Source: Clostridiales bacterium
GTDB taxonomy: Bacteria > Bacillota > Clostridia > Clostridiales > Clostridiaceae
Direction of reading: 5' to 3'
Length of the DNA: 32,000 bases
NCBI GenBank assembly: GCA_017889345.1
Contig: JAGHEJ010000072.1
Span: 11,805-43,804 of the forward strand
Positions 1-32,000 of this stretch are shown piece after piece (the stretch's first letter is position 1; every line of letters begins with the position of its first letter). The notes beneath the pieces are model-generated. The model ran no database searches and was not told the DNA's origin. It saw only the letters and a list, made by a program, of their open reading frames with translations. The translations under genes and the position numbers were made by a program.

Positions 1-643
1 TAGAACCTGAAGCACTCTGATTGTGGACAATACCCTGAACTTGAGATTTGTATTCTGCTTTAACTGGAATACAATATCTATCACCACGAATTGTAAATAC
101 ATTATCTTGAAGATATTTTGAATAAGTTTTTAAAATATCTGAGAGTTTTCTCTTTACTTCAGCAGTTTTACTTCTTAGCTCTCTTCTAATTTTAAATAAA
201 TTTTCACTTGCTTGATCTGTTACCTCTTCTCCATCTTTTATAGCTCTTAAAATTGAATCTTCTAAAGATTTAAACGTGTAGATATTATCGTAATAAAATT
301 TTAGATGTTTAATATCTTTCTGAGACAAGTAAGATTTAATATTTCTCAAACATTTTAGAGTTGTTCCTATTCTATATATCTCTTTAATAGTAATAATTCC
401 GCTTTTGTTTATCTTTTCTATGGACTCTACAATATCTCTAAGCCCACTAAAATCTGGTCTTCCAAATTCTTTTACAAAACTTATTGCTTCCCCTGTTTCT
501 TCAAGACTTCTATTAACTTCTTCGATTGTTTCAAATGGTTTTAAATTTGTAATTAAATTTTTAGCAGTTTCAGTCTTTGCATATTTGTACATTTCGCTTT
601 TAACTTTTTTAAACTCAAGTAATTCTAACACTTTTAAATTCAT
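1..643 (-). CDS. mutS2: Endonuclease MutS2, N-terminal part (gene runs off the left edge of the window)
   Basis: Absent from the supplied ORF track because it has no in-window stop. Manual reverse-strand translation from the ATG at 641-643 gives MNLKVLELLEFKKVKSEMYKYAKTETAKNLITNLKPFETIEEVNRSLEETGEAISFVKEFGRPDFSGLRDI...SKYLQDNVFTIRGDRYCIPVKAEYKSQVQGIVHNQSASGS, open to base 1. This is the characteristic MutS2 N-terminus (LEF-K, IR-DRY-IPVK-E, G-VH-QSASG). A purine-rich RBS sits upstream. The start lies 17 nt after the stop of the U32 gene. Confidence 0.85.
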   Translation of the reverse strand, partial: MNLKVLELLEFKKVKSEMYKYAKTETAKNLITNLKPFETIEEVNRSLEETGEAISFVKEFGRPDFSGLRDIVESIEKINKSGIITIKEIYRIGTTLKCLRNIKSYLSQKDIKHLKFYYDNIYTFKSLEDSILRAIKDGEEVTDQASENLFKIRRELRSKTAEVKRKLSDILKTYSKYLQDNVFTIRGDRYCIPVKAEYKSQVQGIVHNQSASGS

Positions 644-660
644 TTAGTTTCACCACTCTC

Positions 661-3015
661 CTAATCAACTGGCTTGTAATAATTTCCTTTGAATGCGTTT
701 TTAAATGGTTTATTATCAATTAAATGATCTAAAATTTTTCTCGTTTGCTCGTATGTTTCATCTATAAAATCTAATCTAAAAATATTTACATTGCTTTTCT
801 TAATATCATTTATTTCATTTATCAAATTAATTGGCTCTTCTTTATATGTACTAATTTTACAATTAATCGCCGTAGTAAGTAAAAGTTTATTTCCAACTCT
901 ATCTTTTAAGTAAAAATCATTTTTCGTACAAGGTCTTAAACATTCTTTATTTAAAGATCTTCCTCCAACAAAAGTTCCGATTGGACAATATTCACTTACC
1001 ATAACATCTGGTTTTCCATAAACAAACATACATAAATCTTTATTTGTATTTTCCGAAAGCTCTCTTATTTCTTTATCACAAAGCTCTATACTAATCATAA
1101 ACTTATCAACTTCTTTGTAAAATTCCGTTGATTTTGAATTAAAAATATTTAATCTATAATCTCCTATAATCTCAAGGTTTGAATCTTTAAACTTTCTAAT
1201 TACTCCTGCGTTACTTGTTAAAATACCTTTAACTTGATTCTTAAATCTTTCAAAAACTTTGAAAATTTTCTCAAACTCATATTCCTTTATAATTGTTGGA
1301 AATTTTATATATAAATTCAAATCTTCATAACTTAAAATTTTATCGAAATCTATTTTTCTGTTGTACATAAATGGTGAGAAAATTATATTTCTAAATCCTT
1401 TTTCGTAAACAGCATCAAATTGAGCATCGGTTGAAACATAAACAAAATATTTATCATCTTTAATTACTCTCTCTGATTTTGTTTTCTCCACATCATTTTT
1501 AAAACTGTAAGATAAATTTTTATGAGAACTTTCTATAACCTTCTCACGAAATTTGCCTAAAGCTTCACGTCTAAGCTCATTTAATTTTGAAATATTTATA
1601 TATCCTTCTTCATAAACCACATCAATATTTTTTATAGAAAAACTTCCAACTCGTCCCTTACAAAGTTGCTCTATAATTCTTTCTTTTGAAACTGGATTCT
1701 TTTGTGGAATTTCTACAACTTCTCCAAAAACTTTTATAGATGTGTTGTATTTATCTGAGAAAAGCTCAAGCTTCATTGGCTTATTTGGAATAAATTCAAA
1801 TTTTCCATTTATGTACGAAGTTCTTGTGTATTCTTTTTCAAAACTTTTACGAAGCTCTCTCTCAAACTTATTGTCATTTGTTTTATAAAATTTATCTCCT
1901 TTTGAAAATCTCGTTGGAAATAATTTTACTTTCATTCCTTCGCTGGCTGTGGAAATCTTATCTTTTCCATTTAAAATTTTCGTTACAATAAATCCATTAT
2001 CTTTAAAAGAAACCCCATCTCCAAGAGATATATTTGTTTTAAGTAAAACGCTTCCATCATTTAAAACTTCTCCAAGATAAACTCCCTGATTTTTAGGATT
2101 ATTTACGGATAAAAACTTTTGTCCTTCATAACCGAGCATATATCCATTTGTAAATCCCTCTCTATTAAATATTTTTAATAGATCATCTTCTTTAGATTTA
2201 AAATCATCTTTAGTTATAGGAATATTGTTTTCAATTTTATCAATTATATTTCTATAATTTTTAACAGTGTTTACAACATATTCCCCCCGCTTCATTCTTC
2301 CTTCAATTTTCAAAGATTTAATCTTAGTTTCTTTCAAAAGCTTAGGCAAAATATTTATTGTCATTAAATCTTTTGGACTCATTAAAAATCCAGTTTTAAA
2401 TTCTTTATTGTCCTTATTAATGAGAGAATATTCCATACGACAAGGTTGAGCACATCTCCCTCTATTTCCACTTCTCTCGGCAATAAGTCCACTCATTGTA
2501 CATTGTCCAGAATAACTAACACAAATTGCACCATGAACAAAACCCTCAGTCTCAACTTTCTCAGATATAATTCTTATATCTTCAATAGAAAGTTCTCTTG
2601 CAACAACTACTCTTGTTACACCGCTTTCTTGATAATACTCAGCACCGCCTAAGTTATGAATACTTAATTGAGTTGAAGCATGAACCTCACACTCTTTAAA
2701 TTTCGTAAACATATCAATAAGCCCAGCATCTTGAATAATCAAAGCATCAATTCCCATATTATAGAGCTTTATTCCATAATCAAAAGCTTCTTCAAGTTCA
2801 CTTTGTTTAATCAAAGTGTTAAATGCAACATAAACTTTAACTCCATATTCATGTGCATAATCAATCATTTCTTGAAATTTTTCATCTGAAAAATTCTCAC
2901 AATTTGCTCTTGCAGAGAATTTATTTCCACCAATATATATTGCATCTGCTCCTTCATTAATCGCACCAACAAAAGCTTCATAATTACCAACTGGAGCTAA
3001 AAGTTCAACTGACAT
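661..3015 (-). CDS. U32-family protein, long form (annotated 'peptidase U32/collagenase-like'; probably an Fe-S enzyme)
   Basis: The 784-aa product starts MSVELLAPVGNYEAFVGAINEGADAIYIGG. The segment EGFVHGAICVSYSGQCTMS matches the U32 signature E-x-F-x2-G-[SA]-[LIVM]-C-x4-G-x-C-x-[LIVM]-S exactly and is followed by RGRCAQPCR. I prefer the ATG at 3013-3015, with a GGAGGAAAA RBS 6-7 nt upstream, over the track start at 3060. Confidence 0.9.
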   Translation of the reverse strand: MSVELLAPVGNYEAFVGAINEGADAIYIGGNKFSARANCENFSDEKFQEMIDYAHEYGVKVYVAFNTLIKQSELEEAFDYGIKLYNMGIDALIIQDAGLIDMFTKFKECEVHASTQLSIHNLGGAEYYQESGVTRVVVARELSIEDIRIISEKVETEGFVHGAICVSYSGQCTMSGLIAERSGNRGRCAQPCRMEYSLINKDNKEFKTGFLMSPKDLMTINILPKLLKETKIKSLKIEGRMKRGEYVVNTVKNYRNIIDKIENNIPITKDDFKSKEDDLLKIFNREGFTNGYMLGYEGQKFLSVNNPKNQGVYLGEVLNDGSVLLKTNISLGDGVSFKDNGFIVTKILNGKDKISTASEGMKVKLFPTRFSKGDKFYKTNDNKFERELRKSFEKEYTRTSYINGKFEFIPNKPMKLELFSDKYNTSIKVFGEVVEIPQKNPVSKERIIEQLCKGRVGSFSIKNIDVVYEEGYINISKLNELRREALGKFREKVIESSHKNLSYSFKNDVEKTKSERVIKDDKYFVYVSTDAQFDAVYEKGFRNIIFSPFMYNRKIDFDKILSYEDLNLYIKFPTIIKEYEFEKIFKVFERFKNQVKGILTSNAGVIRKFKDSNLEIIGDYRLNIFNSKSTEFYKEVDKFMISIELCDKEIRELSENTNKDLCMFVYGKPDVMVSEYCPIGTFVGGRSLNKECLRPCTKNDFYLKDRVGNKLLLTTAINCKISTYKEEPINLINEINDIKKSNVNIFRLDFIDETYEQTRKILDHLIDNKPFKNAFKGNYYKPVD

Positions 3016-3030
3016 AAAAATTTTCCTCCA

Positions 3031-3070
3031 AATAAAACAAAAATTAACCACCCATAGCAAGGTGGTTAAT
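3031..3070 (-). terminator. Rho-independent terminator of the 3123-3677 gene, directly abutting the U32 RBS
   Basis: A perfect 10-bp stem (attaaccacc 3043-3052 / ggtggttaat 3061-3070) has an 8-nt loop. On the minus strand it is followed by TTTTGTTTTATT. Confidence 0.55.
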
Positions 3071-3122
3071 TCAAAAGCATTTATATGTTATTTTAAAATA
3101 TTTCTTTATATATTACAATGAA

Positions 3123-3677
3123 TTATTTTTTATTTTCTTGTTTATATTTCTTAGCGTCGTCAATTGCTTTACGTCCTTCTTCGCTGTCTAATCTTTTTCT
3201 TTGTTTTTTGTTAGATTCTTGGCTACTAGTTGTTACAGGAGTTTCTCCTCTCCAATACTCTGGAGGAACATATCCACCTTCTCCTAATTGTTCATCTTCT
3301 TCTATTTCTGTTTCTGAAATTGGCATTGGTTGTTGAAGTAATTCTACCAAATAGTCCTCTGTAATTTCTGTAACTAAAACTTGATCATCTTCAATATAAA
3401 CCATATAAAGTTGTCCAGTTGTTTCATCAAATAAAATTTGAGTACCTTGCTCTACAACTAAATTTATTAACTCTTCCTCAGAAGAAATATATTCAACAGG
3501 AACCATTATTTCTTGAAAATCAAATTCAACATCCCTAGTTTGTCCCTCTTGAGCTCTTGTTGATTTAGTTTCAGTTGCATGAGCCATAGCATTAATTCCA
3601 GCTAGTCCACCTAAGATTCCACCTAATAACAAAGCTCCCGTTATAATATTTTTACCAGTAATCTTTGATTTCTTCAT
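3123..3677 (-). CDS. Secreted or membrane-anchored acidic protein, unknown function
   Basis: The 184-aa product has a Sec-type leader, MKKSKITGKNIITGALLLGGILGGLAGINAMAHA, with an A-x-A site. The core is rich in E/D/T and the tail is basic (KKQRKRLDSEEGRKAIDDAKKYKQENKK). A good RBS (AAGAGGGGAG) precedes the ATG. Confidence 0.7.
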   Translation of the reverse strand: MKKSKITGKNIITGALLLGGILGGLAGINAMAHATETKSTRAQEGQTRDVEFDFQEIMVPVEYISSEEELINLVVEQGTQILFDETTGQLYMVYIEDDQVLVTEITEDYLVELLQQPMPISETEIEEDEQLGEGGYVPPEYWRGETPVTTSSQESNKKQRKRLDSEEGRKAIDDAKKYKQENKK

Positions 3678-3706
3678 ATAAAAACTCCCCTCTTAAATAA
3701 AACGCA

Positions 3707-3735
3707 ATTTTAATTATTTATCGTTTAAATGTAAA
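3707..3735 (-). promoter_or_regulatory. Candidate sigma-A promoter for the 3123-3677 gene
   Basis: On the minus strand the pattern is TTTACA (3730-3735), a 17-nt spacer, then TAAAAT (3707-3712), about 30 nt upstream of the ATG. The AT-rich background weakens the specificity of this match. Confidence 0.4.
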
Positions 3736-3762
3736 GCTTGTTTATATATTGCCCAAATTTTT

Positions 3763-3791
3763 TTGAATTTAAATATAAATTTTTGTATTAT
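3763..3791 (+). promoter_or_regulatory. Candidate sigma-A promoter for the RpiR-like gene
   Basis: TTGAAT (3763-3768), a 17-nt spacer, then TATTAT (3786-3791) preceded by TG. The site lies about 38 nt upstream of the start codon. Confidence 0.35.
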
Positions 3792-3828
3792 ATTTTTTAC
3801 ATAGGGAATTTTAAAGAGTGGTGATAAT

Positions 3829-4560
3829 TTGAGTTTATTTAAAGATATGTTTAATGATTCATTTCACTCCCTTTCTGAAAAAGAGATTGTAATTTTTGAT
3901 TTTATCTCATTAAATATTCATTCTGTATGTGAAATGAACATTAAAGAATTAAGTTTAAAATTAGATATTTCAGAGTATTCTATTAATAAATTTTGTAAAA
4001 AGATAAATGTAGACAATTTTGAAAATTTAAAATCCATACTAAAAGAATTAAATGCTACATCCATCAATTCTTCAAATTTAATCTTCAAAGATTCTTTAAA
4101 TGGATTTTCAAACTTTATAAACAAAATAGACGAAATTAATCTCATAAATATTTGTAATTTAATATTAAAAGATAAAAATGTGTCAATACTATTCTCATAC
4201 TCTTCAAAAATAATCGCTAAGTATTTAGACGAAGGATTGAAAAACTTAAACATAAAAACTAAGTTAACATCTTCACCAAAACAAATTTTAAAACAAAAAG
4301 ATTGTGAAATTGTAATTTACATATCGAGTTTAACAAATGAAAGAACACTAAATTCAACTCTTGAACAGCTTTCAAGTAAAATCATAATAACAATTTGTGA
4401 TTTGGTTTCAAGAAAAGCATACGATAATTCTTCAATGTTTGTACATATTGAAACTAACAAGCTTTTTAAAAATTTTAATACTAATTCAAACTGTTTATAT
4501 TTTGTATTCTTTGATCTAATGTTTTCAAAATTAATAGAATTAACCTACAACAATTTTTAA
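3829..4560 (+). CDS. MurR/RpiR-family transcriptional regulator (HTH plus an apparently degenerate SIS-like domain)
   Basis: The N-terminus LSEKEIVIFDFISLNIHSVCEMNIKELSLKLDISEYSINKFCKKINVDNFENLK fits the RpiR HTH_6 pattern. The C-terminal half has the alternating layout of a SIS domain, but ILFSYSSKIIA replaces the usual G-x-G-x-S loop. The track start is TTG; the ATG at codon 7 is an alternative. Confidence 0.7.
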   Translation: MSLFKDMFNDSFHSLSEKEIVIFDFISLNIHSVCEMNIKELSLKLDISEYSINKFCKKINVDNFENLKSILKELNATSINSSNLIFKDSLNGFSNFINKIDEINLINICNLILKDKNVSILFSYSSKIIAKYLDEGLKNLNIKTKLTSSPKQILKQKDCEIVIYISSLTNERTLNSTLEQLSSKIIITICDLVSRKAYDNSSMFVHIETNKLFKNFNTNSNCLYFVFFDLMFSKLIELTYNNF

Positions 4561-4643
4561 ATCCTTCTTCCTTCATACTTTTTTACAAATACAAATAAAC
4601 ATATTTGTATAAATTAATTTTAAAAAGTGGGGACATAGATTTT

Positions 4644-5153
4644 ATGCCAAATAAACAAAATTCTAAATTTAAAATTATTCATAGCAACAAAGAAAACTTA
4701 GACATAATTAATAAACAATATAACACAGAGATTGAAAACATAATTTTATCTGCATCACAAAGAAACAATTCCTCTGAAGTTAAAGTTTATTTTAAAAATA
4801 TACCCGCTGAAGAATATAATCTTGGATATAAAAAATTTTGTGGAATTAAAATAGATGATCTTGTATTTTATAATCCTTCATTATTTGATCTTTATCCAAA
4901 TCTTATAGACTTTCTTCATATACATCATAAAGATAACTTTAAAAATTTTGTTTTAGAAAATAATTTAAATGATATATATTTTTCAGAAGATGAAACTCTT
5001 TTCCCAAAAAACAAAAAAATAATTGAATCAAATCTATATTTAAATTTAAATATTACTTTCGATGGAATAATTAATGTTTTGGATAAAATTACAAAAAGCA
5101 TCTACGGTAAATCAATTTTAAAAATTTTAACCTTATCATCAGTAAAAAAATAA
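4644..5153 (+). CDS. Hypothetical protein
   Basis: The open frame runs 4605-5153. I prefer ATG 4644 (MPNKQNSKFKIIH...) with a weak GTGGGGA RBS upstream. I recognise no motif. A hairpin terminator follows. Confidence 0.5.
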   Translation: MPNKQNSKFKIIHSNKENLDIINKQYNTEIENIILSASQRNNSSEVKVYFKNIPAEEYNLGYKKFCGIKIDDLVFYNPSLFDLYPNLIDFLHIHHKDNFKNFVLENNLNDIYFSEDETLFPKNKKIIESNLYLNLNITFDGIINVLDKITKSIYGKSILKILTLSSVKK

Positions 5154-5185
5154 AACTATACTTTTAAATTTAAAAGTATAGTTTT
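5152..5185. terminator. Bidirectional hairpin terminator between convergent genes
   Basis: A perfect 15-bp stem (aaaactatactttta 5152-5166 / taaaagtatagtttt 5171-5185) has a 4-nt loop. A/T runs form part of both arms. Confidence 0.6.
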
Positions 5186-5189
5186 ATCT

Positions 5190-5828
5190 TTACATGACAA
5201 ACTCCCTAATAATTTTATTAGGATTCGTTACATCTTCTCCTAAAATAAATGAATAAATCCCATCTTCAACTAATTTTTTACCCTGATCAAAACTTACAGA
5301 ATTTAAATTCCCAATAGTTGGAATATTTACATCATTACAAATTTCATTAATAAACTCTTCTTCAAAATATTCTCCATAAATATCTATAATAAGTGCATCC
5401 ATCCCAAATTTATAAGCATCTAAAGCTTGAAATTTTGTAAAAACTTTTCCAATTAATTGTCCAGAAAAATTTTTCCTAAGCTTTTTTATAATATTTTCCA
5501 AATCATCATAATCATCTTCTGAGTCACCAAACTCTATAACAATAAAATTTGGTTTTAAGTCAACTAATTCTATAAAATTTTCATAATTTTTAGGAATAAA
5601 AATCTTATTAAAATTTTCCTCAAGTCCTGCAAGTATTGGAAGGCTTGTACTTTCTTTTAAAATTTTTAAATTTCTAAGATTTTTTGAATAAAATCCACAA
5701 GCCCCCCCTTTTTCAGAAAAATTTATAATATATTTCACAAAAATTGGATCGCTTAAATGCTCATTTGTATAATTATCTATGTCAACAATAACTCCCCGCT
5801 TCACTTTAGGTAAATAATTATTTGTCAT
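5190..5828 (-). CDS. TIM-barrel protein resembling N-acetylmannosamine-6-phosphate 2-epimerase (NanE-like, divergent)
   Basis: The 212-aa product can be aligned by eye with NanE: KRGVIVD..., FSEKGGACGF, LKESTSLPILAG, FGMDALIID, VNIPTIGNLN, DGIYSFILGEDVTNPNKIIREF. The Lys-containing IIKR segment of NanE is not conserved. It has a strong RBS (AGGAGGAA) and starts 13 nt after the solute-binding gene. Confidence 0.45.
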   Translation of the reverse strand: MTNNYLPKVKRGVIVDIDNYTNEHLSDPIFVKYIINFSEKGGACGFYSKNLRNLKILKESTSLPILAGLEENFNKIFIPKNYENFIELVDLKPNFIVIEFGDSEDDYDDLENIIKKLRKNFSGQLIGKVFTKFQALDAYKFGMDALIIDIYGEYFEEEFINEICNDVNIPTIGNLNSVSFDQGKKLVEDGIYSFILGEDVTNPNKIIREFVM

Positions 5829-5841
5829 TATGTAATTCCTC

Positions 5842-7105
5842 CTAACTTTGATTATTTAAATTCTCAATTTCTAATTGTGCATTTTGCAAATATGATTTTA
5901 CATCAACACAATCTAAATATATCATTCGTGAATATTTTTCAATAATTCCAGAGATTTGATCATAATTTTCCATATTAAAAACAAAATCTCTACTATCTAC
6001 CAAACTCCTAAATGCAATTGTTTGAGCTTCTTCAACTTTTAAATTATCATCAACAAAAATGTCAGAATCTATAAAACTTTTATTTGTTGGAAGCAAATTA
6101 AAATTATTAGCAAACTCAATTTGATTATCTTCATTAAGAACAAAACTCATAAACTCTATAGCTTCTTCAATATTCTCATTATCATTTATTATAGATAAAT
6201 TCATAGTTTCTGAGTAATGCAAATTATTTTTTCCAAGAGGTAATGGATAAATAATTGTATTTTCATAAACCTCTCTTGAAATTTTCTCAATATTGCTTAT
6301 AAATTGAAAACTAGATTTTATCATAGCAACTTCTTTATTTGCATACCAAATAAATTTTATCTCCAAAATTAAAAAAATCTTTTGGAACTACATTCTCATT
6401 AAACAACATTTGATTAGTTTTAAAATAATTTTCTATCTCCTCTTTGTCAATTTTAATTTTACTATCCTCTCCAAAAATATTTAAACCATTAAATATTAAA
6501 CTTTCAATATTATCTGGTTCAAGTACACTCCCAAATTTTCCTGAATTTCTTTGTATAACTTTGAGAGAGTTTATAAACTCTTCTTCATTTTTCGGATAAT
6601 TTTCTTCAAATATTCCAGCATTGTCCATTATCTCTTTATTAATAAACAAAACTTTAATATCTGTGTACCAAGGAAATCCTAACTGTTTTACATCTTTTTG
6701 AGTTGAAGAAAGAAGACCTTCAAAAAATTCGTAAGAAAACTCCTCTTCATAATCTTTAAGATTAACTAAAAGCTCTGAGTTAATTTTATTAATTAGAGTT
6801 TTCGTATCCAAAGTTATAACATCAGGTAAAGTTCCATTTTTCCATGAATCATATAATTTAATAACAATTTCGTTATGAGGAAAATCATTCCAAACTATTT
6901 TAATATTTCGATGATCATTTTCAAATTTTTCGATTACATATCGGATATATTTTTCAAATCTTGTTTTCATATCCATAGTCCAAAAATCTATTACAACCTC
7001 TTCTTTTTCCCAAAAAGTTTTCAAATTTTTAGATGAAGAACAACTTATTAACATAAAATTTAAAAAAATAATAATAAAGATTATATTTAAAATTTTAAAC
7101 CCCAT
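5842..7105 (-). pseudogene. ABC-transporter family-1 solute-binding lipoprotein, split by a frameshift (track ORFs 6335-7141 and 5842-6366)
   Basis: The N-terminal ORF carries a lipoprotein leader with a lipobox (FLNFMLISCSSS) and an SBP-like body. The C-terminal ORF continues the SBP fold (YANKEVAMIKSS...). The two frames overlap at 6335-6366, next to a T7 run in coding sense (A7 at 6371-6377). Deleting one T joins them into one frame of about 420 codons. The likely start is ATG 7103-7105, with a GGAG RBS. Confidence 0.7.
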
Positions 7106-7180
7106 TGATACTCCAAAATAACTCCTATTTTTATAAATCATAGCACAATTACATATCTTACGAAAGTTTTCTATAAACCA

Positions 7181-7217
7181 TAAAAAACAAAAAGTACCAT
7201 AAAATCTTTATGGTACT
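7181..7217 (-). terminator. Rho-independent terminator of the glycosyltransferase gene (stem includes its stop codon)
   Basis: An 11-bp stem (agtaccataaa 7193-7203 / tttatggtact 7207-7217) has a 3-nt loop. On the minus strand TTTTGTTTTTTA follows. Confidence 0.55.
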
Positions 7218-7915
7218 AAATACATTCTCTTAAATTCTTCCCTTTCATCTGAAGAAATTCTTCCACTATCAACCAATCTATTAAGAACACTAAAATATCT
7301 TTTCTTCATAGCCTTACTCTCTTTATTTTTTAAATTATAAACACTTGGAGCTTGAGGAACACCAGCAAGTAAAGATGACTGATATTTATTTAAATTTTTA
7401 GGTGAAACATTAAAATATCCATGACTTGCTTCTTTAATTCCATAATACCCATTCCCAAAATAAATAATATTAAGATACAATTCTAAAATTTTATCTTTTG
7501 AATACTCACTCTCAAGTTTAAAAGCAACAAACATTTCTGCAATTTTTCTCGTCATCTTTTTCTCATTTGTAAAGTACATATTTTTAGCTAATTGCTGAGT
7601 GATAGTACTTCCTCCATACTTATAATATCCAGCGCCTAAATTTTCAATCATTGATCCCAAAATTGCTATTATATCAATTCCGTAATGAGTATAAAATCTC
7701 TTATCTTCAACCTGAACAATATAATCTTTTAAGTATTCCGATATATCCTGTATTTCAACATAATTACTTTTAGAAGTTATCTCTGAAACTTTTTGTTCTA
7801 CTGATACATTACTTACAGCATTTCTATATAATAAAAATCCATTTAACAAAAGTATGAGTACAACTACAATACAAATTTTTAAGAAAATTTTAATTAATTT
7901 TATCATACAACCCAT
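7208..7915 (-). CDS. Monofunctional peptidoglycan glycosyltransferase (GT51 family), membrane-anchored
   Basis: Classic GT51 motifs are present: EDKRFYTHYGID, GGSTITQQLAKN, RKIAEMFVAFKLESEYSKDKILELYLN, YFGNGYYGIKEAS. There is an N-terminal TM helix and no transpeptidase domain. I prefer ATG 7915, with an AAGAGG RBS, over the TTG at 7921. Confidence 0.9.
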   Translation of the reverse strand: MGCMIKLIKIFLKICIVVVLILLLNGFLLYRNAVSNVSVEQKVSEITSKSNYVEIQDISEYLKDYIVQVEDKRFYTHYGIDIIAILGSMIENLGAGYYKYGGSTITQQLAKNMYFTNEKKMTRKIAEMFVAFKLESEYSKDKILELYLNIIYFGNGYYGIKEASHGYFNVSPKNLNKYQSSLLAGVPQAPSVYNLKNKESKAMKKRYFSVLNRLVDSGRISSDEREEFKRMYLVP

Positions 7916-7930
7916 ATGCAACCTCTTTTC

Positions 7931-9280
7931 TTATGCTGTGGTTACATCCTTTATCCATTTGTTACCAAACATTCTAAATGTACACCATATAGATTTTATA
8001 ATTTCATCAGATTTCAAACAAATATATATAAGAGCTGGAGACAATTTAAGCCAAAATGCTGCAATCATTCCAAGAGGAATTGAAAGTATCCACAAAAATA
8101 TAACATCTGCTAACAATAAAAATTTTGTATCTCCACCACCTCTTAAAATACCTTTTGTTAAAACAACAGATGGCACTTGAAATATAACTATAAAAGCTGC
8201 TCCATCCATAAGTTTATACGCTATTTCTTTGGTTGTTTGTCCAACATTATAAAAATCAACTGCAATATGTTTAGTTAAACTTATGATAACTGCTGCTATA
8301 ATACCTGTTATAATAGATATAACTAAAAACTTCTTTGAAAGTTTTTTCGCTTTTTCAATATTTCCCTCTCCAATAGTATTACCAATAATAACAAGCCCAG
8401 AATTTCCAATTCCAGAAATTGTAATAGTTGAAAGCTGAATTACGATACTACAAATACTATTTGCAGCAATCATCTCAGGGCCAAGCCTACCGAGAATCAT
8501 AGTAAGACTTGTAAGACCTGCAACTAAGATAGCATCACTTATTAAAATATTAATCCCACTTTTCAAATATTGTTTAAATATTAATTTATCAAACTTAAAT
8601 AACTGACTAATTTTAAATTTAATTTTCTTATCTTTAAACAACAAATAACTTACCATTATAATACACTCAACAAATCTTGCAATAACTGTTGCAATTGCCG
8701 CCCCTCTAAGTCCAAGCTTTGGCATACCAAGATATCCAAAAATCAAAACCCAGTTAAAAAATACATTTAAAACAAAAGCTGCACAGTTTGCAATAACTGA
8801 AATTTTAATTTGAGATACGGTTCTAAATATTATTGCTATTCCTGTTGTTATACAAAATAATGGATACATAAGAGCAGCAGTTCTTAAATAAGAAATACCT
8901 TCATCTATTACACGTGCATCATTATTATAAAGTCTTAGTAATGTTCCAGGAATCATTATTGACAATAACATAACAATAATTCCCATTATAATATTTATCT
9001 TCAAAATTAAAGAAAGAGTCTTTGAAACGGATTCTTTATCATTTTTTCCCCAATATTGAGAAGTTAGAACCGCTCCTCCTCCACTAATTCCAAAACATAA
9101 AATCGTTGTTACAAAAAATATTTGACCTGATATTGAAACAGCAGATAATGGAATTTCTCCAAGTTGTCCAACCATTACCGTATCCATCATATTAATTGCA
9201 AAAGTTATCAAACTTTGAAGCGTTATAGGAACAGCAATCATTAAAACTCTTTTGTAAAAATCCTTATCTTTAATAAACAA
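7931..9280 (-). CDS. MATE-family multidrug/toxin efflux transporter
   Basis: The 449-aa polytopic membrane protein has an N-terminus typical of MATE transporters: FYKRVLMIAVPITLQSLITFAINMMDTVMVGQLGEIPLSAVSI. It uses a TTG start with a GGAGG RBS 9 nt upstream. Confidence 0.88.
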   Translation of the reverse strand: MFIKDKDFYKRVLMIAVPITLQSLITFAINMMDTVMVGQLGEIPLSAVSISGQIFFVTTILCFGISGGGAVLTSQYWGKNDKESVSKTLSLILKINIIMGIIVMLLSIMIPGTLLRLYNNDARVIDEGISYLRTAALMYPLFCITTGIAIIFRTVSQIKISVIANCAAFVLNVFFNWVLIFGYLGMPKLGLRGAAIATVIARFVECIIMVSYLLFKDKKIKFKISQLFKFDKLIFKQYLKSGINILISDAILVAGLTSLTMILGRLGPEMIAANSICSIVIQLSTITISGIGNSGLVIIGNTIGEGNIEKAKKLSKKFLVISIITGIIAAVIISLTKHIAVDFYNVGQTTKEIAYKLMDGAAFIVIFQVPSVVLTKGILRGGGDTKFLLLADVIFLWILSIPLGMIAAFWLKLSPALIYICLKSDEIIKSIWCTFRMFGNKWIKDVTTA

Positions 9281-9375
9281 ATTTTTCTACCTCCAATCAC
9301 ACATCATTTCTCTAATAGTTAAACTATTTTATCACAAAAATATATAACGTCCATAGATTTTCAATAGTAATTTTT

Positions 9376-9403
9376 TTGAGATTAGAGGCTTCTATGGTAA
9401 AAT
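9376..9403 (+). promoter_or_regulatory. Candidate sigma-A promoter (extended -10) for the CDF transporter gene
   Basis: TTGAGA (9376-9381), a 16-nt spacer, then TGgTAAAAT (9395-9403). The site lies about 44 nt upstream of ATG 9447. Confidence 0.45.
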
Positions 9404-9446
9404 ATAGTTACATCTAAATTATTTTCAAAAAAATTAAGGTGATAAC

Positions 9447-10352
9447 ATGGATTTATTAATCGAGCAAAAAGCATTAAAAATCGGTAACATACTAAATTTA
9501 ATCATGGCTATAGCAGGAGTTATTATTTTTATCCTTTCAAATTCAAAAGCAGTATTAATAGATGGATTATTTTCATTTATACAATTTATTTCAACAATCA
9601 TAGCTGTAAAAATTTCAAAAGATTTATCCAACTCAAGTGTGAAACAATATCCACTTGGTCAATACAGTAAAGAAACTCTTTACGTATTGTTTAGATCATT
9701 ATTTATAATAATTTTGCTTGGTGCATCTGTATTTTCTGGAATAGATACTATAATAACCTTTCTTAGAGACCCATCATTAATTCCTCCAATACATTTAGGA
9801 TCAATTATGATTAATGGCTTACTCTTATCAATTCTTTGTTTTGGCCTATCATTATTATACAAACATTTCAATAAAAAAATTGGTAATTGCTCCGACGTTT
9901 TAAAAGCTGAAGCAATGGGAGCAAATTTAGATGGTATCATAAGTGCTGGAACAGCAATCGCATTTGTATTATTTGAGGTTGTTCCATTTCTAAAACCACT
10001 CGTTCCAATATCCGATGCAATACTTTTATTATTATTATCTGGATTCTTTGCAATCCAACCAATGCAACTTTTAATAAATCAAATTAATATACTAAGCTAC
10101 AAAAGACTTCATCCAAAATTAGAGAATGAACTTTCCCTATCAATAAAAAATCAAATACCTTATCTAAATATCCACGATATATTTATTTCAAAACTCGGAA
10201 AATTCACAGAAGTATACATTACTTTGGGATTAGATGGAAAATTTTCTATAGATGAATTAGACAAACTACGTTATCAAATCAAAAACATTGTAAACTCCAA
10301 AATTAAAAACGCTCGAATACTAACAATATTTAGCAATTTGAGCAAAAAATAA
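9447..10352 (+). CDS. Cation diffusion facilitator (CDF)-like metal efflux transporter
   Basis: The 301-aa product has six predicted TM segments and a C-terminal cytoplasmic domain. It shows a CDF-like N-terminal pattern: ALKIGNILNLIMAIAGVIIFILSNSKAVLIDGLFSFIQFIS...YPLGQYSKETL. An AAGGTGA RBS is present. Confidence 0.65.
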   Translation: MDLLIEQKALKIGNILNLIMAIAGVIIFILSNSKAVLIDGLFSFIQFISTIIAVKISKDLSNSSVKQYPLGQYSKETLYVLFRSLFIIILLGASVFSGIDTIITFLRDPSLIPPIHLGSIMINGLLLSILCFGLSLLYKHFNKKIGNCSDVLKAEAMGANLDGIISAGTAIAFVLFEVVPFLKPLVPISDAILLLLLSGFFAIQPMQLLINQINILSYKRLHPKLENELSLSIKNQIPYLNIHDIFISKLGKFTEVYITLGLDGKFSIDELDKLRYQIKNIVNSKIKNARILTIFSNLSKK

Positions 10353-10378
10353 AGGAGTATGATTTTCCTCATACTCCT
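10353..10378. terminator. Hairpin terminator between convergent CDF and rubrerythrin genes
   Basis: A 10-bp stem (aggagtatga 10353-10362 / tcatactcct 10369-10378) is present. A T-run exists only in the minus-strand sense (TTATTTTTTGCT), so it mainly serves rbr. Confidence 0.5.
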
Positions 10379-10387
10379 AAATAAACT

Positions 10388-10978
10388 TTAATTTTTAAAA
10401 AATTCATCAAACAACATATAATATCCTTGAGGGTGTTGACAAACTGGACACATTTCTGGTGCTTCTTCTCCTTCATGAATATATCCACAATTTGTACAAA
10501 ACCACTTTACCTTGCTAGGTTTTTTGAAGAAAGTTCCTGACTTTAATTCTTCATGAATCTTCATAAATTTATCTGCATGAATTTTTTCAATTTCAGCAAT
10601 ATTATTAAATGCAGTTGATATTACATCAAACCCTTCTTCTTTTGCAACTTTTGCAAAATCTTTATAAATAACATCATGCTCCTCCATCTCATTATTATAA
10701 GAAGCATTTAAAAACTCCATTGTTGTTTTATAAAAATCAGCTGGATAATTTGCATTACTTACTGATATATGTTCACTTGCAAATTCTGATAAAAATTTAT
10801 AAAATATCTTAGCATGAGCAAGCTCTTGATTTGCTACAAATTTAAATACATTTTCAATAATTGGATATCCTTCTTTTCTCGCGACTTTAGCTGCAAAATC
10901 ATATCTGGTTCTTGCCTGACATTCACCAGAAAAAGCCTTCATTAAATTTTCTTTAGTTTTACTGTTAGATAAATTCAT
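10388..10978 (-). CDS. rbr: Rubrerythrin
   Basis: The di-iron four-helix motifs are present (ENLMKAFSGECQARTRY, NQELAHAKIF, NNEMEEHD, AEIEKIHADKF). The C-terminus has a rubredoxin-type CxxC...CxxC (CTNCGYIHEGEEAPEMCPVCQHP). I prefer ATG 10978, with a GGGAGGG RBS, over 10984. Confidence 0.92.
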   Translation of the reverse strand: MNLSNSKTKENLMKAFSGECQARTRYDFAAKVARKEGYPIIENVFKFVANQELAHAKIFYKFLSEFASEHISVSNANYPADFYKTTMEFLNASYNNEMEEHDVIYKDFAKVAKEEGFDVISTAFNNIAEIEKIHADKFMKIHEELKSGTFFKKPSKVKWFCTNCGYIHEGEEAPEMCPVCQHPQGYYMLFDEFFKN

Positions 10979-11120
10979 AATCATAACCCTCCCAATAAAT
11001 TTAAAATTTCTATATCTCTCTTTTTATATCCTTTACTAAAAATAAATCTTCATATATATTCACTGATATTTTTTTAACATCTTACTTTATTATAAACTAT
11101 TTTTTATAAATTATATATAC

Positions 11121-11161
11121 AAAATAAAAATACAGAGCCATTATATAAAATCAGCTCTGTA
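11121..11161 (-). terminator. Rho-independent terminator of zapA
   Basis: An 8-bp stem (tacagagc 11131-11138 / gctctgta 11154-11161) is followed on the minus strand by TTTTTATTTT. Confidence 0.5.
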
Positions 11162-11189
11162 TAAAATTCAATAATAGATTTGTCAAATT

Positions 11190-11720
11190 TTAAAAAGACT
11201 TAACAACATTTTTATTTTTAATTTCATTCTTCAACTTTAAATTCTCTTCATTCACCCTTTTTAAAGTATCCTTCAATATTTCAATTTCATTTTCAAGCTC
11301 TTGCATTTCATTATTTTCAGAAAAAATATTATCTTTATCCTCTTCAATCAAAAGATTATAAGCTTGAATTTCTTCTTCAAGTTTTTTATTTTGTAGTTCT
11401 ATCTCTTGATTCTTATTTTCAATATGTATAATTTCATTTTTAAGATTATTATTCTCATCTATAAGCTCTTGAATTTTGAAATTACATTTATCAATACTAT
11501 CATTCAAATCCATTTCTTTATTTTTTAGCTTTCTAATTTGATCACAATAGTTTATAGCTAATAAAACAGCTGAAGACTGCAACGTAAAATTTTTATTTGA
11601 ATTAAGCATTTCTCTAATCCGCTCATCTACTTCCCTTGCAATATCATTTAAATACTCCGTCGACTCTTCACCTTTTAACTTATACTCATTGCCATTTATA
11701 CTAATAGTTACGATATTCAT
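11190..11720 (-). CDS. zapA: Cell division protein ZapA with a long C-terminal coiled-coil extension
   Basis: The ZapA domain is MNIVTISINGNEYKLKGEESTEYLNDIAREVDERIREMLNSNKNFTLQSSAVLLAINYCDQI. About 100 aa of E/K/N/L/I heptad-like sequence follows. I prefer ATG 11720, directly after a GGAGGGAG RBS, over the track start at 11771. Confidence 0.8.
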   Translation of the reverse strand: MNIVTISINGNEYKLKGEESTEYLNDIAREVDERIREMLNSNKNFTLQSSAVLLAINYCDQIRKLKNKEMDLNDSIDKCNFKIQELIDENNNLKNEIIHIENKNQEIELQNKKLEEEIQAYNLLIEEDKDNIFSENNEMQELENEIEILKDTLKRVNEENLKLKNEIKNKNVVKSF

Positions 11721-11805
11721 AAGCTCCCTCCAAAATGTTTCTCTATTGCCATATTCTATATTATTTATCATATCACAAAAATTATTTAAAATAAAAAATA
11801 CAAAT

Positions 11806-11844
11806 TACAAAAATTAGCCACAAACCTTAAAGGTTAGTGGCTAA
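11806..11844 (-). terminator. Rho-independent terminator of the giant-protein operon
   Basis: The hairpin is ttagccac-a-aacct / aggtt-a-gtggctaa (11814-11844). On the minus strand TTTTTGTAATTTGT follows. It lies 15 nt after the stop at 11859. Confidence 0.55.
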
Positions 11845-11858
11845 AATCAATTAGTATT

Positions 11859-12262
11859 CTACCATAAAATTCCCATTTCTTCACATAAATTTTTAAATTC
11901 TTGCTCATAAAGCATTCGAGTTACAATTGCTTTTTGAGCTTCATAACTATCTCCATTTGCTTGCGGTAAATAAACCGTATTGTATTCATTAATCCAGAAT
12001 TCTAAGCCTTCTTGATCAGCTTCCCTATTAACTACAATTTGATATAAAACTTTTATAAGCTCTTCATCTGGTAAATTCCTATCAGAAAATTCTCTCTCTG
12101 CAAACATCAAATTATACAACACATACTTACCTGTAATATCTTTTTTCTCCATAAGTTTTTCAAGCCAATAACTATAACCATTTTCATCTGGATATCTTTC
12201 AAAAGCAAATATATAAATATTGGTTACAAATTCTTCTAAAAGGGTTTCTGGTTCTATTAAAA
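11859..12262 (-). repeat. Conserved C-terminal domain, copy 1 (paralogous to 17943-18340)
   Basis: EPETLLEEFVTNIYIFAFERYPDENGYSYW...DEELIKVLYQIVVNRE...CEEMGILW aligns end to end with the C-terminus of the other giant protein. The nucleotide similarity is visible, for example caatttgatataaaacttttat here against caatttgatacaaaacttttat in the other copy. Confidence 0.8.
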
Positions 12263-15200
12263 CATCATTAACCATCAATACAACATTCTCACCATCAATC
12301 GTATCTGCATTTATAACAATTGAATCATATTCTTTTCCCGGTACAAGATTAGTAACCATAAAGTATTCTCCACCTTCTACCTCTTCCACATTCAATCCAT
12401 CTGGCGTAACTTTAATTGACCTACTATAATCTATATCTATACCTTCATTACTTATAATTATTCCCCTATTAGTCGCTTTCTCTTTAACAGAAAGTTTTAT
12501 CGCATCACCAATTTCTCCAGTTGTAAACTCTATTTCAAATGGATCATAATTATTTTCTTGTGTAATCAGTAAAAACTTCAATTTATAATCACCTTGAGGT
12601 ATATCCTCTAAAATAATTTCAGTTACCTCTTCAAGATTACCGTCTTTACCATGAACATACCTAAATATAGGATCTTTATCATAAGATGAAGCATAAGCAT
12701 CTTTTAAATAAATATCCAATCTATCATCATTTTCTAATACTAAATTACTTGGATACTCCCAACTAATTAAAACACCTTCATCTGTATCCTCAACATATAA
12801 TCCTATTGTTCCAAATTTAATTTCTGCAAATGCCTCATAATCCTCTATTAAATACGACAATAAAATATCAAAACTATCCATATCAGAATCTACAGAAAAA
12901 GATGTAGTTCTAATTTCTGATAAATTCGAAATATGTTCTACTGCTGGTTTTGAAAAATCATATTCTGCTTCATCAGGTCCTTTAATAAATACTGCAAGAT
13001 TATCATAATTATCTATAAATTCTAATCCTTCTTTATCTAATCTCCAACCAATTGCAATATTATTACCTGAAACACCTTTAACATTTAAATCTTGAATCTC
13101 AAATCCAGTAGTTCTAAATGAAACAGAATTAGATGGAATTTGGACCTCAAGTAAATTTAACTCTAATTTTACGTCGTACTCCGTATCTGGAACTAATGCT
13201 GATAATTCAATAAGATTTATATTTGATAAGTCCAACTCATCACTTTGAATAAGTTCAAGATCTGGTGTTTCTAAAAAATCTTCCTCATCTTTATACTTAA
13301 TAAATATTTTTACACTTTCTCCATCTATTAAAGTATAATTCGATGGGTATTTCCATTCTATCTGAGCTGTCATTGGATTAAATTCCTTAACTGCAACATT
13401 AATGTCATCAACTTTACTAGTAAAATCAATCACCTTTTCAAAATTAACTCCACCTATTGTAACAACTACTTTTAAATCATACTCTGTATTAAGTTCATCA
13501 AAATAGGCAGATACAGATTGTTCCTCATTAAGCGCACTTGATAACGACTCACCATTCGGTTCTTTAGGATAATTTTCCTCTGTTTTCTTTTTAATATAAA
13601 CCTTACAAGCGTCATCATTGCTATATATAATATTCTCAGAATCTAATCTTATTCCTACCTTAACTACATGATCCATAACCTCAAGTACTTTTGCTTCTTG
13701 GATACCACTAATCTCATTAGTTTTAAATGTTATTTCTTTTTCTATTTTATGTGAATTACCACCATCTGGCCATAATACTACCTTAGCTTTATACTCTCCT
13801 CCTGGCGCTAATCCAAATATGTCTAATAATGTTATCTCATTTAAATCTACTTGACCTTCTTCATCCCCATGTATAGCGGAAAAATTGGGATTAGCATTAT
13901 AATTTTCTGATTTATATGGTTTTATATATATATCAAGAATATCTCCCTTAACTTTTTCATATCCTTCTGGATAAATAATTTCAAGTTTTACACCCATTAC
14001 ATTTGTATCTACTACACTAGCATTGAACTTAACAAGCTCGGGCTTTCCTACTACATCTCGATAAACAGGATTCCCACTATTATTATTAAATGTGTATTTT
14101 ACTCTAAATACATACTCTTTATTTACATCAAGGTTAGTAACTGTATATGTTGTTATATCTTTTATATCTCCTACCTTTTCAAATACTGCTTTTACGTCGT
14201 TAAAATCTCCATTATTCCCATTAGATTTCTCTTTAACAAAAATTTCTAACTTATCCGAACTACCTAATTCTACACCATTATTATAATTGTTCCATTTTAA
14301 ATTAACAGAAGAAGAGTTTATTGCCATACTTTCAAGACTTAATATTTGAAGACCACTTTTACAAACAAAAGTATATTCTTTATGAATTAAATCGGCCTTT
14401 TCAGGTTTAAAGTCTAAAGATAATATATAATCTTTATTCGTTGTTAAATTTGTAAATTCATGCTCAACAAAACTCTCTAATTCTCCTTTTCCACTTTTAG
14501 TAACTGTTATAGCATCACCACTTCCATCTTTAGGTTTTACCGATACATCTAATCTATCACCGTTATATATGCTATACCCTTCAGGATAAGACCATTTAAC
14601 TTTAATAGAATTATCTGTTATTGATTCCATTATAAAATCCATCTTACCTAAATCCATAGAAAAACTTACATATCCAGGCTCTTCAATAAGTCCCATAACA
14701 TATACTACCTTTACATCATAAGACTTATTATAGCTCCAAACATAAAGTTCTACTTCAGATAAATGTTCTAACTCATCTTTCAAGTGGTGTACAGATACTC
14801 TTGGTGCTGCAGAATATTCTGAAGCCTGTTTATCTTTAAGATATACTTCTACTTTATCTCCATATCTATACTTATAACTTTTATCCGATAAATCCCATTT
14901 AACTTTAACCTTTAATCCTCCAAGCTTCTCTACTCGAAAATTTTGTAATCCAAGCTTCTTTGTTTTAAATGGTATTTCTATAACTTGTTTTACATCTTCT
15001 TTTACTCCAGCTACTTCCCTTTCTCCTACTTTAAACTCTATTTTAGCTATATAATCCGTATTTGATTGAAGATTTGAGAATACATAGGAAGTATTACTAA
15101 GAAAACCATTGTATTTATTATCAAGATAAAAAACCTCTTTATATTCCATATCATTTGATTTTTTATAATAAACTTTTAATCTATGTTGATTCGTAACTAC

Positions 15201-17918
15201 TAAATTTTCTGGATATTTCCAAGACAATTTACTTGAACATGCTACTATTTCACTTATTTCTGCTTCCAATTTAGGAGACTCAACTCTAAAATCAATTATA
15301 TTACTTGAATATTTGGCTCCTCCTATGTTGTAAACTATCTTAACACTATAAGTATCAGAATAATTTGGAACCTCTATAGTCGCTTTTTTTATTCTATTTA
15401 TATCTTCCCTTATTGTATAAACCGGTGCTGTTGGAAAAACATCATGTGTTTTTAATTTAAGAAATATATCTACTCTATCATTATTTGAAAACTCAACATC
15501 TGCTTGATTTATATCCCAACTCAAATTAATTGTCTTACTTCCTATAATACCATCTTCAGATAATCCATCAATTTTTTCATCCATTATTTTAAAATCACCG
15601 GTTACAAATTCAGTTTCACTTATAAATTTCGTTCCCTGACTAGTTATAAGTTCTAACTTAGCTCTATAGTTTAAATTCGGACTCAATTCTTTAATCGTAT
15701 AAGTTCTAACTTGATCAAAATCTATACCTTGAAATCCATGCATTATTTTTGCATCAGGAACAGCTGGATATTCAAATCCATCTTTTTTAAAATAAATATT
15801 TAAAGTATCATTTTCCATTATTAGATAATTATTAGGATACTTCCATTCTAATTTAACAGATGTACCAGATGCAGATTGAACATTTAATCTTAATGGCGTA
15901 TACTCAAATGTGGTTTTATATGTTTCATACCCATTTGAAAATTCTGCAATATATCTATTTCCATTAACCAAAGCTTCTGTTAATTTAACCTTATTAGTTC
16001 CACCCTTTATATTAGTAAATACATTTTTAGTTTCATTACCATTCATATGAAGTATTTTAATTTTATTTTGAGATGTATTTGAACTCATAATAGAATTTAA
16101 TTTTTCATCTAATGTAATTTCAAGTCCATCACTGCCATCAACAAGCGTTCCAACTATAACTGGATTAAATAATATTGAAGAATCTGAGGATTTAAAATAT
16201 ATCAAACTACTTATATTGTTATAAGTTACAATATACTTACCGCCAAATATTAATGATACATCATTAAATTTAAATTCTTTTGATCCATTTGCTGTAGCTA
16301 CATATTCCTTTCCGTTATCATCTATAATTGACATTTTTTCTCCAGTAATTACATCTTGATTTTCTATGAAAAGCGAAAAATCATATCCGTTACTCGAATT
16401 AGAAGGTGTCAAATTTTTTATAGTTACATCTAAAGACTTAAATTCAATTAAATCTGCATAAAAAGCAAAAGAAATATACGCATAAGACCAATCTTTACGA
16501 GTATTACTTGATTCTACTTTAAAATTATAACTGTTAAATCCTTGTTTCATATCTTTATATGGAATTTTAAAATTAGCACCTCTAACATCATGTTTTTTCC
16601 ATAAAAATTCAGATTTATTATTTATAACATCAAACCTGAATTCCCCACCTATCTGGTTCCTCAATGTATTATCATATAACGTAACATAGTGAGCTTTCGG
16701 AAATCCATCCCATGAATGAGGACATGCATGTTGATATTCATTATTAAAAGGTTGGATTTCATCAATTTTATATCCAGTATCATCCATCGATGTAAATATT
16801 TCTAATCCTTCCCATACATTAGGATTTATTTCTGAATCTCTGAATGATATTTGAAATAATTGTTCATATAATATTCGCCCAGTTTTCTTATCCGATACAA
16901 TACATTTAATATCACTTGGTTCCAAAGTTCCCAAATATTCATCAGGAACCCTAAATGCCAAAGACTCTGTTATTACTCCTGTTGATTCAACTGGCTTTAA
17001 TCCTTTTTTAGAATTACTAAGTATAAGTTTTAAAACCGTAGTTTCTCTCATATCTCTATGAATATGTATCTGATGTGGCACAAAACTAAGCATTTTGCTT
17101 TCTTTTGCATAAAAAAACTCAATTTCATTAGGTACAGCTGTTGTAATAATTTCACGATTAGATTTTAAAACTGTTGAAACTATCCTATCAAAATTATTAT
17201 TATCAGCATAAAGTCTAATTATATAGTCCTTATTCACTCTAAATAAAGATGATAAATAAGGTAGCGTTATTTTATAATTATCTTTAATTAATTTATCTTT
17301 ATCAATTGTAATTGTATCCATATCTATCTTAGTTAAATCTGCATTTAAAATATCTAACTTAAGCTTATTTGCATCATCAATTATTTTTTTACAATTTTTA
17401 AAATCTATAATAATATCTTGAACACAACAACTCTGACTTGAAGGATTTATTACCAATTTACTAATTTCAATTTTAGGATTGAAAATCTCATTTTTATCTG
17501 TAAACTTAAAAGAATTTATAAACTTTAAAGTTTTTTCTAAATCTGAATCATAAACTTCTAATTCAACATCATAAATATTATCATGTTCAAAAGAATCTAC
17601 TGAAAGCCACTTAATACCTAAATTATCTAACATTTGTTCTGGCTTATCATTTTTTCTTTTATTGGGATCAGCATTTTTAACACTAAATGATTCGACGGTC
17701 ATTGTGTATGTAATTCTATCACTCAAATCAAAAGATATCCCTCCCATCTCAGCTTTTATAATATATCCAGGAGCAATAGAATCAAGTTGAGTTGAGAAGG
17801 CCTTAGCCTCCTCAATTTTATTAAATAAGTTATTTGTATTATTAGAAAATGGAATAAGCTCTATTAAAAATATACAAACTAATATGTTAACTAAAATTCT
17901 CCTAAAAATCCTTTTCAT
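11859..17918 (-). CDS. Giant secreted repeat protein (2019 aa): unique N-terminal region of about 670 aa, 11 alternating A/B FN3/Ig-like modules, and a C-terminal DUF4214-like domain
   Basis: The long uninterrupted ORF has a GGAGGGGA RBS and sits 24 nt after the upstream paralog. Its N-terminal leader is MKRIFRRILVNILVCIFLIELIPF. The A-module motif W-x-YP recurs with Trp codons at 15845, 15221, 14594, 13355 and 12761. The C-terminus EEFVTNIYIFAFERYPDENGYSYW...LIKVLYQIVVNREADQEGLEFW fits the two-half DUF4214 pattern. Confidence 0.9.
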   Translation of the reverse strand: MKRIFRRILVNILVCIFLIELIPFSNNTNNLFNKIEEAKAFSTQLDSIAPGYIIKAEMGGISFDLSDRITYTMTVESFSVKNADPNKRKNDKPEQMLDNLGIKWLSVDSFEHDNIYDVELEVYDSDLEKTLKFINSFKFTDKNEIFNPKIEISKLVINPSSQSCCVQDIIIDFKNCKKIIDDANKLKLDILNADLTKIDMDTITIDKDKLIKDNYKITLPYLSSLFRVNKDYIIRLYADNNNFDRIVSTVLKSNREIITTAVPNEIEFFYAKESKMLSFVPHQIHIHRDMRETTVLKLILSNSKKGLKPVESTGVITESLAFRVPDEYLGTLEPSDIKCIVSDKKTGRILYEQLFQISFRDSEINPNVWEGLEIFTSMDDTGYKIDEIQPFNNEYQHACPHSWDGFPKAHYVTLYDNTLRNQIGGEFRFDVINNKSEFLWKKHDVRGANFKIPYKDMKQGFNSYNFKVESSNTRKDWSYAYISFAFYADLIEFKSLDVTIKNLTPSNSSNGYDFSLFIENQDVITGEKMSIIDDNGKEYVATANGSKEFKFNDVSLIFGGKYIVTYNNISSLIYFKSSDSSILFNPVIVGTLVDGSDGLEITLDEKLNSIMSSNTSQNKIKILHMNGNETKNVFTNIKGGTNKVKLTEALVNGNRYIAEFSNGYETYKTTFEYTPLRLNVQSASGTSVKLEWKYPNNYLIMENDTLNIYFKKDGFEYPAVPDAKIMHGFQGIDFDQVRTYTIKELSPNLNYRAKLELITSQGTKFISETEFVTGDFKIMDEKIDGLSEDGIIGSKTINLSWDINQADVEFSNNDRVDIFLKLKTHDVFPTAPVYTIREDINRIKKATIEVPNYSDTYSVKIVYNIGGAKYSSNIIDFRVESPKLEAEISEIVACSSKLSWKYPENLVVTNQHRLKVYYKKSNDMEYKEVFYLDNKYNGFLSNTSYVFSNLQSNTDYIAKIEFKVGEREVAGVKEDVKQVIEIPFKTKKLGLQNFRVEKLGGLKVKVKWDLSDKSYKYRYGDKVEVYLKDKQASEYSAAPRVSVHHLKDELEHLSEVELYVWSYNKSYDVKVVYVMGLIEEPGYVSFSMDLGKMDFIMESITDNSIKVKWSYPEGYSIYNGDRLDVSVKPKDGSGDAITVTKSGKGELESFVEHEFTNLTTNKDYILSLDFKPEKADLIHKEYTFVCKSGLQILSLESMAINSSSVNLKWNNYNNGVELGSSDKLEIFVKEKSNGNNGDFNDVKAVFEKVGDIKDITTYTVTNLDVNKEYVFRVKYTFNNNSGNPVYRDVVGKPELVKFNASVVDTNVMGVKLEIIYPEGYEKVKGDILDIYIKPYKSENYNANPNFSAIHGDEEGQVDLNEITLLDIFGLAPGGEYKAKVVLWPDGGNSHKIEKEITFKTNEISGIQEAKVLEVMDHVVKVGIRLDSENIIYSNDDACKVYIKKKTEENYPKEPNGESLSSALNEEQSVSAYFDELNTEYDLKVVVTIGGVNFEKVIDFTSKVDDINVAVKEFNPMTAQIEWKYPSNYTLIDGESVKIFIKYKDEEDFLETPDLELIQSDELDLSNINLIELSALVPDTEYDVKLELNLLEVQIPSNSVSFRTTGFEIQDLNVKGVSGNNIAIGWRLDKEGLEFIDNYDNLAVFIKGPDEAEYDFSKPAVEHISNLSEIRTTSFSVDSDMDSFDILLSYLIEDYEAFAEIKFGTIGLYVEDTDEGVLISWEYPSNLVLENDDRLDIYLKDAYASSYDKDPIFRYVHGKDGNLEEVTEIILEDIPQGDYKLKFLLITQENNYDPFEIEFTTGEIGDAIKLSVKEKATNRGIIISNEGIDIDYSRSIKVTPDGLNVEEVEGGEYFMVTNLVPGKEYDSIVINADTIDGENVVLMVNDVLIEPETLLEEFVTNIYIFAFERYPDENGYSYWLEKLMEKKDITGKYVLYNLMFAEREFSDRNLPDEELIKVLYQIVVNREADQEGLEFWINEYNTVYLPQANGDSYEAQKAIVTRMLYEQEFKNLCEEMGILW
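12550..15890 (-). repeat. In-frame array of alternating A/B modules, each about 100 aa (period about 594-627 nt per A+B pair), in the 2019-aa protein
   Basis: A modules include VKLEWKYPNNY, KLSWKYPENL, VKWSYPEGY, LEIIYPEGY, IEWKYPSNY and ISWEYPSNL. B modules include INLSWDINQADVEF, VKVKWDLSDKSYKY, VNLKWNNYNNGVEL, VKVGIRLDSENIIY and IAIGWRLDKEGLEF. The repeats are diverged at DNA level. Confidence 0.8.
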
Positions 17919-17942
17919 TTTCCCCTCCTAAATATTTGTTCA

Positions 17943-18340
17943 TTACCAATTTATCCCCATTTGTTCACACAATCTTCCGAATTCTGGTTCATATACCATT
18001 CTTAAAACTACTGTCTTTTTAGCTTCATATTTATCCCCATTAAATTTTTGAAGATATTGATTATATATAGCTATCCAATAACTTAATCCCTGAGCATCGT
18101 ACTCTCTATTTACAACAATTTGATACAAAACTTTTATTAAGTCTTCATCACTTAAATTTCTATTTGCAAATTCTTTTTCTGCAAACATTAAATTTATCAA
18201 AAAATATTTACCAGACATATTTTCATTTTCTTCAAGCTCTTGTTTCCAATAATTATAACCACCTTCATCTGGTTCTCTATCAAAAGCAAAAAAATACGAG
18301 TTTCTTAAAAATTCCTCTAACAATGTACTTGGCTCTAATG
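17943..18340 (-). repeat. Conserved C-terminal domain, copy 2 (paralogous to 11859-12262)
   Basis: The sequence is EPSTLLEEFLRNSYFFAFDREPDEGGYNYW...DEDLIKVLYQIVVNRE...CEQMGINW. It shares an identical 13-aa block, LIKVLYQIVVNRE, with copy 1. Confidence 0.8.
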
Positions 18341-21300
18341 TAAACTCTCCTATAGACAATCTAACTTCATTTCCATCTACATCTTGTGTAACCAATAAAA
18401 CATTTTCATAATGCTTACCTGGTACAATTTTATCTATAACAATTACTTCTGTACCATCATCTAAGCTATCATAGTAAGATTCTCCACCTATACTATTTGC
18501 AACTTCTGATGTTGTATCCAAATTATATTCTTCTGGTAACGCTATATCTATCCAATTCCCAACTAACTCGCTAACAATTTCTACCTCTAAAGCTTCCCCT
18601 TCTGGTACGCTATATATAATTCCTAACGGAAATACTTTCATTTGTTTACCTTTAATTATTACACCTACCTTTGAAAAATAAGATATGTTCTTCAAAGGTA
18701 TATTTGTTAAAGAAGATAAGTCTTGTTTCTTTGAAAATTCTTTTTTATAATCAGATTCTCCTTGATTACATACAAGCACCTCTAACTCATCATTTTTTTC
18801 AAAAGATATTTCTGGTGGATATGTTAAAAGTAAGCTAATACTTCCATCTCCATTGTCCTCAAATCCTAAATTTATAACTCCTGCCGACATTTCCTTAGAA
18901 ATACTTTTATCTCCAATTACATAATCAACCTTAATATCGTACACTAAAGTAACGTCCTCAACTAAAAAGCGTGCACTATTTATCTGGTTTAAGTTATCTG
19001 TGAATGTATATAATAAATTATCTTCACTCCATGATTCTTCTGAATTTTTCATATAAACTTTTATTGAAGAATTTTCCTCAATAAAATCCACATCATTTGA
19101 GCTTAATTTCCATTCCATATCAAATTCAAAAGGTTTAATCGTTGAAAACTTCAATTCTGAAATTGATAAGTCTTCTGTCTTTAACTCTATCTCCTTCAAT
19201 TTCTTACCAACATCATATAAATCCAAAACAATTTTTACATTATATGAAGTATTTGGCATAAGCTCAGTTATTAAAACACTCTTAAAATCCTGTAAATATA
19301 ATCCTTCCTCCTCATCATGCTCCATAAAATACATTGGCTCTTCACTATAATCATTTTCAGTACTCTCTTTTACAAAAATCGAAATAGTTTCACCAGTTGT
19401 TATTAAATAATTTTGAGGATAATTCCATTTAATGAGACCAGATGTTGGATATGTTTTAACTACCTCTGCATTTATATCATCAACAGTTGTACTCATCTTC
19501 AATTCTTTCTCAAATTTTTTATCTCCAAGTTCAAATACAACTTTAACATCATAATTTGTATCAATTTTATCTACAAATACAAAAGCATCTTGTTGAAGAT
19601 AAATTTCTTCAATTGTTTCATTTGCCTCTTCTGGATATTTTCCATTTTCTTCCTTATAAAAAATTTTCATAACGTCATTTGGATTAAACATAAAGTTTTC
19701 TCCATTCTTCCATCTAATAATTCCTGTAATATCACTTAAATGCTCTATTGTCATATCTTTAATATCTATTAACGGTGTTGTTAAATCTACTTCTTTTTGA
19801 ATTGGATTACTTTTATAAGACTTTGCTGTAAACTTTGCTGTAAATTTATATTTAGTTTCATAGTCAAGACCTACAAGCTCAATTACTCCCATTTCATTAA
19901 TTTTTAATCCATCTTTTCCTTGCTCAAATGTTGCTATTAAATCTTCAGTAGAATTTTCTTCTCTCGAACTCTTTGATGAATTAGAATCTTCAGCTGATGG
20001 TTTTTCTGCATCTCCAACTTTTTTTAAGAAAACTTCTATTTTATCTCCATCCTTCAAGGTATAATAACTCTCAAAACCAAAATCCAAATTTATTTTGTTT
20101 TGAACAACGTCCACCAACTCAAAAGAAAACACATCAAATTTATTGTCATATATATCTTCTTTTGTAGCTGTAATTTTTGTATCTTGTGAACTTCCTGAAC
20201 GAACATTTTCATCATCAACTCCCGACGTACTACTATCTGCACTTACTGATGTTTTATTTGATTTAAAAATTTGTTTCTTAGAAAATACGTTTACTTGACG
20301 TAATTTTGTTTTATATGTTGATGCTGCTGGTGGTGAAGAAGGAGTTTGAGATGCTGCTGCTCCACCTCCTCCTGATTGTTGTTTAGTTTCTTCATATTTA
20401 AATGTAATTTTATATTTTTCAAATTTATCTAAAGCTAAATCTTTCTTCTCATAATTATCTAAATTTGTAACTGTATCTCCAGATGCTCCATCTGTATTTG
20501 AAGATGCAGTTTTTGATTTATCTATAATAACTTCTTTGCTTTTAGATTTTTTTGTTATAGATTTCTGTGAAATATTTCTAGAGTCTTGTTTTTCCTCACT
20601 AGTTACCTCAAAATTTATCGGTGTTCCCTTAGGATCATAATCATAAGGAGCATACTCAGCTCTTGCTTCAACTTGTTTTTCAGTTTTTTTGTTATAAGAT
20701 GTTCTAACAATTTGTGGATTTTCAGAATTATTAATATCAACTATATAAAGTGTTTCTTGAATTACTGAATTATCTTTTGTAACTCTAACTTTAAAATCAT
20801 AGTTATCTTTTTGAGGATCCTGAGATTGTTGTTGTTCTGTTATAGTTGCTGGTGAATTAATACTACTTATTGAAACTTCAATAATGCTTCCATTATTTAA
20901 TTCTGTTCCATTTTGAATTTTCTCAACCTTATTATTTTCAGGATAACTTTCCTCTGCACTTTTCTTCCAAAAAATCTCAACTTTATCTCCATTATTAAGA
21001 TTTAAATTTTCTGGCAATTCTAATTTGAATTGAACTTTTTTACTCGAAGTTCTTGGGGAATTATCATCTCTTGTTTGTACTCCTGCAGTAGAATCTTCAA
21101 CCTTAACTCCAAAAGTAATTTCAGGTAACTGGATTTTATGACTTATATATTTAAAAATCTCTTTACCTCCGATAGACATATAAAATTTAATGTTATATTT
21201 TGTGTTGTACTTTGGTAAAGTTAATTTTGCATTTTTTGTCTCTGCTAAATTTTTACTTTCATCTGATTTTTGGGTAATAGTAAAAGATTCTGAATAATTT

Positions 21301-22514
21301 TCTGTCCCTACCTCTTTTATAGAAATTTTTATGAAATCATTTTCATAAAAAGAAATACTCTCTCCTTCATAATCCCAACTAATAGTAATTTCATTATCTT
21401 TATTGTTTGAAGCTTCTCCTTCTTTTGCAGGCTCTCCAACTTTTAAATCTTTAACTTTAAAATCTTTTGTTTCAAATTTATACTCATTCTCTTTCTTTAT
21501 TGGAATGGTTTTCCCCAACTCATCAATTACATCAACAATAAATTGAACTTTAATGTTGTATGTTGTTTTAAATTTCAAATTAGTAGCTAAATATTCTTTT
21601 GTTTTTAATAATTCTTCCTTACCTTTTGCTTTTATAATTGGATCTTTTAAAAAATCAACGAGCTTTTCTTCTTTCAAAAATATATGTAATTCACTATTAT
21701 CATTCAAAATTTCTTCATCTAAAAAAGACCATACAAACTTTGCAGAATTCATTTGAACTTCTTCAACTTTAAAGTCAACACCTTTTGCTAGAGATTCTAA
21801 CCAAAAAACTTCACTCTCTATTTTATTTCCACCTAATAAATAACAAATTTTAAAATCATATATATCTTCAAAATTTGGAAGAGATAATTCAGCTGTAGTT
21901 ACTTTATCTTTTGTTTCATAGGAAGGAGTTTTTGGAAAACTATCGTCGCTTATTTTCTTCATATATATTTGAATTTTATCTCCATCTTGAAATTCAATAT
22001 CTGGATCACTTACTTCCCAATCTATTGATACAGTTTTCTTATAGAGTATATCCTCTTCAATATCTTTGATTTGTATATCTTTTATCTCAAATTTATTTGT
22101 TGTAAAACTTGTTTCACTCGTATAGATATCTCCATTTAATGTGACTAACTCAAATTTTGCTGTATAATCAATTCCTGGCTGCAATGATTTTGCTTCAAAA
22201 CTTGTAATTGAACTTAAATCAACATCATCTTGTTTATGAGCTACAGAATATATTGGAGTTGATCCGTTTTCTCCAATCTCTGAGTCAAAAACAATTAAAT
22301 TTATATAATCCCCAATAGAAAAACTCATTTCTTCTGGATAAGTCCAAGAAAATTTTGCATAACGAGTTGTAGCATTCTCAACATTTAAACTTACTTCACC
22401 ACTACTTTTTGTGCTTTTACTTTTACCAAATACACTTACATCAACCGATATACAATTCATAAGAAAAATGCTCAAAACAATTAGACTCACAGTTCTTAAA
22501 AATTTTCTAACCAT
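17943..22514 (-). CDS. Giant secreted repeat protein (1523 aa): two blocks of A/B FN3/Ig-like modules split by a low-complexity linker, plus a C-terminal DUF4214-like domain
   Basis: The long ORF has an AGGAAAGGAAGG RBS and the leader MVRKFLRTVSLIVLSIFLMNCISV. A-module Trp codons lie at 22346, 21731 and 19427. B modules include VSIDWEVSDPDIEF and DMEWKLSSNDVDF. The central S/T/K/Q-rich segment contains QQSGGGGAAASQTPSSPPAAS. Confidence 0.9.
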   Translation of the reverse strand: MVRKFLRTVSLIVLSIFLMNCISVDVSVFGKSKSTKSSGEVSLNVENATTRYAKFSWTYPEEMSFSIGDYINLIVFDSEIGENGSTPIYSVAHKQDDVDLSSITSFEAKSLQPGIDYTAKFELVTLNGDIYTSETSFTTNKFEIKDIQIKDIEEDILYKKTVSIDWEVSDPDIEFQDGDKIQIYMKKISDDSFPKTPSYETKDKVTTAELSLPNFEDIYDFKICYLLGGNKIESEVFWLESLAKGVDFKVEEVQMNSAKFVWSFLDEEILNDNSELHIFLKEEKLVDFLKDPIIKAKGKEELLKTKEYLATNLKFKTTYNIKVQFIVDVIDELGKTIPIKKENEYKFETKDFKVKDLKVGEPAKEGEASNNKDNEITISWDYEGESISFYENDFIKISIKEVGTENYSESFTITQKSDESKNLAETKNAKLTLPKYNTKYNIKFYMSIGGKEIFKYISHKIQLPEITFGVKVEDSTAGVQTRDDNSPRTSSKKVQFKLELPENLNLNNGDKVEIFWKKSAEESYPENNKVEKIQNGTELNNGSIIEVSISSINSPATITEQQQSQDPQKDNYDFKVRVTKDNSVIQETLYIVDINNSENPQIVRTSYNKKTEKQVEARAEYAPYDYDPKGTPINFEVTSEEKQDSRNISQKSITKKSKSKEVIIDKSKTASSNTDGASGDTVTNLDNYEKKDLALDKFEKYKITFKYEETKQQSGGGGAAASQTPSSPPAASTYKTKLRQVNVFSKKQIFKSNKTSVSADSSTSGVDDENVRSGSSQDTKITATKEDIYDNKFDVFSFELVDVVQNKINLDFGFESYYTLKDGDKIEVFLKKVGDAEKPSAEDSNSSKSSREENSTEDLIATFEQGKDGLKINEMGVIELVGLDYETKYKFTAKFTAKSYKSNPIQKEVDLTTPLIDIKDMTIEHLSDITGIIRWKNGENFMFNPNDVMKIFYKEENGKYPEEANETIEEIYLQQDAFVFVDKIDTNYDVKVVFELGDKKFEKELKMSTTVDDINAEVVKTYPTSGLIKWNYPQNYLITTGETISIFVKESTENDYSEEPMYFMEHDEEEGLYLQDFKSVLITELMPNTSYNVKIVLDLYDVGKKLKEIELKTEDLSISELKFSTIKPFEFDMEWKLSSNDVDFIEENSSIKVYMKNSEESWSEDNLLYTFTDNLNQINSARFLVEDVTLVYDIKVDYVIGDKSISKEMSAGVINLGFEDNGDGSISLLLTYPPEISFEKNDELEVLVCNQGESDYKKEFSKKQDLSSLTNIPLKNISYFSKVGVIIKGKQMKVFPLGIIYSVPEGEALEVEIVSELVGNWIDIALPEEYNLDTTSEVANSIGGESYYDSLDDGTEVIVIDKIVPGKHYENVLLVTQDVDGNEVRLSIGEFTLEPSTLLEEFLRNSYFFAFDREPDEGGYNYWKQELEENENMSGKYFLINLMFAEKEFANRNLSDEDLIKVLYQIVVNREYDAQGLSYWIAIYNQYLQKFNGDKYEAKKTVVLRMVYEPEFGRLCEQMGINW

Positions 22515-22590
22515 TCTTACCTTCCTTTCCTCTAAATTTTCTACAACAATCTTTTTAAAATAATTGTTAAATCTATAATGTTTCCTGAAA

Positions 22591-22619
22591 TTTTTACTAT
22601 TTTCGTGAAATAATGTAAA
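22591..22619 (-). promoter_or_regulatory. Weak candidate sigma-A promoter for the giant-protein operon
   Basis: On the minus strand the pattern is TTTACA (22614-22619), a 17-nt spacer, then TAAAAA(T) (22591-22596), about 75 nt upstream of ATG 22514. Such matches are common in AT-rich DNA. Confidence 0.3.
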
Positions 22620-22647
22620 AATAACAAATAAAAGGAGATTTCACTAA

Positions 22648-23034
22648 ATGAAATTAAAATTTTTTGTATTAGGTACAGTAGTAATTACTCTTAGTCTAGT
22701 TTTAATGTCTTGTTCAAATTCACCAAAACAATCTCGAACAATCATAGGCGAACTTTCTCCAAGCTCTCCTATCTCTGCAGATTTTTCAAAATTCTCTGGA
22801 GTTGAATCTTATAAATTTACAACTTCTACTGAATCAATTTTAAATTACGAAATTAAACTTAGAACAGGTAAAACTTCAATTTCTATAGTTGATGAAAATG
22901 GCAACGAATATTTAAATGCCACTGCTCCTATTAAAGACGTCATTACATTAAATCCTTCAGGAGAAACAACATACTATATTGACTTAACTTACGATAACGG
23001 AGTTGGTTCATATTCATTTTCTATCGACAAATAA
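22648..23034 (+). CDS. Small lipoprotein with a PPC-like (pre-peptidase C-terminal type) beta-sandwich pattern
   Basis: The 128-aa product has the leader MKLKFFVLGTVVITLSLVLMSCSNS, with a lipobox L-M-S-C, and an AAGGAG RBS. The C-terminal pattern is ESYKFTTSTESILNYEIKL...ISIVDENGNEYLNA...GETTYYIDLTYDNGVGSYSFSI. It resembles PPC domains (Y-F ... l-l-D-nG ... G-Y-i-v ... Y-l-i). Confidence 0.7.
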   Translation: MKLKFFVLGTVVITLSLVLMSCSNSPKQSRTIIGELSPSSPISADFSKFSGVESYKFTTSTESILNYEIKLRTGKTSISIVDENGNEYLNATAPIKDVITLNPSGETTYYIDLTYDNGVGSYSFSIDK

Positions 23035-23080
23035 TCTTAATGATATTTTTAAAAATTTAATTAATTAATATACATTTTAC

Positions 23081-23123
23081 AAAAAAAAAACTTTTGGCAA
23101 ATGTTATTAACATTTGCCAAAAG
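23081..23123. terminator. Strong hairpin terminator between convergent genes (T10 in the minus-strand sense)
   Basis: A perfect 15-bp stem (cttttggcaaatgtt 23091-23105 / aacatttgccaaaag 23109-23123) has a 3-nt loop. The A10 run at 23081-23090 gives T10 after the hairpin for the minus-strand gene 23137-23634. Confidence 0.7.
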
Positions 23124-23136
23124 CTTAAAATAATAA

Positions 23137-23634
23137 CTAATGTCTTGTAAAAAATTTAGATTTTAAAAATTCCAAAATCGAATTCTTACTAGAAGTTTTT
23201 GAAATATTTAAAGGGCTGTTTCCATCTTTAAGAGATAATATTTTTTCATAAAAAGATCTATATTTAAAAAATTGATTATCAAGAAGAATTATATCTCCAA
23301 CACTACTTATAGAAATTGTACATTTACCATAAAAATTTCCATTAACCCTCTTTAAAACATTTTTTATATACCTATATCGTTTATCAATCGTATGTCTATT
23401 AATTTTAATATTTGAAATATATTTCAAGTTGCGCACATTTATAAATTTTTCATATTTTATATCTAATTGTTCTAACTCTATCATATATTTTTCATTCCCA
23501 TGTTCATCTAAAAGTATTATTCCAGATTCATATAACGAAATATTTCCATCTCCACTTAAAAAAGGTATATTAAAATTAGCATTAACCATACAAATTTTGG
23601 AGCCTAATAAATTATGTTCATACAAAGCTGCCAT
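23137..23634 (-). CDS. Hypothetical cytoplasmic protein (165 aa), co-transcribed with the TPR membrane protein
   Basis: It has a strong RBS (GGAGGTAACACC-ATG) and starts 27 nt after the TPR gene stop. I recognise no motif. A strong terminator follows. Confidence 0.6.
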   Translation of the reverse strand: MAALYEHNLLGSKICMVNANFNIPFLSGDGNISLYESGIILLDEHGNEKYMIELEQLDIKYEKFINVRNLKYISNIKINRHTIDKRYRYIKNVLKRVNGNFYGKCTISISSVGDIILLDNQFFKYRSFYEKILSLKDGNSPLNISKTSSKNSILEFLKSKFFTRH

Positions 23635-23661
23635 GGTGTTACCTCCAAATATTTAAATCTT

Positions 23662-24771
23662 CTATTTACTCTTTATAACAAAAATTTTATTAATCCTATT
23701 ACAAAAATTATCTAACTTAGTTCCTTCATTAGTTATTCTAAATTTTTCAAGCACGCATACCATTTTGAAACTTGAAAAAAATATTACGAATAAGAGTATA
23801 ATTACTCCAAATTTTATAAAGGGAATGTTTATGATATAAAACAAACTTGTAAAAATAAGAAGCCATATTCTTTTTAAATCAAAACACATTTTAAGAGAAT
23901 TTTTAGCCTTATTAATATTATTTTTAAAATACATATCTCCAGAATCAAATTCCATAGCTTTTTCAATACATGCAATCATATTATAAGTATCATTTTTATC
24001 AATATTATATAAATATCCATCATCTGATTTATGAGAATAATTAGCTCCTTTCAAAAAATACACAATTGAAATAGCTCGATTCATTATATATGGACTTTTA
24101 CAATTATCTAAGAGTTCTTTAAATATACTAATTGCATTATCGTATTTATTATTATTTAAAAGTATGTAAGCGTAAGACTCCAATACATATAAACTTTCCG
24201 AATCCAATTTCAAAGCATATGATATATATTTATTTGCATTTTCCAAATCTCCTAAATCCATATAAACATTTGCCAAATAATAATAGTATTTAATTTCTGA
24301 TTCATTTAAAAGAATTGAACGTTTGTAATAAAATACACTTTCTTCCTTGTCTCCATTTAAATCATGTGATAATGCAATCAAAAACCAAATTAAATCCTTT
24401 TTTTGATATAATTCTCCGATTTTATTTCCATACTCTATCGCCTTTTGATAATCTCCATTGGAAATAATTTTTCTAAGATTATACGTAAGCTCTTTAAAAT
24501 CACTTTGAAAATTTATCTCAACATCTTCAGAATTTTTTGAAAGTTCTTCAGATAAAGTAAACATATCGCCTTTTAAATTTTCTAAATATTGTCTACCTAA
24601 TTTATTGTCATATAACTCGTCATTTTCTAATAATTCTATCAAATTTTTAAGATTACTAATTCTATATTCTAAATCTGGCGCATTTAACCTTGTTGTTAAT
24701 TTTATTTGTAATAACCGTAAATTAATAATTTTTCTATCAGTTATATTGTCAGATTTTTTGTTCTTCTTCAT
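23662..24771 (-). CDS. TPR-repeat protein with a C-terminal two-helix membrane anchor
   Basis: TPR-like 34-aa units are visible (YQKAIEYGNKIGELY..., YYYYLANVYMDLGDLENANKYISYALKLD, YAYILLNNNKYDNAISIFKELL). The C-terminus has two hydrophobic helices (IWLLIFTSLFYIINIPFIKFGVIILLFVIFFSSF). I prefer ATG 24771, with an AAGGTG RBS, over the GTG at 24780. Confidence 0.72.
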   Translation of the reverse strand: MKKNKKSDNITDRKIINLRLLQIKLTTRLNAPDLEYRISNLKNLIELLENDELYDNKLGRQYLENLKGDMFTLSEELSKNSEDVEINFQSDFKELTYNLRKIISNGDYQKAIEYGNKIGELYQKKDLIWFLIALSHDLNGDKEESVFYYKRSILLNESEIKYYYYLANVYMDLGDLENANKYISYALKLDSESLYVLESYAYILLNNNKYDNAISIFKELLDNCKSPYIMNRAISIVYFLKGANYSHKSDDGYLYNIDKNDTYNMIACIEKAMEFDSGDMYFKNNINKAKNSLKMCFDLKRIWLLIFTSLFYIINIPFIKFGVIILLFVIFFSSFKMVCVLEKFRITNEGTKLDNFCNRINKIFVIKSK

Positions 24772-24856
24772 AAATATCACCTTAAAAAATTTTTAAACTA
24801 ATGCTGAACGATTTTATTTTAAAAATAAAATTAATGCGTAAAAGGAATGATCAAAC

Positions 24857-25432
24857 ATGAAATATTCTCATAAGAAATTATTTTTAAATTTCACATTCAT
24901 ATGCCTAATAGCCATAGTGCTTTCAACTCTCGTGTATTTTGTATCTGCTAAAAATTCTAATAGTGTCATTGAATTTGAAAGTTTTATGAATTTATATACC
25001 TCAAAAAATATTGAAAGTGCTAACAAATATATATTAAATGATTCTCTTCCAGATATAAACAATATTTTTTCCATTGCAATAGAACAATGTACAAATAATT
25101 CTCAAAGAGAAATAATCCATTTATTTGAAAACTTGTTTTACTCAATAAAATACAACGTAGTTTCATCAAAAATATTATTAAACAAAGCAACCTTAAACGT
25201 AAATTTTACATATTACGATCTCTCAAAGCACATAATAAATTTTTTTAAAAATGCTCCGGATAACGAAATTAACTACGAAAAATTTATTTCATCTCTAGAA
25301 AATTCAAAATACAAAATATCTACAAATTTAGATATTAAATTGGTACAAAAAAATAATCAATGGAATATTATCCTATCTGAAAAACTTTTAAATATTTTGA
25401 CTTCCGGTATATATAAAAACTTTACAATATAA
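24857..25432 (+). CDS. Membrane-anchored hypothetical protein (191 aa)
   Basis: It has an N-terminal TM/signal anchor (LFLNFTFICLIAIVLSTLVYFVSA) and an AAGGAA RBS. A strong terminator follows. The extracytoplasmic domain has no motif I recognise. Confidence 0.62.
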   Translation: MKYSHKKLFLNFTFICLIAIVLSTLVYFVSAKNSNSVIEFESFMNLYTSKNIESANKYILNDSLPDINNIFSIAIEQCTNNSQREIIHLFENLFYSIKYNVVSSKILLNKATLNVNFTYYDLSKHIINFFKNAPDNEINYEKFISSLENSKYKISTNLDIKLVQKNNQWNIILSEKLLNILTSGIYKNFTI

Positions 25433-25470
25433 AAGGAGAATTCAACTAAAATTTGAATTCTCCTTTTTTT
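25433..25470 (+). terminator. Rho-independent terminator (also abuts the murG stop on the opposite strand)
   Basis: A 13-bp stem (aaggagaattcaa 25433-25445 / ttgaattctcctt 25453-25465) has a 7-nt loop and is followed by TTTTT. Confidence 0.68.
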
Positions 25471-26540
25471 CATTTTGAATATCTAACAATAACATCTACA
25501 ATCTTATCAATTGGATTTCCAAAATCTACATTCATATTATTAATATACATTTCTCTATTTTCATAAACTTTGTTTATCGTATTTTGTAAAACTTCAAAGC
25601 TTGTCAAATCTTCTTCCTCTATCATTTCACTAAATCCACGCTTCACAAAAGATTTAGCATTTAAAACCTGATCTCCTCTGCTTGCTCTTTTAGATAATGG
25701 AATTAAAATATTTGGCTTTTTTAAAGCTAATAATTCATATATACTATTTGAACCTGCTCTTGAAATAACAATACTACTTAATTTAAATAAATGTGGTTGA
25801 TCATCTGTTATATATTCATATTGCCTATATCCTTTTTTATAATTGAGTTTGTTATCTAAATGACCTTTTCCACAAATATGAACTACATTAAATTTTTTCA
25901 ATAATTCTGATAAATTACTCCTTATTATATTGTTTATAAATGCAGATCCTTGACTTCCTCCCATTATTAAAATAACAGGTTTGTTACCCTCTTCAAATTT
26001 GCAAATATTTTTACCTTTTATTTCGCTTCCTAAAAATAAATCCTTCCTTATTGGTGTTCCTGTAAGTTCAACTTTTTGTTCCCCTATATGATTCTTTGTT
26101 TCTGGAAAAGTTATACATATCTTCTTTATAAATGGCATTGATATTTTATTCGCAAGACCAGGAGTTATATCTGACTCATGAGAAACAACTGGTATTCTTC
26201 GTCTTGATGCTCCAAGTATTACAGGAATTGAAACAAATCCACCTTTTGAAAAAACAATATCAGGCTTCTCCTTTTTCAAAATACTAGATGCTTCAAATAT
26301 TCCCTTTACAATTTTAAATGGATCTTTAAAATTATTTATATCAAAATACCTTCTAAGTTTTCCTGTATTTATGCCGTAGTACTTTATATTTTGATCTTCT
26401 ATTAATTTCTTTTCAATTCCATCTTTACTTCCTATATAAACTATTTCATATCCTTTTTCCTTTAGTTTCGGAATTATAGCAATGTTTGGAATAACATGAC
26501 CTGCCGTTCCACCGCCAGTTAAAACAATTTTCTTTCCCAT
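25470..26540 (-). CDS. murG: UDP-N-acetylglucosamine--N-acetylmuramyl-(pentapeptide) pyrophosphoryl-undecaprenol GlcNAc transferase (MurG, GT28)
   Basis: The 356-aa product starts MGKKIVLTGGGTAGHVIPNIAIIPKLKEKGYEIVYIGS, the G-loop typical of MurG. The C-terminal half (ILIMGGSQGSAFIN ... SRAGSNSIYELLALKKPNILIPL) fits GT28. An AAAGGAG RBS is present. Confidence 0.88.
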   Translation of the reverse strand: MGKKIVLTGGGTAGHVIPNIAIIPKLKEKGYEIVYIGSKDGIEKKLIEDQNIKYYGINTGKLRRYFDINNFKDPFKIVKGIFEASSILKKEKPDIVFSKGGFVSIPVILGASRRRIPVVSHESDITPGLANKISMPFIKKICITFPETKNHIGEQKVELTGTPIRKDLFLGSEIKGKNICKFEEGNKPVILIMGGSQGSAFINNIIRSNLSELLKKFNVVHICGKGHLDNKLNYKKGYRQYEYITDDQPHLFKLSSIVISRAGSNSIYELLALKKPNILIPLSKRASRGDQVLNAKSFVKRGFSEMIEEEDLTSFEVLQNTINKVYENREMYINNMNVDFGNPIDKIVDVIVRYSK

Positions 26541-26582
26541 GTGAACTCCTTTTTGTAAATTTCAACTAAACTATTAAAATCT

Positions 26583-28253
26583 TTACGGATATATATCTGA
26601 AAAATACACATCAACTCTTCCACTTATATCATCACTTATAACTAAATCATCTACGTTATACATATGTCTATCTATTTTTAATTTATTAAAACTAAGTACA
26701 AACTCTGTTCCAACCCCAAGCTTACTTTCAAGTGTAATTTTTCCTTTTAAAATATCCACAAACTTTTTTACAAGCGATAATCCTATACCACTTCCTTCAG
26801 CATCCCTACTTAAAATAGAGTTTACTTGAATAAATTTGTCAAATACTTCTCTTAATTTATCACCTGGTATTCCTATTCCTTGATCTCGTACTTTTAATAT
26901 AAAACCCGTATCCTTCACAATAAGATCCACATACACAAATTTATTATTTGGAGTAAATTTTATAGCATTAGATAACAAGTTCATCAAAATTTTTTCATAC
27001 ATGTCCTTATCAAAAAATAAATATGCTTCCTCAACATTTGGTTCAAAAATAACCTGTATATTCTTTTTATGATTAGCATGTACATTAATTGAAGTTACAA
27101 TATCTTCTGTTATAACCACTATATCAAAATAAGTTACCACTGGTGACATATATCCAGACTCAGCTTTTGATAAATCTAGTATGTTATTAATGAGTTTTAA
27201 CAATCTTGAACTATTTTTATTCATCATATTTAAATATTTCTTCATTTGAGGTGTAATTTCACTTTTACAAATGTTTTCAAGAGCTTGAAGAGAAGATTTA
27301 ATTAAAGTTATTGGAGTTCTTAATTCATGAGAGACCATGTTAAAGAAATCATCTTTTAAAATTTCTTGCTGTTTTAATTCTGTTATATCTGAAAATGTAA
27401 TGACGTTATGATATTTAACATTGGACATATCACTAGAATCTATTGAGTTTAATGTTATTTGAAAATATTTTTCCGTTCCATCAATAACATTTTTAAATAG
27501 AAACTGCTCACTTTTTTTATCGCTTTTATGACGTAAATTTTTTAAAAAATCTCTTATATCTTTTTTCACATCACTAATACATTCAATTTTGTATCTATCC
27601 AAAAACTTTAAAGATATAAATTGTCTTGGCGTAAAATCAAAAAGATTATTATAAGCATCATTACAAGAAATATCTGTGAATGTATTATCAACAACAATTA
27701 TTCCTTCATGAAGATTATTTATTATGTTATTTACATGAATTACATGATTATCTTTCTTTTTGTTTGTTCTCTGACGTATATCCATAATCCCTTTCATTTC
27801 AATAACATATTGCTTCATTAAATCATTACTTTTATGTAAGTCTTTGTAAGCATTATATATTTCCGTAATATCTGTTAAAATATAAATTCTTCCAATCACA
27901 TCTTCATTATAAATTTTATGTTCATAAACTCCCAATTTAAAAAACAATTCTTTACGTCTAAAAGTTTTCTTAAGAACAATGGTTTTTGCATGCCCCTGTA
28001 AAACATTTCTCATTAAAATTTGGTTAAAATCAAATTCTTTTTCATCAAGAAATTTATCATGGATTTTTATTTCAAAAGATTTCATAAAATCTATAATGCT
28101 TTTATCTTTCAGGAAATCTTGATCAAATGAAAAAAATTCATAAGCTCGTTTGTTGTAAGACCTTATCATATTTTTAAGATCCGTAATAATTACAATATCA
28201 TTAAAAGAATCAATTATACTGTCATATCCCTCAATATCATAAAAAAACTGCAT
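26583..28253 (-). CDS. Soluble (no TM) PAS-domain sensor histidine kinase, orphan
   Basis: The H-box is FFNMVSHELRTPITLI. The N, G1 and G2 boxes are LLSNAIKFTP, VRDQGIGIP and GSGIGLSLVKKF. Two PAS-like segments lie upstream (SFNDIVIITD..., LHEGIIVVDN...). There is no hydrophobic helix. I prefer ATG 28253, with an AGGTGA RBS, over the GTG at 28265 that sits 2 nt after the recJ stop. Confidence 0.85.
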   Translation of the reverse strand: MQFFYDIEGYDSIIDSFNDIVIITDLKNMIRSYNKRAYEFFSFDQDFLKDKSIIDFMKSFEIKIHDKFLDEKEFDFNQILMRNVLQGHAKTIVLKKTFRRKELFFKLGVYEHKIYNEDVIGRIYILTDITEIYNAYKDLHKSNDLMKQYVIEMKGIMDIRQRTNKKKDNHVIHVNNIINNLHEGIIVVDNTFTDISCNDAYNNLFDFTPRQFISLKFLDRYKIECISDVKKDIRDFLKNLRHKSDKKSEQFLFKNVIDGTEKYFQITLNSIDSSDMSNVKYHNVITFSDITELKQQEILKDDFFNMVSHELRTPITLIKSSLQALENICKSEITPQMKKYLNMMNKNSSRLLKLINNILDLSKAESGYMSPVVTYFDIVVITEDIVTSINVHANHKKNIQVIFEPNVEEAYLFFDKDMYEKILMNLLSNAIKFTPNNKFVYVDLIVKDTGFILKVRDQGIGIPGDKLREVFDKFIQVNSILSRDAEGSGIGLSLVKKFVDILKGKITLESKLGVGTEFVLSFNKLKIDRHMYNVDDLVISDDISGRVDVYFSDIYP

Positions 28254-28267
28254 AAATAAACTCACCT

Positions 28268-30037
28268 TTAAAATCTATATTTAATCAAAAAATACTTAAT
28301 CGTCTCATTAAAATTATAATTATCTATCTTTACTTCATATAAAATATCCATAAAAATTTTTGAATCCATCATATATTTTCCAGAGTATAACTTCTTAATA
28401 TTTTCACTTCCATGTTTACTTTCCAAATTTTCATCAAAATCTTTTGCATCACCAAAATATAAAAAATCAAAAATTTTGTTGTCATTAGACATTAATTTCA
28501 TTGAAATATAATTTTGACTTTTACCTATTCTCTTTAAAGAACAAACCCTAACTTTTTTATCTCCAAGAATTGGTTTTGGATTTCCTTTTCCAAAAGGCTC
28601 TAACAAAGATAAATCTTTTACAAATTTATAGTTTATATTTTGAATTGGATAAAATAAATCTACATAAATTGTATTTATAAAATCTTCTTCGCTAATTTTT
28701 TCTGAAGCATTTAAATTTTCTCTAAGAATCTCTATGTTCTCTTCATTTAAAGAAAGTCCCGCAGCCATTGGGTGTCCACCAAAAGAAGTTAAAAGTTCAT
28801 TATTGTCGCATAACAAATCAAAAATATTTATTCCCTCAATTGAGCGAGCCGATCCTTTACAAACTCCTTCACCTTTTGTTAAAACAATCGTAGGTCTATA
28901 ATATTTTTCCTTAAGTCTTCCAGCAATTATTCCAGCAATACTTTCATGAATATTTTCATTATAAACCACAATAACTTTTGATTTGTCATATGAATTTTCT
29001 TCAATTATATTTATACATTCATTTAATCCCTCTAAAGTCATTGACTTTCTTTTATCATTAAGATCTTTAATTTCAAGGGCAAGGTCATAAGCTTTTTCGG
29101 CATCATTATGTAAAAGTAAATCAAGTCCCTTTGTTGCACTCTCAAGTCTTCCCAGTGCATTTAAACAAGGACCAATTACAAAACCAATTTCATAAGATGA
29201 AATACTTCCTTTACTTAAAGAATTTGCATTAATTATAGCATTAAGTCCAATGTTATTTGTAGAATTAATTAATCTCAATCCTTCTTTTACAATAAACCTA
29301 TTTTCATCTTCTAAATCCATAACATCGCAAATTGTTGCAATGGCTGCGAACTGATAAAGATTTTCTATTCTATCTTCCATGCCATAAATTTTATATAACT
29401 CAGAACAAAGTTTAAAACAAATTCCAGCTCCACATAATTTTTTAAATTGATATTCACAATCTTCTTGCTTGTGATTTATAATTGCATTTGCATTTGGAAC
29501 AATTAGAATTAAGTTTCCATCTTCATCAATTTTGTTTTGTATGTCGTGATGGTCTGTTACAATAACACAAATTCCCAAATCTCTCGCTCTTTGTATAACA
29601 TCAAAGGCTGCTATTCCATTATCACAAGTTATTATAACATCAATTCCATCTTCTTTTGCTTCCTCAACAATTTTCAAATTAATTCCATATCCATCTTTTA
29701 TTCTATCTGGAATAACAAAATCAACATTAAGTCCAATATCTTTAAATGTTGTATACAAAATATAGATGCTAATAATCCCATCAACATCATAGTCCCCAAC
29801 GATTCTTATTTTTTTATTGCTTAATTTTGTATTTTGCAAAATTTCAATTACTTGGAAAAAATCTTTAAACTTTGAAGCGTCTTTCAAAATTTCTTTCGTT
29901 GGATTTATGTAGTCATTAATTTGATCAAAATTTTTAAATTCTCGATTTATAAGAATTTTACATACGCTTAGAGATATTTTTAATTTGTCTAAATTTTCAA
30001 TAACCGTATTTCTATTTCTCAAAATCCATTTTTCCAT
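28268..30037 (-). CDS. recJ: Single-stranded-DNA-specific exonuclease RecJ
   Basis: DHH-family motifs are present in order: VGDYDVDGIIS, IPDRIKDGYG, ITCDNGIAAFD, VIVTDHH, then DHHA1 (GGHPMAAG). The product is 589 aa and has a GGGAGA RBS. Confidence 0.92.
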   Translation of the reverse strand: MEKWILRNRNTVIENLDKLKISLSVCKILINREFKNFDQINDYINPTKEILKDASKFKDFFQVIEILQNTKLSNKKIRIVGDYDVDGIISIYILYTTFKDIGLNVDFVIPDRIKDGYGINLKIVEEAKEDGIDVIITCDNGIAAFDVIQRARDLGICVIVTDHHDIQNKIDEDGNLILIVPNANAIINHKQEDCEYQFKKLCGAGICFKLCSELYKIYGMEDRIENLYQFAAIATICDVMDLEDENRFIVKEGLRLINSTNNIGLNAIINANSLSKGSISSYEIGFVIGPCLNALGRLESATKGLDLLLHNDAEKAYDLALEIKDLNDKRKSMTLEGLNECINIIEENSYDKSKVIVVYNENIHESIAGIIAGRLKEKYYRPTIVLTKGEGVCKGSARSIEGINIFDLLCDNNELLTSFGGHPMAAGLSLNEENIEILRENLNASEKISEEDFINTIYVDLFYPIQNINYKFVKDLSLLEPFGKGNPKPILGDKKVRVCSLKRIGKSQNYISMKLMSNDNKIFDFLYFGDAKDFDENLESKHGSENIKKLYSGKYMMDSKIFMDILYEVKIDNYNFNETIKYFLIKYRF

Positions 30038-30165
30038 ATAACTTCTCCCAAATTACATTTATCGTAACATATTTTACCATACAAATTTTATTTTAAAAAA
30101 TATATTGAATAATTTTATAAATAACTGAAATAATTTTGATAATTAAATTTTCAGGAGGGATATTT

Positions 30166-30396
30166 ATGTTTGAATCATTTGACGAATTAATCAATTACAT
30201 TAAAGGAAATACCTGTGATGTTTCAATAAATTACGATCCGGTGTCAACAAACTTACTTGTGTTTAATAACAAAACTGAACAAATTTTATTTAACCAAAAT
30301 CTTCATTATCAAATTGGAGAATTTAAAAGTACAATCGAGCCTTTATTTCACAATTTAAATTGCGAAGTAAATTATTTAGGCAACTCAATGTCTTAA
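30166..30396 (+). CDS. Small hypothetical protein (76 aa)
   Basis: The ATG at 30166 is preceded by a CAGGAGGGA RBS; the track start at 30136 is less likely. A hairpin terminator follows. I recognise no motif. Confidence 0.45.
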   Translation: MFESFDELINYIKGNTCDVSINYDPVSTNLLVFNNKTEQILFNQNLHYQIGEFKSTIEPLFHNLNCEVNYLGNSMS

Positions 30397-30412
30397 TATT
30401 TTTTTACAAAAC

Positions 30413-30442
30413 AAAAAGGCTTTAAAATTTAAAGCCTTTTTT
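30413..30442. terminator. Bidirectional hairpin terminator between convergent genes
   Basis: The palindrome aaaaaggctttaaa-a-tttaaagccttttt is centred at 30427. A-run and T-run flanks give U-tracts in both directions. Confidence 0.6.
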
Positions 30443-30456
30443 AAAAATTTATATAA

Positions 30457-31263
30457 TTAAAACTCAAAACCTAATGCTTTAATTTCTTCACCTTCTTCTG
30501 GTGTTATTTGTCCTTGTGCTACAGAATAATCAACTAAAGCATCATAAGCTTTCTTTCTATCTTCATCTGTTTTAGCTGTTAAATATGCTTTTTCAAGATT
30601 TGCTTGTTCTTGTGAGATTAATCCTTCTTTAACCATTCCATCTAAAGATTGTAAATACAATTCTACTTCAACTTCATAAGCTCCATCATATCCTGCTGCT
30701 TTTAATTTATCTCCATCCTCTTTTGAATAAGCTCCCATCTTAACTTCATAGTCAATTATATCTTCGTAAGCTTTTTGTTTATCTTGATGTGTTTCTGCTG
30801 TTAGAAATGCAATTTGAAGATCAGCTTCCTCTTTTGCTATGAGTCCTTCTTTAACCATTTCATCGAATGCTCCATTAACATATATCTTTTGTACTACTTC
30901 CCAAGGAGCATCATAACCAGCTTCTTTTAATTTATTTCCAGTTTCTTCTGTTATATCTCCTATTTTAACTTGGTAATCTATTAGTTCATCATAAGCGTTT
31001 TGTTTTTCTTCATGTGTTTGTGCACTATAAAATGCTATTTCAAGATCTCCCTCTTCTTTGCTCATAACTCCATTTTCTACAAGTGCTTTTATTAAATCTA
31101 TAGTATTTTCTTCATAAGTTACATCTTCCTCTTGAAAATCTCTTGTAACTTCAACTGTGCTATCATCTATCGCTTTAACAGCTTGTCCTCCTACTCCAAC
31201 TCCTACAACAACCATAAGACCTAAAGTAATACCAGCAACTAATTTTTTAATTTTCTCTCCCAT
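30457..31263 (-). CDS. Secreted acidic protein with three tandem repeats of about 75 aa
   Basis: The 268-aa product has the leader MGEKIKKLVAGITLGLMVVVGVGVGGQAVKA, with an A-x-A-type site, and an AAGGAG RBS. The repeats are anchored at LVENGVMSKEEGDLEIAF (res 61), MVKEGLIAKEEADLQIAF (res 136) and MVKEGLISQEQANLEKAY (res 210). Confidence 0.75.
   Translation of the reverse strand: MGEKIKKLVAGITLGLMVVVGVGVGGQAVKAIDDSTVEVTRDFQEEDVTYEENTIDLIKALVENGVMSKEEGDLEIAFYSAQTHEEKQNAYDELIDYQVKIGDITEETGNKLKEAGYDAPWEVVQKIYVNGAFDEMVKEGLIAKEEADLQIAFLTAETHQDKQKAYEDIIDYEVKMGAYSKEDGDKLKAAGYDGAYEVEVELYLQSLDGMVKEGLISQEQANLEKAYLTAKTDEDRKKAYDALVDYSVAQGQITPEEGEEIKALGFEF
30460..31101 (-). repeat. Three in-frame tandem repeats, period 74-75 aa (about 225 nt)
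   Basis: Each unit reads roughly MVKEGLI-x-EEADL-x-IAFLTA-x-TH-x-x-KQKAY-x-x-IDY-x-VK-x-G-x-I/S-x-E-x-G-x-KLKAAGYD. The units are helical and amphipathic in character. Confidence 0.75.
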
Positions 31264-31393
31264 TTTTAAAATCTCCTTTATATTTAAATTTTTAATTTTG
31301 TTCCTTGATTTGTTTTGATTTAATTTATGTTTAAATTATAGTTTCAATTTATAACGAAATTGTGTCTTTTGTATGGTATTTTAAGGTTAAATG

Positions 31394-31427
31394 AAAAAAA
31401 GTTATCAAAATACTTTGATAACTTTTT
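31394..31427 (-). terminator. Rho-independent terminator of the upstream histidine kinase gene
   Basis: A 14-bp stem (aaaaagttatcaaa 31396-31409 / tttgataacttttt 31414-31427) has a 4-nt loop. In the minus-strand sense a T-run follows. It lies 6 nt after the stop at 31433. Confidence 0.6.
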
Positions 31428-31432
31428 AAAAA

Positions 31433-32000
31433 TCAATATTCAAATACAAATTCTGTATACTCTCCATAAACACTTTTAACGCTCAATTCTATGTCATGCC
31501 TTATTGCAATATTTTTTGCAATAGATAATCCAAGTCCAGTCCCAACTTTATTTTTCTCAGAACGCTCTTTGTAAAATCTATCGAATATATATGGCAAATC
31601 TTTATCTTGAATACCAACTCCATAATCTTTAATCTTTATTTGATTACCAATTAAACTAATTTCAACTTTGGAATTTTCATTTGAAAATTTAATCGCATTA
31701 TCTAATACAATAGTAAACATTTGTTTTAATCTTCCATAATCTCCATAAATTTCATTTTTAAATTCCTCTTTATATAGATCGATTGAAATATTTTTCTTAG
31801 ATGCAATTTGCCTCAAACTTCTAACAACATCACTTACAACATCCAAAATACATAATTGAGTTTTCTCAATTACAAAATCAGCATTTTGAAGACGACTTAT
31901 CTCTAAAAGATCTCCAATTAATCTGCTCAAAAATTTTGCTTCACTTAACATATTAATATGATACTCTTTTACATCTTCTTCATTTGTTACAACTCCATCA
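31433..32000 (-). CDS. Sensor histidine kinase, C-terminal part (gene runs off the right edge)
   Basis: The frame stays open upstream of the track Met to base 32000. The end of the HisKA domain is visible (FLSRLIGDLLEISRLQN), followed by HATPase_c boxes (VLDNAIKFS, IKDYGVGI, GTGLGLSIAKNIA). Confidence 0.85.
   Translation of the reverse strand, partial: DGVVTNEEDVKEYHINMLSEAKFLSRLIGDLLEISRLQNADFVIEKTQLCILDVVSDVVRSLRQIASKKNISIDLYKEEFKNEIYGDYGRLKQMFTIVLDNAIKFSNENSKVEISLIGNQIKIKDYGVGIQDKDLPYIFDRFYKERSEKNKVGTGLGLSIAKNIAIRHDIELSVKSVYGEYTEFVFEY

Follow-up and report, generated by a model that had tools for sequence, protein, structure and literature searches.

A conserved two-gene operon of segmented filamentous bacteria encodes two large paralogs, putative surface fibrils of FN3-like modules that share a C-terminal DUF4214 cassette

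Two very large genes lie head to tail in the 32,000-nt stretch of DNA analysed here (the window), and they raise the question of how their products could be held at a cell surface and what they do there. The original prediction took them for a surface fibril or adhesin family. The window comes from a member of the segmented filamentous bacteria (SFB; Candidatus Arthromitus/Savagella), which live as symbionts in the gut and train the immune system. Two collinear paralogs, p1 and p2, are encoded at the locus as a two-gene operon.

Both open reading frames were intact, and the coordinates, lengths (1523 aa and 2019 aa), 24-nt gap and GGAGG ribosome-binding site given for them earlier were all exact on recheck. 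The terminator had been placed only 3' of the second gene; a hairpin was found there (dG -17.4 kcal/mol, z = -4.73; 0/200 shuffles folded equally well), and no terminator-like site was found within the pair. GGAGG and a gap of 23-25 nt were kept in rat SFB and two further lineages. Upstream of p1, a 19-nt block was identical in rat SFB (L001:5601), though the proteins are only ~49% identical; the block is probably a core promoter or operator.

The only full-length homologs were proteins of ~2020-2070 aa and ~1400-1525 aa, among them 'DUF4214 domain-containing protein [Candidatus Arthromitus sp. SFB-rat-Yit]'. Orthologs of p2 (n=18) measured 2012-2069 aa and those of p1 1402-1525 aa, with one representative of 1549 aa added by the exhaustive search described below. 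Orthologous, syntenic pairs occurred in rat SFB as well as in at least nine SFB lineages; in rat SFB the gene order around the pair, from HisK-MurG through ZapA-rubrerythrin-CDF-MatE, was unchanged. As claimed, no sortase, T1SS or accessory-Sec gene was present among the neighbours named through rat-SFB synteny or the ten unnamed flanking ORFs scanned.

Features of the p1-p2 operon, in window positions
Feature	Position	Strand	Description and basis
Conserved 19-nt block	22555..22573	-	GATTTAACAATTATTTTAA; 41-59 nt 5' of p1
p1 ribosome-binding site	22520..22530	-	GGAAAGGAAGG; sequence reading
p1, whole gene	17943..22514	-	leader, 5 FN3-like modules, hinge, 5 FN3-like modules, X beta-sandwich, tandem DUF4214
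p1 leader, aa 1-30	22425..22514	-	basic n-region and hydrophobic core
p1 modules 1-5, FN3-like, aa 38-573	20796..22403	-	internal HMM, E 1e-17 to 1e-22
p1 central hinge, aa 574-792	20139..20795	-	no module HMM match; disorder-prone composition
p1 modules 6-10, FN3-like, aa 793-1305	18600..20138	-	internal HMM, class statistics
p1 X domain, aa 1306-1392	18339..18599	-	beta-sandwich directly before DUF4214; aligns with modelled p2 X domain
p1 tandem DUF4214, aa 1393-1523	17946..18338	-	PF13946 E 9.7e-14, 2 stretches; proposed wall-retention module
p2 ribosome-binding site	17922..17929	-	AGGAGGGG, GGAGG type; inside 24-nt gap; kept in L001, L007, L008
p2, whole gene	11859..17918	-	long leader, six-domain beta head, 11 FN3-like modules, X beta-sandwich, tandem DUF4214
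p2 leader, aa 1-40	17799..17918	-	N-termini of 13 lineages compared; sole hydrophobic segment of p2
p2 N-terminal head, aa 41-672	15903..17798	-	all-beta, ~six sandwich domains; AF2 model
p2 array, 11 FN3-like modules, aa 673-1804	12507..15902	-	Pfam fn3 E 8.4e-22; internal HMM
p2 X domain, aa 1805-1888	12255..12506	-	beta-sandwich before DUF4214; AF2 strands, model residues 308-387
p2 tandem DUF4214, aa 1889-2019	11862..12254	-	PF13946 E 5e-16, 2 stretches; proposed wall-retention module
Operon intrinsic terminator	11809..11844	-	hairpin 11814-11844, T-run 11809-11813 (UUUUU)

Sec leaders were assessed by eye, and one was seen on each ORF, in keeping with the earlier claim. The leader was also the sole hydrophobic segment of p1, and no second hydrophobic or TM segment was found in either protein. 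Cleavage of p1 would fall between VFG and K; the sites of its orthologs were of the SNA-Q or VNA-H type, cut after the A. At ~40 aa the p2 leader is unusually long, and its hydrophobic core contains an acidic residue that is conserved. Its cleavage would follow a conserved [AS]-x-A, just before F/Y-x-TQLDSIAPGY.

To define the modules, HMMs were seeded with type A or type B and iterated. Both converged on the identical 21 modules, 10 in p1 and 11 in p2, and A and B are therefore a single fold family rather than the separate kinds first described; as two subtypes they stand. All Trp-codon positions listed for the arrays (15845, 15221, 14594, 13355 and 12761 in p2; 22346 and 21731 in p1) were correct. 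The class order was A B A B A B' A B A B A in p2 and A, B, A', B and one ambiguous module in p1 modules 1-5. Identity was 20.0% within a class and 17.0% between classes (permutation p = 0.0002), a weak effect, and class assignment was ambiguous for 5/21 modules; alternation was thus upheld, but not the strictness claimed for it. Modules of ~100 aa had also been said to dominate both proteins, which holds for the arrays but not for the first 630 mature residues of p2, a separate head.

Structure prediction, proposed earlier as a check on the A and B modules, gave beta-sandwiches for A, B and X. The C-terminal AF2 model (pLDDT 83) comprised three FN3-like sandwiches, X and an eight-helix domain, and its top Foldseek matches were four-domain fibronectin FN3 fragments (E ~1e-13). 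Because inter-domain geometry was poorly constrained in this model (pTM 0.48), the term 'rod' draws on the short linkers and FN3 precedent. Eleven modules were counted in 17/18 p2 orthologs and 12 in the other, despite 41-55% identity between clades, and there were no tandem repeats at the DNA level. These results suggest a stalk maintained at fixed length.

The two paralogs differ in the remaining parts. In p1, a low-complexity hinge rich in Ser/Thr/Lys/Gln/Gly sits where p2 has module 6, according to the collinearity of p1-p2 HSPs; module 5 (19%) and the hinge (23%) were the least conserved parts of p1. The p2 head was modelled with pLDDT 87.5 and pTM 0.79. Its conservation peaked at aa 401-600, which include the motifs IPHSWDGFPKAHYITLYD and QIGGEFRFDV. 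Sequence searches of Pfam, NCBIfam and PDB returned no match to the head, Foldseek returned only generic Ig/FN3/MG arrays (TM < 0.2), and no recognisable ligand-binding family emerged from any of these searches.

The C-termini, described originally as DUF4214-like, were assigned to DUF4214 (PF13946) above the Pfam cut-off, with two stretches in each protein. The tandem was the best-conserved region of both p1 and p2 (78% across lineages vs 19-69% elsewhere) and was 63% identical between them. In p2 it was modelled as an eight-helix all-alpha domain (AF2 helices, model residues 394-516), and the last strands of the preceding X domain (LVPGKEY...) are part of a cassette common to other SFB surface proteins. 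Motif search found no LPXTG in p1 or p2, and Pfam gave no SLH, CWB2 or choline-binding match. DUF4214 keeps its place as the only anchor candidate, as first proposed. An exhaustive profile search of 1.84 billion representatives found the whole A-B-A-X-DUF4214 profile in only ~12 proteins. X+DUF4214, or DUF4214 alone, formed the C-terminus of many others, with many matches spanning profile positions ~315-521; the passengers on these proteins included FN3, Big_2, LRR, pectate-lyase-like and C39-like domains. One such protein, P0171, carries verbatim the published epitope of the Th17 antigen SFBNYU_003340, LVFDVQFSGAVPNKT, and its cassette aligned with that of p2 at 34% identity over 162 aa (BLASTP, E 2e-26). 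The antigen, which is the main T-cell antigen of SFB, has been located at the bacterial surface, where it is regarded as associated with the cell wall; DUF4214, found also on SFB peptidoglycan hydrolases, has already been named the likely SFB surface-anchoring domain (PMC12780176). In a preprint, an RTX-DUF4214 protein, Psh, binds LPS O-antigen; the binding is credited to the whole protein, and of DUF4214 it is said only that it is likely stabilising (10.64898/2026.09.02.748959).

We favour, as the probable explanation, Sec-exported paralogs held non-covalently on the wall as long thin fibrils with the N-terminus outward. Sec would export both p1 and p2, and both would remain cell-bound. The stalk would be a rod in which 10-11 strongly diverged FN3-like beta-sandwich modules follow one another in two mostly alternating subtypes; the alternation probably keeps adjacent domains from resembling each other and sets a structural period of two modules. 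X and the tandem DUF4214 would act as an SFB-wide module for non-covalent surface retention. The cassette would bind a polymer conserved in the envelope of the bacterium itself, with a wall-associated polysaccharide as the likeliest ligand, and would in this way fill the role of SLH or CWB2 in other Firmicutes. The outward N-terminus of p2 would present the 630-aa six-domain beta head, in which the conserved patch may be a ligand-binding tip; p1 is headless, with a 220-aa flexible hinge in the middle of its putative rod. The fibrillar half of the original prediction agrees with the secreted, fibrillar look of the proteins, the beta-sandwiches and the fibronectin FN3 matches. None of the outcomes listed earlier as grounds for refutation was observed. 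Its adhesin half is a possibility, and a structural coat role is equally possible.

Rather than adhesins, the proteins might be structural subunits of a regular SFB surface layer, perhaps as a p1/p2 hetero-complex, a reading that we consider possible yet rather unlikely. Candidate layers are the filament-specific hair-like layer, the hair-like structures of the tip and the S-layer of intracellular offspring. Cryo-ET has shown hair-like structures 28-34 nm long and ~1.3 nm wide, as well as a hair-like layer, spaced at 5 nm, in which a dense line divides an inner from an outer part, and the Th17 antigen has been excluded as a component of that layer. An FN3-like module is ~3.5 nm long, and a rod of 10-12 would measure 35-42 nm. 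The bipartite build of p1 (5 modules, hinge, 5 modules) is also consistent with a layer subunit, as are the wide conservation of the pair in SFB, its fixed module count, its predicted co-transcription and its strong ribosome-binding sites. However, a fully extended p2 with its head would reach ~60 nm and exceed the hair length, an FN3 domain, at ~2-2.5 nm, is wider than the measured 1.3 nm, and mouse SFB has at least 19 other, equally eligible DUF4214 proteins (PMC3371716). The p1/p2 family is a plausible candidate for the unexplained hair-like coat of SFB.

Two further readings reverse the part played by the C-terminus. If p1 and p2 were released, DUF4214 could bind another microbe or, on the host side, mucus or epithelial glycans, and the C-terminus would do the functional work instead of anchoring. 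For DUF4214 of Gram-positives no ligand has been demonstrated, glycan binding in general is indicated by the Psh work, and SFB-associated proteins do reach host cells. Release is improbable all the same. A domain aimed at the host should differ among host-specific lineages; here DUF4214 is instead the most conserved part, and variation lies in the stalk and in parts of the head. The Th17 antigen, found all around the bacterial surface, carries the same cassette, and the SFB hydrolases carry the same domain (PMC12780176). An N-terminal segment left uncleaved as a signal anchor, tethering the protein in the membrane with DUF4214 distal, would fit the ~20 residues between the hydrophobic core and putative AxA site of p2 and the conserved Glu or Asp inside that core. 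We give this very little weight: [AS]-x-A stood just before the conserved mature N-terminus in 13/13 lineages inspected, p1 orthologs carry ordinary short leaders, and one cassette conserved over many passengers suits an anchor better than a tip. Equally far-fetched is a protective shield, not an adhesin, that coats surface polysaccharide and masks phage receptors or immune targets in the manner proposed for Psh. It would draw on the shared DUF4214, since Psh is an O-antigen binder that blocks 16 phages, and on the hair-like layer concealing the Th17 antigen from antibodies. But p1 and p2 have neither RTX repeats nor a T1SS, DUF4214 is the only domain in common with Psh, a rod of 1500-2000 aa would be a costly glycan mask, and SFB phages are little documented.

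The architecture had been thought unlike any characterised Gram-positive adhesin. It does have precedents, which include annotated SFB orthologs, the anchor proposal (PMC12780176) and a family flagged in 2012: Pamp et al. reported secreted proteins that are specific to SFB and share this C-terminus, noted an FN3 domain in one of them and proposed the family as surface-structure components (PMC3371716). The p1/p2 pair belongs to this previously noted yet uncharacterised SFB family. Its relatives (Cluster.1 and Cluster.3; PMC3371716), including the Th17 antigen (P3340), come from the same organism group and share Sec leaders, beta-rich passengers and the same cassette (end of X and tandem DUF4214). 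P3340, at 1050 aa, has no module matching the A/B HMM, and p1 and p2 differ from the other members in their far larger size, ordered 10-11-module array and conserved two-gene operon.

Among more distant systems, Psh of Pseudomonas putida is likewise secreted with a helix-rich C-terminal DUF4214. It stays on its producer's surface by binding surface polysaccharide, a retention that for p1 and p2 is a proposal; unlike them, it comes from a Gram-negative organism and is exported by a T1SS, built on an RTX passenger, much smaller and free of an FN3 array. Eukaryotic FN3 arrays (fibronectin, titin, contactins), the source of the top Foldseek matches, share the module fold and head-to-tail layout, at only 9-15% identity, with unrelated biology and without A/B subtype alternation. 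SasG/Aap of staphylococci have an elongated stalk of alternating G5 and E repeats that projects an N-terminal domain from the wall. They resemble p1 and p2 in building a stalk from two alternating module types; however, G5 and E have a flat beta fold rather than an FN3 one, their repeats are nearly identical compared with 10-33% identity here, and their covalent LPXTG-sortase anchoring is absent from p1 and p2. DUF4214 differs in fold from SLH (Bacillus anthracis) and CWB2 (Clostridioides difficile), being all-alpha and related to phycobilisome-linker domains, a relation for which PDB 2KY4 has been cited (PMC3371716); PF00427 matched 3/50 cassette proteins. Yet the SLH and CWB2 families, which include S-layer proteins and wall hydrolases, are like the SFB cassette in placing one conserved non-covalent anchor on otherwise unrelated surface proteins.

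Segmented filamentous bacteria (SFB; Candidatus Arthromitus/Savagella) are the textbook commensals for induction of intestinal Th17 cells and IgA, an effect that requires their attachment to the epithelium. They are difficult to grow in culture and have none of the wall-anchor domains common in clostridia, which has held back identification of their surface and holdfast molecules. In 5.8 billion clusters, the only full-length homologs were 36 for p1, the product of gene 1 (1402-1525 aa), and 18 for p2, the product of gene 2 (2012-2069 aa); one of these homologs is annotated as a DUF4214 domain-containing protein of Candidatus Arthromitus sp. SFB-rat-Yit. The window's own p2 is carried by a metagenome contig of 147 kb. 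The pair is present on the rat SFB chromosome (AP012210.1, about 492.9-503.4 kb; 1438 and 2029 aa) in the same gene order, with shared genes upstream (HisK, MurG, TPR and small ORFs) and downstream (ZapA, rubrerythrin, cation efflux, MatE and transglycosylase). An uncultured Arthromitus MAG and Candidatus Dwaynia gallinarum were the sole species-representative genomes in which a scan detected relatives, and G+C content was 26-28% throughout. Homologs, synteny, genome scan and G+C together place the window in an SFB lineage, ~49% identical to rodent SFB in p1 and p2.

The two ORFs lay exactly where the original prediction had put them, and all seven of the type-A Trp codons were correctly located. 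The 24-nt gap between the genes holds AGGAGGGG 4-5 bases 5' of the second ATG, and a hairpin (dG -17.4 kcal/mol, z = -4.7) followed by a U-run ends the operon; the ribosome-binding site and the terminator after the second gene were thus borne out. Both the gene pair and the GGAGG gap are kept in other lineages. Two blocks lie 5' of gene 1, one of them identical in rat SFB despite ~49% protein identity and the other partly conserved. They probably represent a promoter or operator and might serve as a readout of stage-specific regulation. No promoter hexamers were assignable with confidence, scan matches being fewer than in shuffled sequence, and Rfam found no RNA family in the window. A lipoprotein-like product (LSLVLMSC) is encoded divergently from gene 1.

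Features of the window (window coordinates)
Feature	Position	Strand	Description
Gene 1 (p1)	17943..22514	-	ORF, 1523 aa
Gene 2 (p2)	11859..17918	-	ORF, 2019 aa
p2 leader	17799-17918	-	~40 aa
p2 head, aa 401-600	16119-16718	-	invariant PHSW, HY.T, GGE.R, K.ESS, W, Y.D
Terminator hairpin	11814-11844		followed by U-run
Upstream block	22555-22573	-	19 nt, GATTTAACAATTATTTTAA
Second upstream block	22586-22603		AAAATAG.AAAAATTTCA
Lipoprotein-like ORF	22648..23034	+	128 aa
Solute-binding protein	5842-7141	-	SBP_bac_1/8; overlapping ORFs 6335..7141 (N-terminal part) and 5842..6366 (C-terminal part)
NanE-like ORF	5190..5828		weak match
DUF2680 protein	30457-31263	-	268 aa; leader; three ~70-aa repeats (KEEGDLEIAFYSAQTHEEKQNAYDELIDYQVK...)
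Acidic protein	3123-3677	-	184 aa; clear signal peptide; no Pfam match

Elsewhere in the window, the extracellular solute-binding protein is divided between two ORFs, which points to either a pseudogene with a frameshift or an error in the sequence; the NanE-like ORF adjoins it. The 268-aa protein with a DUF2680 match may be another small secreted SFB protein. GC skew was strongly negative over positions 1-32000 (-0.13 to -0.44), and the minus strand carries most of the genes; both fit a leading-strand position of the minus strand in this region.

Both proteins carry arrays of ~100-aa modules of types A and B. Iterated HMMs, one seeded with an A module and one with a B module, ended with an identical set: p1 contributes 10 modules (aa 38-573 and 793-1305) and p2 contributes 11 (aa 673-1804). 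This makes A and B subtypes within a single family. Mean identity was 20.0% within and 17.0% between classes assigned by position (permutation p = 0.0002), and the class was ambiguous in 5 of the 21 modules. Of the claim that two kinds of module alternate strictly, the alternation and the two subtypes stood; the strictness did not. Pairwise identity among modules was only 10-33% and DNA-level tandem repeats were absent from the array, indicating that it is old and diverged. Recent repeat expansion was ruled out by that absence together with the fixed module number.

The modules belong to the FN3 family by both HMM and predicted fold. Pfam fn3 (PF00041) scored 77.6 bits in p2 against a cut-off of 25 (E ~8e-22); p1 alone scored 18.6 bits, below the cut-off, and its modules join the internal HMM that also takes in those of p2. 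AlphaFold2 models were built with 14-15 orthologous sequences. In the model of p2 aa 1500-2019 (pLDDT 82.9), three FN3-like sandwiches are joined by one more sandwich, X, and by a bundle of eight helices spanning the DUF4214 tandem; the model's best Foldseek matches in the PDB were four-domain fibronectin FN3 fragments (E ~1e-13), in agreement with the FN3-like sandwich fold expected of A and B. BLASTP matched the paralogs in register (p1 33-514 with p2 668-1125, and the C-terminal halves up to the end). By this alignment p1 is collinear with p2, and essentially p2 without its head; a low-complexity hinge of 220 aa in p1 occupies the position of module 6.

The head of p2 (aa 41-680) was modelled as an all-beta region of about six sandwich domains (pLDDT 87.5, pTM 0.79). 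It had no Pfam, NCBIfam or PDB sequence match, and Foldseek against the PDB returned only generic Ig/FN3/MG arrays with TM < 0.2; no lectin or adhesin family was recognisable by Foldseek or by sequence and profile searches. Sequence searches against the PDB returned nothing for the DUF4214 domain or for the head profile. Complement, CD109 and TEP were among the best structural matches, and a thioester domain was rejected on TM-scores below 0.2; in addition, p2 has a single C-x-Q-like string, SCCVQD, which the inspected orthologs do not keep. The invariant aromatic and polar residues of aa 401-600 resemble a carbohydrate-binding surface, with no family assignable. The p2 leader carries an acidic residue in its hydrophobic core (LIELIP, FLFELIP) in all lineages and a spacer of ~20 residues before an AxA site, which is unusual for a Sec signal peptide.

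Both proteins were predicted to end in a DUF4214-like domain, and Pfam DUF4214 (PF13946) exceeded the gathering cut-off of 23.2 bits in each, with two stretches apiece (p1, 51.6 bits; p2, 48.6 bits; p2 C-terminus alone, 59 bits, E 5e-16). The predicted lack of a recognisable anchor or export partner likewise held. Neither an LPXTG motif nor a C-terminal hydrophobic segment was present, the proteins ending in GINW and GILW; neither has a second hydrophobic segment, and SLH, CWB2 and choline-binding domains gave no Pfam or NCBIfam match at E <= 0.1. Ten unnamed flanking ORFs and the neighbours named from rat SFB synteny have housekeeping or unassigned roles, and none of them encodes a sortase, a T1SS component or an accessory Sec protein. 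The proteins thus fall outside the sortase-anchored LPXTG class, the SLH/CWB2/choline-binding class and the RTX-DUF4214 T1SS class typified by Psh, a phage-resistance protein of Pseudomonas putida.

When distant lineages were compared, conservation peaked at DUF4214 in p1 and p2 alike (78%). The p2 head was well conserved at aa 401-600 (58%), its best-kept stretch, and the lowest values were found in the p1 hinge and p1 module 5 (19-23%), p2 modules 3-6 (28-39%) and p2 head aa 251-400 (28%). Between p1 and p2, modules were 26% and DUF4214 63% identical. Searched exhaustively with HMMER, 1.84 billion representatives yielded 6009 matches to an A-B-A-X-DUF4214 profile, of which only ~12 proteins (1364-2048 aa) contained the whole profile; the remainder matched DUF4214 alone or the X end plus DUF4214, usually C-terminally. 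DUF4214 was present in 50/50 of the X+DUF4214-type proteins examined, with a phycobilisome-linker family match in three, and their passengers included fn3, Big_2, BspA-type LRR, a pectate-lyase-like adhesive domain and a C39-like peptidase. A homolog search with DUF4214 alone found only 4 short matches.

Distant proteins with an FN3 array, X and DUF4214 were seen in loci L006 (Ca. Dwaynia gallinarum DWVN01000048.1) and L010 and in homolog-search proteins P0065-P0072 (1364-1980 aa, 24-29% identical to p2). P0067 has another genomic context (PcrA, LigA, SBP_5), on a contig of SFB-like G+C (28%). With these members, the paralogs of the family number more than two within this group of bacteria.

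The dominant SFB Th17 antigen also carries the X+DUF4214 cassette of p2. The peptide published for SFBNYU_003340, LVFDVQFSGAVPNKT, occurs in homolog-search protein P0171 (1050 aa), and the alignment of P0171 with p2 runs from LVPGKEY as far as the terminal Trp (34% identity, E 2e-26). p2 itself was rejected as the Th17 antigen: the epitope strings occur in no p2 ortholog and the epitope lies in the other, 1050-aa protein, which has only the cassette in common with p2. A further DUF4214 protein, SFBNYU_003240, contains a mapped CD8 T-cell epitope. Two peptides from human-SFB proteomics, NFETGTLGDLIK and EMMDQPEFK, were not in this family.

In SFB, 19 specific secreted proteins with a DUF4214-like C-terminus have been described, together with a second cluster sharing that C-terminus and including one member with an FN3 domain; both were suggested to be surface-structure components (Pamp et al. 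2012, PMC3371716). p1 and p2 share the SFB restriction, leader and C-terminus of this family (Cluster.1/Cluster.3), taken in its general definition with neither cluster assigned specifically. SFB lack the usual wall-binding domains, and DUF4214 has been named as the likely surface-anchoring domain; the Th17 antigen is an abundant surface protein, probably wall-associated, hidden beneath a hair-like layer (2025 cryo-ET study, PMC12780176).

We infer the export, cleavage, wall binding, orientation and role of p1 and p2. The best-supported reading, which we favour with some reserve, is that the locus is a conserved operon for two Sec-exported fibrils retained non-covalently at the wall. The cassette is proposed to recognise a conserved constituent of the SFB's own envelope; this would account for its evolving more slowly than any other part and for its presence on many unrelated passengers, among them an antigen localised to the surface by experiment. 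An FN3 domain is ~3.5 nm long, and the array may act as a fixed-length spacer of roughly 35-42 nm for 10-12 modules, which in p2 would display the conserved six-domain head. Subtype alternation plausibly limits misfolding between adjacent domains and gives the di-module period.

Cryo-ET of SFB revealed an S-layer, a hair-like layer spaced at 5 nm and, at the tip, hairs of 28-34 nm x 1.3 nm, and left their composition open (PMC12780176). That p1 and p2 are lattice or hair subunits and not adhesins is attractive, and their dimensions are plausible against these data; however, the fit is only rough, and we regard this as rather unlikely. Similarly speculative is a fuller version, in which p1 and p2 build the hair-like layer and/or the tip hairs, DUF4214 is a new Gram-positive wall-anchor class, the bipartite p1 (5 modules, hinge, 5 modules) matches the inner and outer halves of the layer, and the conserved p2 head is outermost and possibly host-contacting. 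Release of the proteins, with DUF4214 directed at the host, is improbable, as the conservation pattern argues against it. The P. putida RTX-DUF4214 protein is reported to bind LPS O-antigen (2026 preprint, 10.64898/2026.09.02.748959), and Pfam found no RTX/HemolysinCabind match in p1 or p2; a Psh-like shield is very improbable. We give just as little credence to membrane tethering by an uncleaved N-terminal signal anchor; in p2, cleavage is predicted after the conserved AxA, before F/Y-x-TQLDSIAPGY, and p1 leaders appear ordinary.

p1 and p2 are orthologs of SFB proteins that are annotated but uncharacterised, their family was flagged in 2012, and the anchor hypothesis has been published. What this analysis adds is an A/B architecture fixed at 10-11 modules, collinear paralogs in a conserved operon, a predicted head, the cassette common to the Th17 antigen and a possible link to unexplained hair-like structures. 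To a specialist p1 and p2 will be no surprise, yet they give SFB research something to test: the operon offers two concrete candidates for SFB surface layers, conserved across all sampled SFB lineages. The cassette shared with the Th17 antigen sharpens the idea that X+DUF4214 may be a general SFB surface-retention module, which is testable with recombinant cassette and purified sacculi and would be useful for SFB antigen display or mapping. With its di-module period, and with no homology to it, the p1/p2 array would be alike in function to the G5-E rod of SasG/Aap.
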